A stretch of DNA of 64,000 nucleotides from Candidatus Daviesbacteria bacterium. GTDB taxonomy: Bacteria; Patescibacteriota; Microgenomatia; Daviesbacterales; UBA10151. Where the stretch lies: contig JAUYKM010000009.1 of the NCBI GenBank assembly GCA_030699125.1, positions 291,365-355,364 of the forward strand, given 5' to 3'. The position numbers and the translations under genes were made by a program. How positions within the stretch are numbered: position 1 is the stretch's first letter; every line of letters starts with the position of its first letter. This document shows positions 1 to 64,000 of the stretch, piece after piece. The notes beneath the pieces were generated by a model. That model made no database searches and was not told the DNA's origin. It worked only from the letters and a program-made list of their open reading frames with translations.

Positions 1-507
1 CTTCTACTCAACAAAGGAATTAATAGAAATAATTGGTTTGTTTTGCTTGCTCCCTCCGGATTATTGATTTATTCTTTTTATTTATATCTGAATGTTGGCG
101 ATCCATTTTATTTTGTGACAGTGGAACAACATTGGCAAAGAAGTATAACAATTCCTGCCAGGGCATTTTTTATCACCTTAAATAATATGTTGTATCCTGG
201 ATATCTGCTAAGCCGCTATGGCCAATTTTGGGATTTGCTATTTACAGCACTGGGATTGGGTTTAATTATAATGAATTTTAAAAAACTTCCTAAAGACTTT
301 GCCATATTCAGCTTAATATCGATTGGTTTGCCTCTTGCCTCGCCAACCATTGAGGCTATTCCACGCTATCTTCTGCCTATATTCCCAATTTTTATTTTAA
401 TCGCATTAATAAAAAATCCCTATCTTTCATTTGCCTACCAAATATTTGGCGTAACGCTATTAGCATTTTATGCAACTTTGTTTATTAATGGATATTGGGT
501 AAGTTAG
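1..507 (+). CDS. integral membrane protein, 5'-partial (C-terminal portion; possibly GT39/PMT-like glycosyltransferase tail)
   Basis: The frame of ORF 43..507 stays open back to position 1, so the CDS begins outside the window. The product is strongly hydrophobic and multi-TM. Confidence 0.5.
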   Translation, partial: LLLNKGINRNNWFVLLAPSGLLIYSFYLYLNVGDPFYFVTVEQHWQRSITIPARAFFITLNNMLYPGYLLSRYGQFWDLLFTALGLGLIIMNFKKLPKDFAIFSLISIGLPLASPTIEAIPRYLLPIFPIFILIALIKNPYLSFAYQIFGVTLLAFYATLFINGYWVS

Positions 508-1247
508 GGGCTAAAAATAACTCTTCTGGAAACCTCTGTGGTATTACTGGCTCTATCTTGCGCTTTAATATTAAAATTATTTTCACCGTCGTTAAGTTGG
601 ACAATGGTTTTAAATTTTCCTTCATGATCAACGATTGATTGACTGTCATTAATAAATATCAAAGCACCCTCTTCGGTTAAACCACTAATTGTGAGTTGCC
701 TTTTTCCTTGAATTTGTTGGCCATCTGCAGGTTCAAATATTTCTAAGGGAGGTTTCTCATTATCATATATTACTTTTTGTGTTTTCGAAGGAAGGCTTTT
801 TTTGCCGTCTTCATCTACTGTTTGTCCATAGAAATTATTAGTACCCAAGCTTAGAGGAATATTTTCAAACCTGAATGTGCTATCAGCAAAGGCTCTGGCA
901 GTTTCTATTAACTTACCATCAAGGTAAAGTTCTACTTCAGAGTTGGAGACAGCGAAACCATTTATGCTAATTGTGGAAGTATTGGTGGCCTCGTAAGGGA
1001 TTATTAACTCAGGTGGGGCAAGGGTTGCAGATTCAATTTGATCCTCCTTTAAAGCAGAAGGGGGGTTAAAAAAATTGGTAATTAAACCTAAACCGCCAAT
1101 AAAGTTGGGGAGAATCCAATTAATTGAGGCATAAGCAAAAATAGCCACAAAAATCAGAGTGATAATAAGGTTGACCTGACTCTTTTTAGCCTGTCTTCTG
1201 ATAATGCGTCTTCTATACATAATGAGATATACCTTTAGTATAAACAA
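504..1247 (-). CDS. membrane-anchored extracellular protein (hypothetical)
   Basis: 247-aa ORF with an N-terminal TM segment (LIITLIFVAIFAYASINWIL) followed by a soluble beta-rich region. No recognisable catalytic motif. Confidence 0.45.
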   Translation of the reverse strand: MFILKVYLIMYRRRIIRRQAKKSQVNLIITLIFVAIFAYASINWILPNFIGGLGLITNFFNPPSALKEDQIESATLAPPELIIPYEATNTSTISINGFAVSNSEVELYLDGKLIETARAFADSTFRFENIPLSLGTNNFYGQTVDEDGKKSLPSKTQKVIYDNEKPPLEIFEPADGQQIQGKRQLTISGLTEEGALIFINDSQSIVDHEGKFKTIVQLNDGENNFNIKAQDRASNTTEVSRRVIFSP

Positions 1248-1289
1248 TTTATCGTAAGTTTGCTAAAATATTACCTGTTGAGACACTAT

Positions 1290-1360
1290 GCGGGATTAGT
1301 ATAGTGGTAATACGCTACCTTCCCAAGGTAGAGCCGCCGGTCCGATTCCGGTATCCCGCT
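1290..1360 (+). tRNA. tRNA-Gly (anticodon CCC)
   Basis: Cloverleaf read directly from sequence: acceptor GCGGGAT/ATCCCGC, D-arm GTAT-AGTGGTAA-TAC, anticodon stem CTACC/GGTAG with loop TTCCCAA, T-arm with TCCGATT loop. CCA is not encoded. Confidence 0.8.
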
Positions 1361-2855
1361 CTGAATGGGATTTCGCAGGGTTGAAAATTTTCTGACTCTG
1401 CGCGGGTGGGGGCGCGCAGAGTGCTGCAAAGCCCTGATTGTAGCTGACTTCAAGGTGCCGATTAGTCAAAAAGTAGTTCGAGCCGACAGTTTTTGACAAG
1501 AATGCTAATTCTTGGCTTGTATTTTTTGCGCGCGCGATTTTTGCGCACGAAAGTGCGCTACCAATGAAGTTTTTGAACGGTTCGAGCCGACTCGAACCTT
1601 CTGTTTGAATTTTGGTAATTTCCTCATTTTTTCTTAACTTTTCTTCAAAAAGTTCGTTCTTTTTATTCTTGTAAGTTTGAGCATCAACAACACCATCTAA
1701 GTAACTATCAAGTAATATATTTAATTTTTGATCCAGCAGTTGTATTTCTTCTACTAACCTCTTTAGGTTTTGATCTTTATTTTGTTTTTCTAAAAGCTCA
1801 TCCCTTTCCAGCCATTTATACCAATCATCCGCCCACTTTTCAGGCAGAGCTGCATCTGAGACAATCTTTGTTATTTGCGACTCTAATTCAACTTCTGTGA
1901 TCGGTTTTTGAGAGCAAGAGCCAAGTTTTTTAGTACAACTGTAGTAAGTATATTCAACTTTCACTCCCAAGGATTTAACTAATTTAAATTTCTTTTCTCC
2001 AGTCACACTTGCACCGCATTCTCCACACCTTACCAGCCCTAAATACGAGAGATTATGCTTATTATATTTAGGCCTAGATATTATCTTGAACTGTTTTTGT
2101 ACTCGATCAAACAGCTGCTTAGAAATGAACAACTTATGTGTTCCATCATAATATTCTCCTCCATAATAGATAATTCCAATGTAGAATTTATTACTTAAAG
2201 CATTTTTAAGCCTGTCTATTTTTAAAGGATTTCCAAATTTATCGCTAAATCCATTTTTATGAAGAAACAAACAGATATCAGTAAATGTTTTATCACCATC
2301 TGCAAAATACTCAAAAGCTTTTCTTAAAATCCTGGATTTTTCAGGATCAATCTCTATAGTTCCCAATTTTTCATTATTTATATATCCCCAAGGAGCTTTG
2401 GCGGGCAAGACACCATTCCTTAGCTTTTGTCTTAAACCTCTTTTAACATTCTCACTTAAGTTGTCTATGTAATATTTAGACTGACCAAAGGAAATATTTA
2501 ACATAAACTTTCCTTGAGGGGTATTTTCAAACCAAGAGGTAGGAAATTTTAAATCTAACAACTGACCAGTATCTAAAAGATAAATTATTTTTCCTCCATC
2601 AATTGAATTTCTAGCTAATCTATCCGGGTGCCAAGAGATAATACCTTGTGCTTGCCCTTTTTCAACTAACTGTAAAAGTCTTTCAAACTGTTTTCTACCC
2701 GGAGTTTTGGCAGTCTTTGCTTCTTCAATAAATTCAACTATCTCCAAGCCCTCACGTTGGGCAAATTCGGTTAGTTCATCAACTTGTGCCTCTATGGAGA
2801 GAATTTGTTTATCAGCCTCATCTGTTGATTTTCTGCAGTATGCTATATATTTCAT
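1296..2855 (-). CDS. large serine recombinase (resolvase catalytic domain + recombinase domain + zinc ribbon + coiled coil)
   Basis: N-terminus MKYIAYCRKSTDEADKQILSIEAQ carries the resolvase-type catalytic Ser motif. A CGECG..C..C zinc-ribbon and a long C-terminal coiled coil are present. The last ~65 codons of the ORF run through IR-A and antisense to tRNA-Gly, so the true stop is uncertain. Confidence 0.8.
   Translation of the reverse strand: MKYIAYCRKSTDEADKQILSIEAQVDELTEFAQREGLEIVEFIEEAKTAKTPGRKQFERLLQLVEKGQAQGIISWHPDRLARNSIDGGKIIYLLDTGQLLDLKFPTSWFENTPQGKFMLNISFGQSKYYIDNLSENVKRGLRQKLRNGVLPAKAPWGYINNEKLGTIEIDPEKSRILRKAFEYFADGDKTFTDICLFLHKNGFSDKFGNPLKIDRLKNALSNKFYIGIIYYGGEYYDGTHKLFISKQLFDRVQKQFKIISRPKYNKHNLSYLGLVRCGECGASVTGEKKFKLVKSLGVKVEYTYYSCTKKLGSCSQKPITEVELESQITKIVSDAALPEKWADDWYKWLERDELLEKQNKDQNLKRLVEEIQLLDQKLNILLDSYLDGVVDAQTYKNKKNELFEEKLRKNEEITKIQTEGSSRLEPFKNFIGSALSCAKIARAKNTSQELAFLSKTVGSNYFLTNRHLEVSYNQGFAALCAPPPAQSQKIFNPAKSHSERDTGIGPAALPWEGSVLPLY
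1358..1460. repeat. Inverted repeat A, left arm (103 bp; perfect inverted copy of 2960-3062)
   Basis: The reverse complement of 1358-1460 equals 2960-3062 with no mismatch. The arm abuts and overlaps the last 3 nt of tRNA-Gly and contains a 9-bp internal hairpin, CTCTGCGCG..CGCGCAGAG. Confidence 0.9.
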
Positions 2856-2959
2856 GGCAGCGTTACTATTTTTCTTTCCCTCCTAAAAGGAAAAGTTCTT
2901 TCTTTCTAAAACATAAATTTTTGCGTGCGCTTAATCGTTTTTTGTTTTCTTTTTTACTA

Positions 2960-3062
2960 CGGCACCTTGAAGTCAGCTACAATCAGGGCTTTGCAGCACT
3001 CTGCGCGCCCCCACCCGCGCAGAGTCAGAAAATTTTCAACCCTGCGAAATCCCATTCAGAGC
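2960..3062. repeat. Inverted repeat A, right arm (A')
   Basis: Perfect reverse-complement copy of 1358-1460. It is directly contiguous with IR-B, overlapping it by 5 nt. Confidence 0.9.
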
Positions 3063-3163
3063 TCGTTTACGAAAGCGCTCGAACTCAATTCCAATCGACG
3101 CATTAGTTGTCGGCGCCCAGCTCACGTTCGGTCCCAACCTTTTTATTTAATCCCTACCTTTTC
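3058..3163. repeat. Inverted repeat B, left arm (106 bp)
   Basis: The reverse complement of 10899-11004 matches 3058-3163 with 3 mismatches. Confidence 0.85.
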
Positions 3164-3256
3164 CGAAGCTCTGAAACTGGAGGCTCGAACATCCCGCACC
3201 AACTGGTGCGTGATACAAAAAACGCAAAAATTTTAAAGAACTTTTCGCACCCTAAA

Positions 3257-4705
3257 TTATGTACTTATCCAAAATGTATTTATTACACTATCTCCGATAA
3301 ACTCAGCAAGCTGTCCTGTAGGTTTTTGTTCCCCGATACACTTACCAACTCTTACTGTCCAATTAGGACCAGTAGGATCTAATATTTCAGACAATGGATC
3401 AATGACTTCTTTTATATCCTCATTTTTCCTGTCCCAAGTGTCACAGGTGGAAAGCCTATCACTTTTTTTACCATGTCTTTTACTGGAAGCAGCTTCTTTA
3501 ATTTTTGTTTTTGCAGTCTCCCAATCTAAACTTAATTTTTTCAGTACCTCATCTGTTATAAAAAGATTTTCTGACTCTCTACAAGATAGTTTTAAATACT
3601 TTATGTGTTTTTGAGGATTTTGAGATGTATTCTGTGGATGAGTAGCATCGCCATCTATTAAAGCGTATCCAGCGGCGTTCGTAGATGTGCTCCTCATACT
3701 CTCAAAAAGTTTTTCAAGAGTTTTTTGGTATTCATGTATTTCCTGACCATCACAGGGAATAGCTGCTAATTTAACTTTGTGATGTCTAGGGACTTGGCTC
3801 CATATTTTATAGTCATCGTCTCCTTCAACTAACATTAAAGGTGCTCCAAAAAGGGGACCCATTAACGCATGCCCACCTAAACAGGTAGCTAATTCTTGGA
3901 GGGCACTTTCAAACTTAATAGCTTTTTGTTCTTGGACAGAATTATTTAAGTATATTGCGCTCGTATTTTCTCCACCATGGTGTCCTAGAGCAGCTAAAAG
4001 GGTAGTGCTATGAGTAGCAATAATTATTTGTGCGTTATACTTTTCCATTAGCTCAACTAAAAATCCTGCTAAATGTTGTTGAAGATCTGGGTGGAGATGG
4101 GTATCCGGTTCATCAATAAGAAGTAATCTTGTGCTTTGATTCTCAAGTTGCCAAATAGAACATATAGTTAGTAAATCTAAACCTAATGCTAACATTTCAG
4201 TTTCTCCACTACTAAGCTGATCCTTGCTTGAAATTACTTCATCTGTTGATACTCTTTTTAATTCAAAAAAGGGATTTTCTGGTTTTAATTTGAAACTAAA
4301 ATCTGGAAAGAGCTTAATCATTAACTCCGCAATGTCTTTAACTGGTGAATCTACCTTACCTTCCTCAAAATAATAACCCCTTTTGGTAAGATAGGTGTTA
4401 ATTCTTGAGATAACCCTTTCTCTAAACTGAAGTGATAAATTACTTTGTCTATTGGAAGCTCTTGTGGAGGCTGCGACTTCTTGGAGAGCAAAATCAGAGT
4501 TAAATTGTAGTTCACCCGCTCTTTCTGGAGATGTTAAATGACGAGCGTTATGGTCAGCATTGAGTAAAGCTCTTAATAATGCACTTTTGCCTGAACCATT
4601 TCTACCGAAGAGGACAGTTATATCAGTTAGATTTTTCAGAATCCACTTATCCCCACCTAAATGGGGTGGTCTTTGTGCTTCTAATTGGTCAAAATATAAA
4701 GACAT
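3257..4705 (-). CDS. OLD-family ATP-dependent nuclease (ABC-type ATPase N-domain + C-terminal Toprim)
   Basis: Walker A GRNGSGKS, ABC signature LSSGETEML, Walker B LLLIDEPDTHLHP, H-loop IIATHS. C-terminal Toprim motif 1 LMLVEGDDD and motif 2 ALIDGDATH. Only 482 aa, compact relative to P2 Old or GajA. Confidence 0.7.
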   Translation of the reverse strand: MSLYFDQLEAQRPPHLGGDKWILKNLTDITVLFGRNGSGKSALLRALLNADHNARHLTSPERAGELQFNSDFALQEVAASTRASNRQSNLSLQFRERVISRINTYLTKRGYYFEEGKVDSPVKDIAELMIKLFPDFSFKLKPENPFFELKRVSTDEVISSKDQLSSGETEMLALGLDLLTICSIWQLENQSTRLLLIDEPDTHLHPDLQQHLAGFLVELMEKYNAQIIIATHSTTLLAALGHHGGENTSAIYLNNSVQEQKAIKFESALQELATCLGGHALMGPLFGAPLMLVEGDDDYKIWSQVPRHHKVKLAAIPCDGQEIHEYQKTLEKLFESMRSTSTNAAGYALIDGDATHPQNTSQNPQKHIKYLKLSCRESENLFITDEVLKKLSLDWETAKTKIKEAASSKRHGKKSDRLSTCDTWDRKNEDIKEVIDPLSEILDPTGPNWTVRVGKCIGEQKPTGQLAEFIGDSVINTFWIST

Positions 4706-4707
4706 AC

Positions 4708-5211
4708 TTATTTTTTTCTAGTTTCTTCTAAAATATTTCTTACAATAGCTGAAGTATTAGAATTTTGTTTAATCGCTTCTTCCTTAAGCCATTTTGCTTG
4801 GCTTTTTGTAACTACAAGATTTAAACGTGTCAAAGAGTCAGATATGAATTGGGGATTTCCTAACTCTATTCCGTGCGCACTAGTGGCTTTTAATCCGTTT
4901 TCTCTGGGTACTGTATTTCCGGATTCTTGAAATCTTTTCTGGATAATATCTAGGGCAAATCTGCTAGCCCCTTCATCGCTAAATTTGTATTTATTATCTT
5001 CAAGATACTCTTGTGACACCCAAACCTCATATTCTTTTATGAGCCCAGCCGCTGTTTTTGGTAGAGTAGAATAAATCTTTAAAATTACCCTGTACCCGTC
5101 AACTCCTGGTCCAATTTTTCCCACGTAGTCAATCTTTACTTCAACACCTTCTGTTAAAATTATTGTTTGGTTATCAGCTGTCATAAAAATAAGTATAACA
5201 TACTTGCGCAA
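4708..5211 (-). CDS. hypothetical protein with C-terminal ribbon-helix-helix (CopG/Arc-like) DNA-binding motif
   Basis: C-terminus VVTKSQAKWLKEEAIKQNSNTSAIVRNILEE fits the RHH beta-strand/helix/helix pattern. The stop lies 3 nt upstream of the OLD gene start, suggesting translational coupling. Confidence 0.45.
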   Translation of the reverse strand: MRKYVILIFMTADNQTIILTEGVEVKIDYVGKIGPGVDGYRVILKIYSTLPKTAAGLIKEYEVWVSQEYLEDNKYKFSDEGASRFALDIIQKRFQESGNTVPRENGLKATSAHGIELGNPQFISDSLTRLNLVVTKSQAKWLKEEAIKQNSNTSAIVRNILEETRKK

Positions 5212-5325
5212 CTACGCAATAACTTAAATTCCAAAGAATATACTAAGTAAGTATGTTCTAACTTGACGAGTGAGTATTCACTTTTCTATCATTTGTTAAC
5301 TTAAGTTAGAAGTTTAAAACAAGAA

Positions 5326-5886
5326 TCATGAGGCCATTAATCTGTCCCACTCCCTTTGCATATCTAAAATAACTCTTTCCTCTTGAGTAATTGTATTTCC
5401 TGTTTCTAATTTATTAGCTATTTGTGAAACTCGATCTATAACGGTTACAAATAAAGATTGCATAGCATGTCTGAAATCATTCTCATGATCTAAGGCCCTA
5501 TTATGTGCTACTTCATGGACAAATGCACTTATTGCTTCAGTAAATTGGGTATTAAATAATGACTCGTGCATTCCGATAGCTTTTTGGCCTAGATTAATAC
5601 CTTTACTCCCAGTACCATTGTATAAAAATAAGTCATTTGGTAAAGCAACACCCGTAGCAAATTGGGTATAAAGCCTTAGTAATCCTAATTGAGCTAGTTG
5701 ACGCTCATTCGGACTCAAAACAATTTCAAAATCGTCAACTTCATCCTCTGCAGGGTTCATTCGCTCGACGATATTTTTTAATTTACCTCTCAAAGCACCT
5801 AATATCTGATCTTCTGGAGATTGTTCTCTTGTGACATCAACGCTAGCAATTTCTGCTTGGTTTTGTTCGTTTATCAATTCAAGCAA
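5326..5886 (-). CDS. HExxH zinc-metallopeptidase-like protein (ImmA/IrrE- or SprT-like size class)
   Basis: Motif FVHEVAHNRALDHEND gives HExxH plus a downstream acidic ligand candidate. 186 aa, co-directional with and upstream of the RHH and OLD genes. Confidence 0.4.
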   Translation of the reverse strand: MLELINEQNQAEIASVDVTREQSPEDQILGALRGKLKNIVERMNPAEDEVDDFEIVLSPNERQLAQLGLLRLYTQFATGVALPNDLFLYNGTGSKGINLGQKAIGMHESLFNTQFTEAISAFVHEVAHNRALDHENDFRHAMQSLFVTVIDRVSQIANKLETGNTITQEERVILDMQREWDRLMAS

Positions 5887-5964
5887 ATGTTTTCCTGTAA
5901 GATATCCAGCACTTTCTCCTAACTGACCATAAAATTGGTCAGATTGTCGCCATTGAATATATTT

Positions 5965-8397
5965 CTAAATTGCGCTTTGCCCAGTAGGAGCTTCATGTTT
6001 AATTTCAGGAACTAATTCTTCTAATTTATTTACTGCTTCAACAATGCCTGGTAATTGAGCTTCCATTTGTGCTACTCGTGCTTTTTCAGCATCCGACATA
6101 GATGCTTCTTTTTGGACAATACTACCTTTCCCTTCAATCTCTGGTGCTTCAGGTTGTGATACTGGTACACGACCAAATTCCTGTTTTAGTTGCTCCCTTT
6201 GTTGAATAATAAGTCTTTCTTGATCTGATAGTTCAGTGGGATTTTTTCTCATTGCTGCTTGATAAAGCTGTTCTTGTTCAGAAGTCCATGCTTTTACTTC
6301 AATAGCTCTGATAATATCTACTTCAACTACTCCTTTGCTTCCATTTTCAGTTGGTAGCGTAATAACCTCACCAATTGGTGCTGTACCTTCTCGAAATCCT
6401 CCTAGTGGAAGTGGCTGACCTGGCTCTATTTGACTTCTAGCCCTGCGAAATGCTTCTTGAAAAGATTGAAAGTATGAGTCGTCTAATTCTACTTCTACAA
6501 ATAACCCTTCTTCGCTCTCGTTTTTAACATTACGTGCGAGTAGAACATTCTCTTGAGTTACAGAATCATAATCTAATCCAAATGTAGTAACAAACTCACC
6601 TTGAGATGTAAAAATTTTCTTAAAAAGTCTATTTTCTAATCCATATGCTGCAATACCGCGTAATAAATATAAAAGTTTTTGATCATCTTCTTTAGGTTTA
6701 ATTAGAGCATGAAAAAGAAGATCTCTTGGAACTTCTCCTCTTAGTCTTAATCTGATTGTGTTAGGATTGCCTTCTCTCTGTTCAACTGCAATAACTTGAG
6801 AAGATAACCGATCACTTATAAGACGAATGAATCCTGCTGGATCTTTGACATCAGGAAAATCTTCATGAGCAACTTCCATTCCATATTCTTGAGCAAACTG
6901 TTCTTTTCTATATTGAGGAATTGTAGGTGCTTCGTTACTAGCTGCTTCAACTGTACTGAGCTTACTACTCGCCTTGGGCATTCCTATAGATTCCATATAG
7001 GAAGGGCAAACAACATAGCCTTGTTTTTCTAATTCTTTGACTTGATTATCACTTACACCACGATCCCAAGCTATGTAATTCTTTCCCTCAAAAAGTTGTT
7101 GATACCCTCTTTTGTCATATCCCTTATAGGGTAATTGCTTTGCTAATTTTTCAATTACTACAAACGCTCCTTGCCTGTCGAAGCTATATCCAGAATCAAC
7201 ATGTCCTGCCCACAAGAATTCAGAACGTCTAATTTGTTCAACAAGATCATCTTTTGACATTGCTCCTACCATTTCATCAAGATAGCGGCCAAGATCAAAA
7301 GGACTTACAGGTGGTCTATCTATACTCATTCTATATTTCAGATTATTTAGTTGAATTGTTACTTGCTCTGGTCCCACCCAATAATCTTCAGCAGTATCAC
7401 CCTTATCTTTAAAATTCATAACTTGGCCATTAATAAATAAGCGACCTTTAGTGGGTTCTAAACCTTCAGATTTTGGAAGCCATTTTATTGCCCCAAACCT
7501 ATTTTGGTAATCCATATTTTGTAAATAAGGATTTTCAGCAGATACTCCTAAAGTTGGAACTTGTTGAAGTGCTCTTATCACTTCTGCATTATCAGTTTCT
7601 ATGATATAGGTATTGCGACCGGTTCGTTGTGCTTCTTGCATATCAGCAAGCAACCAATCATGTTTTACTATATGAGCAGGGTTTTGACCATGCAAACTCT
7701 CCCATTCTCTATTAACATCAGCCGCTTTTGCTAATCTATAATCTACTGTCCATCCTTCCCCCTGGATCTGGAACTTCTGTACTCCAAAGTCTCGCATAAA
7801 ACGAATAGCAGTCTGTTTAAGCCCAATTCCGTTTCCCCCTGCAGTATTCATGTTCGCTGGTTTTTCAGAATGAGGACTTAAAACTCCTGTGGGATCTTCG
7901 AAAGGCCAGTTTCCTTCTATACGAAAACGTTTACCGCCACCTGGTAGATCTTCAGCTATAAATCTTACTCCGTTCAAAGTACCTGGTGCTTGAGGATTAT
8001 GATCTACAAAATTTTGTACAAGTTCCCTAGTTAGCCATGCAGAATTGTACTCATCTCTTGACTTATCTAAGAAGCTGTCAGTTGCTATTGGCTGCGTATC
8101 AACGCCGCGTTCTCTAAAGAAATATTGTAATAACTTTTGATCAGTTATAACTCCCTCTATCTTTGCTCCATTACCATTTTCTGCAGTTAGAGCAGGAGGA
8201 GATTCAGGTTCGGCCGGTGGCTGTGTTAGTTGAGGTGTTTGCTCGGTTGGTTCACCTGCAACATTAGGATTTGCAGTCGGTTCGCCTCTCTTACCAAAAA
8301 ATCTATCCCTTAATCCTGCAAATCTTGACTTTCCCCCTGCTGGTTCTGGATTTTCCGTAGTCATAGGTTCTGACATATTATATATCCATATTAGCAT
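5965..8397 (-). CDS. large hypothetical protein with N-terminal GHKL (Bergerat-fold) ATPase-like motifs
   Basis: N-box-like RELVQNFVDH (ExxxNxxD), G1-like EDLPGGGKRF and G2-like AGGNGIGLKQ, in the order expected for histidine-kinase/MORC/Hsp90-type ATPases. Pro/Ala-rich N-terminal linker. 810 aa with atypical (GC-rich) composition. Confidence 0.4.
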   Translation of the reverse strand: MLIWIYNMSEPMTTENPEPAGGKSRFAGLRDRFFGKRGEPTANPNVAGEPTEQTPQLTQPPAEPESPPALTAENGNGAKIEGVITDQKLLQYFFRERGVDTQPIATDSFLDKSRDEYNSAWLTRELVQNFVDHNPQAPGTLNGVRFIAEDLPGGGKRFRIEGNWPFEDPTGVLSPHSEKPANMNTAGGNGIGLKQTAIRFMRDFGVQKFQIQGEGWTVDYRLAKAADVNREWESLHGQNPAHIVKHDWLLADMQEAQRTGRNTYIIETDNAEVIRALQQVPTLGVSAENPYLQNMDYQNRFGAIKWLPKSEGLEPTKGRLFINGQVMNFKDKGDTAEDYWVGPEQVTIQLNNLKYRMSIDRPPVSPFDLGRYLDEMVGAMSKDDLVEQIRRSEFLWAGHVDSGYSFDRQGAFVVIEKLAKQLPYKGYDKRGYQQLFEGKNYIAWDRGVSDNQVKELEKQGYVVCPSYMESIGMPKASSKLSTVEAASNEAPTIPQYRKEQFAQEYGMEVAHEDFPDVKDPAGFIRLISDRLSSQVIAVEQREGNPNTIRLRLRGEVPRDLLFHALIKPKEDDQKLLYLLRGIAAYGLENRLFKKIFTSQGEFVTTFGLDYDSVTQENVLLARNVKNESEEGLFVEVELDDSYFQSFQEAFRRARSQIEPGQPLPLGGFREGTAPIGEVITLPTENGSKGVVEVDIIRAIEVKAWTSEQEQLYQAAMRKNPTELSDQERLIIQQREQLKQEFGRVPVSQPEAPEIEGKGSIVQKEASMSDAEKARVAQMEAQLPGIVEAVNKLEELVPEIKHEAPTGQSAI

Positions 8398-8424
8398 AAT
8401 TTTGAGAGCGGCTATGCTATAATA

Positions 8425-9336
8425 ATGCTATTAATAGTCAAGCTAAATATGGCCGGACAAGAACAATCACAATTTGTTAGTGCAGTAAAAAATGTTGGAG
8501 CCCCGGATGGTTCAACATTCGATATTTTAAGAGGTGCTCCAGAAGGAGTAGCTAATCTTAGAGGTAGTGCTTTAGTTAGAATGAGAGAAGTTGTCCAAGC
8601 AAATGAGCCAGAAATTCTCCACTATTTAAATGCAGGACCAGGAATATCCTCAGAGTATGCTATGTCCTCTGGAATCATGCATTCTAAGAAACCTGAGGTA
8701 AAGGCAGATTTAACTAGAGTTTCAATTGAGGAACATCTTGCAGAAGGAAACCGCTGGGGTGCAGTAGGAATACTTGCTTATGCACGAGCAGCAGAACTTC
8801 CTTTAACTGAATATGGTGAACCATTTGTAGCAGAGCAGTATGATACTGCATTGGGTGAAGGTGACCCTGGTGAAGCTTGGCATATTGCTCGAACTATGCT
8901 TTCCGAAGGAGATAAAATAGCAATCATAGAACCAGAAGCACAAGAGCGAGCTACACAAGCATGGACTGAAAGAGAAAAAAGAGCATTCGAACTTCATGCA
9001 GAAGATGTTTTGGCTAGAACTGAACAACCAGAAGGAATGAGAGAAGATTGGGAGCTACGTAATTTATTTGATGAGATGAGATTTCGGGAAGATGGCGGTT
9101 TTAATAGTGAAACTCCAAGTGATCTGGCTAGAAGAATTGCAGAGAAGGTAGTTAATCAAGATTTACAAACTAAAGGCAGAGAGTGGACTGCAATTATTGA
9201 TGCAACAGAAGCAAAAATGTCTGATGACTATATTGCTCAACTTAATAGCAGAGTTTCTCCTACAGCTATTGACAAAGTAAGAGGTTGGTGGAATGGAATT
9301 AGAGCCAAAATAGAGAAAATAATTCCTCCACAATAG
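8425..9336 (+). CDS. hypothetical acidic protein (island cargo)
   Basis: 303-aa ORF divergent from the GHKL gene. Ala/Glu/Arg-rich composition unlike the flanking genome. No recognisable motif. The true start may be the internal MAGQEQ at 8449. Confidence 0.4.
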   Translation: MLLIVKLNMAGQEQSQFVSAVKNVGAPDGSTFDILRGAPEGVANLRGSALVRMREVVQANEPEILHYLNAGPGISSEYAMSSGIMHSKKPEVKADLTRVSIEEHLAEGNRWGAVGILAYARAAELPLTEYGEPFVAEQYDTALGEGDPGEAWHIARTMLSEGDKIAIIEPEAQERATQAWTEREKRAFELHAEDVLARTEQPEGMREDWELRNLFDEMRFREDGGFNSETPSDLARRIAEKVVNQDLQTKGREWTAIIDATEAKMSDDYIAQLNSRVSPTAIDKVRGWWNGIRAKIEKIIPPQ

Positions 9337-9621
9337 CTAGTGGGTCTTCTTAGCTATAACTTTTTGTAATCCACCCTTACCGTATTTAATAATCTGTCCA
9401 ATTTTAGAAACAGTTGAGGTAGAAGTCCCAACTTTTCCTGCTATCTCATCATAGGTTTTTTCTTCTAAAATTAACTTTGCTATTTTTAACCTTTGGGCTA
9501 AATCCAAAATTTCTTCTTCAGTCAAAAGATCATCAATAAAATTAGCTAAATCTTTAGATTTTAATTTTCTTAAGGTATCAACTAATAATTTTCTATCTTT
9601 GTCTAAGTTAAGCTTTGTCAT
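9337..9621 (-). CDS. TrpR-like YerC/YecD family DNA-binding protein
   Basis: 94 aa. The segment TYDEIAGKVGTSTSTVSKIGQIIKYG matches the YerC/YecD Trp-repressor-like HTH family. Confidence 0.55.
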   Translation of the reverse strand: MTKLNLDKDRKLLVDTLRKLKSKDLANFIDDLLTEEEILDLAQRLKIAKLILEEKTYDEIAGKVGTSTSTVSKIGQIIKYGKGGLQKVIAKKTH

Positions 9622-9668
9622 AGTAACATTGTAGCGTTGTAGTATAGTACAACGTCATAACTTTTAAT

Positions 9669-10295
9669 TTAAGTCCTGTAAACAGTTGCCTTACCTTTTT
9701 TCTCTGATTTCAGTTTACCATTTTTAACTAACTCTGATAAATAACTGCTTGCTGAACTTTGAGAAACTTGTAAAAGGTCTCTTACATCTTGATTGTTAAT
9801 TTCTTTTTTCCTTGCTAACTCAACTATTTGATTTAAGTTTTCTTCTCTCCTCTGTTTTCTTTTTTCATTTGCCTTTTGTAAAAGCTCGGAAACTTTTTGA
9901 TCTAACTTTTTTTCTATTTCTTCCTCAATATTAACTTTTGGAACTTCTGGAGCTTTTTCTTCTTTGGGTTGAGGTTTTTCTTTCTTAATTTCTGGGTCAG
10001 GTTTTTGTTCCTCTTGTGGTTTAGGACTTTCTGTTTCTTTCTCCCTTGGTTTTTCTTCCGGAATTTCAGAAACTGGGGGAGATTCGGGGGTCTGGGGTGA
10101 TTGGGGAGGAGTTGGGGAAGGTTCAGGTTCAACTGTAGGAGTTTCAACAACGGGTGGAGTTTCTACTGTTGGTTCTTCTATTTTAACTTCTTCTTCAACT
10201 TTCGGTTGTGGAACTTCCTCTGGAGTTTTCTCTTCTTCGGGCTTAGGTTCTGGCGATGGGGTTTGATCGGTGGGTTGGTTTACATCATCTGCCAT
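9669..10295 (-). CDS. winged-helix DNA-binding protein with Pro/Glu/Lys-rich low-complexity N-terminal region
   Basis: N-terminal ~140 aa are PEPK-rich repeats. C-terminus NLNQIVELARKKEINNQDVRDLLQVSQSSASSYLSELVKNGKL...KATVYR is wHTH-like. Confidence 0.45.
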   Translation of the reverse strand: MADDVNQPTDQTPSPEPKPEEEKTPEEVPQPKVEEEVKIEEPTVETPPVVETPTVEPEPSPTPPQSPQTPESPPVSEIPEEKPREKETESPKPQEEQKPDPEIKKEKPQPKEEKAPEVPKVNIEEEIEKKLDQKVSELLQKANEKRKQRREENLNQIVELARKKEINNQDVRDLLQVSQSSASSYLSELVKNGKLKSEKKGKATVYRT

Positions 10296-10299
10296 GATT

Positions 10300-10898
10300 T
10301 CAGTCTAGCACAGAATCGGCCAAAATGGTGGAATCTGGCCGATTATCTCCCAGAGGTTGGAAGGAAGCGGTTCCGCCGCCCCCGCTCACTTCAGGATAAT
10401 TTCCCAAAAAGGAGGGCAGCACCTTAAAAGAATCTTTCGGAATTTTTAAAAAACTTTCTTGGGTGCTGCCCGACCATCGCGAGAGCCGAGAAAAATAATT
10501 TCGGAGTTTCAAATTACTCGGCTCGAGCCATCGGGAGTCCTCGCGAGCGAAGCTCTCGAGAGCAAGCGAGCGGTATGGAAACAGAAAAGGGTAAAAATTG
10601 CGGCGGGGGCGAAAAGGAATTACCCCCGCAACGGCAGGAGGAACATATACAGATAAAAGATTACCAGAGACTGTAAAGAATAAATCGAAGACTATGATAT
10701 CGGCGAGTCGCCCCCTAGTGGCGACCTCTCGCCCAAAAGCGGGGGTGCCGCTTCCATTATTTTGGGTGGGTGGGTGATGGGAATTTAGAAAGCCTTTAGG
10801 ACTTTTATTTTTTCTGTCTTTTCTTGTCCCGCTTGCGGGACTATAATATAAAAATCGCGCGCATTTATTGTGATTTGCAAAAAATACAAAGAGCAAGA
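10300..10898. other. GC-rich, hairpin-dense non-coding region (candidate large structured RNA or recombination/regulatory region)
   Basis: Numerous perfect stems: AATCGGCCA..TGGCCGATT, GGCAGCACC..GGTGCTGCC, GAGCCGAG..CTCGGCTC, GCGGGGG..CCCCCGC, GGCGAGTCGCC..GGCGACCTCTCGCC, GTCCCGCTTGCGGGAC. ORFs in this stretch are Arg/Gly/Pro-rich and implausible as proteins. Confidence 0.35.
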
Positions 10899-11004
10899 GA
10901 AAAGGTAGGGATTAAAATAAAAGGTTGGGAACGAACGTGAGCTGGGCGCCGACAACTAATGCGTCGATTGGAATTGAGTTCGAGCGCTTTCGTAAACGAG
11001 CTCT
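10899..11004. repeat. Inverted repeat B, right arm (B')
   Basis: Reverse-complement copy of 3058-3163 with 3 mismatches in 106 bp. Confidence 0.85.
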
Positions 11005-11041
11005 CAGTGAATTTTATGGCTCTAAAGAGATATTTAGTGTA

Positions 11042-11647
11042 CTAACAAGCTAGCTCACCTTCACCGCACGAGGAAGGAAGCTCTCTTATTTGAGGGACGC
11101 CTGGTTCCTTGCCGCTGATGATGTAATCCTCAGCTTTTGTGACTTCCCATTCATGTTCATGATTCCAAAGATTCCAGAAATGACGCCACTCGTTCCAACC
11201 AATCCCCAGATGCTGTACGTATATGCTGCTTTCAACCAAAAGCTGGCCTATTTTTCTGCCGGTCATACATGGCATGCTATAACAGTAGACTATGATATCT
11301 TTATCCTGGGGAAGCTCCCGAAATTGTTTTACAATCCTGTCTTTCTCATCATAAGCAGATGTATTGGGATCCTTATAGGCAGGGATATTGGTAGCTCCAA
11401 TGATATGCTCTTTTTCATATTCCTGAGGACTTCTCAAATCGACTAAGACAAAACCTGTGTCGCCTTTATCCATCATCCGTCTTAAGGAATGGGGGCTGAC
11501 ATGTACTGCATTTTCAACAAGATAAAATTCTTTGATTAAGTCTTCTTTGGTTGGTTTTTGCATTCGCTGGTAGACTAAAACAGTTGCTCCACCCACCAAT
11601 GCTCCGACGAGAGCTGCTATAGCAACAATCTTAATAGTTTGATACAT
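11042..11647 (-). CDS. rhodanese-like domain protein with N-terminal membrane anchor
   Basis: N-terminal TM segment. The stretch VLVDLRSPQEYEKEHIIGATNIP followed by IIVYCYSMPCMTGRKIG is a rhodanese fold with an active-site Cys region. Confidence 0.55.
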   Translation of the reverse strand: MYQTIKIVAIAALVGALVGGATVLVYQRMQKPTKEDLIKEFYLVENAVHVSPHSLRRMMDKGDTGFVLVDLRSPQEYEKEHIIGATNIPAYKDPNTSAYDEKDRIVKQFRELPQDKDIIVYCYSMPCMTGRKIGQLLVESSIYVQHLGIGWNEWRHFWNLWNHEHEWEVTKAEDYIISGKEPGVPQIRELPSSCGEGELAC

Positions 11648-11676
11648 ATTTTATCCGTTACTTCTTGTAAACTTAT

Positions 11677-11706
11677 TATAGAAAACCGCGTACTTTCAGT
11701 ACGCGG
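11677..11706 (-). terminator. putative intrinsic terminator downstream of the DsbA-like gene
   Basis: Perfect 9-bp stem CCGCGTACT/AGTACGCGG with a short loop, followed on the minus strand by GTTTTCTAT. Confidence 0.4.
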
Positions 11707-11710
11707 AAGT

Positions 11711-12370
11711 TTATTGGACCTTTAAAATTGCCTCTTCAATAATTTTTTTAAATTCTTCATAGGATTTGGGATTCTGCAATTTTTTATCATTTAGAAAAAA
11801 TGTAGGAGTGGCATTAACTCTAAATCTAATACCACTTTGATAACTATCTTCTATTCTATCTTTTATTTCCTTCAAATCAAGGTCATTTTTAAATCTTTCA
11901 ACATCAAGATTAAGTAAACGGGCATATTCTATAAAGATGTCTCCAACATTTTTCTCACCTGACCAGTTCTTCTGCTTTTCAAAAAGCATATCATGCATCT
12001 GCCAAAAATTGTTTTGTATACCAGCAGCTTCTGCAGCACGAGCAGCAAACTCAGCGTTAATGTGAATTTGTCTTAAAGGAAAATGGCGATAAACAAACTG
12101 TATTTTGTCGCCAAACTCTTGATTTAGTTGTTTGACAACAGGATAATAAGCTCCGCATGCAGGGCACTGGAAATCGCTATATTCAACCAGAGTAACTTTT
12201 GCATCTTTACTACCCTTTACCCAATCAGAAGAAGATACCACGTTAACGGGTTGAGAAATCTGATCTGAAGTTTTATCAGATGGAGCACTATTTGCAAGTT
12301 TTATAACTGAAAAAATTACTATAAAGAGACCTAAAACAGCAAGAATACCAATTTTTATTGCTTTCGACAT
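11711..12370 (-). CDS. DsbA-family thiol:disulfide oxidoreductase (secreted)
   Basis: N-terminal signal/TM segment and a thioredoxin-fold CPAC active site (DFQCPACGAY). Confidence 0.65.
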   Translation of the reverse strand: MSKAIKIGILAVLGLFIVIFSVIKLANSAPSDKTSDQISQPVNVVSSSDWVKGSKDAKVTLVEYSDFQCPACGAYYPVVKQLNQEFGDKIQFVYRHFPLRQIHINAEFAARAAEAAGIQNNFWQMHDMLFEKQKNWSGEKNVGDIFIEYARLLNLDVERFKNDLDLKEIKDRIEDSYQSGIRFRVNATPTFFLNDKKLQNPKSYEEFKKIIEEAILKVQ

Positions 12371-12487
12371 AGAGTTTGCGATTATTATACATCAAATATT
12401 GACAGCAAGGCATTAGATTATTGTCTAGGCCCCGATACATCCAGAACGGTTTAAGTATACATTAAAGGTTCATATAATGGCTCCTAC

Positions 12488-13138
12488 ATGAGAGCCTACA
12501 AAATACTTCCGGTAGAGATGAAGGTTAAAGATTTTAACCTGTCTAAAGATGCCTTAAAAAGGCTATATTGGATGGATTGGTATTTTAGTCATGGCAAGAA
12601 TGCAGAAGCTACCTGTAGACACTTTTCTATTTCCAAGAGTGTGTTCTATAGATGGCTACCCAGATTCTCTAAATTCAACCTAGCTACTTTAGAAGAAAGA
12701 AGCAAAAGACCTATTCATTTAAGGGGAATGACCACTAATCCAGCTATTTTAAAAAGGATTTATCAAGTTAGGTTAAATGATATGACTAGTAAATACAAGA
12801 TCAAAGAACAACTTAAGAGAGAGGGTATTAACATTTCTACCAAGGTCATACAAACAGATAATGGTTCAGAGTATCTCCTCTATTTCCATGACCTGACTCA
12901 GAAACTGAATATTCCACATTACTTTTCCTATCCTCACAGCCCAAAGATGAACTCTAGAGTTGAGAGGCTTATTCAAACCATTGAGTATGAATTCTTCCAT
13001 TATCAGGATCCTTTACCTGAAATTGACAATATCCAAAGATTATGTGGGCAGTTTAATCTTAAGTACAACCAACTTAGATTCCATCAAGCTATATCTTACA
13101 AAACACCACAAGAATATGTTACAACTCTATTATCTTAG
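12488..13138 (+). pseudogene. IS481-family (rve/DDE) transposase remnant with internal deletion
   Basis: N-terminal HTH (SISKSVFYRWL) and C-terminal integrase-core tail (TDNGSEY..HSPKMNSRVERLIQT..YNQLRFHQA) are present. The segment carrying the first two catalytic Asp residues is missing in this 216-aa product; a full-length protein would be about 350-400 aa. Confidence 0.55.
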
Positions 13139-13254
13139 AAAGGAGGATAACCGTTCTCTATCTAGGGTGCCAGCACAATTATTTGAAAAACTCCCCTCAT
13201 CTATGTAACATTTACCGTAGATGCTTTTAGCAGAAGTAGTTTAAGGGAAGTAAT

Positions 13255-13326
13255 GCCGACTTAGCTCAGAGGTAGAGCAGCTGTTTCGTAAACAGCAGGT
13301 CACTGGTTCGATTCCAGTAGTCGGCT
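13255..13326 (+). tRNA. tRNA-Thr (anticodon CGT)
   Basis: Acceptor GCCGACT/AGTCGGC, D-arm GCTC-AGAGGTA-GAGC, anticodon stem GCTGT/ACAGC with loop TTCGTAA, T-arm ACTGG-TTCGATT-CCAGT. Confidence 0.8.
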
Positions 13327-13425
13327 CAAAATCCTTAAGCGTTGGAAATTTTCGCGCACTTTTTTTCCATGAATTCTGAATCATTATTTTTGTTATTCAA
13401 TCAATGGGGATTAGGTTTTTTGACC

Positions 13426-13785
13426 TTACTGTAGATGCTGTTTAACTTTATTGACTATTTCAACCAAAGTAACATCTGATTTAATAAAGTAATCAACCGC
13501 CCCTAATTTTTTGGCTTTTTCTATATCCTCTTTTTGGGAGAGGTTGGAAGCAACAATCACAGGAGTTTTAATTCCCTGTCTACTAATTTCTGATAAAACA
13601 AAGAATCCATCTTTCTTGGGCATCACTAGATCCAAAATAATTAAATCAAAGGATTCCTTGGATAGAACAGCTAAAGATTCTTCACCACTAAAAACTACAC
13701 TTGTTGAATACCCTGCGGAGTTTAATTTCAAACTCATCACCCGGGCCAGCGCTTTCTCATCTTCAACTATTAAAATCTTTTTCAT
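13426..13785 (-). CDS. response regulator, receiver domain only (CheY-like)
   Basis: MKKILIVEDE ... DLVMPKKDG phospho-acceptor architecture. 119 aa. Confidence 0.75.
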   Translation of the reverse strand: MKKILIVEDEKALARVMSLKLNSAGYSTSVVFSGEESLAVLSKESFDLIILDLVMPKKDGFFVLSEISRQGIKTPVIVASNLSQKEDIEKAKKLGAVDYFIKSDVTLVEIVNKVKQHLQ

Positions 13786-14176
13786 ATATTCTCAGTGTTT
13801 TCAGCTTTCTTAGATTCTAATACTTCTTGTATTTTTTCGAGGATTTTTTCCAGAGGATTATTTGCCTTGACTAGATAGTAAGATGGCTGATCCCTAACTA
13901 CATTAGACAAAAGTGGATCATTAACATCAAAATTTGTAAGAATTATAATGGATGCTTTCTTGCCCCATACGTCTTCTCTTATCTTATGCATGACACTCAT
14001 ACCGTCCATTTTTGGTAAGACATTATCAAGTAGAATCAAATCCGGATGTTCGCGTAGAGCAATTTTTAATCCTTCCTCGCCATCTCTTGCTTCAAGGACA
14101 GAAAAACCTTCATTGGTAAGTTTATTACTGAGTGCGTTCAGTACTGGTGCTTCATCTTCCACTATGAGTATTTTCT

Positions 14177-14180
<4 letters not shown>
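13782..14180 (-). CDS. response regulator, receiver domain only (CheY-like)
   Basis: MKKILIVEDE ... LLDNVLPKMDG. 132 aa. Overlaps the neighbouring genes by 4 nt, consistent with an operon. Confidence 0.75.
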
Positions 14181-16393
<2,213 letters not shown>

Positions 16394-16396
16394 GTA

Positions 16397-16972
16397 TTAC
16401 CTGGATTTTTTAAGCTGTTCAATCTCTTTTTTAAGCTCTACCATTTTTAATTCCCTCCCTACCATGATTTTATTAGACTTCTCCAATTCTTTAACCCGGT
16501 CAGCAAGCTCTTTTGTCCGCTGCGTTATTTGAACCTCAAGCCCGCTGGTATACTCGGTCAATTTTTGTTCAAGATTACTCTTTTCCGTAATATCTTCCAT
16601 GGCCAGAATAATCAATTGTACTGTATCTATTTGTCTCGCATTGAGTACTACTGTCTTCTTCCCGATTGATTCAAAAACATGCGTAACTATATAATCTCTC
16701 ACAACTTTTTTCTCCGGCAGGATTTCTTCCAGTAATTTTCGCAGTTCAGGAATATTCCACTGACCATTACCTAAATTATAAAGAAGTGCATTCTCTGTTT
16801 GTTCCGGTGAAACCTGAAAGTCTGAATAGAAAACAGGGTTGGCTGAAATCACCCGAAGATCAGAATCAAGAATTAAGAACGATTCCCGGGCAACATCTAC
16901 CAGTGTTTGCATGTAATGTAAAGCCAGCTTTTTTGACTCATCTAACTCACTCATAATTTCACCTCCTTTCAT
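16397..16972 (-). CDS. PAS-domain protein with C-terminal coiled coil
   Basis: PAS-like core (ILDSDLRVISANPVF...) and a Lys/Glu-rich coiled-coil tail. 191 aa. Confidence 0.5.
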   Translation of the reverse strand: MKGGEIMSELDESKKLALHYMQTLVDVARESFLILDSDLRVISANPVFYSDFQVSPEQTENALLYNLGNGQWNIPELRKLLEEILPEKKVVRDYIVTHVFESIGKKTVVLNARQIDTVQLIILAMEDITEKSNLEQKLTEYTSGLEVQITQRTKELADRVKELEKSNKIMVGRELKMVELKKEIEQLKKSR

Positions 16973-16978
16973 GCCTCT

Positions 16979-17188
16979 TCATTTATTTAATTTCAAGTCC
17001 TTTTTTTCGCAATCACACGGATGTGTATGGGGAAAAGCGATGATGTTATATTCACCGCATCTTAGACACTTTATTTCCAACTCCGAATCCAGTTTTGCTA
17101 CACCCAACAGCTTTTGACAATGCTTGCAGCGATAGTCCAGTTTACCTGTAGAAGTAGACATATTAATTGTTTCTGTTTGTTTTTTCAT
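16979..17188 (-). CDS. small zinc-ribbon protein (CxxC-x17-CxxC)
   Basis: CKHCQKLL ... CLRCGEYN. The start is moved to ATG 17188, because the ORF-track N-terminus MVFRAFFM begins at a GTG inside the upstream terminator hairpin. Confidence 0.45.
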   Translation of the reverse strand: MKKQTETINMSTSTGKLDYRCKHCQKLLGVAKLDSELEIKCLRCGEYNIIAFPHTHPCDCEKKDLKLNK

Positions 17189-17222
17189 AAAAAAAGCCCG
17201 AAATACCACTTGTATTCCGAGC
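17189..17222 (-). terminator. intrinsic terminator (stem GCUCGGAAU / AUUUCGGGC, 9-nt loop, U7)
   Basis: On the minus strand, GCTCGGAAT-ACAAGTGGT-ATTTCGGGC is followed by TTTTTTT. Lies just downstream of gene 17260..17736. Confidence 0.6.
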
Positions 17223-17259
17223 TTCTAGAGCTTCTTTAATATAGACAAAAACGCTTCAA

Positions 17260-17736
17260 TTAAAGCGATTGCTTTTTGATCAATTTTTTTTCAGCTGTCT
17301 TGGTCTCTGTACCAATAAAAAATTTGGGATTACCTTTTTCATCAAGGATAGGAGAAATACGCAAAGTTACCTCATAGAGCTGACCATTTTTCTTTTTATT
17401 GGTAACCGTAACTATTGCGATCTGTTTTTCAACTTTTATCTTGCGCCATAAATCTTTATAAAATGTTTCCGACATCTGGCCTCCCCAAAGTGATGGCCTC
17501 GCTCCAATAATTTCTGTGATACTATAGCCAGTAAGATCTGAGAGCGCTTTATTCCCGTAAAGAATGACACCATTTATATCAGTAATCATAATTTGATCAG
17601 TTTCATCGTCAAAGAAAAAATTGATTTGTTTACAGCGACTACATTTAATTTCAACAGCCGGCGAACCCAACTCCCCAATTGCAAGCAACTTATTACATTT
17701 AACACATCTATATTCAACATGGTTATTATTATTCAT
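17260..17736 (-). CDS. zinc-ribbon (CxxC..CxxC) + PAS domain protein
   Basis: CVKCNKLL ... CSRCKQIN followed by a PAS-like region paralogous to the sensor kinase. The start is set at the second Met (MNNNNHVEYRC) because the first nine codons of ORF 17260..17763 are the terminator hairpin of the upstream pilin gene. Confidence 0.45.
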   Translation of the reverse strand: MNNNNHVEYRCVKCNKLLAIGELGSPAVEIKCSRCKQINFFFDDETDQIMITDINGVILYGNKALSDLTGYSITEIIGARPSLWGGQMSETFYKDLWRKIKVEKQIAIVTVTNKKKNGQLYEVTLRISPILDEKGNPKFFIGTETKTAEKKLIKKQSL

Positions 17737-17737
17737 C

Positions 17738-17770
17738 AAAAAAGCCCGAAATACCACTTGCATTCCGAGC
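17738..17770 (-). terminator. intrinsic terminator downstream of pilin gene (near-identical copy of 17189-17222)
   Basis: GCTCGGAAT-GCAAGTGGT-ATTTCGGGC followed by TTTTTT on the minus strand. 33 nt after the stop of 17804..18283. Confidence 0.6.
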
Positions 17771-17803
17771 TTCTAGAGCTTCCATAATTCAGAATACCAC
17801 GAA

Positions 17804-18283
17804 TTATCTTGTAACGCTAATTGTTGCTCCTTGCTCAGCATCGGGCGCTGCGACAGTCACCCTGCCATTAGCTGATTTAACAATAGTATATCCGGCAGTA
17901 CCAGTGGTGGCTGTAATAAGCGGGTCTTTTGGAATAGATACCACATACTTCTCACTAGTTGTTAATACTGAAAGGTCAATTAAACTCGTACAAGGCGTTG
18001 CCTGACAAACTGCCGTTACTGTGGTGGTAATGGTTGAAGGAAGAGTTCCGTTGTTGTCTATTGAGTACTGGTAGACTGCATTAAGGATGGTGTTGATATC
18101 TGTTTTTCTTTGGGCGTTTCTGGTATCACCAAGTTGCTTACCAGGATTAATTGCCAAAATAACAATACCGGCCAAAATGGCAATAGCCGCCACAACCAAC
18201 AGGATTTCCAGGAGGGTAAACCCATTCGACTCGCTTCGCTCGCTCAGGGCAAGCCCTTCTTGTTTGGGCAGTAACTTTTTCAT
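17804..18283 (-). CDS. type IV pilin / pseudopilin (prepilin-type N-terminal cleavage-methylation motif)
   Basis: [21 protein letters not shown] matches the G|FTLxE prepilin motif followed by the hydrophobic helix. Confidence 0.75.
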
Positions 18284-18297
18284 CTTTTTTTATATTA

Positions 18298-18711
18298 TCA
18301 TAAATCAGCCGCTTCCTGCCAAGAGGTGATATTTATTTTTGGATTAATCGTATCTATGGTGATTTTGACTTTTCTTACAATAGTTCCTACAGTGCCTGTT
18401 GCAGTAATAGTTCTGTTGGTGCCTCCATCATTGGTAACTGTATAAGTGCATGTTCCCTGGCCTAGCGTCAGATTTCCGGTTCCCGTAAACGGGATGGAGT
18501 CCCTGATTTGTTGCAAAGCCTCCTCAGAACAGGCATTTACCAAAGCCTTAGCTTGATTTGATTGCTCTTGCGAAAAACTGCTTTTACTGCTGCCCAAACC
18601 AAGCCATAACACTGAAACAGCAATGGCCACGCCAATCGCCCCGATTACTAAAACGGTTATTAAAACAATATACCCTTTTTGGTTTTTTTTATCGTATGGT
18701 TGCTGTTTCAT
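18298..18711 (-). CDS. pilus-associated membrane-anchored protein (minor pilin-like, no canonical cleavage motif)
   Basis: N-terminal hydrophobic helix (YIVLITVLVIGAIGVAIAV) then a Thr/Gly-rich beta region. Located inside the pilin cluster. Confidence 0.35.
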   Translation of the reverse strand: MKQQPYDKKNQKGYIVLITVLVIGAIGVAIAVSVLWLGLGSSKSSFSQEQSNQAKALVNACSEEALQQIRDSIPFTGTGNLTLGQGTCTYTVTNDGGTNRTITATGTVGTIVRKVKITIDTINPKINITSWQEAADL

Positions 18712-19117
18712 AAAATGTTTTACTAAAATTATATTCCTGCCTGCCTTCCGGATTTACATGCGTCAGCGTAAATTGAATGCGGATTGTCCCGGGTGTTCCG
18801 GCGCGTGAGAGGTTTGTGAACGTGAGAGCAGAAGCAACGATGCGGGTGTTGGTAAGGGCAATGGAGTTTTCGCGTATGGCTCCACCTGAAAGATCAAAGG
18901 CGCTCGTAAAATTAACATCCGTGGCATTACGGCCGGTTTGAGTGATACGCTGCATAACCTGGACTCCTTGTTGTTCAACTTCTGAAATGGTTTGGTTTTT
19001 AACTCTGGATTGCATTAAAAGGGAAAGGAGTGCCGAAACTGTCAGAATCATCGCCCCCACAAGGCTAACATATAACAATAATTCAATTAAAGTAAAGCCT
19101 TTTTGAAAGTTTTTCAT
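18689..19117 (-). CDS. pseudopilin (prepilin-type N-terminal motif)
   Basis: Internal MKNFQKGFTLIELLLYVSLVGAMIL gives the G|FTLIE motif. The start is set at this Met rather than the upstream Cys-rich extension. Confidence 0.65.
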   Translation of the reverse strand: MKNFQKGFTLIELLLYVSLVGAMILTVSALLSLLMQSRVKNQTISEVEQQGVQVMQRITQTGRNATDVNFTSAFDLSGGAIRENSIALTNTRIVASALTFTNLSRAGTPGTIRIQFTLTHVNPEGRQEYNFSKTFYETATIR

Positions 19118-19713
19118 GGTTGGCAACAACAAGTATCCGCACTTGCACCTTCTGTGCAAAAAGAGTCTCCACCGGATTCGTATACTTCCCCATTAGCGCT
19201 GCATATGGCTGTTGTTGCGCGGCAGGCGCCGCCAACATAAAGCGGGTTCGTGAGTGATTGACAATAAGTCCCGCAAGATACTGCCGGCGCGCCACCACCC
19301 ACTTGATTAGTCCAGGCGGTGTGATATGTTGTGAGGGTAACCGAACCAGTTCGTTGAGCATTCTGTTGCCATGTCACCGTTGCTACAACCTGTTTACGTG
19401 CTGAATCAACCGAAGAAATTACTACCTGCCGGGTAAAAATATCCGTAATATCGCTTGAGCCGGACAAATTCCATTGGTTGCCGGTGGTAGTCAAGCCATA
19501 GGTACCATCAGATAAATTAGAAAAATTTTCATCCCTGATATTTCTGACTGCTTCTAATCCTTCATCAGCAAGCATGACTGCCCGTGCTCTTTGTCCTGCC
19601 AGGGCAGTGCTTTGCTGGCCATAAATTAAACCGCCAAAAAGACCGGTGACAATAAGTCCAAAAACTGCAACTGAGAGCAAAACTTCAACAAGACTGACGC
19701 CTTTTGAATTCAT
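19114..19713 (-). CDS. pseudopilin with Cys-rich C-terminal domain
   Basis: MNSKGVSLVEVLLSVAVFGLIV is a prepilin-like leader plus helix. The C-terminal 60 aa contain 11 Cys. Confidence 0.6.
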   Translation of the reverse strand: MNSKGVSLVEVLLSVAVFGLIVTGLFGGLIYGQQSTALAGQRARAVMLADEGLEAVRNIRDENFSNLSDGTYGLTTTGNQWNLSGSSDITDIFTRQVVISSVDSARKQVVATVTWQQNAQRTGSVTLTTYHTAWTNQVGGGAPAVSCGTYCQSLTNPLYVGGACRATTAICSANGEVYESGGDSFCTEGASADTCCCQP

Positions 19714-20192
19714 TAGTACTCCACCATACCTTTCTCATTTATAGTAACTGAGCGGGAATCACTTTCTGATGATAAACTGACTGTACCGGTTGTTTGTGGC
19801 AGGCCGGTTAATTTTGCAAATACTATTTCGGTAGTACCGCCAACGCTAATGTTTGAGGGTACATCAAATGTTTCGTCAAAATTAATATCGCGGGCAGCAA
19901 AACTGACACCTTTAAAAATTACAATACTGTTATTTTGAGCCTTCATCCCCCAGGTTATATCCCCGTCTACACCTTGGGAAAGAATTTGAGCCCTTTTAAG
20001 AGATGAGGCTGTGACAGTAGCAGCAATATCAAGATCGTTTTTTGAAAGCAATGTCCGATAAATTGGTAAAGATAGCCCTGCAAGGAGGCTGATTATGGCA
20101 ACCGATAAAAGCAATTCGAGAAGAGTGAAACCCTTCGACAAGCTCAGGGCAAGTCCCCTTTCATGGTTTAATTTCTTCAATATATTCTCCAT
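19713..20192 (-). CDS. pilin-like protein (prepilin-type N-terminal motif)
   Basis: LSKGFTLLELLLSVAIISLLAGL. The leader GLALS... is paralogous to that of 17804..18283. Confidence 0.6.
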   Translation of the reverse strand: MENILKKLNHERGLALSLSKGFTLLELLLSVAIISLLAGLSLPIYRTLLSKNDLDIAATVTASSLKRAQILSQGVDGDITWGMKAQNNSIVIFKGVSFAARDINFDETFDVPSNISVGGTTEIVFAKLTGLPQTTGTVSLSSESDSRSVTINEKGMVEY

Positions 20193-21531
20193 TCACCCAA
20201 CCTGAGAAGGTTGCCTCAAGAGTAATTTCATACCAGTTATCTCTTTTATCTTTGTATTCGTAAGTCTCTCCAGGATTAACCCTTCCTATAATACTGGCTG
20301 TCAGAGAGGGATTTTCCCTAACATTTAAATATCCAATCCCTGTTTCCTGAATTTTGAGTTTTAAGGTGGCTGAACTAGTGGCAGATTTTTCTAAAGGACT
20401 TGCAGAAGGCGAGGCTGATTCTTCAACTCTATTTATAATCGGAGCTGGAGATGAACCACTTGAGTTTAAACTCCCCAATAAACTATATAATGGCAATATT
20501 ACAGCTATGGCAACAGCGACTACACCCAACCAGACAATCACCAAAAGTATCGGTTCCAAAAGCACAGAGATGTTTTTGGCTGAATCTTGCGTTTTTGTTT
20601 CATACATCTCGCCGATTTTTATTAAGGTATCAGCTAAATTTCCCGATTGCTCAGCTGTTATGACCAGTTGCTGAACCGGACTCGGGATAAGACTTTTCGT
20701 ATTTTTAAAGAGTTCAAAACTCTTTTGAAAAGAATTGCCTTCTTTAACCCGCTCGTATAAATGAAGATATAATTTTTTATATCTGTAAAGCGCCGAGCTC
20801 TCACTCAAAGACTGCAATGAATCAAGAACCGGTAAACCGGCTTGCAATAAATTCCCCAGAAGCGAACCAAACCTTGCCAGTTCAACTTCTTTTAAAAGAC
20901 CTGCTATAGCCGGAATATAAAATAAAATAGCCTGGCCTAAAAAGTTGGTTTTTTTGAAGATAAAAACAAAAAATAAAAGCAGCAGGCTGATAAAAATAAA
21001 GCCGGGAATAACATAAATACCATATTTACCAAGAAAAGATCCAAAGGCAATAAGCCAGACAGTAATGAGGGGCAATTTTGCATGGAGTGAAGCAAATACA
21101 GATGCCAACCTAGGCAGAATAAACCAGGCAATACCTAGACCTACAGTAATAGTCAGGGTAAAAACAAATCCCGGATACATCATGGCAGAGGTTATTTTGG
21201 AGCGGAATTCTCTTTCTTTCTGCTCTTGTATGGCCACAACTTTTAAGTTTTCTGACAATCTGCCTGACTGCTCACCAATCCTGATGAGTGAAATTGTTGA
21301 TTCGGGAAAAATACCTGCTTTTTCCAGTGAAGCTGATATGGTTGATCCGGAATCAATCTCTGCTTCAATTCCGGCGATTATTTTTTTTAACCTAATGGAT
21401 TTTATTTCTTTTTCAATTGCCGGAAGCGCTAGGGCAACCGGCATCCCGGCTCCTAAAAGCATGGACAGTTGTTCAATAAAATATTCTTTTTCTTTACCAA
21501 TTCCAAAATTTGCAAAATTAAACATTTTCAT
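20161..21531 (-). CDS. pilC: type IV pilus assembly platform protein PilC (GspF family) with C-terminal extension
   Basis: Two GspF-type repeats with three TM helices. An extra C-terminal ~90 aa follows (SH3-like, YEYKDKRDNWYEI). Confidence 0.75.
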   Translation of the reverse strand: MKMFNFANFGIGKEKEYFIEQLSMLLGAGMPVALALPAIEKEIKSIRLKKIIAGIEAEIDSGSTISASLEKAGIFPESTISLIRIGEQSGRLSENLKVVAIQEQKEREFRSKITSAMMYPGFVFTLTITVGLGIAWFILPRLASVFASLHAKLPLITVWLIAFGSFLGKYGIYVIPGFIFISLLLLFFVFIFKKTNFLGQAILFYIPAIAGLLKEVELARFGSLLGNLLQAGLPVLDSLQSLSESSALYRYKKLYLHLYERVKEGNSFQKSFELFKNTKSLIPSPVQQLVITAEQSGNLADTLIKIGEMYETKTQDSAKNISVLLEPILLVIVWLGVVAVAIAVILPLYSLLGSLNSSGSSPAPIINRVEESASPSASPLEKSATSSATLKLKIQETGIGYLNVRENPSLTASIIGRVNPGETYEYKDKRDNWYEITLEATFSGWVNGEYIEEIKP

Positions 21532-23212
21532 TCTTTGGAGGAAGAGCTACCCGCAAAAGCTCCTCAAGCGTGGTAATGCCGTTTTTGATTTTTTCCAATC
21601 CATCTTCAAAAAGTGATTGAGAGCCATTTTTCCGGGCCAGATCAGAAATTTCCTGAGTGGAAGGATGTTTTAAAATTAAATCCTGCATATCCCCTTCTAT
21701 CTGAATAAATTCAAAGATGGCAGTCCTTCCTTTATAGCCGCTCCTGCCACAATTATTACATCCCTTTCCTTTATATAATGATGTTGAAGCATTCGGAAAA
21801 AAATGTTTAGCGCCGGGTAATATTTTTTCCAATTCCTGCTGAGTAGTAGTAAAGCTAACTCTACATTTGGTACAGATTTTCCTTAGTAGCCTTTGGGCAA
21901 TAATCAACTCCAATGAGGATGCCATCATAAATGGCTCAACTCCCATATCCAAAAGCCTGGGGATAGCGGTGGCGCTGTCATTGGCATGAAAAGTGGAAAA
22001 AAGCAGATGTCCTGTCAGGGCAGCATTCACAGCAATTTCCGCGGTTTCCAGATCCCTGATTTCCCCCACCAAAACTATATCCGGGTCCTGCCTGATAATT
22101 GAACGGAGACCTTTGGCAAAAGTCATCTCTGTTTGAGCATTAACCTGAATCTGATTAACCCCTGTAATCTTATACTCAACAGGATCCTCAATTGTAGTTA
22201 TGTTTACACCAGGCAGATTTAGCATCTTGATGAGAGCATAAAGGGTGGTGCTTTTCCCTGAACCTGTGGGACCGGTAACCAGTATCATACCGAAAGGCTT
22301 TTTTGCAGCTTTTAAGAATACTTCCTGATCGACCTTTGAAACACCAAGATCAGCAAAAGTGAACCCTTTAACATATTCAGCTAAAAGCCTGATGACAATA
22401 GTTTCTCCATCAAGAATAGGAACAAGCGAGACCCTCATATCTATGAAGCCCTTATCCCTGGGAAAACGGATCGCGCCATCCTGAGCAGCAAAATGTTCAT
22501 CAATGCGCAAATGAGCTTGAACCTTAATCCTATTTAAGATATTTTCATAGATCTCTTTAGATACTTTGCCTGCTTCCTGCAAAACACCATCCACCCTAAA
22601 CCTCACAATCACCTGCTTTTCTTGTGGCTCAAAATGAATGTCAGAGGCTTTAAAGGTCAGGGCATCGGATACAATCTCTTCAATTATTTCGGGTGCCACT
22701 TTCGTTTGCGTGGCTATAATTTCGGAAAATCTGGTTTCAAGAGGCTTTCTGTAGTGAATAAAAGAAGCTTTTATTTCAGAGGTTGGAGAATATGCAAACG
22801 AAATTTTTTTATTGGGGAAAAACTGTTGAAGGTGCGCTAATAGTTTATTGGCGCGGGGAGGATTGTCCGTTGCAATAACAACACTGGTATCTTCTTCATC
22901 AAAAAGCACAAGGTGATTGTTAATCCCTAATTCCTGTGGAATTTTAAGAACCTGCTCACGGGAAGAAGGCTTAGTATTTAAATCAGCAAAAGGAATTTTG
23001 TAAAATTCGGCAATTGCCTGTCCCAGCAGATTTGGTGTAATAATTCCGTTGGTTAAAAGATATTCCTCAATCGATGATTTACTTATCTTTGCAAAATCCT
23101 CTGCTTTTTGAAGGATTTCAGCAGAAACATAGTTTTCTTTTAGAAGAATGTCTCCTAAGGTAACTCTACGAGTCTTATTTGCTTTTGGTTTACTTGTATC
23201 CATGGGCAGCAA
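21518..23212 (-). CDS. pilB: type IV pilus assembly ATPase PilB (GspE family)
   Basis: Walker A GPTGSGKSTT, Asp/His boxes and a CxxC..CxxC tetracysteine. N-terminal GspII_E domain. Confidence 0.85.
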   Translation of the reverse strand: MLPMDTSKPKANKTRRVTLGDILLKENYVSAEILQKAEDFAKISKSSIEEYLLTNGIITPNLLGQAIAEFYKIPFADLNTKPSSREQVLKIPQELGINNHLVLFDEEDTSVVIATDNPPRANKLLAHLQQFFPNKKISFAYSPTSEIKASFIHYRKPLETRFSEIIATQTKVAPEIIEEIVSDALTFKASDIHFEPQEKQVIVRFRVDGVLQEAGKVSKEIYENILNRIKVQAHLRIDEHFAAQDGAIRFPRDKGFIDMRVSLVPILDGETIVIRLLAEYVKGFTFADLGVSKVDQEVFLKAAKKPFGMILVTGPTGSGKSTTLYALIKMLNLPGVNITTIEDPVEYKITGVNQIQVNAQTEMTFAKGLRSIIRQDPDIVLVGEIRDLETAEIAVNAALTGHLLFSTFHANDSATAIPRLLDMGVEPFMMASSLELIIAQRLLRKICTKCRVSFTTTQQELEKILPGAKHFFPNASTSLYKGKGCNNCGRSGYKGRTAIFEFIQIEGDMQDLILKHPSTQEISDLARKNGSQSLFEDGLEKIKNGITTLEELLRVALPPKNENV

Positions 23213-23225
23213 ATCACTATTTAAA

Positions 23226-23378
23226 TCATAACCTAATTGTTAAAATCTTTCCAGATACTGCCCCAACTATTACAGCAACTAAAATAGATGTTAAAAAATA
23301 TCCCCATCTCATTTTGAATCTCTCAGGAGTAAATGTTTTATTTCTTCCTCGAAACCTTCTGTAGTCCACCTTTGCCAT
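23226..23378 (-). CDS. possible small membrane protein (50 aa) not in ORF track
   Basis: Minus-strand ATG..TGA ORF translating to MAKVDYRRFRGRNKTFTPERFKMRWGYFLTSILVAVIVGAVSGKILTIRL. Basic N-terminus plus one TM helix. Sits in the pilB-TPR intergenic gap. Confidence 0.25.
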   Translation of the reverse strand: MAKVDYRRFRGRNKTFTPERFKMRWGYFLTSILVAVIVGAVSGKILTIRL

Positions 23379-23447
23379 ATTTTAAAACCTGCACAATTTT
23401 GGAAACAGGAGAATTTAAGTAAACTTGCTCACCAAGTCTGACTAGAC

Positions 23448-25061
23448 TCACTTATTGGCCTCAATTAGGCCGGCTCTGGCATATTGATTTTGGGGATCCA
23501 TGGTTAAAACCTGCATAAAGATTTCTTTGGCTTTCTCTTTATCATTCATGGTTAGATAAATTACTCCCAAGTTACTTAAAATATTGGGATTTTTAGGGTT
23601 TATCGAAATACCTTTTTGGATAGCCTCTATAGCCTTATCATATTGCTGCATTTCAAAATATATAGCTGCCATGTTCTGGTATGATTGCCAAAGTACCGGG
23701 CTAAGGGATGCCGCTTTTTGATAATATTCCAAGGCCTTATCATTTTGTCCTAACTCTTTATAAACGTTGCCGGCATTATGATAGGCGTCTGCATAATCTT
23801 CTTTAAGTTGTATAGCATATAAAAACTCCTGTAAAGATCTTTGCTTATCTCCCCACCTGCCGTACACATCACCCAAATTATTGTGAGTATTAGGAGAAGA
23901 AGGAGAGGTTTTGCCAGTGGCAATCCAAAGATTATCTTCATTTTTCCAATCTATGTTTCTGAAAATAGTTCTGATAGACAGAAGAGAAATAATAATTATA
24001 GATAAAACCAAAACAACCATTTTGAATTTATCGCTCAGTTTATAGACTTTTTTTAGTAATAAGACAAAAGGGATAATAATCCCCAAACTGGCCAAATACA
24101 GATATCTTTCTGCCATGATCCAATTCAATCTGAATGGAGTTAAAGTAGGGCTAAGAGCAAGGAAGAAAAAAGCCAGCCAAAAAAAGATAGATTTATTTTT
24201 AAAGAAAGCAAATATTGCTGCTGCAAAAAATAAAAGAGTCACCGAAGCCCTTAAAATAAAGATGTATGTATTAAAAAAGAGTTCAGAATGATAAAGAGTT
24301 AAAGTTTGGGGCCAAAAAATTAGCTCAAAATAAGAAGAGAGGGCAATTGGAATAATTATAAAAATATTGTCTACCCCCCGTTCCTGATAGTGAACTGTTT
24401 GCAGAGTGGATTCTCTTTCAGATAAAGCCCCCAGATTTATAAAAATATAAGCCACCAAAATTAGTAAAAAGGGGATTGATTTAATCCAATGTTTTTTAAG
24501 ATTACCGAAGCACAAATCATAAAGTGGAAAGATTAGAAAAAGGCCAGCCGGCATCACCGGATGGGACATAAAGGAAAATAGGAAAAATACCACTGAAGCC
24601 CAATAAAAGAGTGCTTTTTTCTCAGATGATATATAGAAATAAAATGATAAAAGGAGGAAAAAAGAATATTGGGGATACATTCCTCCAGAAATCCATACCA
24701 CTGCTTCAGCAAATGCTGGGTGAACTGCAAAAATGGCAGCAGCAAGAAATGCTATCAGACGCGAACGGTAAAGCTTAACCAGAATGAAAAAAATAGTAAT
24801 GGTAGAACCAATATGGAATAAAAAGTTGGTAAAACGAAAAACTGCCGGGTTTAACCCACCAATATGGTATGCAGCCCAATAAACTATTAGTCTGATAAAA
24901 CCAAATGGGCGAGTGAAAATACTGCTTAAGTCACCTACCTTGGGGTTATTAACAATTTCTGCCAAATCATCGGAAAGAAAAGCATTATTTAAGGAGTTAG
25001 CATAAGTAATTAAGATCAAGATTACCAGGAAGAGAATAAATATCCAGTTTCTCTTAAACAT
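23448..25061 (-). CDS. TPR-repeat membrane protein (multi-TM N-terminal domain, PMT_2/GT-like, C-terminal TPRs)
   Basis: About 11 predicted TM helices followed by TPR consensus (…AYHNAGNVYKELGQNDKALEYYQKA…). Confidence 0.55.
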   Translation of the reverse strand: MFKRNWIFILFLVILILITYANSLNNAFLSDDLAEIVNNPKVGDLSSIFTRPFGFIRLIVYWAAYHIGGLNPAVFRFTNFLFHIGSTITIFFILVKLYRSRLIAFLAAAIFAVHPAFAEAVVWISGGMYPQYSFFLLLSFYFYISSEKKALFYWASVVFFLFSFMSHPVMPAGLFLIFPLYDLCFGNLKKHWIKSIPFLLILVAYIFINLGALSERESTLQTVHYQERGVDNIFIIIPIALSSYFELIFWPQTLTLYHSELFFNTYIFILRASVTLLFFAAAIFAFFKNKSIFFWLAFFFLALSPTLTPFRLNWIMAERYLYLASLGIIIPFVLLLKKVYKLSDKFKMVVLVLSIIIISLLSIRTIFRNIDWKNEDNLWIATGKTSPSSPNTHNNLGDVYGRWGDKQRSLQEFLYAIQLKEDYADAYHNAGNVYKELGQNDKALEYYQKAASLSPVLWQSYQNMAAIYFEMQQYDKAIEAIQKGISINPKNPNILSNLGVIYLTMNDKEKAKEIFMQVLTMDPQNQYARAGLIEANK

Positions 25062-25113
25062 TTGGAATATATATTAATTCCCTGGGTATCTTTTTTGCAA
25101 GTATAAATCTAGT

Positions 25114-25791
25114 TTAACGAGGGATTTTGAGAACTTGTCCGGGTTCTATTAGGTCAGGATTGGCAATATTATTGACATCTGCTATTTTTTGATAAGCAAA
25201 AATATCCCCATAAGCTCTGCCGGCAATTTTAGAGAGCCAATCTCCAGGAATTACAGTATAAGTATCAGAAGTGATGGGTGGACCCCACTGCTCTCCTATC
25301 ATTGAGGCATCTGATGCGCCTTTTTCACCAGCTGGAACCTGTTCAGTTAAAGGAAGAGTTGTTGGTTCAGGTGTGGGGAGTGGTGTAGGTGAAACTTCAG
25401 CAGTTGTAACTCCCTCAAGTTTGGGGATTTGTAGAACCTGGCCTACTTCTATTTGATTTTCATTGGCCAGTTCGTTCTCTTGAACAATTTCCGGATATTT
25501 GTATCCATCTGAATAATATTTTTCTGCAATGGTAAATAAGGTATCACCTTCTTTGACAGTATATTGGCCGGGAAGATTTTCCGGTGAGACATCTTCACTG
25601 CCCTGGGTCTCCTGGGATGGACCTAAAGAGCCGTCCCCCCTATTGAAGTAATTGAAGATCAAAATCACCACTACCAAAATAATTAACCCACCTAAAATAA
25701 GACTCAGTCTTGATTGGTTTGATTGAACTTCCTCACTGATCTTATCAAGATAATTTTCTGTTTGGGAAACTTCTTTTTTTGGTCTTGCCAT
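25114..25791 (-). CDS. LysM-domain protein (two LysM repeats, membrane anchored)
   Basis: YTVKEGDTLFTIAEKYY..VLQIP and YTVIPGDWLSKIAGRAYGD..GQVLKIP LysM signatures. Confidence 0.7.
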   Translation of the reverse strand: MARPKKEVSQTENYLDKISEEVQSNQSRLSLILGGLIILVVVILIFNYFNRGDGSLGPSQETQGSEDVSPENLPGQYTVKEGDTLFTIAEKYYSDGYKYPEIVQENELANENQIEVGQVLQIPKLEGVTTAEVSPTPLPTPEPTTLPLTEQVPAGEKGASDASMIGEQWGPPITSDTYTVIPGDWLSKIAGRAYGDIFAYQKIADVNNIANPDLIEPGQVLKIPR

Positions 25792-25906
25792 AAATTTAGA
25801 GGCAGTCTGTTAACCGACAGAGGAGCAGAATAGTTATAATGCTTTTTTAGAGCATCTCAAATAGTTTGTCAAGAGGGCAAATTATTGATACAATACTCAA
25901 CAGTTT

Positions 25907-25979
25907 GGGGCCGTAGTGAACCGGTCATCACGTCTCCCTGTCACGGAGAAGATAGCGGGTTCGATTCCCGTCGGCCCCG
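25907..25979 (+). tRNA. tRNA-Asp (anticodon GTC)
   Basis: Acceptor GGGGCCG/CGGCCCC, anticodon stem TCTCC/GGAGA with loop CTGTCAC, T-loop TTCGATT. Confidence 0.8.
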
Positions 25980-26017
25980 CAGAAATCAAAAAATCCGACT
26001 TTCCCGTCTCAATCCCA

Positions 26018-27643
26018 CTACTCTTTTTGGATAATAATGAGACCGTCGGGATCTTCGGTGACTTTTCCCAGTTGGAAAATATTTGCCACATTTTTATCCT
26101 CCAGCGGGCTAAGGTAAAAATATGATCCAGGCAGTGAACTTAAAAAGGAAACAAGTGCCCCCTTTGGTAGTGAGCCGATGTACACGTTTTCATATTTGAA
26201 AAAAGAATACTGATTAAGTTCTGATTTGGTCCTGTTTTGTTCCATCACCAGGCGCGGATCAAGTTTATTGTAGGTAGGATAGGCATACTCCATATTGGGA
26301 ATATCATTGGATAAAATAATATAGTCAAAGTTTCCTCTCTCTTCGTTCGCAATTTGTGAAGCCTGTTTGGCAGAGTATGACCAAAATTCCTCATAAAGTT
26401 GGGGAGCCACAATATAAACTCTTTCATAAAAATAAATAAACTGAATAGATATAGCAAAAATAACTAATCCTATGATAGTTTTCCGCCATATGATTGCTTT
26501 AAGTTCCCATATTTTAGAGAAACCAATGGCCGACAATATTAATATAGGAGGTAGTAAGAATGAGGACCTGAGAGCATGAGCCTCACCCACCAAGGATGAG
26601 GCTATGGGAGTAAGTAGTATCCAGGAAGTTAGTGTAATCAGCAACTTGGGATGAGATTTTTTGAGGGCTGGTAGGGCAAAAATTATGAGTATCAGGCTGA
26701 TCCAGTAAAATTCTCCCATTCCTGATGGGTTATGGCGGGGATTGCTGTCTCCGGTTAAAAATAAAAATTGGCCAGTAAAATTATCTAGGTAATTTTGGAA
26801 AAATATGCCTGTTTTTTCCATATATTTGTTATGGAAGATTGTTTCTATGAATTTTGGTAAATTGATCTTCTCTCTCTCAACAGATATCTTTTGGGTGGTG
26901 GTAGCTTCAGTTTGATCACTTTGGAACACATTAATGTTGGAAAATCTATCGCGCCCACCGATACTAACCATCAGATACAAACCCAGCAGTAAAGAGGCCA
27001 ATAAAATTAAAGCAGTTGGAATAAATATTAATCTGTTTTCAGTTATTTTTTTAAATTTCTGAAAATTGAGTATGATAAATACTGTTAAGATAAGTGGTAT
27101 GGTCAGTCTATAGGTAGCGTAGGTTTGCATACTTAGGGCAAAAGAAAAACCTGCCACCAGGAGCCAGATTGGCCTTTTAAGGCTCTTCAAAAGGCCAAAA
27201 ATACCCAACAAAGCTAAAAATAGAGCAAGATTCGTTTCAAAGGAGCCACGGCTTATCGATATTCCCCAAGGAGAAATAGCCCCCAAAAAAGAGGCAAAAA
27301 GCGCTGTTTTTTTACCAAAGAACTCTATGACAATGAAATAAAGAAGAATCACTATGCCTATCCCTGAGAGAGCTGATACAGTGCGTGCGGCCAAAGCAGT
27401 TGGTCCCAGAATAGAAGCTAGAGGTATGGTGGCATAAACATATACAGGCGGTCTGGCACCTCCCAGCTGAAATACCAGTGGCAATTTTTCTCCTTTTTGA
27501 TCGTAGCCTGTTTGTGAAATAGAGTAGGCATCAAAAGCTAAAGTCAGCTCATCGCCATACATGGCTTTAGGATTGGAGTCAATGTTAATAAATCTTAAAA
27601 TGATAGCTAAAAAAATAATCCCGATTAGAAGGAACTTATTCAC
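26018..27643 (-). CDS. glycosyltransferase family 39-like (ArnT/PMT-type) integral membrane protein
   Basis: Multi-TM protein with a first-loop YGDELT (DE) motif typical of GT-C mannosyl/arabinosyl transferases. 541 aa. Confidence 0.55.
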   Translation of the reverse strand: MNKFLLIGIIFLAIILRFINIDSNPKAMYGDELTLAFDAYSISQTGYDQKGEKLPLVFQLGGARPPVYVYATIPLASILGPTALAARTVSALSGIGIVILLYFIVIEFFGKKTALFASFLGAISPWGISISRGSFETNLALFLALLGIFGLLKSLKRPIWLLVAGFSFALSMQTYATYRLTIPLILTVFIILNFQKFKKITENRLIFIPTALILLASLLLGLYLMVSIGGRDRFSNINVFQSDQTEATTTQKISVEREKINLPKFIETIFHNKYMEKTGIFFQNYLDNFTGQFLFLTGDSNPRHNPSGMGEFYWISLILIIFALPALKKSHPKLLITLTSWILLTPIASSLVGEAHALRSSFLLPPILILSAIGFSKIWELKAIIWRKTIIGLVIFAISIQFIYFYERVYIVAPQLYEEFWSYSAKQASQIANEERGNFDYIILSNDIPNMEYAYPTYNKLDPRLVMEQNRTKSELNQYSFFKYENVYIGSLPKGALVSFLSSLPGSYFYLSPLEDKNVANIFQLGKVTEDPDGLIIIQKE

Positions 27644-27677
27644 ATTTAAGGTATAATATCATATATTAATTGTTTAA

Positions 27678-29420
27678 ATGGAAATTTCCAATCGTCGGAT
27701 TGCCAAGACCTTAAGAGATGTAGCTGCTGCAATAACTATTGAAAAGAGTGGAAATATCTTTGAAATTCGTGCCTACGAGAACGCAGCTGATTCTATAGAA
27801 CACTCCACTGCCGAGATACACGATTTATGGGAAGAAGGCAAATTAGGAGAAGTTCCCGGATTAGGAGAGAAACTTCAAAAATATTTAGATGAGTTATTTA
27901 CTAAGGGAAAAGTGGCACACTTTGAGGCAATTAAGAGGGGTATTCCGACAATTTTTTTTGATCTTTTAGACATTCCCGGCATTGGACCTAAGACAGCTGA
28001 AAGGATTGCCAAACTTGGTGTAAAAAATATAAAGGATCTGGAAAAGCAGATTAAATCTGGTGAGCTGGTTGTTAGAAAAGGTTTTTCAGCTAAAGTTGCA
28101 CGTAAAATTATGGATGGTATTAATGAGTCAACTGCCCGAGAAAAAGGTAGGATGCTTCTTCCTTATGCTTTCTATCAGGTTGAAAAAAATCTTGCATATC
28201 TCAAAAAGAGTAAGGATGTTTTAAATGCTCATTCTTTAGGTTCCCTTAGGAGGATGGTAGCAACTGTGGGAGATTTGGATTTCTCAGTTTCCTCTCATGA
28301 ACCTAAAAAGGTGGTTGATCATTTTTGTAAAATGCCGGGTGTAAAAAGAATAGTAGATCAAGGTATAAATAGGACCACAGTCATCTTAAAGACGGGCATT
28401 CAAGCAGATTTGCTAGTTGGTCATCCAGACTCATATGGGGCGCTTTTGCAGCATTCTACGGGCTCGAAAAGCCATAATATTAAGTTGAGGACATTAGCGA
28501 TTGAGAAAGGATTATCTCTTTCTGAATATGGAGTTAGGAAAACAAGTAACAAGTTAGTAAAAACAAAAACAGAGGAAGAATTTTACAAACTCTTAGGCAT
28601 GAGTGTGCCTCCACCTGAGTTAAGAGAAGATACAGGAGAGATTGAGGCTGCTTTGGAGCACAAATTACCTAAACTGGTTGAACTTGATGATATAAAAGGT
28701 GATCTGCATTTGCATTCCAATTTTCCCATTGAGAAACCATCACATGCCCCGGGGGTTGATTCCATAGAAAAAATTATTGAGAAAGCAGAAGAGCTCGATT
28801 ATGAATATGTAGGGATATCAGATCACTCTCCCAGTTTTAATTTAAGCAAGGAAAAGATAATAGCAACGATTGAGAAGAGGACAAAATTTATTCAATCAAT
28901 AAAACAGAGTACAAAAAGTATTCGAGTACTAAATGGACTCGAAATAGATATTCTTGGTGATGGAAAATTGAGCGTACCTGATGAAGCTTTGAAAACATTG
29001 GATTACTGTATCGCCGGAATCCATTCCGGTCACAGAGGTTCTAAAGAAATTATTACTAAAAGATTAATAACTGTCTTGGAAAATCCTTATGTAGATATAA
29101 TTTCTCATCCTACTAATAGGTTATTGAATGAAAGAGATTCATCAGAAGCTGATTGGGATCAAATTTTTAAATACGCAGCTAAAAATAACAAACTGTTAGA
29201 AATTAATGCTTTTCCCAATAGGTTGGATCTAAGGGATGATTTGGTGAAAGTTGCCCTAAAATATGGAGTGAAGTTTATCATTAATACCGATGCCCATGAA
29301 GTTGAACAGATGAATAATATGAGATTTGGAATATCGGTAGCTCGACGAGGCTGGGTTGAAGCCAAAGATGTTATTAATACCTGGGACTGGACAGAATTTA
29401 AAAATTGGTTTAAACTGTAA
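27678..29420 (+). CDS. polX: DNA polymerase X family protein with C-terminal PHP domain
   Basis: Pol-beta-like N-terminal HhH region and the PHP metal-binding motif GDLHLHSNFP near residue 330. Confidence 0.8.
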   Translation: MEISNRRIAKTLRDVAAAITIEKSGNIFEIRAYENAADSIEHSTAEIHDLWEEGKLGEVPGLGEKLQKYLDELFTKGKVAHFEAIKRGIPTIFFDLLDIPGIGPKTAERIAKLGVKNIKDLEKQIKSGELVVRKGFSAKVARKIMDGINESTAREKGRMLLPYAFYQVEKNLAYLKKSKDVLNAHSLGSLRRMVATVGDLDFSVSSHEPKKVVDHFCKMPGVKRIVDQGINRTTVILKTGIQADLLVGHPDSYGALLQHSTGSKSHNIKLRTLAIEKGLSLSEYGVRKTSNKLVKTKTEEEFYKLLGMSVPPPELREDTGEIEAALEHKLPKLVELDDIKGDLHLHSNFPIEKPSHAPGVDSIEKIIEKAEELDYEYVGISDHSPSFNLSKEKIIATIEKRTKFIQSIKQSTKSIRVLNGLEIDILGDGKLSVPDEALKTLDYCIAGIHSGHRGSKEIITKRLITVLENPYVDIISHPTNRLLNERDSSEADWDQIFKYAAKNNKLLEINAFPNRLDLRDDLVKVALKYGVKFIINTDAHEVEQMNNMRFGISVARRGWVEAKDVINTWDWTEFKNWFKL

Positions 29421-29426
29421 ATTGTC

Positions 29427-29978
29427 ATGTTTACTACTTATATCATTATCGGTGCATTAGTTTTAGTAGTTATCTGGCTGCTTGCTACCTATAATGGTTT
29501 GATTACCCTGAGAAATAGGGTGAAAGAAGCCTGGTCACAGATTGATGTTCAGCTTAAAAGACGTTCTTCTTTGATTCCTAATCTGGTTGAGGCAGTTAAA
29601 GGTTATGCCAAACATGAAAAGGGAGTATTTACTGAAGTGACCAAAGCCAGAACCGCTTTGATGGGGGCTAAAAATCCGCATGAGGCTGCTGAAGCTAATA
29701 ATATGTTAACTGGAGCGCTAAAGAGCCTTTTTGCAGTGGCTGAGGCTTACCCTGAACTTAAAGCTTCCGAGAATTTTAAACAGCTGCAAGAGGAGATTTC
29801 TGATACGGAAACCAAAGTGGCTGCCTCCAGGCAATTTTATAACACCAATGTGTTGGATTTAAATAATTCCTTGGAAACTATTCCTTCTGCCTGGGTTGGG
29901 TCCGCCTTTGGATTTAGAAAAGAAGAATTCTTCAAAGCTACTGATGAAGAAAAAAAAGATATTGAAGTTAAATTTTAG
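29427..29978 (+). CDS. lemA: LemA family protein
   Basis: N-terminal TM segment then [27 protein letters not shown], the LemA signature region. Confidence 0.75.
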
Positions 29979-30002
29979 TCTTCAGTGTGTTAATATTTAC
30001 CC

Positions 30003-30926
30003 ATGTCAACCATTAATACTGCTTGGGATCATCGTACCTCAAATATTATAAAGACATGGTTAATCATGTTTTTCTTTTCCATTTTTACAGTGGCTGTAGT
30101 CTATTTGATAGCTAGAGGCTTTGGGTATGGAGAAGTGGGAGGATTGGGAATTGTGGGATTTGCCCTGATTATGGCCGGAATTATGAACTTTGTTTCATAT
30201 TTTTGGTCAGATAAGATTGTTTTGGGAGTTTCCGGGGCAAAGCCAATAAAAAAAGAGGGAAACCCGCAAGTTTACAGAACTGTGGAAAATTTATGCATTG
30301 CTGCAGGTTTACCCACACCCAAAATTTATATTATTGATGACACTGCCACTAATGCTTTTGCCACAGGTAGGGATCCAAAGCATGCTGCGATTGCTTTTAC
30401 AAAGGGAATCTTACAGAAATTAAATAAGCAAGAGCTGGAGGGAGTTACGGCACATGAACTTTCCCATGTTGGTAGCAGGGATACTTTGGTAATGGCGGTA
30501 GTTTCTGTCTTGGTTGGGACTATTGCTCTTCTTTCAGACTTTTTTATGAGGTCTATGTGGTATGGCTCGCGAGACAGGGAGGGTAGAGGTAACCAGCTGT
30601 TTGTAATTTTAGCCATAGTAGCAGCAATTCTGGCCCCAATTGTGGCCACATTAATTCAACTGGCAGTTTCCAGAAGAAGGGAATTTTTAGCAGATGCCAG
30701 TGGAGTTTTATTAACAAGATATCCTTCAGGTTTGGCATCAGCCTTACAAAAAATATCTTCGGATAGAGAGCCCCTGGAGGTAGCAAATCGAGGCACTGCA
30801 CATCTTTATATAGCTAATCCTTTCAAGGGTCAGGAAGCTAAACAATGGTTGGCAGGATTATTTAACACCCATCCTCCAATCGAAGCCCGTATTAAAGCTC
30901 TTCAAGAAATGGAAGGAGAAGTCTAA
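30003..30926 (+). CDS. htpX: zinc metalloprotease HtpX homolog (peptidase M48)
   Basis: HELSHV (HExxH) motif with a TM topology typical of HtpX. Confidence 0.75.
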   Translation: MSTINTAWDHRTSNIIKTWLIMFFFSIFTVAVVYLIARGFGYGEVGGLGIVGFALIMAGIMNFVSYFWSDKIVLGVSGAKPIKKEGNPQVYRTVENLCIAAGLPTPKIYIIDDTATNAFATGRDPKHAAIAFTKGILQKLNKQELEGVTAHELSHVGSRDTLVMAVVSVLVGTIALLSDFFMRSMWYGSRDREGRGNQLFVILAIVAAILAPIVATLIQLAVSRRREFLADASGVLLTRYPSGLASALQKISSDREPLEVANRGTAHLYIANPFKGQEAKQWLAGLFNTHPPIEARIKALQEMEGEV

Positions 30927-30966
30927 CTCTTCCACTGGAAAACTTCTTAAAGTATAATCCCTTTAT

Positions 30967-31260
30967 ATGTCTTTATCACGCAATCAGGTAAAACATGTGG
31001 CAAAGTTGGCCAATTTACCATTAACTCCGCAGGAAGAAGAGAAATATTCTGAGCAGCTTTCCAAGATTTTGGATTATATTGATCAGCTAAATTCTGTCGA
31101 TACTTCTGGCGTAGAGCCAACTTTTAATGTTTCTGGTCAAGAAAATATGATGAGCGAGGATAAACTTGGTGATTGTACTATTTCTCAAGAGGATACTTTA
31201 TCTAATACTCCTAAGGAAGAAAGAGGTTTTTTCGTCACCAAAGGAGTATTTGAGGGATGA
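30967..31260 (+). CDS. gatC: Asp-tRNA(Asn)/Glu-tRNA(Gln) amidotransferase subunit C
   Basis: 97-aa GatC-like sequence immediately upstream of gatA, with 4-nt overlap. Confidence 0.8.
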
Positions 31261-32606
31261 ATATTACTCAACTAACATTAACAGAAACAATAGAGGCTTT
31301 AAAAAGAAAAGAATTTCCGGAGGAAGACTTAAATAAGGCTTATTTAGAAAGAATAAAAGACCTTAATCCAAAATTAAATGCTTATTTGGAAATTGTCGAA
31401 AGTAAAAAGGGAATTCCTGCTGCAATAAAAGATGTGATTTCTACCCGGGGAATTAAAACAACAGCTTCTTCAAAAATTTTAGAAAATTATATTCCTCCTT
31501 ACAACGGGACTGTTATTAACAAATTATTGGAACAGGGAGCCTCCATTATTGGAAAAACTAATCATGATGAGTTTGCCATGGGTTCATCAAACGAGAATTC
31601 AGCTTACGGTGTAGTTAAAAACCCCTGGAATATATCTAAAGTTCCGGGTGGTTCTTCCGGTGGATCTGCAGCAGCTGTGGCAGCAGATCTTTGTGTGTTT
31701 GCCTTAGGTTCTGACACCGGTGGATCTATCAGACAGCCCGCCTCTTTGTGTGGTGTAGTGGGATTTAAGCCAACTTATGGCACAGTTTCCAGATATGGGT
31801 TAATTGCCATGGCTTCTTCACTGGATCAAATTGGTCCAATGACAAAATCTGTGGAAGATGCGGCTTTGGTAATGGAGTGGATCTCTGGGCCGGATGGATA
31901 TGATGCAAACATGTCAAGTGAAAAATTCAAAGTGAAAAATGAAAAATTACAGTCAGGAATTAGGGGACTAAAAATTGGTGTTCCAAGTGAGTATTTCGAG
32001 GAAGGCTTGGATCCAAAAGTTAAGCAGGTTATTCAAGATGCTATTAAAAAGCTGGAGGAGTTGGGGGCAGAAATTGTGGAGGTGAGTTTGCCCCATTCCC
32101 AGTATGCTGTGGCTGTCTATTATATTTTAATGTCTTCTGAAGTCTCTTCTAATCTAGCCAGGTTTGATGGTATCAGATATGGCAAGGGAAGAGATCAATT
32201 TGGGGCAGAGGCAAAAAGAAGAATCATGTTGGGAACTTACTCTTTATCCTCAGGATATTGGGATGACTACTATGCTCAGGCAGCAAAAGTGAGAACTTTA
32301 GTAAAGCAAGATTTTGAAAAAGCATACCAAAAAGTGGATGTGATAATAGGTCCGGTCTCCCCCACCGTAGCTTGGGATTTTGGAGCCAAATTGGATGATC
32401 CCCTGGCTATGTACTTATCTGACATTTATACAATTCCCGCCAATTTAACTGGAATACCGGGAATTTCTTTGCCTTGTGGTTTTGTTGATGATTTACCTGT
32501 GGGGTTACACATCCTGGGTAAGTTTGGGGACGATATGACTGTATTGCAGACAGCATATGCATATGAGCAGGCAACAGATTGGAGAAAGGAAAAACCCAAA
32601 TTATGA
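31257..32606 (+). CDS. gatA: Asp-tRNA(Asn)/Glu-tRNA(Gln) amidotransferase subunit A
   Basis: Amidase signature [13 protein letters not shown] with the Ser-cisSer-Lys triad context. Confidence 0.9.
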
Positions 32607-33919
32607 CATACGAGCCAGTTATTGGATTAGAGGTGCATGTTGAATTAAGTACCAAATCTAAGATGTTTTGCAGGTGTAGCGCTGATTATTTTGGCAAAGA
32701 GCCAAATACTCACACATGCCCGGTATGCTTGGGGCTTCCTGGGGCCTTGCCCTATATTAACGAGCAGGCAATAGATGATTGTATAAAAATTGGTTTGGCT
32801 CTAAATTGCACAATTTCTGAAAAATCTCTTTTCGAAAGAAAAAATTATTTTTATCCGGATTTGCCTAAAGGATATCAAATTTCCCAATATCGTTGGCCGC
32901 TTTGTGTAGGCGGAAAAATAACTTTGGATAGCGGGGAAATAATAAGAATAAATAGAGCTCACCAGGAAGAAGATACTGGTAAATTAACACACAAGGGTAA
33001 AGATACACTGATCGATTTTAATAGATCAGGAGTTCCGTTGGTGGAAATTGTCACAGAGCCAGATTTTACAGATGTTGAGCAAATCAGAGATTATGCCAAG
33101 AAACTGCAGCAGCTTTTTAGATATTTAGGGGTTTCCAATGCTGACATGGAACGCGGTGACATGCGTTTGGAGGCAAATGTATCAGTTAGACCGGAAGGAC
33201 AGAAGGAGTTGCCTTCATATAGAGTAGAGTTAAAAAATATTAACTCCTTCAGGTTTATGGTGGCTGCTGTGGAGTATGAAATTAAAAGGCAGACTGAAGC
33301 CTTAGAAAAAGGAGAAAAACTTTCTCAGGAAACCAGAGGATGGGATGAGGATAAAAGGCAGACATACCTGCAAAGAAGTAAGGAGGAGGCTCATGATTAC
33401 CGCTATTTTCCCGAACCGGATTTGCCTGAATTAATTTTGGACCAGAAAAAAATCGAACAAATTAAAAAATCCCTTCCAGAACTGCCATGGGATAAGAGTA
33501 ATAGATATAAAGAATTAAATATTCGGGTTGAAGATGCAGTTAGGGTTGCTGAATCAATAGAATTATCTCAATTTTTTGATGACGCTTTGAAACATGGTAA
33601 AAAACATGGGGTTAAACCTCAAGACATAGCAAATTATATTGTCAATAAAAAACCTGATATAGAAAAAGTATTGCCAACTCAAATTATAGAGGATATTAAA
33701 GACAAAAAAGTGGGAGTGATTGATAATAACGAGCAACTGGAAGTTTTAGCAAAGCAGGCAATAGAAGAAAATAAAAAATCCGCTGAGGATTTCAAAGCTG
33801 GAAAAGAAAATGCCATCCAAGCCCTAATCGGTGGGGTGATGAGATTATCATCAGGCAAAGCAGATGCAGGAAAAGTAAAAGAAATTCTTACCAAATTACT
33901 ACTTGAAATAAAGAATTAA
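32603..33919 (+). CDS. gatB: Asp-tRNA(Asn)/Glu-tRNA(Gln) amidotransferase subunit B
   Basis: Conserved GatB N-terminus [15 protein letters not shown]. The start is set at this Met, which overlaps the gatA stop. Confidence 0.9.
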
Positions 33920-33990
33920 CTGATCGATAATAAATTTGTCGTATATATTCTGGTGACTTTTGATAGCCCAGTGTAATAGGACCTTACCTT

Positions 33991-36900
33991 ATGAGCAAAT
34001 TTGTTCACCTGCACGGACACACAGAATACTCCCTTCTTGATGGACTTTCCAAAATCCCCCAGCTGATTAAAAAAGTCAAAGATTTAGGCATGGATGCCAT
34101 AGGTATAACAGATCATGGAGTAATGTATGGGGCAATAGAGTTTTATAAAGCCTGCCGTGAGGCAGATATAAAGCCAATTATTGGAGTGGAGATGTATGTG
34201 GCCAAAAGATCCTATTTAGATAAAGAAGGAAAGATTGACAGCGAACCCTTTCACTTAACTGTACTGGCTAAAAATTATCAGGGTTATTTAAACTTGATGA
34301 AGCTTACTACCATTGCCCATACCAAAGGTTACTATTACCGGCCCAGGGTGGACAAACAGCTGCTTAAACAATTCTCGGCCGGCCTCTTAGCTTTATCAGG
34401 TTGTCCATCAGGTGAGTTTGTCAGGAGTTTGGAGGATGGAAATTTAAAAAAAGCCCAGGAAATAATCAGAAGCTACCAGGATATATTTGGCGAAGAAAAT
34501 TTTTATTTGGAGCTCCAAAAACATCCTTATGAAGAATCAGCCCAAGCATCGTCAGATGAGATGATCAAACAAGATATGCTCAGAATGGCTAACCTCCAGG
34601 AGTTGACTTGGTCAGCTGTTAAAGATCTGTCTCAGAAACTTGGTGTTTCTCCAGTAGCCACCAATGATTTTCATTATATTGAAAAGGAAGATGCCCAAGT
34701 CCAGGATGCGCTTCTTTGTATTCAAACCGGTAAGTTTTTATCTGATACCGATAGATTAAGGATGATTGATACCCCTGATTATTATGTAAAATCCATCCAG
34801 GAGATGGAGGCAGATTTCACCCAAATGAACAACGCTATAGAAAACACTGCTAAAATTTCTGATCAGATTAATCTGGAAATCCCATTAGGTAAAGCCAGAT
34901 TTCCCCTTTTTGCAACGCCGGATGGAAAAAACTCCATGGATTATTTGAGAGATTTAACATTTGAGAAGGGCGCACAAAAACTGAGAATAACCAAGGAGGT
35001 AGAAGAGAGATTAGAGTATGAACTGGGTATTATAGAGCAAAAAAAATATGCGGACTATTTTTTGGTAGTATCTGATTTTATTGATTGGGCACACAAGAGC
35101 GGTATAATTACCAACACCAGAGGTTCCGCTGCCGGATCCCTGGTTTTATATTGCCTGGGGGTAACTAATCTCAACCCCTTGGATTATCACATTCCGTTTG
35201 AAAGATTCTTAACTATCTATAGACCAACTTTACCTGATATTGATGCTGATATTGCCGATGACAGGCGTGATGAAGTCATCAAGTACGTCATGCAAAGATA
35301 TGGTGAAGACCGGGTGGCCCACATTGTCACCTTTGGTACCATGATGGGAAGGGCAGCAGTAAGAGACATAGGCAGGGTGATGGGTTTAAGCTACTCAGAG
35401 GTAGATAGGATAGCCAAACTGATTCCCCCGCCTCACCAGGGATTTCATAAACCCCTCTCTGAGGCCATTAAAGAAGTGACTGATTTAGGTAATCTGTATA
35501 AAAACGAGCCACAGATTAAAAGACTGCTGGATCTGGCCATTAAAATTGAGGGTACTGTCAGACATGCCTCGGTTCATGCAGCCGGGATTGTGATTTCACC
35601 TGAAGATATAACCCAATTTACCCCGCTTCAAAGAGAGGCCAATGGAGATAAGCTGGTTTCACAATACGATATGTTCTCCATAGAGGATACAGGTTTGGTC
35701 AAAATGGATCTTTTGGGTATCAGGAATCTGTCCATATTGGGAAGGGCAGTGGAATATGTAAAAGAAAATAAAAATATTGATGTGGATTTAAGCGCCATAC
35801 CTTTAAGTGATAAAAAGGCCTTTGCACTGCTGGCCAAAGGAGAAACCATGGGCGTATTCCAGTTAGGTTCATCCGGCATGAGTAGATATTTGGTGGAGCT
35901 TAAACCTTCTTCTGTGGCTGATTTGGCTGCCATGGTGGCTTTATATAGACCCGGTCCTTTGGGAGTGATACCGGAATACGTTGCCAGAAAGAATAATCCA
36001 AAATTGATTAAATATTTAGATCCCAGAATGGAAAGTTATATGGAGCAGTCTTTGGGACTCTTGGTCTATCAGGAGGATGTGCTTTTGACTGCCATCAATT
36101 TGGCCGGCTATTCCTGGGAAGAGGCTGATAAATTTAGAAAAGCCATGGGCAAAAAAAATCCAGTAGAGATGGCCAAGCAAAAAGGCCGCTTTGTGGAAGG
36201 ATGTGTTCAAAATGGCATGAGAAGGGAAAAGGCTGAAAAGCTCTTTGCCTTGATTGCTCCATTTGCCGCATATGGGTTTAATAAGGCCCATGCCGCCTCC
36301 TATGCCATGATTTCCTATCAGACTGCTTATATGAAGGCCAATTTTCCGGTGGAGTTTATGGCAGCTGTGATGACTGCTGAATCAGGGGATTCTGACAAAA
36401 TTGCCTTAGCCATTGAGGAGTGTAAAAAGCTAGGTATTGTGGTTTTACCTCCGGATATTAATAAATCAGGGGTGGGATTTTCTATTGAGAATTTAATAAA
36501 GCTTTCAAAAGACGATTTGGAGAGAAGTTTGAGTACTACCGAACAATTGGTAGAAAAAAGACAAGGTATTCGGTTTGGTCTCTCTGCCATTAAGAATGTG
36601 GGGGAATCGGCTATTGAATCAATACTCAAAGATAGAGGGGGTGGTGAGTTCGAATCTTTGAATGACCTTTGCTTAAGAGTTGACACCAGATTGGTTAACA
36701 GGAAAACTTTGGAAAGTTTGATTAAGGCTGGGGTCTTAGATAGGTTGGGAAGCCGGGCTTCTCAACTATTAATTTTAGATCAGTGTTTGGAAGATTCTCA
36801 TAAAAATGCCAGGGATCGACTTTCCGGACAAGTCTCTCTTTTTGAGGATGATCAAGAGTTTCAAAAAAGCATTGATTTACCACAAGTTGATGAACTGCCC

Positions 36901-37524
36901 TTGGAACAACTTTTGATCTTTGAAAAAGATCTATTGGGTTTTTATCTTCATGAGCCACCCTATCTTAAGAAACTGATGAGATTATCGCCTTTTATTGATC
37001 TGCAATTGTTCCAGGTAAATGAGGAGGTGATTGGTCGGAAAATAATTTTGGGTGGAGTAATCAGTAATGTTAAAAAAGTTATCACCAAAAAAAGCGCCCA
37101 GGAGATGGCTTTTATTAGGATTTCGGATGGTATTAATTCTTTGGAGTGTGTAGTTTTCCCTTCACTTTTTGATGAGGCTAAAGAATTTCTTTTAAAGGAT
37201 GAGGTAGTGCTCATCGATGGGAGAGTAGACAGAAGGGAGGAGGAGTTATCTTTGATTGTAAATACGATTGAGGTTTTCGATCCCAACAAGATAAACAAAA
37301 AGACAGTAGAAATCTATATTCCCAAAGGTACTGGCACAGAAATTTTAAAAACCGTTAACAGAACTCTCAGAGGGTATCCTGGTAATGTGGCTGTATGTTT
37401 AATCTTGCCCAATGGTGAAAGAGAGGCAAGCAGAATGTATCTGCCCTTCTCCATAGATCCTACACCTATTTTGGAAACACAAATTAAAGAGGTTTTAGGC
37501 ACTGGGGCATTTAAGTATCATTGA
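33991..37524 (+). CDS. dnaE: DNA polymerase III alpha subunit
   Basis: PHP domain N-terminus (HLHGHTEYSLLDG), palm, fingers and OB domains. 1177 aa. Confidence 0.9.
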   Translation: MSKFVHLHGHTEYSLLDGLSKIPQLIKKVKDLGMDAIGITDHGVMYGAIEFYKACREADIKPIIGVEMYVAKRSYLDKEGKIDSEPFHLTVLAKNYQGYLNLMKLTTIAHTKGYYYRPRVDKQLLKQFSAGLLALSGCPSGEFVRSLEDGNLKKAQEIIRSYQDIFGEENFYLELQKHPYEESAQASSDEMIKQDMLRMANLQELTWSAVKDLSQKLGVSPVATNDFHYIEKEDAQVQDALLCIQTGKFLSDTDRLRMIDTPDYYVKSIQEMEADFTQMNNAIENTAKISDQINLEIPLGKARFPLFATPDGKNSMDYLRDLTFEKGAQKLRITKEVEERLEYELGIIEQKKYADYFLVVSDFIDWAHKSGIITNTRGSAAGSLVLYCLGVTNLNPLDYHIPFERFLTIYRPTLPDIDADIADDRRDEVIKYVMQRYGEDRVAHIVTFGTMMGRAAVRDIGRVMGLSYSEVDRIAKLIPPPHQGFHKPLSEAIKEVTDLGNLYKNEPQIKRLLDLAIKIEGTVRHASVHAAGIVISPEDITQFTPLQREANGDKLVSQYDMFSIEDTGLVKMDLLGIRNLSILGRAVEYVKENKNIDVDLSAIPLSDKKAFALLAKGETMGVFQLGSSGMSRYLVELKPSSVADLAAMVALYRPGPLGVIPEYVARKNNPKLIKYLDPRMESYMEQSLGLLVYQEDVLLTAINLAGYSWEEADKFRKAMGKKNPVEMAKQKGRFVEGCVQNGMRREKAEKLFALIAPFAAYGFNKAHAASYAMISYQTAYMKANFPVEFMAAVMTAESGDSDKIALAIEECKKLGIVVLPPDINKSGVGFSIENLIKLSKDDLERSLSTTEQLVEKRQGIRFGLSAIKNVGESAIESILKDRGGGEFESLNDLCLRVDTRLVNRKTLESLIKAGVLDRLGSRASQLLILDQCLEDSHKNARDRLSGQVSLFEDDQEFQKSIDLPQVDELPLEQLLIFEKDLLGFYLHEPPYLKKLMRLSPFIDLQLFQVNEEVIGRKIILGGVISNVKKVITKKSAQEMAFIRISDGINSLECVVFPSLFDEAKEFLLKDEVVLIDGRVDRREEELSLIVNTIEVFDPNKINKKTVEIYIPKGTGTEILKTVNRTLRGYPGNVAVCLILPNGEREASRMYLPFSIDPTPILETQIKEVLGTGAFKYH

Positions 37525-37549
37525 TTGATTTAGGGTTTTATGGTAATAT

Positions 37550-37882
37550 TTGAGCATGATTTCAAGCAAATTTTCCGCCAATGGCGGTGAGCAAAATATA
37601 CATATAGGTGACACTTTGAGAGTTCACAATAAAGTACAAGAGGGAGAAAAGTCCCGGGTACAAATTTTTGAGGGAATTTTAATAAGACTTAAGGGTCGGG
37701 ATGTTAATAAGACATTTACTGTTAGAAAGATTGGTGCAGGAGGAATTGGGGTGGAAAGAACTTGGCCGCTAGATTCCAATTCCCTAATTAAGATAGAGGT
37801 GAAGAAAAAGACTGCCGGTGTGAGAAGATCTAAACTTTACTATCTGCGTGAGTTAACAGGTAAAAGCGCTGTTCGTGTTTAA
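37550..37882 (+). CDS. rplS: 50S ribosomal protein L19
   Basis: Conserved L19 core RVQIFEGILIRLKGRDVNKTFTVRKIGAGGIGVERTWPL. Confidence 0.9.
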   Translation: MSMISSKFSANGGEQNIHIGDTLRVHNKVQEGEKSRVQIFEGILIRLKGRDVNKTFTVRKIGAGGIGVERTWPLDSNSLIKIEVKKKTAGVRRSKLYYLRELTGKSAVRV

Positions 37883-38523
37883 TGGTATTTCCCACTCTCG
37901 ATATTGAAAAGGCTCTTTGGAAATCCGGTTATTCCATGGTTTGTGGTATAGATGAAGTTGGTAGAGGTTCATTTGCCGGACCCCTTTGCGTGGGGGCTGT
38001 TATTTTCCCTAAAAATTCTCAGCTTATAGATGGAGTGGCTGATTCGAAACTTTTAAAACCCAGAGTAAGGGAGAAGTTAGAATTAAGAATTAAGAATCAA
38101 GCTGTTGCCTGGTCAGTTGCAGAAGTTGGTGTATCAACTATCAATAAAGTGGGGATTGGTAAAGCAACTCAGATGGCATTCAGGAAAGCCGTAAAATTAT
38201 TAAATAAAAAAGCAGACTTCGTTTTAATTGACGCATTTTACCGCGGAGCGGCAAGCTCTGCTTATATCAAGCATTTTAATAGAAAGAACCAAAGGGCTGT
38301 TAAAAATGGAGATACTATTTGTGCTTCTATCTCTGCTGCTTCCATTATTGCCAAAGTTCATCGGGATAAATTAATGAAAAAATTGCACCGCAAGTATCCT
38401 CAATACGGGTTTGGTAGACACAAGGGCTATGGAACAAAAAAACATCAGGAAGCTATCAGGATACATGGATTATCCAGAATTCACAGAAAGTCATTTGACT
38501 TACAAAGATTTTTGCATGGATAA
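37882..38523 (+). CDS. rnhB: ribonuclease HII
   Basis: VCGIDEVGRGSFAGPLCVGAV active-site region (DEVGRG). Confidence 0.85.
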   Translation: MVFPTLDIEKALWKSGYSMVCGIDEVGRGSFAGPLCVGAVIFPKNSQLIDGVADSKLLKPRVREKLELRIKNQAVAWSVAEVGVSTINKVGIGKATQMAFRKAVKLLNKKADFVLIDAFYRGAASSAYIKHFNRKNQRAVKNGDTICASISAASIIAKVHRDKLMKKLHRKYPQYGFGRHKGYGTKKHQEAIRIHGLSRIHRKSFDLQRFLHG

Positions 38524-38875
38524 CAAACCAGCCGGAAATTATGGAGAAGATTTGGCTTGTGAATATTTGAAACAGCAGGGATATAAGATTTTGGATAGGA
38601 ATTACCGCATTAGGGGTGGAGAAATTGATATTGTGGCCAAGGATGGAGATTATCTGGTTTTTGTGGAGGTAAAGAGTAGATGGTCGCATGAATATGGTCC
38701 GCCATCAGAATCCATGACTCCTTGGAAAATAAAGCATCTTCTAAAAACCGCCCAATTTTATGTTCAAAAAATAAATTGGGGAGAAAAACCTTACAGGTTG
38801 GATTTTGTATCAATTGATTTTGCCGAGGATAAAAACAATCCCAAAATAGAATTAATTAAAAATATTACTTCTTAA
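38516..38875 (+). CDS. YraN family (UPF0102) endonuclease
   Basis: GEDLACEYLKQQGYKILDRNYRIRGGEIDIVAKDGDYLVFVEVKSR. The start is set at the internal Met overlapping the rnhB stop. Confidence 0.7.
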   Translation: MDNKPAGNYGEDLACEYLKQQGYKILDRNYRIRGGEIDIVAKDGDYLVFVEVKSRWSHEYGPPSESMTPWKIKHLLKTAQFYVQKINWGEKPYRLDFVSIDFAEDKNNPKIELIKNITS

Positions 38876-39749
38876 CTTTGTGGTTTCCGGAAACTGCAAA
38901 TGGTATTTCTTGCCAGTCATGGACCTTGCGGATCTTTTTATTGTAACCCCACATACTTTCCAGTAAAGATGCATCTACTCCCCCCTTTTTAAACTCACCC
39001 ATGATAGCCACCAAATCCTTGGGGAAACACTTACCCCCAAAACCTCTTAAAGTAGTGACATCCAGGTGATAATCTCCAATCCGGTGATCATAAGCAGCCA
39101 TTTTTTTAACCTCCTCATACTTGATGCCGATTTTTTGACAATAATCATAAAAGAAATTGGCAAAAGTAACTTTCAAAGATAAAAAGGCATTGGCAAAATA
39201 TTTAACAGCCTCAGCTGTGGTAGGATCTGTTTGAAATATTTTGCTTTTGGGAAACCTTTGTCTAAAGACAACTGCCACAGACCGGGATACCAAATCATTG
39301 GCGGCGCCAATCACCGTTCTTTCTGCTGTTAAGAAATCCTCCAAAAAATTAGCTTCTGTTAAGAATTCGGGATTAAAACAAAAATGGCTTTTAGGATGGG
39401 ATTTTTCATACCTGGCAGTAGTTCCGGGAGTGACAGTTGATTTGATAATCACAATTTTGTCAGTGTTATCAGTCAGTTTACAAATTTGGGGGATCATTTC
39501 ATCGATAATTGATAAGTCTATCCCTGACTCATCTTTTTTCATGGGAGTTGGCAGGCAGATAAAAATATATTCGCCTTCTTTGATAACTGTTTCCAAAGAC
39601 AACCCCTCTTTGTATTTGTCATACCAGCGGATGGTGTCGCGGCCTTCCGAAACCTTAGCAAATCCCCCTGCCACGGCCTGGCCTACAAAGCCGTAGCCAA
39701 TAATGCCTATATTGATGGGAACTATCAGATTTTCAGTTGTTTGAGCCAT
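38865..39749 (-). CDS. UDP-glucose/GDP-mannose dehydrogenase family protein (short form)
   Basis: N-terminal Rossmann motif IGIIGYGFVGQAV and a central dimerisation region. Only 294 aa, so it may lack the C-terminal UDP-binding domain. Confidence 0.5.
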   Translation of the reverse strand: MAQTTENLIVPINIGIIGYGFVGQAVAGGFAKVSEGRDTIRWYDKYKEGLSLETVIKEGEYIFICLPTPMKKDESGIDLSIIDEMIPQICKLTDNTDKIVIIKSTVTPGTTARYEKSHPKSHFCFNPEFLTEANFLEDFLTAERTVIGAANDLVSRSVAVVFRQRFPKSKIFQTDPTTAEAVKYFANAFLSLKVTFANFFYDYCQKIGIKYEEVKKMAAYDHRIGDYHLDVTTLRGFGGKCFPKDLVAIMGEFKKGGVDASLLESMWGYNKKIRKVHDWQEIPFAVSGNHKVKK

Positions 39750-39773
39750 ATTGTTTTAGTATATACTACATGA

Positions 39774-40178
39774 ATGAATATGATAAATAAAGTAGCTTTG
39801 GCTCACTTTAAGGATAAAAAAATGCTCATGGTCAGAACTAAAAGACAAAGAGAGGTTTTTTATACCTTGGGGGGAAAGATTGAAAAGGGGGAGTCGGAAA
39901 TAGATTGTTTAAAAAGGGAAGTGAAGGAGGAAATTAGCTGCGAATTGAATGAAAAATCACTAAATTTTTTAACAGAGTTTGAGGATGTGGCACACGGTAA
40001 AGAAGATACTATGCTGCATTTAAAAATGTATGAAGGTGATTTAATAGGGGATCCCGAACCTTCAGCAGAGATTGTAGAGATTGGCTGGTTTGATACAATC
40101 TCAGATAAAAGGCATTTATCAGAAATAGCCCAAAGAAAAATCTTCCCCTGGTTAAAAAAGCATAGGTTTATAAATTAG
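39774..40178 (+). CDS. NUDIX hydrolase (MutT-like)
   Basis: Nudix box GGKIEKGESEIDCLKREVKEEISCEL. Confidence 0.75.
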   Translation: MNMINKVALAHFKDKKMLMVRTKRQREVFYTLGGKIEKGESEIDCLKREVKEEISCELNEKSLNFLTEFEDVAHGKEDTMLHLKMYEGDLIGDPEPSAEIVEIGWFDTISDKRHLSEIAQRKIFPWLKKHRFIN

Positions 40179-40196
40179 GGTATAATTGAAGCTGAT

Positions 40197-40270
40197 GCCG
40201 CGTTCGTCTAGTGGCCCAGGACGCCGGGCTTTCATCTCGGAAATCACGGGTTCGACTCCCGTACGCGGTA
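40197..40270 (+). tRNA. tRNA-Glu (anticodon TTC)
   Basis: Acceptor GCCGCGT/ACGCGGT, anticodon stem CCGGG/CTCGG with loop CTTTCAT, T-arm ACGGG-TTCGACT-CCCGT. Confidence 0.75.
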
Positions 40271-40277
40271 CTTTGAA

Positions 40278-41045
40278 CTATTCAACCAAGATTGAGGCCA
40301 TCATGGTGTTAGCATGAGCGCTGCAGTGGTAGGGATAGATTCCTGTTTGGTTAAAAACTAGGGAAAATTGGTCTCCATTTTTTAAGGCCTTTGAATTTTG
40401 ATCTGGATAATAGGTGTGCGCTGGATGGGATTCTGTATTAACGTAATGATCCACCTCATCCTGGTTGATCCAGGTTATTTTAGTTCCCTTGCTGATGCGA
40501 ATATTTTTTGGTTCAAAGTTGATATTTTCAAGATTGATAGTGACCTCTTTTTTATCAGTTAAATCCGTGTAAGTGGAAGATTGTGTACGGTCAATTTTAA
40601 ACTGAAAATTACCATCATGACAAGTTTTATCCGGCCAACAGGCATTATAGTTAACAGTATAAACTCCATCAGGTGAGTTTGGATTCATCTTTCTCCTCAT
40701 AGATAATTTATTGTCATCAATGATGGTTTCATCTAGTCCGTATTCTTTCCCGTTCATGGCGATAGAGATTGAAGACGGGGGAGCCAAATCAAAATTAAAA
40801 TTTATTACCACATTTATAGGTACTCCTACCAAGACAGAACCATGCTCGGGAGTATTACTCTCATAATGGGCACTTTTTTTAGGATCATTAAACCGTATGG
40901 TGGTATCTAAAGTCCGGGTTGATTCCTGAGGTAGAGTAGGTTCCGGGGAAGATGAGGGAGTCGATTTATTACCAATAAGAAAAAATCCTCCTAAAATAGC
41001 AGACAAAATTGCTATAATGATTCCTACAACTAGTTTATTCATCAA
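40278..41045 (-). CDS. cupredoxin (plastocyanin/azurin-type blue copper protein), membrane anchored
   Basis: N-terminal TM segment and C-terminal type-1 copper ligand motif YPYHCSAHANTMM (C-x2-H-x4-M). Confidence 0.65.
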   Translation of the reverse strand: MMNKLVVGIIIAILSAILGGFFLIGNKSTPSSSPEPTLPQESTRTLDTTIRFNDPKKSAHYESNTPEHGSVLVGVPINVVINFNFDLAPPSSISIAMNGKEYGLDETIIDDNKLSMRRKMNPNSPDGVYTVNYNACWPDKTCHDGNFQFKIDRTQSSTYTDLTDKKEVTINLENINFEPKNIRISKGTKITWINQDEVDHYVNTESHPAHTYYPDQNSKALKNGDQFSLVFNQTGIYPYHCSAHANTMMASILVE

Positions 41046-41100
41046 ACTTACCCTAACAAATTATTCAAATTGAATCAAATGAAGTATAATATTTGAGTCT

Positions 41101-41172
41101 GGCCCGGTAGCTCAGCGGTAGAGCAGAAGCCTTTTAAGCTTTTGGTCCTGGGTTCGAATCCCAGCCGGGTCA
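41101..41172 (+). tRNA. tRNA-Lys (anticodon TTT)
   Basis: Acceptor GGCCCGG/CCGGGTC, D-arm GCTC-AGCGGTA-GAGC, anticodon loop CTTTTAA, T-arm CTGGG-TTCGAAT-CCCAG. Confidence 0.8.
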
Positions 41173-41216
41173 CAAGTTAACAATTGTTAAAAATAGATGA
41201 AAGAAGTTAACAGTAG
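41170..41216. repeat. 47-bp direct repeat, copy 1 (overlaps last 3 nt of tRNA-Lys)
   Basis: TCACAAGTTAACAATTGTTAAAAATAGATGAAAGAAGTTAACAGTAG matches 44484-44530 at 42 of 47 positions. Contains the palindrome TTAACAATTGTTAA. Confidence 0.7.
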
Positions 41217-41260
41217 ATATGTAATTTGTATTAGCTCCATATTTTTGCAATAATCATAGT

Positions 41261-42130
41261 ATGGATATACCTGTTCGAGAGCAAAGTGCTACTGAGACTC
41301 CAGAGAATCAACTACCCCAAAATAACAAGCTCAATCAAAGGGGATCCGTCCCAATTCTAATTGGGATGATTATTTTACTGATTGTTGTTACAGGAGGGGC
41401 ATATTATTTGGGAACATTAAGAGAGAAGCTTCCATTACAAAATCCAGTGGTTTCTTCCCAAAATCCACAACCCACGCCCGTTCCTAGTACTCCCAGTATA
41501 AAGGTAACAGGAGTTTTAAGAAATAGTGGTTTAACTAAAGATGAAAAAGTTACTCTTAATTTAAATTCCAGTAATTACCAGATTACAGATTTTGGGATAG
41601 CATCAGACAATTCTAAAATAATGGGGTATTTCCTGGAAACAGATAATTCAGAGTATAGAGATCTGGAGGGGAAATGTGTAGAAATAACAGGTAGTATCAA
41701 ACAAAGTTGGGAAGATTTAATTAATAATCAGTTTGAAATTAATAACAAATATACTTATCAACGATCTACTATGATTCCACAGAGTATAAACCAACTTAGT
41801 AATTCTGCCTGTAATCCCTATTCAGGAAACAGGACGGTATCAGATTCAGAGATAGGTAATAAAAGAGTTTTGAAAGGTACTGTAGCAGGAACACAAAGGC
41901 CTGCTCCCGATATAGGTTATGATTACCAGTTAAACTTAGCAACTCCTCTTAATGAGGAATGGGGCTCAACAGGTGGTCCTGTGAAAGTAGATAAAATTGA
42001 TATCTCTCCCTTGAATAATTCTGTTTGGAATATTTTAGAAGATAAGATGGGGACAATTGTAACGGTAACTGGGTACAAAACCTGGGGCTATGCTGAATCA
42101 CAATATCTTTTGATTATTGATGTAAATTAG
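41261..42130 (+). CDS. membrane-anchored secreted hypothetical protein
   Basis: N-terminal TM segment (VPILIGMIILLIVVTGGAYYLG) then a Ser/Asn/Thr-rich extracellular region. 289 aa. Confidence 0.45.
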   Translation: MDIPVREQSATETPENQLPQNNKLNQRGSVPILIGMIILLIVVTGGAYYLGTLREKLPLQNPVVSSQNPQPTPVPSTPSIKVTGVLRNSGLTKDEKVTLNLNSSNYQITDFGIASDNSKIMGYFLETDNSEYRDLEGKCVEITGSIKQSWEDLINNQFEINNKYTYQRSTMIPQSINQLSNSACNPYSGNRTVSDSEIGNKRVLKGTVAGTQRPAPDIGYDYQLNLATPLNEEWGSTGGPVKVDKIDISPLNNSVWNILEDKMGTIVTVTGYKTWGYAESQYLLIIDVN

Positions 42131-42132
42131 TC

Positions 42133-42158
42133 TTGGCCACAAGGATCGAAAATATATT
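42133..42158 (+). promoter_or_regulatory. conserved upstream motif GGCCACA(A/G)GGATCGA, copy 1, 30-55 bp upstream of the NYN gene
   Basis: TTGGCCACAAGGATCGAAAATAT matches TAGGCCACAGGGATCGAGCATTT at 44612-44637. The 15-nt core is identical apart from 1 mismatch. Confidence 0.35.
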
Positions 42159-42186
42159 TTCATCAAATAAGTGCTAGAATAAATTC

Positions 42187-42960
42187 ATGTCTAGTTATTA
42201 TTACCTTGATGATCCCAAAAGTGAATTAGGATATACCCCTGTTTCAGAGGAGGAGATGCATGGTGCCATTTTATCAATTGCCAAAAGTCACGGTTTAAAC
42301 ATCACAGATAAAATGATTTTAGATCAGATTCAGAAAAAGGAATCAAAATCTAAAAATACCAAAAATAAAACTAATCTCTATATTGATGGAACCAATCTTT
42401 TTGCTGGACAGAATGAGTTGTTTGGACCGAATAAACACTTATCGTTTAGTTTTCTAATCCAGGAAATTAAAAAATTAGTTCCAGTAAATCATATCCTTTT
42501 CTACGCTTCTTATATGAATCAGAAAAATAGAATAAAACTGACTGAAGACAGAAAAAAGCTGATTGCTGCAGAGGCGTTATTTTATCGGGAAGTAAGAAAT
42601 ACTAAAGGTGTTGAATTTTACCGGGGTCACCGCTCTCCAACTTCTGGAAAGGAAAAAGGAGTTGATGTGCATTTATCGGTTGATATTGTCAAAGATATTT
42701 TTCTAGGGAACTGCAATCAGATTGTTATTATGACTGGCGATGCTGATCTTATTTACCCTCTGGAAATAGTCAAAATGCTTAAAATCCCAACTCATGCTAT
42801 TTTTCTTCCTAACAGATTTTCCTTGGAAATGGCATACAAAGCAGATAAAGCGTTTGTACTTAATTTCTCAAATAAATTTAAGTCAGATAGAAAATTGCCG
42901 AGGCAGTTGAAGGTTGTGAGTATAAAAAAGCCCCGTATGGTTAACATACGGGGTAAGTAA
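42187..42960 (+). CDS. NYN-domain (LabA/PIN-like) predicted ribonuclease
   Basis: LYIDGTNLF ... VIMTGDADLIYPLE matches the NYN acidic-residue signature (IDGxN ... GDxD). Confidence 0.55.
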   Translation: MSSYYYLDDPKSELGYTPVSEEEMHGAILSIAKSHGLNITDKMILDQIQKKESKSKNTKNKTNLYIDGTNLFAGQNELFGPNKHLSFSFLIQEIKKLVPVNHILFYASYMNQKNRIKLTEDRKKLIAAEALFYREVRNTKGVEFYRGHRSPTSGKEKGVDVHLSVDIVKDIFLGNCNQIVIMTGDADLIYPLEIVKMLKIPTHAIFLPNRFSLEMAYKADKAFVLNFSNKFKSDRKLPRQLKVVSIKKPRMVNIRGK

Positions 42961-43362
42961 ATGTATTTAACCAAAAATAAGGCTATTTGTCAATGTCTCA
43001 TAGTTAAAATTTATTAAAAATTGTTATTGCACTTTGCTATGCATCTTTTAGACCAAAAAGATAAACGAATTCTGAGCTTAGACCGTCACGAAGGAATAAT
43101 TCAGAGAATTTTCTTAGTCTGTTTAAGGTACTAGCGGGATCACCACGCTTGATTGTGAAGGTGTAAATTGATTGATTAGCTTGAAAGCAGGCGATAATCG
43201 AGAGTTCGAAAAGCCATTAAAGTGGTATTTCAATCCTTCAGGAAAAATTAGCCTCGGACAATCCAATAGATCTTCTCATGGGTTGCTAAAACAATCCAAT
43301 CTAAAAGTTCGAATAAATATATTTCTTGCAAAATATAATTTTTCCTGAAATACTGTAAGAAG

Positions 43363-44388
43363 ATGGACGACCAACAAAAAAATATACTTAATTCTCAAGA
43401 GAACTCAAAAGACCCAGTTGTTAATAAAGCATTATCAATTAAAGTCCTACAAGTTCTATTCATAGTTTGGGGTAGTTTAAGTTTATTTTATTTTGTAATT
43501 AATTCAATATTTGGTTCTAACTGGTTTTCTTATATTCCCAGTCCCCTAAGTTATCTATTATCACTGTTAATGATAGTAGACCCAGGGGTATTTTATATCT
43601 TGGGTGTAGACACTAGGTTATTTCCATTAGTTGTTGGTGTTGGAGCTCTTTTAAGTGGTTTAGGAATACTTCAATCCTCCAAAAATAGTTTAAGCATAGC
43701 TAGTCTTTATATTTGCGCACTTTTTTTGATTATTATTGGATATTTCGTAACCACTATTCCTTCACTGCCTAGTCTTTTAAAAGCCATTTTGGGGCTTAAC
43801 TCTCCCTCTCAAGGGTGGGATTTTACAGATTTGATTATAATCTCCGCATTGGGAGAACTCATTTTAGCTAGTACATGGATTCTTTTAATCTTTGCTTTAA
43901 TAAAAATACAAAATTTATTAAAAACTAATACTTCCTACAAAACATCTACATTTTTTCAATTTGAAAGGCTTGGTAAAGTAGCATATTTACCATTAATCTT
44001 AATGTTGATTTGGTTTTGCTATGGTGTCTACTCTTATTATCTGTCCTCAAAACCTAGAGATGAATACGGGGTTCGGGTTAGTACTAAATCCTCTAAGATA
44101 ATTTCTGAAAGCAAGACATCTCCAGATAATTCTTATACTGTTAAGGAATCTCCCAATCCGCCTAAGCAAATAATCTTTGCTGTATATTACAAGGATGGTA
44201 ATGTTGTAAGAGAGATTGCTTACAATATCAAGAAAGAGATTGTTGATAAAAGCCGAACGATAGGTTGTGATTGTGATATTTCATTCAAAGGTTGGATAAA
44301 TAATTACACTTTTGCCATAAAGACAATTAAGGAAGATGGTCAAGAGTATGAAGACGTGATAGATATCAAAAAGTTAGTAGCTGAATAG
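43363..44388 (+). CDS. multi-TM membrane protein with C-terminal soluble domain (hypothetical)
   Basis: Six or more hydrophobic helices in the first 230 aa. No catalytic motif recognised. Confidence 0.45.
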   Translation: MDDQQKNILNSQENSKDPVVNKALSIKVLQVLFIVWGSLSLFYFVINSIFGSNWFSYIPSPLSYLLSLLMIVDPGVFYILGVDTRLFPLVVGVGALLSGLGILQSSKNSLSIASLYICALFLIIIGYFVTTIPSLPSLLKAILGLNSPSQGWDFTDLIIISALGELILASTWILLIFALIKIQNLLKTNTSYKTSTFFQFERLGKVAYLPLILMLIWFCYGVYSYYLSSKPRDEYGVRVSTKSSKIISESKTSPDNSYTVKESPNPPKQIIFAVYYKDGNVVREIAYNIKKEIVDKSRTIGCDCDISFKGWINNYTFAIKTIKEDGQEYEDVIDIKKLVAE

Positions 44389-44483
44389 ATTATAAGAGTT
44401 ATGAAATACCAAAATACTCTTCCAATCCTTGATGGTTTGGATAAATTCCTCCATAATTATGTACGTGAGAACAGAATCGTAGT

Positions 44484-44530
44484 TCACCAGTTAACAATAG
44501 TTAAAAACCGATGAAGGAAGTTAACAGTAG
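44484..44530. repeat. 47-bp direct repeat, copy 2
   Basis: TCACCAGTTAACAATAGTTAAAAACCGATGAAGGAAGTTAACAGTAG matches 41170-41216 at 42 of 47 positions. Confidence 0.7.
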
Positions 44531-44611
44531 TTGATTAAGTGACATCAAATACACATCTTTGACAAACATCTTGTTTAAGTGCTCAGGGTAAACGACTTTG
44601 GTGATTCATCT

Positions 44612-44637
44612 AGGCCACAGGGATCGAGCATTTACTT
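44612..44637 (+). promoter_or_regulatory. conserved upstream motif GGCCACA(A/G)GGATCGA, copy 2, 40-65 bp upstream of the Fic gene
   Basis: See copy 1 at 42133-42158. Confidence 0.35.
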
Positions 44638-44675
44638 CTTGCAAATCGTCTAATATTCGTCTATAATACGTCTAT

Positions 44676-45734
44676 ATGTTTAATCCTCGCTACACAATTA
44701 CTGATCGGTTATTAAGGAACATTAAGAGAATTAGTACCTTGGTGAGTGAACTAAATAACAGGCGATTTCCTCACGTTGTGTTACTGGAATTTGAAAAAGC
44801 AGCTAGAGCTGTTTCTACTTATGCCTCAACTAGTATTGAAGGCAACCCCCTTCCTCTAACAGAAGTTAAAAAAATCCTTAAATCTAAGCCTGCACATATA
44901 AACAAATTTGATACTGGCGTATTAAGAGATAGCGAAAAGGAAATTTTAAATTACAATCAAGCACTCCAGAATTTGAATGAGAAGCTTGAAAAAACGCAAG
45001 TCAAATTATCTCTTGATTTAATATTAAAAATTCAAAAACAAATTACTGAAGGGCTGCTACCTAAATTTGAATCTGGAAAACTGCGAGAAAAACCAGTAGT
45101 TGTAAACGATCCAAGAACACGAAAAGTTATATATTTACCTCCTGACGCAAAAGATGTGGGGAAACTTATAGAAAACCTTGTTGAGTTTGTGAATAGTAAC
45201 CGAAACGAGATTGATCCACTTATTTTAGCTGGTATTTTCCATAAGCAGATGGTAATAATCCATCCGTTTATGGACGGGAATGGTAGGACAACACGTCTTG
45301 CTACAAAAGTATTACTTGCTGAAATGGGATTAAATACTTTTAACCTATTCAGTTTTGAAAATTACTATAACAAAAATGTTACTCGCTATTTTCAAACTAT
45401 TGGCGAGCATGGAAATTATTATGAATTGGTAGATAAAATTGATTTTACCTCTTGGCTAGAATACTTTACCGAAGGAATTATTGATGAACTATTAAGAGTT
45501 CAAAAACTGTTGCCAGAGGTTGGAATAAGTCCGGAAACTCAACTTAAACCTTATCATATAAAAATCCTTGAATTTATAAAAAATAAAGGATTTATTGCTG
45601 ACCGTGACTATGCAAAGTTAGTTGACCGGGCAAAGGCAACCAGAGCACTGGATTTTAAAAAATTGATAGAGTTAGGTTTAATCAGCAGAAAAGGTAAGGG
45701 CAAAGCAACTCATTATGTTTTAAGAGAGAAATAG
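44676..45734 (+). CDS. Fic family protein (AMPylation/Fic-DOC fold) with C-terminal winged helix
   Basis: Canonical Fic motif HPFMDGNGRTTRL (HxFx[D/E]GNGRxxR). The C-terminal KATHYVL segment is wHTH-like. Confidence 0.8.
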   Translation: MFNPRYTITDRLLRNIKRISTLVSELNNRRFPHVVLLEFEKAARAVSTYASTSIEGNPLPLTEVKKILKSKPAHINKFDTGVLRDSEKEILNYNQALQNLNEKLEKTQVKLSLDLILKIQKQITEGLLPKFESGKLREKPVVVNDPRTRKVIYLPPDAKDVGKLIENLVEFVNSNRNEIDPLILAGIFHKQMVIIHPFMDGNGRTTRLATKVLLAEMGLNTFNLFSFENYYNKNVTRYFQTIGEHGNYYELVDKIDFTSWLEYFTEGIIDELLRVQKLLPEVGISPETQLKPYHIKILEFIKNKGFIADRDYAKLVDRAKATRALDFKKLIELGLISRKGKGKATHYVLREK

Positions 45735-45745
45735 CTATGGTACTC

Positions 45746-47119
45746 TTAACTCCTGATCTGTAGAGGCAGTACTTTATCCAATAATCCTTCTACCTTTTTT
45801 AAATAAATTAAATTATATTTGGGAAAGTAGAGAAAGGTAGCCGGGGCATCTTCCAAAAGAGTTTTTTGGAAATCATAATAACTTACTTTTCGGTCCTCCT
45901 CTTTGACTGTTTTTCTGCCATCTTCCAGATCCTTATCAACTCTCGCCGATGAATATTTGGTCAGATTAGTTTTAATTTGGGATGAGTGCCAAAGCACATA
46001 CTGATCAGGATCTCTGGGGATACTCTGAGTAATCAAAAGCATCTGGAAATGTTGTGGAACTCCTGATTCTACCCTAATATTGACATTAAAACCGATCTTT
46101 TTCCACTCTTCAACTACTATTTGAGCCACCCTCTCCAAGTTAGGTGTGGTAGTTATAGTTAAGTCAGATTTTAGTTGTTCCTCAGATAAAGAGGATTTGG
46201 CCCGCTCCAGCGCAGCCTGAGCCTCTTCAATATTAGAAAGGTACTTTTTACTATCTTTGTCATGAGCCCAGGAATTAGTAGGATAGGGGTTATTGGCAAT
46301 ATCTTCTCCCTCAATTCGGGGGGCAGCAAAGCTTAAAGCTTGCCTTAACGATCTATTTCCCAATATAGGATCTTCCAGAGAATATAAAATGGTTACAATT
46401 TTAGTGAGGTCGCCTACCTGCTTATTCTTTACCTGATGGCTTTTTTCCACTGCATCAGGATTACTCATCCCCATAAGTGTTTGTACTTCTCCCAAGTTAA
46501 ATCCAGCTATTGCCACTCTTTCATTGGGATAAAAGCGAATGAGCAATTTAGGAAGATTATTTTCTTTTGGGGTTAAAGTTAATTTGGTAATAAAAATTCT
46601 GCTTTTCTCAACCCTGTCCAGTTTATAAGGACCTGTGCCTGTGAGGGTTCCCTTTTTAAATATTGGTTTGGTTAAAAGTGAAGGAAGAGGTGAATAGGGT
46701 TCTTTTAGCTTGAATTGGATAGTTCTTTCATCAGGGGTGGTTATTTCGACATCAGGAATATTAAATGATAAGTCAGATGCCTGAATGGGACTACCATCAA
46801 TCCAATAGATATTATCCCTTAAGTAAAATTTAAAAATTGTGGCATCATTATTTATATCCCAGGAGGAAGCGAGATTAGGCTCCATTTGATCAAAATCGCT
46901 CACTTTCACCAACCCTTCGGACAGTAGATTAGTTACCTCCAAAGGCAGGTTGTGTTCCTGATATGTACCTACCATACCCTCCAGCAATGTATTCTGAGGT
47001 CTAAAAATGGTAAATTTCCATTGCAAGAGAAGGGATATAGCAATAATAGTAAGTGTAAGTAAGAACCACTTGCTATGCTTGCCGATAAATTTTTCCGTAA
47101 TAAGAAGCGCGAGCTTCAT
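45746..47119 (-). CDS. ABC transporter substrate-binding protein-like (family 5, peptide/nickel type), membrane anchored
   Basis: N-terminal TM segment then an SBP_bac_5-like region (..NLASSWDINNDATIFKFYLRDNIYWIDGSPI..). Shorter than canonical OppA. Confidence 0.45.
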   Translation of the reverse strand: MKLALLITEKFIGKHSKWFLLTLTIIAISLLLQWKFTIFRPQNTLLEGMVGTYQEHNLPLEVTNLLSEGLVKVSDFDQMEPNLASSWDINNDATIFKFYLRDNIYWIDGSPIQASDLSFNIPDVEITTPDERTIQFKLKEPYSPLPSLLTKPIFKKGTLTGTGPYKLDRVEKSRIFITKLTLTPKENNLPKLLIRFYPNERVAIAGFNLGEVQTLMGMSNPDAVEKSHQVKNKQVGDLTKIVTILYSLEDPILGNRSLRQALSFAAPRIEGEDIANNPYPTNSWAHDKDSKKYLSNIEEAQAALERAKSSLSEEQLKSDLTITTTPNLERVAQIVVEEWKKIGFNVNIRVESGVPQHFQMLLITQSIPRDPDQYVLWHSSQIKTNLTKYSSARVDKDLEDGRKTVKEEDRKVSYYDFQKTLLEDAPATFLYFPKYNLIYLKKVEGLLDKVLPLQIRS

Positions 47120-47126
47120 AGATTGA

Positions 47127-47345
47127 TTATTTTACTACCAGGCCGATTATGGAAAGAAGAACGAAAATAATTGATAGTCCGATGGTGGCATAAAAGAGCA
47201 TTTTTTCCGCGCCTCTTTTAGTTCTATAAAATGACATATCTTGACCAAAGGTACTCCCCAAACCGCTTCCCTTTTGTTGGATAATAATCACCAAAATTAA
47301 AATTACCGCCACAATTATCTGAAAAAGATTGATAGTTGCCTTCAT
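47127..47345 (-). CDS. secG: preprotein translocase subunit SecG
   Basis: Two TM helices and the conserved QQKGSGLGSTFG loop. Confidence 0.75.
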   Translation of the reverse strand: MKATINLFQIIVAVILILVIIIQQKGSGLGSTFGQDMSFYRTKRGAEKMLFYATIGLSIIFVLLSIIGLVVK

Positions 47346-47362
47346 ATTTCAAAGATTATACA

Positions 47363-47764
47363 TCAATGGGACAGCCATTGGAAGAAATGAGTAATTATGC
47401 CAATCAAAAGTGAGGCTAAAACAGCTGCCCAGAAAGTGGAAAACTCCAAAGCAGGAATCCTAAATCCATTATAGGTTAATCCTTCAAAGAAGAATGGCCC
47501 CAATCTAAAACCGGATACCACTGTGGTTAAGGCATATAGGGCAATCACATTGGTCAGCCAGGCAAACAGTCCTAAGGTAAGTAAGTTTAGTGGCAACAGC
47601 AAAATTTTAATCAGGGGTACCAGAATGAGATTGATAATGGTAAAAACCGCTCCTCCCAAAATTAAGGTTATTAAACCACCTTCATAACTTAAACCACTGA
47701 CAACTAGAGTTGTGATCCATAAAGCTGCCAGATTGATTAAGAAGTATCTAAGTAAGGTTTTCAT
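47363..47764 (-). CDS. 4-TM integral membrane protein (phage-holin-4-like/DUF-type)
   Basis: 133 aa, four hydrophobic helices, no other features. Confidence 0.4.
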   Translation of the reverse strand: MKTLLRYFLINLAALWITTLVVSGLSYEGGLITLILGGAVFTIINLILVPLIKILLLPLNLLTLGLFAWLTNVIALYALTTVVSGFRLGPFFFEGLTYNGFRIPALEFSTFWAAVLASLLIGIITHFFQWLSH

Positions 47765-49020
47765 ATCATCATAATTTTATCACGTAATTTCCTGTGGTAG
47801 GTGATGGCAAAACGGTGAGCCTCGTCACGCAATTTTTGTAACAGTTTCAGGGACAGGCTTTTTCTGGATAATTTGATGATGTCCCCTTGTGGTGGGTATA
47901 ACCACTCCAGTCGTTTAGCGAGGCCGTAAATGGGAATTTGGTATTTCATAGTTTGTAGTTCGTAGTTAGCTGCTCTTGCCTGTCCTCTACCTCCATCAAC
48001 TATAATCAGATCAGGAAGAGGCCATTCAGGATGTTTTAGCCTTCTTTTAATCATCTCTTTGTGCATAGCCACATCATTTGGTTTGCCGGGTCCGCCAGCT
48101 GGCGGATGAATCTTAAACTTTCTGTACTGAGATTTATCGATCTCTCCATTAGTTAGAACCACCATAGATCCGGTGGCTTCTTTTCCCCCAATATTGGAGA
48201 TATCATATCCCTCTATCCTCTCCGGATTGGTAGCTAAATTAAGATCTTTTTGCAGCTGTTTTAAAGCCATGACATTTTCTTCCTGTAAAAAATTGGGATT
48301 ATCCAAATACAGTCTGACTCTATTAGGTTGGGTTAAATAGTTAATTCCCTCAATTATTTTTTTCATCTTAGCTGCCTGTTCATATTCCTGATGATTTGAG
48401 GCCTCATTCATTTCTGAAGTTAATTCCTCTAAGAGTTCATCTTTTTTCCCCTCTAAGAATTTGGAGAAGCGTCTGATGATTTTGTGATAGTCATCTTTTG
48501 TGATAAGTCCCAGACAAGCCCCGGGACAAAGTCCTAAATGATAATAAAAACAAGCTCTTCTCAACCCTCCGGAACACCAGGGGAAAATTCTTCTTAAAGT
48601 TTTTAAGGTATCACGAACAGTTCTGGTAGAAGGAAAAGGGCCCCAATACTGCTTCGTTTTTTTAAGGTCTTGTCTCCGAACAGTAATTATTTTAGGAAAT
48701 GTATCTTTGCTGAGACCTATATAAAGATAATCTTTATCATCTGTTAAGGCTACGTTAAAGGGAGGTAAGAATTTCTTAATTAAATTGGCCTCCAAAATTA
48801 AGGCTTCTAACTCGGATTCAACAATAATTGTGTCCACAGATTTTATTTTTTCCACTAAAACGGCGGTTTTGGGTGCAACGCGCTTATTAAAATATGAGGC
48901 CACACGGTGATAAATATCAATGGCCTTGCCCACATATAAAATTTTCCCCAGTCCACCTTTAAATATATAAACGCCACTTTTGTGCGGTAAATTAGTTTTG
49001 TCCAAATATGAGGGAATCAT
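47761..49020 (-). CDS. uvrC: excinuclease ABC subunit C, short form (GIY-YIG + UvrBC-interaction + RNase-H-like endonuclease domains; lacks C-terminal HhH)
   Basis: GIY-YIG N-terminus (SGVYIFKGG..ILYVGKA) and the UvrC arm. 419 aa versus about 600 aa for a canonical UvrC. Confidence 0.75.
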   Translation of the reverse strand: MIPSYLDKTNLPHKSGVYIFKGGLGKILYVGKAIDIYHRVASYFNKRVAPKTAVLVEKIKSVDTIIVESELEALILEANLIKKFLPPFNVALTDDKDYLYIGLSKDTFPKIITVRRQDLKKTKQYWGPFPSTRTVRDTLKTLRRIFPWCSGGLRRACFYYHLGLCPGACLGLITKDDYHKIIRRFSKFLEGKKDELLEELTSEMNEASNHQEYEQAAKMKKIIEGINYLTQPNRVRLYLDNPNFLQEENVMALKQLQKDLNLATNPERIEGYDISNIGGKEATGSMVVLTNGEIDKSQYRKFKIHPPAGGPGKPNDVAMHKEMIKRRLKHPEWPLPDLIIVDGGRGQARAANYELQTMKYQIPIYGLAKRLEWLYPPQGDIIKLSRKSLSLKLLQKLRDEAHRFAITYHRKLRDKIMMI

Positions 49021-49047
49021 AACCGCAGATATTTTAGCAGAAATTCT

Positions 49048-51003
49048 TTAGTTTTTAACTTTTTTGGATTTAGTGCCATCAGGAGTAAGATGAGTTTTTA
49101 AAACTCTTCTCCTGTAAAGCAATCCGCCTAGAACCCCACCGTAAATTGCCACAATCATAAAAACCGTGGAGAGAATAATAAGGGGGATGGTTCTAAATAG
49201 CAGGAATGGTTTTACACTGACTTTTTGATTAAATTCTTGTTCTCCTATTCTCACTTTAAATTCATCCTCAAAACTTTCAAAAAGAGAGGTGGTTCTGATA
49301 TTAAATTCAAATTCGGCATTGCCAAAGGGGGGAATGGCGCCCATATTAATACTGGACTGTTGGTTTAAAATATCGATCTTCTCAGAAGATAGGAAAAAAG
49401 AGGCAGGTGGATAAAGGGCATTGCCTACATTAGAAATAGTTACTTTAACTTTGGAAGGAATTCCTGCCAATATTGGATCGGAGGCAGTAACAGAAACTTT
49501 AATCTGAGGTTTTCCCAAGAAATCATTCTCCGATAAAGTCACCCCTACGTCCTGGGTATCTATTCCCTGGAATTTATATGAACCTGCAGGAATAGGTTGA
49601 GTAGAGGAAACTCCTTTGATGGCAAAGACAAAATGATTTAAATCCAGTTTGGTAAAATAATCCACTCCGCCAGTGGTGTTTTCCCAAGTGGGATCAATCA
49701 TCACCCAACCTCGGGTCCCGTCCCAATATTCAGGCCAAGCATGCAATACATCTTTGGTTAAAGACAAAGGCCGTAGGCTGGTATTGGCTGTATAGGCATA
49801 ACCGTCCAGCTCTCGGGCAGGAATGCCAGCCGCTCTCGATAAAGCAATAAATAGATCAGTAAACTCCATGCAAACAGCCTCTTTGGGGGTATTTAATGCT
49901 GTTACAGCTCCAAATCTTTCCACACCTTGATCTGCATTGTTAACATTTTGTTCAAGCCTGGATTGATCATAGCTTAGAGCCCCCACCACATATCTGTATA
50001 TCTGTCTTGCTTTATCTTCTGTATTTTGAGGAGGAGTAGTGCCCAAAATGTCGTCAAGTAAAGCCACAATTTGAGGGTGATCTTTTTCCCAGTATTTATC
50101 TGCTTTGGTATATATTTTTCTTAAATTTTCATCAAGGGTGGGTTTTTCCACTTTGGAGCTGGAATAAATCTTGGCTGATCCTAAGACCCGAATATCCAGT
50201 TTTTGATTCCTTCCCAGCTTATACCAGGCTAGATAATTACCATCCTTATCCAAAGTGACATTGATGGGACGAGGGTCAATAAACTGGAAAATAATGTCCT
50301 GATAAGATGTATCAGGGGGTAAAGCTATGTTTGTCAAAACCGGCACTAACCCATCATTTTGCAAATGATAAGCCAGATCAAAATCAAACAGCTGATGGGT
50401 GCCGAAACTGGCGGATACTCCAGCATCTTTCAGCTGTTCCTTGTCGAAAGTTAAAAAAAGCTTACCCTGCGAAACTGTCTGACTTCTGGGAGTAGGGCTA
50501 ATTAAGGTGGGTTCCCCAAAAGAGGTGGGAACTGAGATGGTTAGATTGTAAGATTCTAAATTGGTGGATGAGGAGATGCGGGGAGCCCTGATCTCCCAAA
50601 CTTTCCCTAAGTTTTGGGCAAAATCATTTGATTTAAACTGTAGAGTCCAGGGTAAAACTTTCCCCAAACCTGCTACCTGCTGATTAAATTTGATAGTGAT
50701 GGTGGTGGAAGTATCTTGCTTTTGGGTATCAATCTCCAAAGGGCCTGCCGGATCAGAGCCTTTGATATCAAAAATTTGGGTAGCACCGATGGTTAGCTTA
50801 AACTGGTTGGCATAAAATTGGGAAGTTAGATTTTTCAGAGCCACTTTTTCAGTGATTGTGGTAGTGCCGTCTTCGGAGACATCATATAAAACATCATAAG
50901 AGCTGGCAAAATCGGAACTAGGTTGATCTTGAGCAGATATTGTGGGGGATGAGATTATGATGGCAAAAAATATAGCCAGTACAGCTAAAATTTTTTTAAG
51001 CAT
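49048..51003 (-). CDS. transglutaminase-like domain protein, secreted with C-terminal TM anchor
   Basis: N-terminal signal peptide. Transglutaminase core Cys region (KEAVCMEFTDLFIALSRAAGIPAR) and C-terminal TM helix. Confidence 0.65.
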   Translation of the reverse strand: MLKKILAVLAIFFAIIISSPTISAQDQPSSDFASSYDVLYDVSEDGTTTITEKVALKNLTSQFYANQFKLTIGATQIFDIKGSDPAGPLEIDTQKQDTSTTITIKFNQQVAGLGKVLPWTLQFKSNDFAQNLGKVWEIRAPRISSSTNLESYNLTISVPTSFGEPTLISPTPRSQTVSQGKLFLTFDKEQLKDAGVSASFGTHQLFDFDLAYHLQNDGLVPVLTNIALPPDTSYQDIIFQFIDPRPINVTLDKDGNYLAWYKLGRNQKLDIRVLGSAKIYSSSKVEKPTLDENLRKIYTKADKYWEKDHPQIVALLDDILGTTPPQNTEDKARQIYRYVVGALSYDQSRLEQNVNNADQGVERFGAVTALNTPKEAVCMEFTDLFIALSRAAGIPARELDGYAYTANTSLRPLSLTKDVLHAWPEYWDGTRGWVMIDPTWENTTGGVDYFTKLDLNHFVFAIKGVSSTQPIPAGSYKFQGIDTQDVGVTLSENDFLGKPQIKVSVTASDPILAGIPSKVKVTISNVGNALYPPASFFLSSEKIDILNQQSSINMGAIPPFGNAEFEFNIRTTSLFESFEDEFKVRIGEQEFNQKVSVKPFLLFRTIPLIILSTVFMIVAIYGGVLGGLLYRRRVLKTHLTPDGTKSKKVKN

Positions 51004-51022
51004 ATTATAATTTTACCAGATA

Positions 51023-53932
51023 TTAGAGTAATTTAGCTAAATATTGGCCGGTGTAGGAGAATTTGATTTTGGCGATATTTGTCGGAGTACCTTCGGCAAT
51101 AATTTTTCCGCCTCCATCTCCACCTTCCGGGCCTAAATCTATCACCCAATCTGTATTTTTAATTACATCCAAATTATGCTCAATAATGATCACAGTATTT
51201 CCGAAATTTACGAGCTTTCTAAGGATTGTTAGCAGTCTTTCAATATCTGCAAAGTGCAGACCTGTGGTGGGTTCATCTAAAATAAAAACAGTTCTGCCTG
51301 TCTGCCTTTTGGAGAGTTCTGAGGATAATTTAATTCTTTGAGCTTCACCACCAGATAGCGTTGGGGCACTCTGGCCCAATCTAATATAACTTAAGCCCAC
51401 ATCATTTAAAACTTGCAGCTTATTTTTCAAGTTGGGAATATTTCCAAAAAATTCTAAAGCTTCCTCTACCGTCATATTCAAAACTTCAGAAATATTTTTA
51501 TCCTTAAAATGAATTTCCAAAGCTTCCCTGTTATAACGGGCTCCATTACAAGCCTCACAAGTCACATACACATCAGGCAAAAACTGCATCTCAATTTTCA
51601 GTTGTCCTTCACCTTCACAGACCTCGCACCTGCCTCCTTTAACATTAAAAGAAAACCTGCCCGGTCCATAACCCCTAATTTTAGCTTCTGGAGAAGATGC
51701 AAATAGATCTCTGATAAAGGTGAAAGCCCCGGTATAGGTAGCTGGATTGGAACGCGGAGTTCTGCCTATGGGAGATTGGTCAACCAAGACTACTTTATCA
51801 ACATACTCCAGGCCTTCTAGACCCTTAAATTGTCCTGGTTTCTGCCTGGATTTATAAATTCTTTGAGCCAAGGCTTTATATAAAATATCATGAATCAGGG
51901 TTGATTTTCCCGAACCAGACACCCCGGTTATGGCGATAAATTGTCCTAAGGGAAAGGAGACATTAATATTTTTTAAATTATGTTCTGAGGCACCCATGAT
52001 TTTCAAATGTCCCATCTCCACAAGCTCTCTTCTAAACTCGCCGTTAACCTTGACCTGTTTTCTGCCTGAAAGATATTGACCGGTTAGTGAGCTGGTATTT
52101 TTTTTAATTTGCTCTGGTGTACCCATTGCCACAACTCTTCCTCCATGCTCGCCTGCTCCTGGTCCTATCTCTATCATTAAATCTGAAGCCTCCATAGTTT
52201 CCCCATCATGCTCATTAACAATGACAGTATTCCCTAAATCTCTTAACCTTTTTAAAGTCTCAATAAGCCTGGAGTTGTCCCTTTGGTGCAACCCAATAGA
52301 GGGTTCATCTAAAACATACAACACACCTGATAATCCGGAACCGATTTGAGAGGCTAATCTGATCCGTTGAGATTCTCCTCCTGCCAAAGTCATAGACGGG
52401 CGATCAAGCGTAAGATAATCCAACCCCACATCAATCAGAAACTGAATCCTGGATCTGATTTCTTTTAAAATAGATGCGGCAATTTGCATCTCCCTTCTTG
52501 AAAATACTTTCTCTCCCGCAATGCGATCTACCCAATCGATAGCCTGAGAAATAGATTGACTGGTTACCTCAGCAATATTTAAGCTGTCAATGGTAATAGA
52601 AAGAGCTTCATCCCTAAGCCTTGCCCCTTTGCATTTGGGACAGATTTCTTTAACCATGTACTTTTCAATTTCCCCCTTGACGTAATCAGATTCTGAGGCC
52701 TCATATCTTTCCTTAAGATATGGAATTAAGCCTTGAAATTCAGAATAGAAATAGGTCCACCTGCCTTGTCTATTTCTGCCCTCAACCTTAAATTGCTCAT
52801 CCTTTGAGCCGTGAAGCAGTATTTTTTTTACCTCATTAGATAAGTTGCCTAACCTGGTATTCATGTCAAAACCATATTTTTTCCCCACAGCCTCAATTAA
52901 GCGGGTGAACCAGGTTTCATTAGTAGCCAACTTACTCCAGGGCAGTATCCCACCTTCCGCAATTGAAAGTATAGGATTTAAAATAGCGGTTTCATCAATT
53001 TCTAAAAGTGAGCCTAGCCCGGAGCAAGTAGGGCAGGCACCATGAGGAGAATTAAAAGAAAGTAGCCTGGGCTCGATTTCTGATAAGGCAATGTTGTCGA
53101 TAGGACAGGCAAACCTTTCAGAATAAAGGTGATCTGCCATTTTCTTGGGGTTTTGGGGAAATTCCAAAGAAGCGTCTAACACTTCAGATATAATTACTGA
53201 ACCCTCACCCATTTTGAGCGCTGTCTCAACTGATTGTGATAATCTTGAACTAAATTGTTGTTCGTGAACAACTTTCTTATCCAAAACTAATCGATCTACT
53301 ACTAAACCAATTGTATGTTTATTAGTCTTAATTAAGACTAAATCTTCAGTTAAATCTCTAATCTGTCCATCCACCCTCACCTTAGAAAATCCTTTTTTTC
53401 TGAAATCCTCAAAAAGTTGAGAGTATTCACCTTTGCGGTCTTTAACAACGGGTGCCAAAATCATAATCCTTTTTCCTTTCTTTCCTGTCACCTGTAACCT
53501 GTCGCCTGTGATCTGTTCCACAATCTGCTCTACACTCATTCTGGAGATTTCTCTGCCGCAAATAGGACAATGGGGGTGACCAACTCTGGCAAATAAAAGC
53601 CTTAGATAATCATATATTTCGGTGGTTGTACCTACTGTAGAACGTGGATTGTGAGATACACCTTTTTGATCTATTGAAATGGCAGGGGAGAGGCCTTCTA
53701 TTAAATCCACATCCGGTTTATCCATTACTCCTAAAAACTGCCTGGCGTAGGCAGATAATGATTCCACATATCTTCTTTGCCCTTCAGCATAAAGGGTATC
53801 AAAAGCCAGAGAGGATTTACCTGAACCGGAAATTCCGGTAAACACAATTAATTTACCTTTTGGAAGCTCCAGGTCAATATTTTTTAAATTGTGTTCGCGA
53901 GCGCCTTTAATTGTAATCTTGTCAATTGCCAT
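51023..53932 (-). CDS. uvrA: excinuclease ABC subunit A
   Basis: Two ABC ATPase modules (GISGSGKSSLAFDT; GVSGSGKSTLIHD) and zinc-finger Cys clusters. 969 aa. Confidence 0.9.
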   Translation of the reverse strand: MAIDKITIKGAREHNLKNIDLELPKGKLIVFTGISGSGKSSLAFDTLYAEGQRRYVESLSAYARQFLGVMDKPDVDLIEGLSPAISIDQKGVSHNPRSTVGTTTEIYDYLRLLFARVGHPHCPICGREISRMSVEQIVEQITGDRLQVTGKKGKRIMILAPVVKDRKGEYSQLFEDFRKKGFSKVRVDGQIRDLTEDLVLIKTNKHTIGLVVDRLVLDKKVVHEQQFSSRLSQSVETALKMGEGSVIISEVLDASLEFPQNPKKMADHLYSERFACPIDNIALSEIEPRLLSFNSPHGACPTCSGLGSLLEIDETAILNPILSIAEGGILPWSKLATNETWFTRLIEAVGKKYGFDMNTRLGNLSNEVKKILLHGSKDEQFKVEGRNRQGRWTYFYSEFQGLIPYLKERYEASESDYVKGEIEKYMVKEICPKCKGARLRDEALSITIDSLNIAEVTSQSISQAIDWVDRIAGEKVFSRREMQIAASILKEIRSRIQFLIDVGLDYLTLDRPSMTLAGGESQRIRLASQIGSGLSGVLYVLDEPSIGLHQRDNSRLIETLKRLRDLGNTVIVNEHDGETMEASDLMIEIGPGAGEHGGRVVAMGTPEQIKKNTSSLTGQYLSGRKQVKVNGEFRRELVEMGHLKIMGASEHNLKNINVSFPLGQFIAITGVSGSGKSTLIHDILYKALAQRIYKSRQKPGQFKGLEGLEYVDKVVLVDQSPIGRTPRSNPATYTGAFTFIRDLFASSPEAKIRGYGPGRFSFNVKGGRCEVCEGEGQLKIEMQFLPDVYVTCEACNGARYNREALEIHFKDKNISEVLNMTVEEALEFFGNIPNLKNKLQVLNDVGLSYIRLGQSAPTLSGGEAQRIKLSSELSKRQTGRTVFILDEPTTGLHFADIERLLTILRKLVNFGNTVIIIEHNLDVIKNTDWVIDLGPEGGDGGGKIIAEGTPTNIAKIKFSYTGQYLAKLL

Positions 53933-54175
53933 ATGCGAAGTTTTCCTTGCCTAGCCGCAGGCGGGCTGAAAAATACCGGTTTATTATAGACCTTATTACA
54001 ATATTTTTAAAGCCCTTAAAACCGAGAACCTTTAGCCCGAAAGTCTATAAGCTTCCGCGGACTCTCAGTCTATGATTTTCTGCTCGTGATTATGAGTCTT
54101 AGGATTTAAAGATGAATTGTGCACATTCCCTCTTGCAAAAATACCAACTATAAGTTATAATTTCCTCTTAAATTT

Positions 54176-54790
54176 ATGATTGAATTGATTAATCAGCAGT
54201 CAGTGGGACCGGAAATTACGGCAGAAGAAATGGATTATATTTTGGAAACTCAACATGGAGTGGTTTTCTTGGAAAACCGACCAACACGGGAATATAACAT
54301 AGGAGAGGACACTTTGGCTGCTTTATTTGGTTATAAGAATGTTAGTAGTTCTTTGAGCTTTCTCAGACGAACATGTCAATACTACTATGGTTTGCCCATT
54401 ATGGATCAATGGGAACCTGATCACGATGCCAGAAAAAGATGGAGAACTGAAATGAATCTGCAATATGGTAAAATTTTTAAGGAAAGATATGAAGATAGAA
54501 ACCAATTTCGCGTCAATAATATGACCGCCATGATTGGATGGCTTGAATACGTAGTTGAATGTTCTCGGAATATAGGAAATGATGAATTATCTAATGAGTT
54601 AGCTAAAATCCATAAGGTAATGCTTTACCCTAAGAAAGGGCGAAAATTTTCAGATGCCTATGTCTTATGTGAATTTATTGGAGAGAAATTGGAATTTGTC
54701 GAATTACTTGAGGATAAAGCTGAAGAAGCATTAGATCTTGTATCTTCATATAAGCCTCAATACTCAATAATTCCAGTCAGAGTATTCTAA
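54176..54790 (+). CDS. hypothetical protein
   Basis: 204-aa ORF with typical local codon usage and no recognised motif. Confidence 0.4.
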   Translation: MIELINQQSVGPEITAEEMDYILETQHGVVFLENRPTREYNIGEDTLAALFGYKNVSSSLSFLRRTCQYYYGLPIMDQWEPDHDARKRWRTEMNLQYGKIFKERYEDRNQFRVNNMTAMIGWLEYVVECSRNIGNDELSNELAKIHKVMLYPKKGRKFSDAYVLCEFIGEKLEFVELLEDKAEEALDLVSSYKPQYSIIPVRVF

Positions 54791-54816
54791 CTTCTTAATC
54801 TGATCCCGGATTCTGG
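54789..54816 (+). repeat. 28-bp direct repeat, copy 1 (AACTTCTTAATCTGATCCCGGATTCTGG)
   Basis: Matches 55503-55530 at 26 of 28 positions. Overlaps the stop codon of 54176..54790. Confidence 0.7.
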
Positions 54817-54916
54817 TGGCTACTTCAAAATCAGATTCAAAAGATTCCTTCTACAACTGCCCAGGTTGCACCTCAACCAAGGACGAACCTGAACATACGA
54901 TGCATGATAAGTAGAG

Positions 54917-55468
54917 CTATACGTGATCAGGTTTTTCAAAACTTACCGTTACAGGTCTGGTACACGAGGGTCTGAGAAAAAAAGTTTCCTTTAGCACTCC
55001 TGTATTTAGATCTGGCAAGGGTAAATTTGTATAATCCTCCCCGTCTAAAGATATGCTAATTTGATATTTACCATTGCAGGCAGTTGCTAAAAATATTGTA
55101 TAATTTTTAGATTGCTGTGGAGTAAGTTTAACTGTTTCTAAATCTTGCTCCATACGCTCATTATCAACAATGTCTACTCTTTGGAATCTAATCCATATAT
55201 CTAAATCAACATTTTCAGGTGCTACCAGGATTATCCCCATGTTTTTCTCACGAGCTTTTTGATAAATCGTTCTGAAACTAGGATTGCCATTTAAAAACTT
55301 TTCTAAGTCCGGTTCAAGAGGTGTTGTTGTTGAAGCTAGAGAATTATCAGGAGAAGAACTTTGCCCTTGTCCAAAACCACAAGCTATACTTGAAAGACCG
55401 AGAAAAGTGGATAATATTACTGGATAAAATCCCCCTCTTATTCTTGGTTTGATTAAATCTCTCTCCAT
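54917..55468 (-). CDS. secreted hypothetical protein / lipoprotein candidate
   Basis: N-terminal hydrophobic segment with a Cys (LSSIACGFGQ). 183 aa. Flanked by the 28-bp direct repeats. Confidence 0.4.
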   Translation of the reverse strand: MERDLIKPRIRGGFYPVILSTFLGLSSIACGFGQGQSSSPDNSLASTTTPLEPDLEKFLNGNPSFRTIYQKAREKNMGIILVAPENVDLDIWIRFQRVDIVDNERMEQDLETVKLTPQQSKNYTIFLATACNGKYQISISLDGEDYTNLPLPDLNTGVLKETFFLRPSCTRPVTVSFEKPDHV

Positions 55469-55502
55469 TGAGGGAAGAATAAATGGATCTAGCTAAATTT
55501 GC

Positions 55503-55530
55503 AACTCCTTAATTTGATCCCGGATTCTGG
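55503..55530 (+). repeat. 28-bp direct repeat, copy 2 (AACTCCTTAATTTGATCCCGGATTCTGG)
   Basis: Matches 54789-54816 at 26 of 28 positions. Lies between the uvrB 3' end and the lipoprotein gene start. Confidence 0.7.
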
Positions 55531-55556
55531 CCGCCCCAAAGGGGCGAGCCTCGCCT

Positions 55557-57530
55557 TTAGCTGCTTAGCTCTTTTATTTGATCTCTAAGGCGGGCTGCCT
55601 CTTCAAAGTCTAATATTTCTGCTGCTTGGTACATTTGGGCTTCTAAATTCCCTATCATTTTCTGTCTTTCTTTAACCGGAATATCCTCTATAGTTAATTC
55701 CTTTTTACCTAATTGCTCCTCCAGCTCCTCAACTTGCTCAATCAGCCTTTCCCTTAAGGCTTTCTCAATGCTTCGGGGAGTAATATGGTGCTTTTTATTA
55801 TAATCTTCTTGGTATTTTCTTCTTCTAGCTACTTCATCAATTGCAGCTTGCATACTCTTGGTAGTGGTATCCGCATACATAATTACCTCTCCGCCAATAT
55901 TTCTGGCAGCCCTGCCCATAGTTTGAATAAGTGAAGTCCTACTCCTTAAGAAACCTTCTTTATCTGCGTCTAAAATTATTACCAAAGTTACCTCAGGTAA
56001 ATCCAGTCCTTCCCTGAGTAAATTGATTCCCACGATCACATCATATTCCCCTAAGCGTAATGAATTTAAAATATCAGATCTTTTTAAGGTTTCAATATCA
56101 GAGTGAAGGTAATTGACTTTGACTCCGTGTTCTTTTAAATAATCAGTTAAATCCTCGGCCATTCTTTTTGTTAAAGTGGTAATTAAAACTCTTTCACCTT
56201 TATTTACTCTTCCTTCTACCTCTTTGATAACGTCTTCAATCTGTCCCTGAGTTTCTCTTACTGATATTTGGGGATCGACAATACCAGTGGGTCTGACCAG
56301 CTGTTCTGCCACATTTTCTGAGCCGGCAAGGCTTAATTCATATTCATCCGGAGTGGCTGAAACATATATTGCCTGATTAATCCTTCTTTGGAATTCTTCA
56401 AATTTGAGAGGTCTGTTGTCCAAAGCAGAGGGAAGTCTGAACCCGAATTCGACCAAAGTTTCTTTTCTGGATCTGTCACCGTTATACATGCCTCTTAGTT
56501 GCGGTAAGCTGATGTGTGATTCATCAATAATCAGTAAAAAATCCTTAGGAAAATATTCCATTAAAGTATAAGGTGGGGAACCGGGAGCTCTTCCTTCAAA
56601 ATATCTGGAATAATTTTCTATGCCATTACAAAAACCAAACTCCTTTATCATTTCCAAATCATAGTAGGTTCTTTGCTCAAGCCTCTGGGCCTCAACTAAT
56701 TTCCCTTGTATTCTTAGTTTCTCCAACCTAGTTCCTAGATCCTGTTTTATCTCTTTGATAGCCGGTATCATCCTGGCTTCTGGAGTAATATAGTGTTTAG
56801 CTGGAAATATGGTGAGAGTTTGTGAAGTTGGAGCTATGTTGCCGGTAAGCGGATCCAAATGGGAGATTTTCTCTATCTTGTCTCCTAAGAAATTCACCCT
56901 GATGGCTGACTCTGAATATCCTGGATAAATATCTAAGGTATCACCCTTGACTCTATAGGTGGCTCTTTTAAAATCCAGATCATTCCTGCTATAAAACATT
57001 TTATGCAACATTTTTTTAATTTGTTCAAAACCCAATTTTACCCCCATTTTTAACTCCAAAATTGCCCCACCGTATTCAATAGGGGAGCCTAAGTTATAAA
57101 TGCAGGAGACAGAGGCTACCACCACCACATCTTTTCTGGTCATTAGAGAAGTAGTGGTAGAAAGCCTTAATTTTTCTATCTCCTCATTGATAGTGGCATC
57201 TTTTTCAATGTAAGTATCAGATTGGGGCACATATGCTTCAGGCTGATAATAGTCATAGTAAGAGACAAAGTATTCAACTGCATTTTTGGGAAAAATGGAT
57301 CTAAATTCCTGGGCTAGCTGCCCTGCTAAAGTTTTATTATGGGAAATAACCAGAGTTGGACGCTGGACTTTTTGAATCACATTTGCCATGGTAAAGGTTT
57401 TACCCGAGCCGGTTACTCCTAAAAGAACTTGATGCTGGGCCCCTGAGTTTAACTTGCCAACCAGTTTCTCAATAGCTTGCGGCTGGTCTCCGGTAGGTTT
57501 AAAACCAGATTCAATTTGAAATTTCGCCAT
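55557..57530 (-). CDS. uvrB: excinuclease ABC subunit B
   Basis: Helicase motifs (GVTGSGKTFT, DESH), beta-hairpin region and C-terminal UVR domain. 657 aa. Confidence 0.9.
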   Translation of the reverse strand: MAKFQIESGFKPTGDQPQAIEKLVGKLNSGAQHQVLLGVTGSGKTFTMANVIQKVQRPTLVISHNKTLAGQLAQEFRSIFPKNAVEYFVSYYDYYQPEAYVPQSDTYIEKDATINEEIEKLRLSTTTSLMTRKDVVVVASVSCIYNLGSPIEYGGAILELKMGVKLGFEQIKKMLHKMFYSRNDLDFKRATYRVKGDTLDIYPGYSESAIRVNFLGDKIEKISHLDPLTGNIAPTSQTLTIFPAKHYITPEARMIPAIKEIKQDLGTRLEKLRIQGKLVEAQRLEQRTYYDLEMIKEFGFCNGIENYSRYFEGRAPGSPPYTLMEYFPKDFLLIIDESHISLPQLRGMYNGDRSRKETLVEFGFRLPSALDNRPLKFEEFQRRINQAIYVSATPDEYELSLAGSENVAEQLVRPTGIVDPQISVRETQGQIEDVIKEVEGRVNKGERVLITTLTKRMAEDLTDYLKEHGVKVNYLHSDIETLKRSDILNSLRLGEYDVIVGINLLREGLDLPEVTLVIILDADKEGFLRSRTSLIQTMGRAARNIGGEVIMYADTTTKSMQAAIDEVARRRKYQEDYNKKHHITPRSIEKALRERLIEQVEELEEQLGKKELTIEDIPVKERQKMIGNLEAQMYQAAEILDFEEAARLRDQIKELSS

Positions 57531-57599
57531 AACGGTTCATTATACCATCCTGATCTAGTTTGTCCTAGTTGACATGTTCGGGTTATATTTGATATTGTT
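57531..57599. promoter_or_regulatory. divergent uvrB-lexA control region (candidate promoter and SOS operator)
   Basis: 69-bp gap between divergently transcribed uvrB and lexA. Contains TTGACA followed 18 nt later by TATTGT, a CTAGTT-N4-CTAGTT direct repeat and a GACATGTTC half-palindrome. No canonical CTGT-N8-ACAG or CGAAC-N4-GTTCG box is present. Confidence 0.3.
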
Positions 57600-58229
57600 A
57601 TGGTAAAGCTTATGCCAATTACACTCTACAGGCGTCAAAAGCAGATTGTAGATTTTGTTAAACAATATATTGACCGTTATGGTTATTCTCCCACTTTAGG
57701 TGAGATTGCCGAAGCCTTAGGTGTTTCTTCTCTTGCCACAGTTCATGAACATCTCCAGGCTCTAGCTAAAAAAGGCGTGATCAAAAGATTTGAAGGTGCT
57801 GTCAGAGGAATTGAAATTTTGGACCAGAAAATTTCTCACGGCTTGGATGGGATTGAATTGCCTGTTTTGGGCTTTATTGCCGCCGGCCAACCAATCATGA
57901 CTTATACTGACCCTGATGCTACAATTAGGGTAGCTCCTTCCATGCTCACCGGCAAAAAAAGGTCTTATGTTTTGCAGGTTAAAGGTGATTCCATGATTGA
58001 AGACGGAATCCTGGATGGAGATTTTGTCATTATTGAAGAGCAGGATGTGGCAAATGATGGGGAAATTGTGGTGGCTCTGCTTGATAATGGTCTAGCTACC
58101 TTAAAAAGATTTTTCCGGGAGTCTGATAGAATCAGATTGGAACCTGCCAATTCCCAAATGGCCCCTATTTATGCCACAGATGTGCAAATTCAGGGTAAAT
58201 GTGTGGGGGTCATCCGCAGGTTTCAATAA
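57600..58229 (+). CDS. lexA: LexA repressor
   Basis: N-terminal wHTH (LGEIAEALGVSSLATVHEHLQALAKKG). C-terminal S24 peptidase segment VKGDSMIEDGI containing the catalytic Ser; the Lys region is also present. Confidence 0.85.
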   Translation: MVKLMPITLYRRQKQIVDFVKQYIDRYGYSPTLGEIAEALGVSSLATVHEHLQALAKKGVIKRFEGAVRGIEILDQKISHGLDGIELPVLGFIAAGQPIMTYTDPDATIRVAPSMLTGKKRSYVLQVKGDSMIEDGILDGDFVIIEEQDVANDGEIVVALLDNGLATLKRFFRESDRIRLEPANSQMAPIYATDVQIQGKCVGVIRRFQ

Positions 58230-58289
58230 TTCGATTAGAATTATAGCCTACTGTCTATAACCTCTCATTATCTGCTATACTAACTACTT

Positions 58290-58916
58290 ATGCCTCATTT
58301 TGATCTAGTTGAGCTTATTAGAACTGTTGGATATTTGGGAGTTTTTACCATTGTTTTTTTAGAATCAGGACTCCTAATAGGTTTTTTCTTCCCCGGAGAT
58401 TCAGTTTTGTTTACAGCCGGATTTTTGGCTTCCCAGGGTTTTTTGGATATTAAAATTTTAATAGCAGGATGTTTTATCTTTGCTGTTTTAGGAGATAGTA
58501 TTGGTTATTACATAGGTAAAACACTAGGTCCAAAAATCTTTACCAGAGAAAATTCAATTTTCTTTCATAGGAAACATTTGGAAAGGGCTAACAGATTTTA
58601 CGAAAAACATGGTGGAAAAACCATCATCTTGGCCAGGTTTATTCCGGTGATTAGGGCTTTTGCGCCTGTGGTGGCAGGTGCTGGAAAAATGAACTACAAA
58701 AGATTTGTTTTCTTTAACTTTTTTGGGGGGATCCTCTGGGCAATAGGAGTTACTTTGGCAGGATTTTATCTGGGAAGCCTGATACCTGATGTAGATAAAT
58801 ACCTGCTTCCCATTGTAGGGCTAATAGTTATAGCTTCTGTTCTACCTGGGCTGCACCATATGCTGACTGATGCAGAATTGAGGGCTAGTCTGATTAAAAG
58901 GGTAAAAAGAAGCTAA
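58290..58916 (+). CDS. DedA family membrane protein
   Basis: GYLGVFTIVFLESGLLIGFFFPGDSVLFTAGFL, the DedA/SNARE-associated signature. Confidence 0.7.
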   Translation: MPHFDLVELIRTVGYLGVFTIVFLESGLLIGFFFPGDSVLFTAGFLASQGFLDIKILIAGCFIFAVLGDSIGYYIGKTLGPKIFTRENSIFFHRKHLERANRFYEKHGGKTIILARFIPVIRAFAPVVAGAGKMNYKRFVFFNFFGGILWAIGVTLAGFYLGSLIPDVDKYLLPIVGLIVIASVLPGLHHMLTDAELRASLIKRVKRS

Positions 58917-58929
58917 TCCTGCTATAATT

Positions 58930-59601
58930 ATGGCCATGCTATACATTGTGGCCACTCCAATTGGAAATTTAGGGGATATTACCCTAAGGGCTTTGGAGGT
59001 ATTAGAATCTTGCGACGGGATAATCTGTGAAGATAGCAGGAGAACTGGCTTGCTTCTTGGGCATTTTAATGTCCATAAACCACTTCAAGTGCTGAATGAC
59101 TACAATGAAGTAAAAGTATTTGAGTCCATCATAGAGCAATTAAAGTCTGGGCAAAATCTGGCTTTAGTCTCCGATGCCGGCACCCCGCTTATTTCTGATC
59201 CGGGGTATAAGTTGGTTAGAGAGTGTCTTAACCAGGGAATAGAAATAGACTCTCTACCTGGCCCCTCATCTGTTACTGCCGCCCTCACCTTATCCGGCCT
59301 TCCACCTGATAAGTTTATTTTTTTAGGTTACCCTCCTGAAAAGAGGGGTAAAAGAATGAAATGGCTTGAGGATTTTAAAAAAACTGATGCTACAACCATT
59401 ATGTTCGTTTCACCACATAAATTACTTAAGACCTTAGAAGATATGAAGGAAGTTTTTGGGGATATAGAAGTAGTCTTAGCTCATGAATTAACCAAAATTC
59501 ACCAAAGTGTGGAAAAGAAAAGAATTACTGAGTGGCTGGAAACTTTAACAAATCCTTCAACTGGCGGACCAAAAGGAGAGTATATTTTACTTTTTAAATA
59601 A
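58930..59601 (+). CDS. rsmI: 16S rRNA (cytidine1402-2'-O)-methyltransferase RsmI
   Basis: Tetrapyrrole-methylase-fold N-terminus MLYIVATPIGNLGDITLRALEVL. Confidence 0.8.
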   Translation: MAMLYIVATPIGNLGDITLRALEVLESCDGIICEDSRRTGLLLGHFNVHKPLQVLNDYNEVKVFESIIEQLKSGQNLALVSDAGTPLISDPGYKLVRECLNQGIEIDSLPGPSSVTAALTLSGLPPDKFIFLGYPPEKRGKRMKWLEDFKKTDATTIMFVSPHKLLKTLEDMKEVFGDIEVVLAHELTKIHQSVEKKRITEWLETLTNPSTGGPKGEYILLFK

Positions 59602-59964
59602 TAAAAGTCCTGTTGCTGCCTTGATACGACCATCGATATTTTCTAATGTGGGAACGGTCGATTTAAGTCTTGCTAACCCCTGTTCAGGAGATATTCTTTG
59701 TAAACCACGTCTATCCTTAGACAACAACACATCCATTATTTGTTGAGACCACTCACTCAATATTTTATCATAAACTCTCTGCATCAACTCACCTACTACA
59801 GGCTTACCCTCAGGGAAATATTCTCCTAGCCTAATATATACCCTTCTTAATACTGTAGTGGGTTCTGCCACTATTAAAGAATTATCTGATGGATCAACAT
59901 CAAATCTACTCTGTCTTACATTTGGATCTACTTGAAATTGCATTGGATCTACTTCAGGTGGCAT
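59587..59964 (-). CDS. hypothetical protein
   Basis: 125-aa ORF with no recognised motif. Overlaps the rsmI stop by 15 nt on the opposite strand. Confidence 0.3.
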   Translation of the reverse strand: MPPEVDPMQFQVDPNVRQSRFDVDPSDNSLIVAEPTTVLRRVYIRLGEYFPEGKPVVGELMQRVYDKILSEWSQQIMDVLLSKDRRGLQRISPEQGLARLKSTVPTLENIDGRIKAATGLLLFKK

Positions 59965-59979
59965 ATAATAAATATTATA

Positions 59980-61512
59980 TCACAAATTTTTTCTCAAAAT
60001 AATTCTTCTTTCTGTTTGATGAAGTAAGTCTTTAGCTGAATGGGCTTCATAGCGCTCTACCACTATCCCATACACCCCTTTTTCCACTAGATATTCGAGA
60101 ACATGAGGATTGTGAGTTAAACTGCCGTAGGCTATAAATGGTATTTTGGCCTTAAGTAAAAGTCTAATCCCGTCTTCTAAAAATTTCATCAGTCCCTCTA
60201 CATCGTTTTTATAAGTAATTAATTCCTCATGATTTAAATCAAATCCATTCAAATGAGACACCAATTCATCTAGATTCAATACCACTCCATCTAGTCCTAC
60301 TTCCAGATAATTCTCCAGATTCAGGATATTTTCCGGTATTGCTGCTTCCATCCAGATTTGCAAGGAATTTTTTCTTACTAATTTTTTAGAAGATAACTCT
60401 TTTTTAATTTGCAAAAATTCATGTATTCCCCTGATAAAGGGAATAACAATATGAACATTACTTAAGACTTTTTTATACCTGATAAAATCCAGTGCATCCA
60501 AGATAGGTTCTCTTAGATTATCCTGATGCAAAAGCCTCAAAGTTCCTCTAATTTGTCCCATTCCTTCGGATTTATCGGCCAGTTTAAAAAGGATGGGGGA
60601 ATGGGGGAAAGTATTGGCTGCATCAACCACTCTCAAAATTAGATCCTCTAAGGATTCTCTGGGTTTATTTAAGTCAAAAATCTTTTCGGAGGATATATAT
60701 ACCCCATCCACTTCTTTCTCAACAACTAAACCTTGGGATAAATCTAAAAATACTTTAACAACACCTGTTCTGTCATTGCGAAGACCCTGCACCGATTCTG
60801 GTGCGGGGGACGAAGCAATCTGGGTAGGGTTATATTCCATCCTAGATTGCTTCATTTCATTCGCAATGACGGTGAAAGGAGTGTAAGGAAACACTCTTGT
60901 CAATTTGACTCCATTATCCACAATCCACTCGTACTCATGAGGTATAAATAACTTTCTGTTAGCTAACCTTACTAGCTCATCTAATTTCCTCATATCATTT
61001 GGGTGAGGCTTGCCTTTTTTAACTGTAATAACACTGTCATCCGAAATTGGATCAAAAAAAGCAGTACCCGAAGCCTCGAGCCTTTTTATAAAGATGACTA
61101 TTTGTGGTTCCAAATCTTGGGTAATCTTAGGATCAAACCCGCTATTCCATAATCGGTTTTTAATTTCAGTAAGCCAGGTTTGAAGCAGTTTCAACCAGAG
61201 GATTTTTACAGATTTGATCTCCTCACCAATGTAAAAAAGCTTTCTCTCTTGTGTTTCCCTAACTAAATTTTCAGGGATAGGAATATTACTGATCCCTTTT
61301 TCCATAAGAGTCCAACTCTCTTTATAAACCTCTTTGGTCCCAAAGTCATGCAGTTCTAGGGCAGTTTTTAATTTAAGGGTTGGAGGTGTAATTACTATTC
61401 CATTGGCAACAGGAAATTCAACTCTGGAAAGCTTGGCAAGGGATGTATTCAAACTGCCAAAAATTGGACTATCTTCATCTGTTAATAATTTTATAGGCAG
61501 GATTTCAATCAT
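59980..61512 (-). CDS. PEP-utilising-enzyme-like protein (PPDK_N-like nucleotide-binding N-domain)
   Basis: N-terminal FGSLNTSLAKLSRVEFPVANGIVITP resembles the pyruvate-phosphate-dikinase/PEP-synthase N-domain signature (GGKxAxL..VPxGFxIT). 510 aa. Confidence 0.35.
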   Translation of the reverse strand: MIEILPIKLLTDEDSPIFGSLNTSLAKLSRVEFPVANGIVITPPTLKLKTALELHDFGTKEVYKESWTLMEKGISNIPIPENLVRETQERKLFYIGEEIKSVKILWLKLLQTWLTEIKNRLWNSGFDPKITQDLEPQIVIFIKRLEASGTAFFDPISDDSVITVKKGKPHPNDMRKLDELVRLANRKLFIPHEYEWIVDNGVKLTRVFPYTPFTVIANEMKQSRMEYNPTQIASSPAPESVQGLRNDRTGVVKVFLDLSQGLVVEKEVDGVYISSEKIFDLNKPRESLEDLILRVVDAANTFPHSPILFKLADKSEGMGQIRGTLRLLHQDNLREPILDALDFIRYKKVLSNVHIVIPFIRGIHEFLQIKKELSSKKLVRKNSLQIWMEAAIPENILNLENYLEVGLDGVVLNLDELVSHLNGFDLNHEELITYKNDVEGLMKFLEDGIRLLLKAKIPFIAYGSLTHNPHVLEYLVEKGVYGIVVERYEAHSAKDLLHQTERRIILRKNL

Positions 61513-61988
61513 TTGAGAATTATTTTATCGCCCACTTTTATCTGAAATCGCTCCACAACTCCGGCATTAACCTCTAAGACCTTATCAACCTCTATTCTTG
61601 ATTGATATATGGGCAGATCCTCATCTTGCTGATTGGGCCTCGGCGATGGCACATTTTCAATAATATCCACTATCGTATCATCCCTGATCCAAATTAGATC
61701 CAGCGGGAATTTTAAACCTTTCATCCAGAAAGAGTATTGACCCTTATCAGGAAAAATAAACAGCATGCCGGAATCAGATGCCAGCGATTCTCTACCTCCC
61801 AATCCTTTGCTTCTTTTGGCTTGATCATCTGCAATCTCAACTTTGATCTCTCTGTCATTGATCCCTACAACACTTGAAGCTTCCGGTGAGGGTAAAAAAG
61901 GTAAAAAGGTAATCTGACGAGTATAGATATAGAAAGCCGCGGCAATTACAAAGAGGAGAGCAATTGACTGTACTAAAAACTTCTTCAT
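61509..61988 (-). CDS. DUF192 (COG1430) domain protein, membrane anchored
   Basis: GMLFIFPDKGQYSFWMKGLKFPLDLIWI matches the DUF192 core. Confidence 0.6.
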   Translation of the reverse strand: MKKFLVQSIALLFVIAAAFYIYTRQITFLPFLPSPEASSVVGINDREIKVEIADDQAKRSKGLGGRESLASDSGMLFIFPDKGQYSFWMKGLKFPLDLIWIRDDTIVDIIENVPSPRPNQQDEDLPIYQSRIEVDKVLEVNAGVVERFQIKVGDKIILK

Positions 61989-62009
61989 ACCTTAAGTTTA
62001 TCACAAAAT

Positions 62010-62660
62010 TTAACAGCTTCCCCAAAGCCCGCGCAGATTTTCTTTAGCTTCCCTCTCTGCAGCCCTAAATCTTTCATCGTATTTGACATCAGGCGGATAG
62101 GTTAGAACCTGGGCAAAACCTTCTCTGATCAGAAAGTCATTAATAAAAAGCATTCTTTCATCATCCAATGGCAAATAAACATACCTTAATAATCTGCTAT
62201 ATTTATCTGTTTCTGAAACATCTTTCTCTAAGGTAACAAACTGACCTTCCAAAAGTTCTTTTGTTTTCTGAGAAGCTTGTTTGCCAAAACATTCAACAGC
62301 CTTTGTGGGATGAACTGTCTCAGGGGTGTCTATTCCGATCAGTCTGATAGTTTGATTACCTATCCGGATGGTATCACCATCCACCACTTTGGTAACTAAA
62401 ACTGCCTCGTTTTTTGGTGAAGTAATAGCTGATGAGGTGGCTATAGATATTCCTTCAATTTGCGGAATAGGGGATGGGGTAGCTATTGGTTGCTTGTTTG
62501 TATTCAATCCAGTTACGATCAGCACTAAGCCTAAGATAAGGGGAAATAAGCCAATTATTAATGTTTTCTTTATATTCTGACTTTTCACTTTTCCCTTAAC
62601 CCTAATTACTAAATACCTGGGTAAACATTCTTCCATAAACTCCGCCATCAATTGCTCCAA
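62010..62660 (-). CDS. thermonuclease (staphylococcal-nuclease-like) family protein, membrane anchored
   Basis: VVDGDTIRIGNQTIRLIGIDTPE SNase motif after an N-terminal TM segment. Confidence 0.65.
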   Translation of the reverse strand: MEQLMAEFMEECLPRYLVIRVKGKVKSQNIKKTLIIGLFPLILGLVLIVTGLNTNKQPIATPSPIPQIEGISIATSSAITSPKNEAVLVTKVVDGDTIRIGNQTIRLIGIDTPETVHPTKAVECFGKQASQKTKELLEGQFVTLEKDVSETDKYSRLLRYVYLPLDDERMLFINDFLIREGFAQVLTYPPDVKYDERFRAAEREAKENLRGLWGSC

Positions 62661-63564
62661 TACCCACTTTTCCGTAATCCTCTGATAAAATATTTTCCCG
62701 GTGACCTTCTGAATTCATCAAGCCCTTGTGAGCCAGATCAACTGTTGGAGCATAGGCCAGATTCTCCCCGATTATTAGAAAATCTATACCAGCTTCAGTG
62801 GCTCTGTCTGCCACAGTTTTACCCTCAGGAGAATAGTGAGAAAAATAACCTCCCCTGAACATATCTTTACTGTGAGTCCTGGCCACTTCGGTTAATTTGG
62901 CATCAAAGGTCAGTGTATTTTTACCAAGTTTAGTTCTTTCTCTGTTGAGCAGATTTATCATCTCTCTCTCAGATGACTCGTCTATTTGGATTTCACTGGT
63001 TTGAAAGCCCAAATTAACTCTTTCATCTGTCTTGGGTTTAATGGTTAGAAATGTCAAAGTGTCACTAGTGATGCCCCCAAAGACATTCTTAACTGGTTGT
63101 TCTAAGCCGTAAGCCTTATCCAGTATTCGGCTGCCTATTTTGGAATCTAAAACAGCCTTTTTGATGGTCGGTTGGATGGGAAAAGTAGCAAGGAGCACCA
63201 AGGTTAATGAGATAAAAACTAAACCTCTTAAGAATGCAGGAATAATACCTAGATCTTCAATTAATGACCATTTGATACGGGGGATTTTGGGTAAGATTAG
63301 TCTGACCAGCAGGAAAAAGATGGTTTCCGAGATAAACCAGATGGTCATAAATCCGAGAACTAAAGCTAAGCCGTGGGGGATTTGAAAATTGATCTCCAAA
63401 AATTTGGCAGTAAAATTGTAATATCTGAAGGAGAGAAAGAGAGCCAGTAGAAAGCTTGTTAAATCTAAAGCTTCTAAAATGAGGGGTCTGCCAATAGCTT
63501 CAAGAGTGAAAAAAATGAGAGCAATAATGATGACTAAATCTACCCAGTTAAACCCGTAGACCAT
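62602..63564 (-). CDS. CvpA-like membrane domain fused to CAP/SCP (PR-1-like) domain protein
   Basis: N-terminal multi-TM CvpA-like region. C-terminal CAP domain (HSKDMFRGGYFSHYSPEGKT..GENLAY). The start is set at the internal MVYGF because upstream codons are antisense to tRNA-Lys. Confidence 0.5.
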   Translation of the reverse strand: MVYGFNWVDLVIIIALIFFTLEAIGRPLILEALDLTSFLLALFLSFRYYNFTAKFLEINFQIPHGLALVLGFMTIWFISETIFFLLVRLILPKIPRIKWSLIEDLGIIPAFLRGLVFISLTLVLLATFPIQPTIKKAVLDSKIGSRILDKAYGLEQPVKNVFGGITSDTLTFLTIKPKTDERVNLGFQTSEIQIDESSEREMINLLNRERTKLGKNTLTFDAKLTEVARTHSKDMFRGGYFSHYSPEGKTVADRATEAGIDFLIIGENLAYAPTVDLAHKGLMNSEGHRENILSEDYGKVGIGAIDGGVYGRMFTQVFSN

Positions 63565-63605
63565 AATCTCATAATGATAGCATAAAAGTGTTAAAATATA
63601 GGCAA

Positions 63606-63677
63606 GGTCCGGTAGCTCAACGGTAGAGCAGTGCCCTCTTAAGGCATTGGTTCTGAGTTCGAATCTCAGCCGGATCA
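63606..63677 (+). tRNA. tRNA-Lys (anticodon CTT)
   Basis: Acceptor GGTCCGG/CCGGATC, D-arm GCTC-AACGGTA-GAGC, anticodon loop CTCTTAA, T-arm CTGAG-TTCGAAT-CTCAG. Confidence 0.8.
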
Positions 63678-63768
63678 CCCAATGATAGAGGTAACATCTT
63701 TAATTATCACCTCCTTGGATATCTTTAAAATTAGTGCCAATTCCCTGAAAATGATAAAATGAATTCTG

Positions 63769-64000
63769 ATGAAACAAATTTTTGCCGCAGTTTTTGTAAT
63801 AATAGTAATTATCAGTTTTATCGTAGTGGCATTTACTTTAACTCAGGTTCAGCAGGAAGAGCAAAGATTAAAAACCAGCCTCAAGCAGAGATCCATATTA
63901 CTTGCCGAGAGCTTAAAAGAAACAGTCCAGCCGAATTTTATTAACAAATCAGACCAGCAATTGCAGAACTTGGTTGATAAGTTCGAAGATAAACAGAGAT
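63769..64000 (+). CDS. membrane-anchored protein, 3'-partial (possible sensor N-terminus)
   Basis: ATG at 63769 opens a stop-free frame to the window end: MKQIFAAVFVIIVIISFIVVAFTLTQVQQEEQRLKTSL... (TM helix then coiled-coil-like region). Confidence 0.4.
   Translation, partial: MKQIFAAVFVIIVIISFIVVAFTLTQVQQEEQRLKTSLKQRSILLAESLKETVQPNFINKSDQQLQNLVDKFEDKQR

Follow-up and report, generated by a model that had tools for sequence, protein, structure and literature searches.

Bacterial non-coding RNAs of several hundred nucleotides with covariation across multiple helices are uncommon, and earlier classes of that size have repeatedly proved to be ribozymes, RNA guides or large RNA assemblies. We know of almost no regulatory or catalytic RNA described in the Candidate Phyla Radiation (CPR). 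The locus reported here lies in a 64,000-nucleotide stretch of a Candidatus Daviesbacteria contig (hereafter the window; comparison loci carry the prefix L). Its closest described counterparts are the ROOL and GOLLD RNAs, which it resembles in a length of several hundred nucleotides, many covarying helices, a place on mobile DNA near tRNA-linked integration sites and the lack of a constant protein-coding partner. However, neither covariance model matches the RNA, which is smaller (approximately 390–520 nt), has so far been found only in Ca. Daviesbacteria, a CPR lineage, and is fixed in position and orientation beside a serine-recombinase att repeat. HEARO/omega RNAs and IS110 bridge RNAs are likewise structured RNAs at the end of a mobile element by a recombination site, whereas the recombinase here is of the large serine type, no IscB, TnpB or DEDD gene is present and no Rfam match was obtained. 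We know of no large serine recombinase that uses an RNA, and an unsystematic look for complementarity between the RNA and the att core found none.

RNA-based origins of 400–500 nt have been published for extrachromosomal mycobacteriophage prophages (PMC7157519). With these and with ColE1 RNA II, the locus shares a structured transcript of 400–550 nt (predicted here), an element without a recognisable Rep, a G-rich segment that could anchor an RNA–DNA hybrid, and four near-identical G5/C5 segments that could pair in alternative ways; the sequences are unrelated, and the parallel is proposed only for how the RNA might work. As in the yeast 2-micron plasmid, an excised circle would hold two inverted recombination sites dividing it into recombinase and cargo segments, with a candidate origin module adjoining one repeat, although the enzyme is a serine rather than a tyrosine recombinase, the host is bacterial, and inversion and amplification are hypothetical here. 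Divergent group I introns in tRNAs of Patescibacteria, which escape RF00028 and ARAGORN (PMC13011429), come from the same phylum, are of similar size, are GC-rich in AT-rich genomes and are invisible to standard annotation. The RNA here differs from them in lying outside any gene with RF00028 silent, in lacking a covariation-supported P3/P7 pseudoknot, and in having a closing helix of 8–9 bp without tRNA context.

Composition, coding potential and homologues

A sequence-only reading had pointed out a GC-rich, hairpin-dense, non-coding block of approximately 600 nt as a candidate large structured RNA on a mobile element. The GC enrichment claimed there was borne out, with approximately 0.49 over 10300–10898 against approximately 0.35 around it; 400-nt windows across 10001–10800 gave 0.48–0.49, and most of the neighbourhood gave approximately 0.29–0.38. 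Each of the stems it listed could be located, including GAGCCGAG/CTCGGCTC, GCGGGGG/CCCCCGC and the nested GGCGAG-TCGCC...GGCGA-CCT-CTCGCC at 10702–10733. On both strands the 605-nt stretch folded better than dinucleotide shuffles (+, z = −2.8; −, z = −5.5; only 20 shuffles). The block had also been placed correctly between the winged-helix gene and the right inverted repeat of the island. Its proposed extent needed revision, as the block is real but the conserved core spans 10363–10755, with a G-rich tail to approximately 10784; the first and last of the listed hairpins fall outside this core, each being kept in a subgroup of homologues.

The statement that no credible ORF exists in the block held only in part, since a 198-aa ORF on the − strand (10300–10896) covers all of it and ends 5 nt before the start codon of the winged-helix (wHTH) gene; as a gene, however, it fails. 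At 49% GC one would not expect 198 codons without a stop, and one database protein matches the ORF at E = 1e-6, but this match consists of an identical 25-residue island among gaps, and the database relatives of the ORF are spurious ORFs over homologous DNA that lie in different frames. Indels are mostly not multiples of three (7/8 to 15/17 per homologue), mismatches are equally frequent at all three codon positions with no third-position excess, and neither Pfam nor PHROG gave a match. A real or decayed protein-coding gene at 10300–10896 is scarcely credible on this evidence. As judged from its sequence, the 198-codon frame is a composition artefact, long − strand frames being a product of the pyrimidine-rich − strand. 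The earlier dismissal of the overlapping ORFs as junk agreed with this non-coding signature and the absence of a family match, and the protein homology that was to betray a coding remnant amounted to no family and to the spurious ORFs as the only database relatives. Gene callers report the region as hypothetical proteins of 130–200 aa (P0121–P0127), and an RNA model would be useful to annotators.

Eight distinct homologues on approximately 19 contigs, the diverged ones 62–78% identical to one another, were recovered with a profile built from the spurious ORF, which was run over all protein representatives, and by then looking up contigs; all those with an organism name are Ca. Daviesbacteria. 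The pattern ATGGAAACAGAANAGGGTAAAAA, used for genome and metagenome scans, fell in a stretch later found to be variable, so that the matches listed comprise close relatives and chance only. The block had no blastn match in phage and plasmid collections, four DNA motifs sought in viral contigs gave none or chance matches only, queries with the wHTH protein and the recombinase found no related loci in viral contigs, and an exact-protein look-up of the wHTH protein returned no record.

Across the eight sequences, in which many pairs are invariant, 94% of 530 cells of the consensus fold are paired and 16 of 69 pairs have changed on both sides, compared with 8.8 ± 1.8 in shuffles, 0 of 500 of which reached that number. 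The covariation score was 0.174; shuffles gave 0.076, and sliding the partners gave no more than 0.064. RNAalifold counted 19 of 80 pairs as compensatory. Whole hairpins are gained or lost at fixed points among the homologues. The proposal of a large structured RNA on a mobile element is supported by these eight diverged homologues with their multi-helix fold, in which the covariation test suggested along with it found compensatory changes.

The families that had been named for it (ROOL, GOLLD and HEARO/omega) were not recovered from Rfam either at gathering threshold or at E ≤ 10 or E ≤ 1, and the suggested check against ROOL, GOLLD, HEARO, OLE, raiA and group I/II introns matched no family. 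At gathering threshold, Rfam 15 reported six tRNAs and nothing else in the whole window, and one tRNA only across L017, L018, L011 and L007. Permissive searches of window positions 10100–11100 and L007 (E ≤ 10) and of L021, L022 and L039 (E ≤ 1) yielded chance-level miRNA or snoRNA matches or none, leaving RNase P, SRP and 6S unmatched along with the families above. ARAGORN found no tmRNA in the window, L007, L011, L017, L018, L023, L024 or L040, and the Rfam tmRNA was also absent. As far as the covariance-model searches reach, the RNA belongs to a family without a match in Rfam 15. Separately, tmRNA, RNase P, group II domain V and a CsrA sponge were considered by eye and rejected on topology, missing hallmarks or near-chance motif counts.

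Fold and strand of the RNA

The fold is a three-way junction, in which P1 joins the ends and each of two domains is enclosed by a G/C-rich long-range helix, P2 or P3. The conserved core (10363–10755, + strand) is the homology block common to the eight distinct sequences (nhmmer, alignment A8) and is closed by P1, whose 5′ arm GGAAGCGG (10363–10370) pairs with CCGCTTCC (10748–10755) approximately 380 nt away. P1 is kept as three variants (GGAAGCGG/CCGCTTCC, TTGTCGCGG/CCGCGACAA and GGCGGC/GCCGCC), with both sides changed in three of its eight pairs. P2 (a:b; 10377–10611, +), formed by CGCCCCCGCT with GGCGGGGGCG, encloses the 5′ domain of hairpins A, B and C; 97.5% of its cells are paired, and its terminal pair changes from C-G to U-A in L021. 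Hairpin A (10414–10423/10462–10471, +; GGGCAGCACC/GGTGCTGCCC) has an AU-rich top and the loop motif UUYGGRAUU, and L023 keeps the helix with the other sequence GGGCTGCC/GGCAGCCC (read from A8). Hairpin B (10479–10528, +) consists of a GC, tandem G.A/A.G and GAGCCGA/TCGGCTC below an AU-rich top with a second loop motif, UUYGGRUUU, so that two of the three hairpins bear similar UUYGGRAUU-type loops; four of its nine pairs have changed on both sides, giving five different stem sequences among the eight homologues. Hairpin C (10541–10573, +) has an outer stem, TCGC/GCGG, that is 93.8% paired and changes from C-G to U-A in three sequences, and an inner GCTC-TCGA-GAGC that is 4 bp long in the window and 8 bp (GTCCCGTC/GACGGGAC) in L007, L010 and L011.

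P3 (c:d; 10622–10746, +), formed by ACCCCCGC with GCGGGGGT, encloses the 3′ domain, which contains the invariant GGCAGG and UAGAGACUGUA, hairpin F and the insertion site of an optional hairpin E. Both arms of P3 have changed in L024 to ACCCCGCC/GGCGGGGT, which pair perfectly with a register shift of one (A8). Hairpin F (GGCGA-GTCGCC-CCCTAGT-GGCGAC-CTC-TCGCC; 10702–10733, +) is 100% paired in its inner stem, where two pairs have changed on both sides (GTCGCC/GGCGAC versus GGCTCC/GGAGCC) and one G.U occurs in L024. The GCGGGGG and CCCCCGC sequences of the listed hairpin are present, but as a local hairpin they are probably not the native pairing, because the compensatory changes favour two long-range helices formed from those segments. 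The RNA measures approximately 390 nt in the window and up to approximately 520 nt in relatives with extra hairpins.

Just outside P1 lies the conserved G-rich 3′ tail TTTGGGTGGGTGGGTGATGGGA (10760–10784, +), of which GGGNGGGNGGG is present immediately 3′ of P1 in all eight homologues. A search for interleaved helices over all column pairs gave compensatory support only for weak candidates involving this tail; a candidate pseudoknot of the tail with either CCCA (10403–10406) or the loop of hairpin F is based on a single substitution in L023. Upstream of the core, the inverted repeat AATCGGCCA-N13-TGGCCGATT (10314–10322/10336–10344, +) is kept only in the window, L022 and L024; this segment (10314–10344) could serve as an operator or belong to the RNA as a 5′ hairpin.

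The + strand is purine-rich in all eight homologues and has the lower minimum free energy (MFE) in seven of them, although the window's own copy folds slightly more stably as the − strand. In hairpin C, the covarying outer stem includes U.G pairs that only the + strand can form; outside hairpin C, G.U (7 cells) is balanced by A.C (8 cells), so the wobble evidence for strand is weak there. At L023, L024, L018 and L011 an RNA of + sense starts 7–46 nt after a co-oriented gene, and one of − sense would meet a gene transcribed towards it. In L023, transcription from a promoter-like site on the RNA-sense strand would begin approximately 10 nt before P1. From these features we infer the + strand and the ends of the RNA; its transcription would start at a promoter of its own or continue from the gene upstream. 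The functional strand could instead be the − strand, the block then being a structured 5′ leader or regulatory RNA of approximately 540 nt for the operon of the winged-helix and YerC/TrpR-like genes (9669–10295 and 9337–9621). The window's − strand folding (z = −5.5, 20 shuffles), a promoter-like site at 10874..10845 (−), the wHTH start codon 5 nt past the end of the open frame and the same RNA–wHTH–TrpR order in L022 would suit such a leader. The four loci named above, however, offer a − sense RNA no co-oriented gene downstream, and the purine bias, the MFE comparison and the U.G pairs of hairpin C all point to the + strand, which makes a leader distinctly improbable.

Position of the RNA in the island

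The island encodes a large serine recombinase (1296–2855, −) with the Pfam domains Resolvase, Recombinase and Zn_ribbon_recom, which is CcrB/XisF-like in NCBIfam, below the cut-off. The C-terminal coding part of this gene is the X arm (1343–1460), adjoining tRNA-Gly(ccc) at 1290–1361. Upstream of the gene lies an internal inverted attP-like site (2960–3172, −), in which X′ (2960–3077) is joined to Y′ (3053–3172), and the Y arm of the distal att site, the right inverted repeat, is found at 10890–11009 (+) with the crossover GCTCT at 11000–11004. The island thereby shows both the domains and the att repeats at a tRNA 3′ end by which large-serine-recombinase elements are recognised. The same internal inverted arrangement occurs in L023, where the att repeats lie at tRNA-Pro, and the recombinases of the two loci are 61% identical, also through the X-encoded segment. 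The order in both is tRNA, recombinase between inverted X arms, cargo between inverted Y arms, and the RNA by the distal Y arm.

The complete island can be seen at two loci, the window and L023. In both, the RNA gene forms the conserved non-coding end-module of a small island that a large serine recombinase inserts at a tRNA 3′ end; the gene points outward and lies 110–250 nt inward of the distal att repeat. Beyond the RNA, L023 and L024 have homologous Y arms, and L017 and L011 have att-like sequence. The link to a recombinase island comes from the two loci whose right flank is available; no island is in view for the subgroup of L007, L010, L011 and L021, whose copies of the RNA may lie in the chromosome. 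The spacer that separates the RNA from the att repeat contains a hairpin, GTCCCG-CTTG-CGGGAC (10826–10841), followed by TATAAT (together 10826–10847, +), which is kept with compensatory change in L023 and L024 (GTCCGC-GTCA-GCGGAC) and appears to form an outward promoter-like module. An excised circle would carry two inverted attP-like sites, with the RNA and this promoter-like element beside one of them. Loci of six homologues of the 810-aa island protein (L001–L006) were all without the RNA, so the RNA is not linked to that protein family; L001 has no inverted-repeat architecture, and its recombinase is only 28% identical.

Nature and role of the RNA

We read 10363–10755, with the tail to approximately 10784, as a structured non-coding RNA of the + strand that serves the element as a folded RNA, and give this reading a probability of roughly 60%; the RNA would act for the element and not for a neighbouring gene. 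Being tied to a defined setting, the att-proximal end of tRNA-targeting serine-recombinase islands with defence genes, the RNA has a testable function, for which replication priming, recombinase control and a trans-acting RNP are candidates.

Other identities for the folded block fare less well. UAGAGACUGUA and ...GAUAUAGG resemble, by eye, the R and S elements of the Michel–Westhof consensus for group I introns, short motifs that the RNA would share with the introns of Patescibacteria. A strongly diverged group I intron, or a ribozyme like one, could go unseen by RF00028, as known divergent introns in the phylum have escaped both that model and ARAGORN (PMC13011429). The silence of RF00028 at E ≤ 10 or E ≤ 1 across five homologues counts against an intron, with the limit that divergent introns can escape the model; moreover, all helices with covariation are nested, none of them interleaving in the manner of P3/P7, the 3′ strand of the candidate P7 is tied into hairpin F by covariation, and the flanks are not conserved, differ between loci and hold no tRNA halves. 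The 5′ flanks are unrelated, being a divergent wHTH gene or the ends of unrelated genes, and ARAGORN found no split tRNA around the RNA, so that an intron is very improbable. It is somewhat less improbable, though still quite unlikely, that the conserved pairing acts in DNA, as a replication origin, a single-strand origin or an accessory or enhancer region of an extended att site. The block adjoins the att repeat, its helices are nearly all Watson-Crick, and some homologues carry, both within the block and after it, CCACAA/TTGTGG repeats and mini-hairpins of the GCGAAGC type with a GAA loop. A closing helix with a 380-nt range, a nested three-way junction and optional peripheral hairpins are nevertheless typical of RNA and not of origin or att DNA, the strand has a strong purine bias, and the U.G-rich hairpin C covaries.

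As to its role, a trans-acting, ornate cargo RNA or RNP comparable with ROOL and GOLLD on prophages is possible, with att proximity reflecting only where accessory cargo gathers and with a benefit to element or host such as defence, counter-defence or host manipulation. Such a role agrees with the large size and many helices of the RNA, with its conserved single-stranded motifs and its two similar loops, which could bind protein, with the absence of a constant protein-gene neighbour and with the defence-type cargo of the islands, namely an AriA/PtuA-like ATPase in the window, a restriction-modification system in L023 and Bro-N in L024. No known ornate RNA matches, however, and the constant outward position by the Y arm, together with the co-conserved spacer module, suggests a role tied to the element's end. 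Our best guess for that role, a tentative one held at low probability, is a cis-acting maintenance or replication-priming RNA of the excised element. In the excised circle the RNA would act in cis by the att repeat as an RNA-II-like origin or primer RNA, the conserved G-rich 3′ tail would form a persistent RNA–DNA hybrid, and host enzymes would turn this hybrid into a primer. The GGGNGGGNGGG tail 3′ of P1 in all eight homologues provides the sequence prerequisite, and Pfam, PHROGs, NCBIfam and PADLOC searches of the island ORFs gave no Rep-like protein, primase or helicase family, with the 167-, 186-, 303- and 810-aa proteins unassignable; among such island ORFs of unassigned function, one could be an initiator.

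A coupling of the RNA to the two-inverted-site recombinase architecture, as an origin or as a leader/promoter switch, is rather unlikely; if true, it would be a new RNA-dependent maintenance or switching system of a bacterial mobile element in a CPR lineage. As an origin, an RNA-primed start beside the repeat could support 2-micron-style, inversion-driven amplification; as a switch, inversion of the cargo segment would bring the leader/promoter module before the recombinase gene. The hairpin and TATAAT module of L023 has a promoter score of 10/12 on the RNA-sense strand.

Homologues and non-coding character of the GC-rich block

Rfam 15 at gathering thresholds revealed six tRNAs and nothing else in the whole window; within 10100–11100, matches at E <= 10 were at chance level only, ARAGORN found no tmRNA in the window, and blastn of the GC-rich block (10300–10898) gave zero matches in phage and plasmid collections. 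Relatives could be recovered through a 23-nt motif common to the window and L007 (the DNA encoding database protein P0121), which led to two Daviesbacteria genomes (L010 and L011) and, in metagenomes, to loci L017 and L018 with the same sequence, the remaining matches being due to chance. A profile of the spurious ORF described below, searched against 1.84 billion protein representatives, revealed six further miscalled ORFs, the contigs of which gave loci L021, L022, L023, L024–26 and L039–45. In total, eight clearly distinct sequences and near-identical L007-type copies were obtained from approximately 19 contigs of several projects, with 62–78% identity among the diverged homologues. DNA-motif scans of IMG/VR found no homologue of the RNA among viral contigs, and the literature searched did not mention the family. 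The sequence-only reading had suggested named families such as ROOL, GOLLD and HEARO; the RNA matched no family among the 4227 of Rfam 15.

The GC fraction was 0.48–0.49 across 10001–10800 in a window that is AT-rich overall (approximately 35% GC), and, against dinucleotide-preserving shuffles (n = 20 only), a 605-nt stretch folded with greater stability on either strand (z = -2.8 for + and -5.5 for -). The GC-rich block was thus as first described, and all six stems quoted for it were found in place. The block within 10300–10898 is real, but conservation across the eight homologues is confined to 10363 to approximately 10784. The absence of a credible ORF had also been claimed; a 198-codon frame on the - strand (10300–10896) in fact covers the whole block, its stop lying 5 nt short of the winged-helix (wHTH) start codon, but indels, codon positions and family searches mark it as non-coding. 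Pfam and PHROG gave zero matches for it, and its sole match among 5.8 billion proteins was P0121, with a 25-residue identical island and gaps all round. The L007 DNA aligned as nucleotide sequence with approximately 420 nt of the window, the differences including insertions of entire hairpins. Relative to the window, 7/8 to 15/17 of the indels per homologue were not multiples of three (eight homologues), mismatch rates were equal over the three codon positions of the frame, and the longest open frames of other homologues were different - strand frames. A protein-coding gene was rejected on these grounds, and a coding remnant is among the less likely explanations. Since the + strand is purine-rich in 8/8 homologues (G > C, A > T), the - strand is pyrimidine-rich and stop codons are rare on it; the ORF is a composition artefact, which public gene callers annotate as 130–204-aa hypothetical proteins (P0121–P0127).

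A three-way junction and its probable functional strand

In the MAFFT alignment of the eight distinct homologues, conservation began sharply at 10363 and ended near 10784, and the flanks were unalignable between subgroups. RNAalifold predicted 80 pairs, and 19 of these showed compensatory double changes, so that the covariation proposed earlier as a check on the structure is present among the homologues. Further counts refer to 69 curated pairs, which belong to 10 helices. Standard pairs made up 94.0% of 530 cells compared to 88.0 ± 0.7% in shuffles, and dropped to 38–49% when partners were slid by 1–3 columns. Changes on both sides were observed in 16 pairs, compared to 8.8 ± 1.8 in shuffles (0/500 reached 16), which supports the proposal of a large structured RNA; the covariation score was 0.174 compared to 0.076 in shuffles (0/500 reached the observed value) and at most 0.064 when slid. 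At the family level, this is a conserved multi-helix structured element which evolves like RNA, is non-coding and has no Rfam match.

Three long-range helices of the + strand form a three-way junction with two domains. P1, GGAAGCGG/CCGCTTCC (10363–10370/10748–10755), is replaced by TTGTCGCGG/CCGCGACAA in L007 and L010 and by GGCGGC/GCCGCC in L021; P2, CGCCCCCGCT/GGCGGGGGCG (10377–10386/10602–10611), has U-A in place of C-G in L021; and P3, ACCCCCGC/GCGGGGGT (10622–10629/10739–10746), becomes ACCCCGCC/GGCGGGGT in L024. The + strand hairpins are A (10414–10471; GGGCTGCC/GGCAGCCC in L023), B (10479–10528), which occurs in five stem versions with an invariant tandem G.A between G-C pairs, C (10541–10573) and F (10702–10733), where GTCGCC/GGCGAC changes to GGCTCC/GGAGCC. 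An optional, covarying hairpin E is inserted at approximately 10660 in 6/8 homologues, and a G-rich tail, TTTGGGTGGGTGGG (10761–10774, + strand), lies 3' of P1 in every homologue. Alternatively, one local hairpin and one long-range helix could be built from the four G5/C5 segments, as a second conformer; two compensatory events favour P2 and P3. Upstream of the RNA in the window, L022 and L024, an inverted repeat, AATCGGCCA-N13-TGGCCGATT (10314–10344) with the conserved loop AAAATGGTGGAA, is a candidate operator or 5' RNA hairpin; one homologue keeps it with no adjacent wHTH gene.

Indirect evidence favours the + strand as the functional strand. The MFE was lower on the + strand in 7/8 homologues, the window being the exception. 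The outer stem of hairpin C contains two U.G pairs in most sequences and C-G in others, and forms no helix on the - strand; outside this stem, G.U and A.C cells were balanced (7 vs 8). In L023, L024, L018 and L011, the + sense RNA starts 7–46 nt past the stop codon of a co-oriented, unrelated gene, and a - sense transcript would meet a convergent gene. The latter disfavours a - strand 5' leader of the wHTH operon, an arrangement which fits the window and L022 only and is less likely. L023 has a promoter-like site on the RNA-sense strand with a predicted transcription start approximately 10 nt upstream of P1, and approximately 45 nt past the tail, on the + strand, L017 and L021 have the palindrome CUCCACAAUUGUGGAG and then UUUU, as read by eye. 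By eye, too, UAGAGACUGUA and GAUAUAGG resemble the R and S elements of group I introns, as a divergent group I ribozyme might carry. RF00028, a model that misses divergent tRNA group I introns of Patescibacteria (PMC13011429), had no match in five homologues scanned at permissive thresholds. The covariation-backed helices are all nested with no P3/P7-type pair among them, and over all column pairs the only interleaved helices with compensatory changes were weak candidates involving the tail. The would-be P7 3' strand covaries within hairpin F, and the RNA lies inside no gene, with flanks unrelated between loci. Group I membership is not supported, and such a ribozyme is less likely.

Recombinase islands and the possible role of the RNA

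The island is integrated at the 3' end of tRNA-Gly(ccc) (1290–1361). Its X arm (1343–1460) has an inverted copy at 2960–3077, and its Y arm (10890–11009) one at 3053–3172. The three junctions, tRNA-GCTCT-X, Y-GCTCT-X (inverted) and Y-GCTCT-flank, correspond to attL, an attP-like inverted site inside the island, and attR. Between the X arms is a large serine recombinase of 519 aa, its C-terminal residues being encoded by the X arm itself. In these nested inverted repeats, the X arms bracket the recombinase gene and the Y arms bracket the cargo, with an internal inverted attP-like X'-Y' junction; after excision, the circle would contain a pair of att sites in inverted orientation, a predicted layout resembling that of the 2-micron plasmid. 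The arrangement recurs in L023, there at tRNA-Pro(ggg), with the RNA just inside the distal Y arm and pointing outward. In L023, the X arms (103 nt, 100% identical) are 1502 nt apart compared to 1499 nt in the window, the Y arms (91 nt) are 99% identical, and the recombinases of the two islands are 61% identical. The L023 repeat stretches (9881–9971, 14755–14941 and 16444–16615) are nested as in the window (1290–3172 and 10890–11009). The recombinase ORF (1296–1460; L023 16444–16650) reads through the X arm, past the att junction and into tRNA antisense; the repeat encodes the conserved residues ...YNQGFAALCA..., and the tails ...GIGPAA and ...GIEPTT fall in the tRNA-antisense stretch. Because the ORF crosses the att junction, integration, excision and inversion would each leave the recombinase with a different C-terminus.

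The spacer from the RNA to the Y arm is also kept in the window, L022, L023 and L024, and contains a covarying hairpin with TATAAT behind it; in L023 this scored 10 of 12 as an outward promoter. The order hairpin and TATAAT, AAAAATCGCGCGCATTT, TTTGCAAAAAATAC is conserved (window 10826–10880; L023 9990–10048, reverse complement; L024), and transcription from this module, a possible outward promoter, would cross the att site. CCACAA/TTGTGG repeats come after the RNA in the L007/L010/L011/L021 subgroup, as does sequence that resembles the Y arm. The 7–9 copies, several as CCACAATTGTGG palindromes (L007 1–150 and L017 11780–11920, both reverse complement; L011 1640–1780; L021), resemble iterons or operators, and DnaA boxes only loosely. 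The link between the RNA and recombinase islands is established at the two loci with a complete island in the available DNA, the window and L023, and only suggested at the remaining loci. In L011 (5588–7811) and L040 (288–3822), from two Daviesbacteria genomes, the RNA lies 4–7 kb from the same tRNA-Lys(ttt)/CvpA-CAP/SNase/DUF192 neighbourhood, and this subgroup may occupy a conserved chromosomal hotspot instead of an intact island.

We infer a + strand non-coding RNA that is one component of the end module next to att in tRNA-targeting serine-recombinase islands. The first reading of the block, a large structured RNA on a mobile element, is supported except for the families it suggested and its exact boundaries. 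RNAs of this general kind, large, structured, non-coding and borne by mobile elements, are already known; the host phylum has very little RNA biology, and the unusual recombinase architecture with two inverted attP-like sites invites a mechanistic link to the RNA. In the excised circle, the RNA might have a cis-acting maintenance role as an RNA-II-like origin or primer RNA, a doubtful guess with a probability of about 0.2. It is made because no initiator protein was recognisable among the island proteins (Pfam, PHROG, NCBIfam and PADLOC), the conserved G-rich run at the end of the RNA would suit a stable RNA-DNA hybrid, the RNA lies beside the recombination repeat, and RNA-based origins of similar size are documented in extrachromosomal mycobacteriophage prophages (PMC7157519). 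The main rival, in which the RNA is ornate cargo like ROOL or GOLLD and acts in trans, has a low probability; a DNA-level origin or att accessory region is less likely.

Island cargo and other features of the window

Cargo varies from island to island. That of the window consists of an AriA/PtuA-like ABC ATPase, four proteins with no family match, a YerC/TrpR-like protein and a winged-helix protein, whereas a restriction-modification system is present in L023 and a Bro-N protein in L024. Since the best PADLOC matches of the ABC/OLD-type ATPase (3257–4705) are the defence proteins AriA/AriAB (PARIS) and PtuA, the island has defence-like cargo. The 167-aa and 186-aa ORFs beside it had no matches. 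An 810-aa protein (5965–8397) is identical to P0001 of a Candidatus Daviesbacteria MAG, which places the organism in the Candidate Phyla Radiation (CPR); it had no match in Pfam, PHROG, NCBIfam or PADLOC. Its relatives in the database number 128 at E <= 0.001; among the 120 listed, most are approximately 950–1040 aa long and the named ones are mostly from CPR bacteria, the window copy being approximately 180 aa shorter. Relatives occur inside and outside recombinase islands. A GHKL-like motif (ELVQNFVDHN/GGNGIGLK) could be seen by eye.

A 78-nt direct repeat (41170–41247 and 44484–44561; 76% identical, 3314 nt apart) has its first copy beginning at the tRNA-Lys(ttt) 3' end (gene at 41101–41173) and may represent the att repeats of another small integrated element. 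Another direct repeat of 65 nt (17181–17245 and 17729–17793; 89% identical, 548 nt apart) overlaps the ends of two neighbouring - strand ORFs. A 216-aa ORF (12488–13138) adjoining tRNA-Thr (13255–13327) contains HTH_28 and only the tail of the rve integrase core, and looks like a truncated IS transposase.

Follow-up and report, generated by a model that had tools for sequence, protein, structure and literature searches.

A tRNA-Lys locus in a Candidatus Daviesbacteria genome that resembles a small array of integrase-less gene cassettes

Introduction

Integrative elements that target tRNA genes have integrase-less derivatives, such as genomic islets and the CIMEs of streptococci, and some of these units carry att-like ends without recombination genes, implying that they are mobilised in trans. 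Other elements integrate in the 3' end of a protein-coding gene and bring a replacement 3' end with them, as e14 does in icd of E. coli. CPR bacteria have, to our knowledge, tiny genomes with few recognisable mobile elements, and their exchange of accessory and defence genes is little known. In the streamlined genomes of Prochlorococcus, tycheposons form tRNA-adjacent islands with cargo, in which successive integrations push older elements inward and degenerate remnants are found (bioRxiv 10.1101/2020.12.28.424599). Among defence genes, SoFic is a single-gene anti-phage system, which in E. coli is accompanied by AS1, a small antitoxin encoded downstream (PMC12249575).

Here we analysed a stretch of 64,000 nucleotides from a Candidatus Daviesbacteria bacterium, called the window below. 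The original prediction for it was a 3.3-kb segment behind a tRNA-Lys gene, flanked by imperfect 47-bp direct repeats and being either a decayed integrative element or a duplicated regulatory element. On balance, the region from 41.1 to 45.7 kb is probably a small tRNA-anchored array of integrase-less cassettes, of a family common to the Microgenomates (CPR), with site-specific insertion by a recombinase encoded elsewhere.

The repeat pair and the genes around it

The two repeat copies, M1a (41170-41216) and M1b (44484-44530), lie on the plus strand and align without gaps at 42 of 47 positions. A degenerate 42-nt pattern spanning both copies matched twice in the 64-kb window with none expected (100 shuffles), which bears out the predicted repeat. 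The ungapped alignment extended to 78 nt is 76% identical, and past about nt 51 it is no better than chance. M1a consists of TCAC followed by AAGTTAACAATTGTTAAAAATAGATGAAAGAAGTTAACAGTAG (nhmmer 41164-41216, E 3.2e-17) and M1b of TCAC followed by CAGTTAACAATAGTTAAAAACCGATGAAGGAAGTTAACAGTAG (nhmmer 44480-44530, E 1.4e-14). The palindrome that had been described for each copy is perfect in M1a (TTAACAATTGTTAA) and has one mismatch in M1b (TTAACAATAGTTAA). Besides this 14-bp palindrome, M1 holds a pair of AGTTAACA direct repeats at a distance of 30 nt.

As predicted, M1a begins in the end of the tRNA-Lys(UUU) gene (plus strand, 41101-41172 by Rfam with 73.5 bits, 41101-41173 by ARAGORN), and the two overlap by 3-4 nt (TCAC); the tRNA gene ends in ...GGGTCAC. 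The acceptor stem of this tRNA is native and well paired. In front of M1b stands a degenerate core, GTAGTTCAC, and neither a tRNA nor the M2 module described below; a scan of the sequence upstream of M1b for a tRNA remnant, which is a weak test, gave a doubtful tRNA-like similarity.

The genes between and after the repeats are those originally described, namely a secreted protein, a NYN protein and a multi-TM protein between the copies and a Fic protein after them, all on the plus strand. ORF289 (41261-42130) has a predicted N-terminal membrane anchor, would be extracytoplasmic and belongs to a Microgenomates-specific family with no Pfam match. It is followed by a short copy of a junction module, M4 (42125-42160, plus strand, …TCTTGGCCACAAGGATCGAAAAT, aligned with full M4 copies), and by the gene for the NYN-domain protein, a predicted RNase (42187-42960; Pfam: PF01936, E 3.4e-12) that also matches HEC-09, a PADLOC candidate defence family (E 3e-10). 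The multi-TM protein of 341 aa (43363-44388) sits between the two units and has no Pfam or other family match and no homologue in any related locus.

A full M4 copy (44577-44650, plus strand) lies before Fic, as in other Microgenomates; nhmmer finds it there in loci L044-L050 and L053. In the window it overlaps the promoter-like site of Fic, TTGCAA-17-TATAAT (44639-44667, promoter scan). The Fic protein (44676-45734; Pfam: PF02661, E 4.7e-18) matches the PADLOC SoFic model with E 7.9e-44, residues 12-348 aligning to model positions 25-350 of 361, and scores 67.5 bits against the NCBIfam SoFic equivalog, whose cut-off is 550 bits. We therefore call it SoFic-like, with a putative defence role. 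It is 82-89% identical in amino acids among many Microgenomates lineages and classes (85-87% by tblastn), compared with about 60% for SBP. The window Fic is found without the usual M2 because the stop codon of the SBP gene is only 12 nt away. Judged by their PADLOC matches, the Fic and NYN proteins are predicted to be defence- or toxin-like cargo. The GC content is 0.31-0.35 across 41250-45750 and 0.36-0.42 in the flanks, and both the low-GC tract and the conserved M1-M4-Fic order run past M1b to 45745.

M1 in other genomes

Searching for the 47-mer elsewhere, we found M1 in 26 metagenome contigs and in another Daviesbacteria genome (L002); many Microgenomates bacteria of groundwater carry it, as a marker of where the small putative cassettes start. 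M1 is nearly invariant in these sequences, an invariance overstated by the 23-base exact pattern with which the set was gathered, and its conservation is far above that of the adjacent proteins. The five differences between M1a and M1b had been taken as drift of att repeats; this does not hold, as M1a differs by only one mismatch from the copy adjoining tRNA-Lys(CUU) in L002, a genome whose proteins are about 60% identical to those of the window.

The start of M1 is always directly 3' of ...TCAC, which is the 3' end of tRNA-Lys(CUU), tRNA-Lys(UUU) or tRNA-Arg(UCU), or else the end of M2; the tRNA genes that precede M1 differ from each other in sequence. Four junction classes occur: a tRNA followed by M1, M2 followed by M1 (L014, L017/21/26, L023, L025/30, L028), M2 followed by other sequence (the window, L002, L036, L027 and others) and a tRNA followed by other sequence (the window at 63679, L001). 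In all four, whatever the partner, homology breaks at one and the same base after TCAC, that is, straight after the discriminator base and a C. All tRNA-Lys flanks have C74, whether M1 follows or not, and the bases 3' of TCA read CCA, CTA or CAA.

M1 moves with the sequence on its right: L022 (tRNA-Lys, then M1-C84) and L032 (a decayed tRNA-like sequence, then M1-C84) are 94.5% identical with an onset exactly at TCAC. Units also stand in tandem, as in L014, where tRNA-Lys is followed by M1, two genes, M2 and a second M1, and in L023 with M1, a peptidase gene, M2 and M1. Unit size is 0.9-2.3 kb with 1-3 genes. Most loci have their first gene 4-60 nt past M1 and on that strand, which gives the cassettes a promoterless look; in L013, M1 is followed by a convergent gene. 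Partial tRNA-like remnants were seen only in L016, L027, L029 and L032, and doubtfully in the window. The order of M1b followed by M4-Fic recurs in L018, while the first unit of the window and a look-alike in L026 have a common architecture and no clear protein homology. Candidate cargo types across the loci are SoFic-like Fic, NYN, SIR2-like, AbiEii-like, restriction-modification and antitoxin-like HTH proteins.

M2 and gene X

The trailing module M2 (43003-43143, plus strand, nhmmer E 5.2e-35) ends in ...GTCTGTTTAAGGTACTAGCGGGATCAC, a core like a tRNA 3' end. It is about 140 nt long and its similarity to other copies stops exactly after TCAC; with the tRNA ends it has a short stretch of about 8-11 nt in common (…GCGGGATCAC), in which TCAC follows G-rich bases. 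There is one M2 copy in 64 kb, compared with two of M1.

M2 is coding DNA, read from the minus strand. In the alignment of 17 copies (A1), the minus-strand frame is kept in all 17 and variation is in excess at third codon positions (p = 0.0024). The frame belongs to gene X, of which a pseudogene remnant lies at 43040-43338 on the minus strand with M2 as its last 35 codons (…GDPASTLNRLRKFSELFLRDGLSSEFVYLFGLKDA*). With P0155 as the tblastn query (E 1.5e-26), 43338-43135 aligns to residues 68-134 at 59% and 43144-43040 to residues 132-166 at 77%. In translation, the remnant is frameshifted near 43140 and has an in-frame stop upstream of this. The body of X survives in the window and in L051, and there M2 extends its reading frame. 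Gene X, the sole pseudogene, had no match in Pfam, NCBIfam, PHROG or PDB. Nearly every M2 copy is cut at the core, and its last approximately 27 nt are invariant, third positions included; this pattern would be expected of a crossover site inside the 3' end of a gene.

The seemingly non-coding gap at 42961-43362, passed over in the original prediction, is thus a minus-strand pseudogene remnant of the same repeat system.

Occupied and empty sites

The original prediction proposed a search for an empty site in relatives; at another tRNA-Lys gene, the relative proved occupied and the window empty. In L052, CvpA on the minus strand is followed by tRNA-Lys, M1 and a homologue of ORF289 (76% identical), in a comparison that consists of one 1.3-kb contig. 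The orthologous CvpA-adjacent gene in the window, tRNA-Lys(CUU) (63606-63679, plus strand, behind a CvpA-like gene), ends in …GGATCAC and has unrelated sequence, CCAATGATAG, straight after it without M1; it would be a vacant docking site.

Cargo is also closer between the Daviesbacteria genomes than the flanks are. Nucleotide identity is 82.3% for Fic, 81.7% for tRNA-M1-ORF289 and 81.4% for the X remnant, against 65-73% for flanking genes of the same genomes (CvpA, UvrB, LexA and others).

Searches for recombinases, RNA structure and mobile forms

No tyrosine or serine recombinase was recognised in the window, in agreement with the predicted absence of an integrase, or in about 50 related loci. 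Both screens are rough: no catalytic recombinase motif was matched by regular expression in ORFs of at least 120 aa from the window and the loci, and tblastn with approximate XerD and gamma-delta resolvase queries gave no match. No excised or circular form and no reverse transcriptase were seen, and IMG/VR viral contigs contain neither M1 nor M2.

The junction of M2 and M1 does not form an attC-type hairpin (DNA folding z = -0.9 and -1.1 for the two strands), and inspection of A1 showed no GTTRRRY/RYYYAAC pair. The RNA fold of M2 gave no signal (z = +0.17), and Rfam found only tRNAs in the window region and 12 loci. With no conserved fold and no Rfam family, M1 and M2 are likely to act as double-stranded DNA sites or to be coding remnants rather than structured RNA. 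A duplicated tRNA 3' segment serving as att was not seen: the overlap of repeat and tRNA is only TCA(C), and the 3' acceptor strands are native and covary with the 5' strands, which argues against classical att duplication.

Comparison with described systems

Like tRNA-integrating elements and CIMEs, the array has tRNA 3' docking, tandem accretion with an internal attP-like M2-M1 junction, deviating GC and predicted defence cargo. Unlike them, it has neither an integrase, or a remnant of one, in about 50 loci nor direct repeats of a tRNA 3' segment at both ends; the tRNA overlap is about 4-8 nt instead of 15-60 nt, the ends are two different modules (42 nt and about 140 nt) and the units measure 0.9-2.3 kb. 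Insertion exactly behind the last bases of a tRNA gene, together with a counterpart site that is vacant, is shared with genomic islands, on the evidence of the single short contig.

Streamlined genomes, tRNA-side islands, successive integration, remnants and cargo units recall the tycheposons. The hallmark of tycheposons is a tyrosine recombinase, and full and partial tRNA copies flank them, the partial ones as separators; here the M2 and M1 modules, which derive from a protein gene's 3' end, do the separating, and no such recombinase was found. With integron arrays and CALINs the loci share short, mostly co-oriented, apparently promoterless cassettes of 1-3 genes, conserved repeat separators, a fixed recombination point and the lack of a nearby integrase. 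They differ in having no attC hairpin with R''/L''-L'/R' boxes, no R''/R' GTTRRRY boxes and no intI or attI at the head, as the arrays start at tRNA genes.

As a spare 35-codon 3' end of X with coding-type substitutions and one fixed cut point, M2 resembles the replacement ends of e14-like elements, but tRNA genes serve these cassettes as docking sites too, X is mostly decayed and there is no integrase. REP or MITE sequences do not fit two M1 and one M2 in 64 kb that always abut the TCAC core and have no fold, and no known RNA family fits either. The PADLOC match to SoFic takes in the whole length of the window Fic, with the NCBIfam score well below its cut-off, and in most Microgenomates copies a small conserved M2-peptide frame lies directly downstream of Fic, as AS1 does in E. 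coli. This frame is convergent with Fic and often lacks a start codon, and the likeness considered here is one of position.

Discussion

The two 47-bp repeats are the leading ends of two different units. Under the reading we prefer, a cassette would begin with M1 and close with M2, a spare set of the final 35 codons of X that ends in the tRNA-3'-end-like core (…GGGnTCAC). Cassettes would be inserted and exchanged by site-specific recombination at this core, through a recombinase whose gene lies in another part of the genome or is supplied by a helper element. One docking site would be the 3' end of tRNA-Lys and tRNA-Arg genes, and the other the core in the 3' end of gene X, whose frame the incoming M2 would restore. 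Cassette A would then span 41173-43143 (M1a-ORF289-M4'-NYN-M2), with the end of tRNA-Lys(UUU) as its left docking site and the decayed X on its right, followed by the orphan membrane-protein gene and a truncated cassette B (M1b-M4-Fic). The sequences show the module family with its positions and common breakpoint, the coding character of M2, the filled and vacant sites and the closer similarity of the cargo; from these we infer that recombination is enzymatic and site-specific, as well as its direction and its continuing activity. M1 and M2 are putative att-like sites for a trans-acting recombinase, by analogy with cis-mobilizable elements, whose architecture they fit.

Of the original ideas, the tie of the repeat to the tRNA-Lys 3' end, its look of site-specific integration, the absence of an integrase and the toxin- or defence-like cargo are retained, and the single element is not. 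That one 3.3-kb element (41170-44530) duplicated its att at tRNA-Lys, drifted to 42/47 and lost its integrase would agree with repeats that begin in the tRNA 3' end, with the lower GC of the region and with the missing integrase. We consider it very improbable, since M1a is closer to copies in distant genomes than to M1b, both copies are of the left type with the distinct right-type M2 between them, low GC and M1-M4-Fic continue beyond the second copy, and that copy is followed by M4-Fic, as in L018, instead of ancestral tRNA-flanking sequence. The same-type ends and the separate right end largely refute such an element between drifted att repeats.

A more serious, though still unlikely, explanation is that M1, M2 and M4 serve gene expression as conserved cis-acting modules in an old locus with shared synteny among Microgenomates, made mosaic by homologous recombination, gene conversion and deletion without a dedicated recombinase. 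M1 might be an operator or leader that follows the tRNA, M2 a 3' region common to Fic and convergent X, and M4 the Fic promoter. No recombinase was found, the palindrome and paired repeats of M1 are operator-like, M4 overlaps the conserved Fic promoter, and genes beginning a few bases past M1 would suit a leader or processing signal for tRNA read-through. M4-Fic-M2 also occurs in the same tRNA-Glu/tRNA-Lys/MS-channel/CvpA/UvrC setting in Levy- and Daviesbacteria, and since several lineages have it near this tRNA/CvpA/UvrC neighbourhood, part of the pattern could be vertical inheritance under strong constraint. Yet M1 stands behind three tRNA species and behind M2, its sequence is kept much better than those of the neighbouring proteins, it contains no sigma-70-like promoter (promoter scan), and it cannot be the promoter of the convergent gene in L013. 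Homologous recombination leaves the constant break after TCAC unexplained. A duplicated regulatory element accounts less well than the cassette array does for the breakpoint common to all junctions, for the resemblance of the M2 end to a tRNA and for one chromosomal tRNA site that is filled in L052 and vacant in the window. Alternatively, the breakpoint might arise by double-strand-break homing or repair set off by small GIY-YIG nucleases whose genes lie beside these tRNAs, or by copying primed or templated at the tRNA 3' end, after which gene conversion would fix the M1-led DNA. A GIY-YIG gene of 83-90 aa abuts or overlaps the tRNA 5' end in 7 locus families, no classical recombinase is present, and CCA, CTA or CAA after TCA recalls the tRNA 3' CCA. 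This idea is pure inference and improbable, as there is no GIY-YIG gene near the window array and no reverse transcriptase, and C74 is found in tRNA-Lys flanks regardless of M1.

Taken further, the cassette array suggests, as a tentative and somewhat doubtful generalisation, that Microgenomates (CPR) may have an undescribed form of cassette exchange with integron-like logic. It would be anchored on tRNA-Lys and tRNA-Arg 3' ends and on a tRNA-end-like core in the 3' end of a host gene, with M1 and M2 read by a remotely encoded recombinase, and would move defence and surface cassettes of 1-3 genes between lineages whose core genes are about 60-70% identical. For annotation, an apparently 'empty' 400-bp gap is a gene remnant, and the boundary modules help to explain why assemblies break at them. 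Even if their role turned out to be regulatory, the modules would rank among the first described cis-elements conserved in the group. If the cassette boundary is real, it would explain how one Fic protein can be so similar across Microgenomates classes, recombinase families that co-occur with M1 and M2 would offer a route to the missing recombinase, and the boundary itself would be a searchable marker of the flexible gene pool of CPR bacteria.

Repeats next to tRNA-Lys

The original prediction described two 47-nt direct repeats, the first starting in the tail of a tRNA-Lys gene, and both points were confirmed. The sequences at 41170-41216 and 44484-44530, two copies of a module that we call M1, are identical at 42 of 47 positions in an ungapped alignment. 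A degenerate pattern spanning both copies has no third match in the 64-kb window and matched none of 100 shuffles. The tRNA-Lys(UUU) gene ends at 41172/41173 and the repeat therefore opens with TCAC, the last bases of the gene. The predicted gene content also holds. Three genes separate the copies, which are ORF289 (41261-42130), coding for a 289-aa membrane-anchored protein without a Pfam match, the gene of a NYN-domain protein (42187-42960; E 3.4e-12) and that of a 341-aa multi-TM protein (43363-44388), and the Fic gene (44676-45734; E 4.7e-18) follows copy 2. The GC content is 0.31-0.35 over 41250-45750 vs 0.36-0.42 outside, so the low-GC tract runs past copy 2 and takes in Fic. The two repeats probably do not bound a single element, one of the two options proposed, but would be the leading ends of two units.

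M1 is a conserved module

In every locus M1 starts directly after TCAC. In 10 distinct loci this TCAC closes an intact tRNA gene (tRNA-Lys(CUU), tRNA-Lys(UUU) or tRNA-Arg(UCU)), in five loci it closes a second module, M2, and in five further loci, window copy 2 included, it belongs to degenerate sequence. The tRNA genes preceding M1 differ from each other and have native, covarying acceptor stems. The sequence before M1 resembles a decayed tRNA in three of the related loci (L016, L027 and L032), with alignment scores above that of the window; upstream of window copy 2 the scores are at chance level, too weak to read a decayed tRNA there. In another related locus, L002, tRNA-Lys(CUU) is followed by an M1 with one mismatch to window copy 1, despite proteins which are only ~60% identical to those of the window and a tRNA of a different isoacceptor.

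Scanning metagenomes with a pattern of 23 specified bases gave 26 contigs, mostly from groundwater, and the nhmmer profile of M1 is present in all 26, with only two matches in the window (E 3e-17 and 1e-14). Since the retrieval pattern required 23 identical bases, ascertainment accounts for part of the seeming invariance of M1.

Several other identities of the modules were considered and rejected. The likeness of the M1 palindrome to a dif/Xer site is, by inspection, confined to the outer dif arms and lacks the central region. A structured RNA or attC-like hairpin for M1 or M2 was dismissed on fold z scores of -0.9, -1.1 and +0.17 and on Rfam matches to tRNAs only. The M1 and M2 patterns have no match in IMG/VR and a phage origin was discarded on these grounds. 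A looser GTTAAC pattern matched only unrelated giant-virus repeats. The literature on CPR integrons and islands and on the M1 palindrome yielded nothing relevant.

M2 and gene X

M2 lies in a seemingly non-coding gap of the window at 43003-43143 (nhmmer E 5e-35). The 17 distinct copies aligned all end in GTCTGTTTAAGGTACTAGCGGGnTCAC, and the homology among them stops exactly after it, whatever adjoins. Neither strand of M2 folds better than shuffled sequences and Rfam has no match to it. All copies are open on the minus strand, in a frame that encodes (G/C/S)DPASTLNRLREFFELFLSDGLNSEFAYTFGLKDA and closes with a stop codon. Third codon positions vary most (0.315 vs 0.164 and 0.172; permutation p = 0.0024). 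The alternative of a small ORF on the plus strand (MHLLDQ...) was rejected: in-frame stops interrupt it in L023, L020 and L002, and its codon-position pattern is wrong. In almost all copies the minus-strand frame breaks off a few codons upstream of the core, often without a start codon.

Among 1.84 billion representative proteins, a HMMER search with the M2 peptide matched only 19 small ORFs, in each of which the peptide follows an unrelated N-terminus. One protein, P0155 from locus L051, matches further: its residues 68-134 align to 43338-43135 on the minus strand of the window (59%, E 1.5e-26). The window thus holds, apart from L051 with its ORF of 183 aa, the longest remnant of this gene X among the loci examined, at 43040-43338 on the minus strand with a frameshift and an internal stop. 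Pfam, NCBIfam, PHROGs, the PDB sequence search, phage tblastn, a 5.8-billion word search and HMMER against the 1.84 billion representatives gave no family for gene X, and its AlphaFold model is unusable (pLDDT 48). Any likeness of X to the C-terminal tail of large serine recombinases is an impression that we do not put forward as a claim.

The last ~27 nt of M2 are invariant, third positions included, and are common to an otherwise divergent M2 subfamily (L013, L025b, L032a), which points to a DNA-level site superimposed on a coding remnant. The M2|M1 junctions are dyad-like (ACTAG-CGGGGTCA-CTAGT). On the minus strand at 42931-42953, within the 3' end of the NYN coding sequence and ~90 nt downstream of the stop of pseudogene X, there is a 9-bp GC-rich hairpin followed by a T-run, which may be the former X terminator.

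Junctions and an occupied/empty pair

Four junction classes share one breakpoint: tRNA|M1, M2|M1, M2|other and tRNA|other. Units with M1 as left and M2 as right boundary include that of the window, tRNA-Lys|M1-ORF289-M4'-NYN-M2, where M4' is the short copy (42125-42160) of a further module, and also tRNA-Arg|M1-protease-M4-Fic-M2 (L018/35), tRNA-Lys|M1-two genes-M2|M1 (L014), M1-M23 peptidase-M2|M1 (L023) and ...Fic-ORF-M2|M1-anchored protein-M4-NYN fragment-M2 (L026). The L026 cassette looks like that of the window, but orthology was rejected at the protein level: ORF289 and NYN have no close homology to its proteins, only the architecture is common, and the single-linkage cluster 'C2' makes the two look too closely related. 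ORF289 homologues at 35-40% identity (L037-L043) showed no linkage to M1 or M2.

Between L022 and L032, M1 and the next gene are 94.5% identical from exactly TCAC on, with different left partners. In L052, a CvpA-like gene (67% nucleotide identity to that of the window) is followed by tRNA-Lys and, after TCAC, by M1 and an ORF289 homologue (76% amino acid and 81.7% nucleotide identity). This tRNA-Lys is by sequence the counterpart of the CvpA-adjacent tRNA-Lys of the window (63606-63679), which reads TCAC|CCAATGATAG and has no M1. As judged from the sequences of the window and of one 1.3-kb contig, this is the clearest case of an occupied/empty pair. The cargo nucleotide identities (Fic 82.3%, X remnant 81.4%, tRNA-M1-ORF289 81.7%) are throughout above those of the flanks (UvrB, LexA, CvpA and others), at 65-73%.

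Cargo genes and module M4

Fic is a full-length match to the PADLOC SoFic model (E 7.9e-44) and NYN matches the candidate defence family HEC-09 (PADLOC, E 3e-10). More than 100 database clusters (P0033-P0152) contain this Fic protein at 82-89% identity. They come from at least six Microgenomates lineages, with source names Davies-, Levy-, Gottesman-, Roizman-, Curtiss- and Blackburnbacteria. Over 4,300 related proteins were found at E <= 1e-60. This conservation far exceeds that of neighbouring housekeeping proteins. The contigs carrying Fic are often short, as though assemblies break there. L018 has two Fic paralogues on one 14-kb stretch, at 2177-3211 and 13269-14303 (86% and 74% amino acid identity to the window Fic), of which only the first is inside an M1...M2 unit.

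The suggested NYN-Fic toxin pair is unsupported, since the two genes co-occur only in the window and in the L017/L021/L026 contig family and sit in different units in both. In E. coli, Sofic is countered by an antitoxin, a 47-aa protein whose gene lies downstream (PMC12249575). A comparable role of the M2 peptide appears doubtful because its frame is convergent with Fic and frequently has no start codon.

By eye and without family search, the cargo of other units includes a SIR2-like gene pair, an AbiEii-like nucleotidyltransferase, an Eco57I-like restriction-modification protein, HigA-like HTH proteins and an M23 peptidase, as well as apparent housekeeping genes (peptide deformylase, inositol monophosphatase). 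A SIR2-like protein of ~355 aa (MxxPLIILGAGxS...) with an adjacent partner of 180-285 aa (L001 6465-8074; L025 8273-10287, minus strand) fills the same variable slot in two unrelated arrays and looks like a two-gene defence module.

The full copy of M4 in the window (44577-44650) overlaps a sigma-70-like site, TTGCAA-17-TATAAT, 9 bases before the Fic start. M4 precedes Fic in Levybacteria (L046-50) and Daviesbacteria (L044, L053, L018, L026) and is also found between genes within other units; M4-Fic-M2 is a recurrent unit. Some M2 and M4 copies carry, in one or the other orientation, an inserted GC-rich palindrome of ~22-30 nt (CCGCTTCGCCAG...CGAGGCGAGC) amid otherwise AT-rich DNA (L017 ~3700-3740; L026, M2 copy c and M4 copy ~2790; L018 ~3300; L012 ~690). 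This palindrome looks like a tiny hairpin insertion element and was absent from the window.

Relatives and neighbourhood

The flanking SBP_bac_5 protein matches three genomes at 59-60% identity, two of them Candidatus Daviesbacteria (CPR, Microgenomates), and the interval from SBP to tRNA-Lys likewise holds unrelated genes there. Locus L001 (CAZVEX010000004.1) is labelled 'uncultured Gammaproteobacteria', yet is syntenic with Daviesbacteria loci at ~60-70% identity (SecG-SBP, tRNA-Lys/Arg, ROK, G6PD) and is probably a mis-binned or mislabelled CPR contig.

Upstream of M1a, window 40197-41173 holds tRNA-Glu(UUC), a CopC-cupredoxin fusion protein gene on the minus strand and tRNA-Lys(UUU). In L020, L034 and L046 an MS-channel-like gene separates the tRNA pair, thus the slot upstream of tRNA-Lys is also variable. 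A GIY-YIG nuclease-family gene of 83-90 aa lies directly 5' of a tRNA gene (Lys, Arg or Glu) in seven Microgenomates locus families, often overlapping the tRNA 5' end by a few bases (L001 9021-9272, L002 8986-9243 and L046 4111-4353 on the minus strand; L018 693-965; L027; L028 200-475; L029 303-608); the window has none near the array.

Interpretation

In the best-supported reading, small cassettes without an integrase gene are bounded by M1 at one end and by M2 at the other. Such cassettes would dock in a single orientation at a short core, located at the 3' ends of tRNA-Lys/Arg genes and within the 3' end of gene X. M2, which corresponds to the last 35 codons of X, would be a replacement X 3' end borne by each cassette, which would account for substitutions of coding type together with a cut always at the same base. 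The window would then read tRNA-Lys(UUU), cassette A (41173-43143) and X remnant, followed by an orphan membrane-protein gene, a degenerate core with M1b-M4-Fic (M1b being copy 2) and the convergent SBP gene. M1b-M4-Fic would be related to the L018-type cassette but truncated, its protease gene and M2 having been lost. We infer that the recombination step is enzymatic.

The main rival, which we consider less likely, is that M1, M2 and M4 serve in cis-regulation or processing and that homologous recombination has shuffled them. The sequence common to tRNA ends and M2 ends is short, and no constant segment brought by the element takes the place of the tRNA 3' strands. As originally predicted, no integrase was detected: a motif regular expression and a rough tblastn screen with XerD and gamma-delta resolvase queries found no recombinase in the window or in ~50 loci. 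Part of the pattern is attributable to vertical inheritance under strong constraint, because M4-Fic-M2 is near the same tRNA/CvpA/UvrC neighbourhood in several lineages.

With M1 and M2 read as cassette boundaries, the repeat finding is richer than first described. Integrative cassettes linked to tRNA genes, and their remnants, are of a kind already known; what appears new is a two-module, integrase-less form which would also target the 3' end of a gene. M1 and M2 are a conserved tRNA-anchored cassette boundary family in CPR bacteria, apparently undescribed so far.
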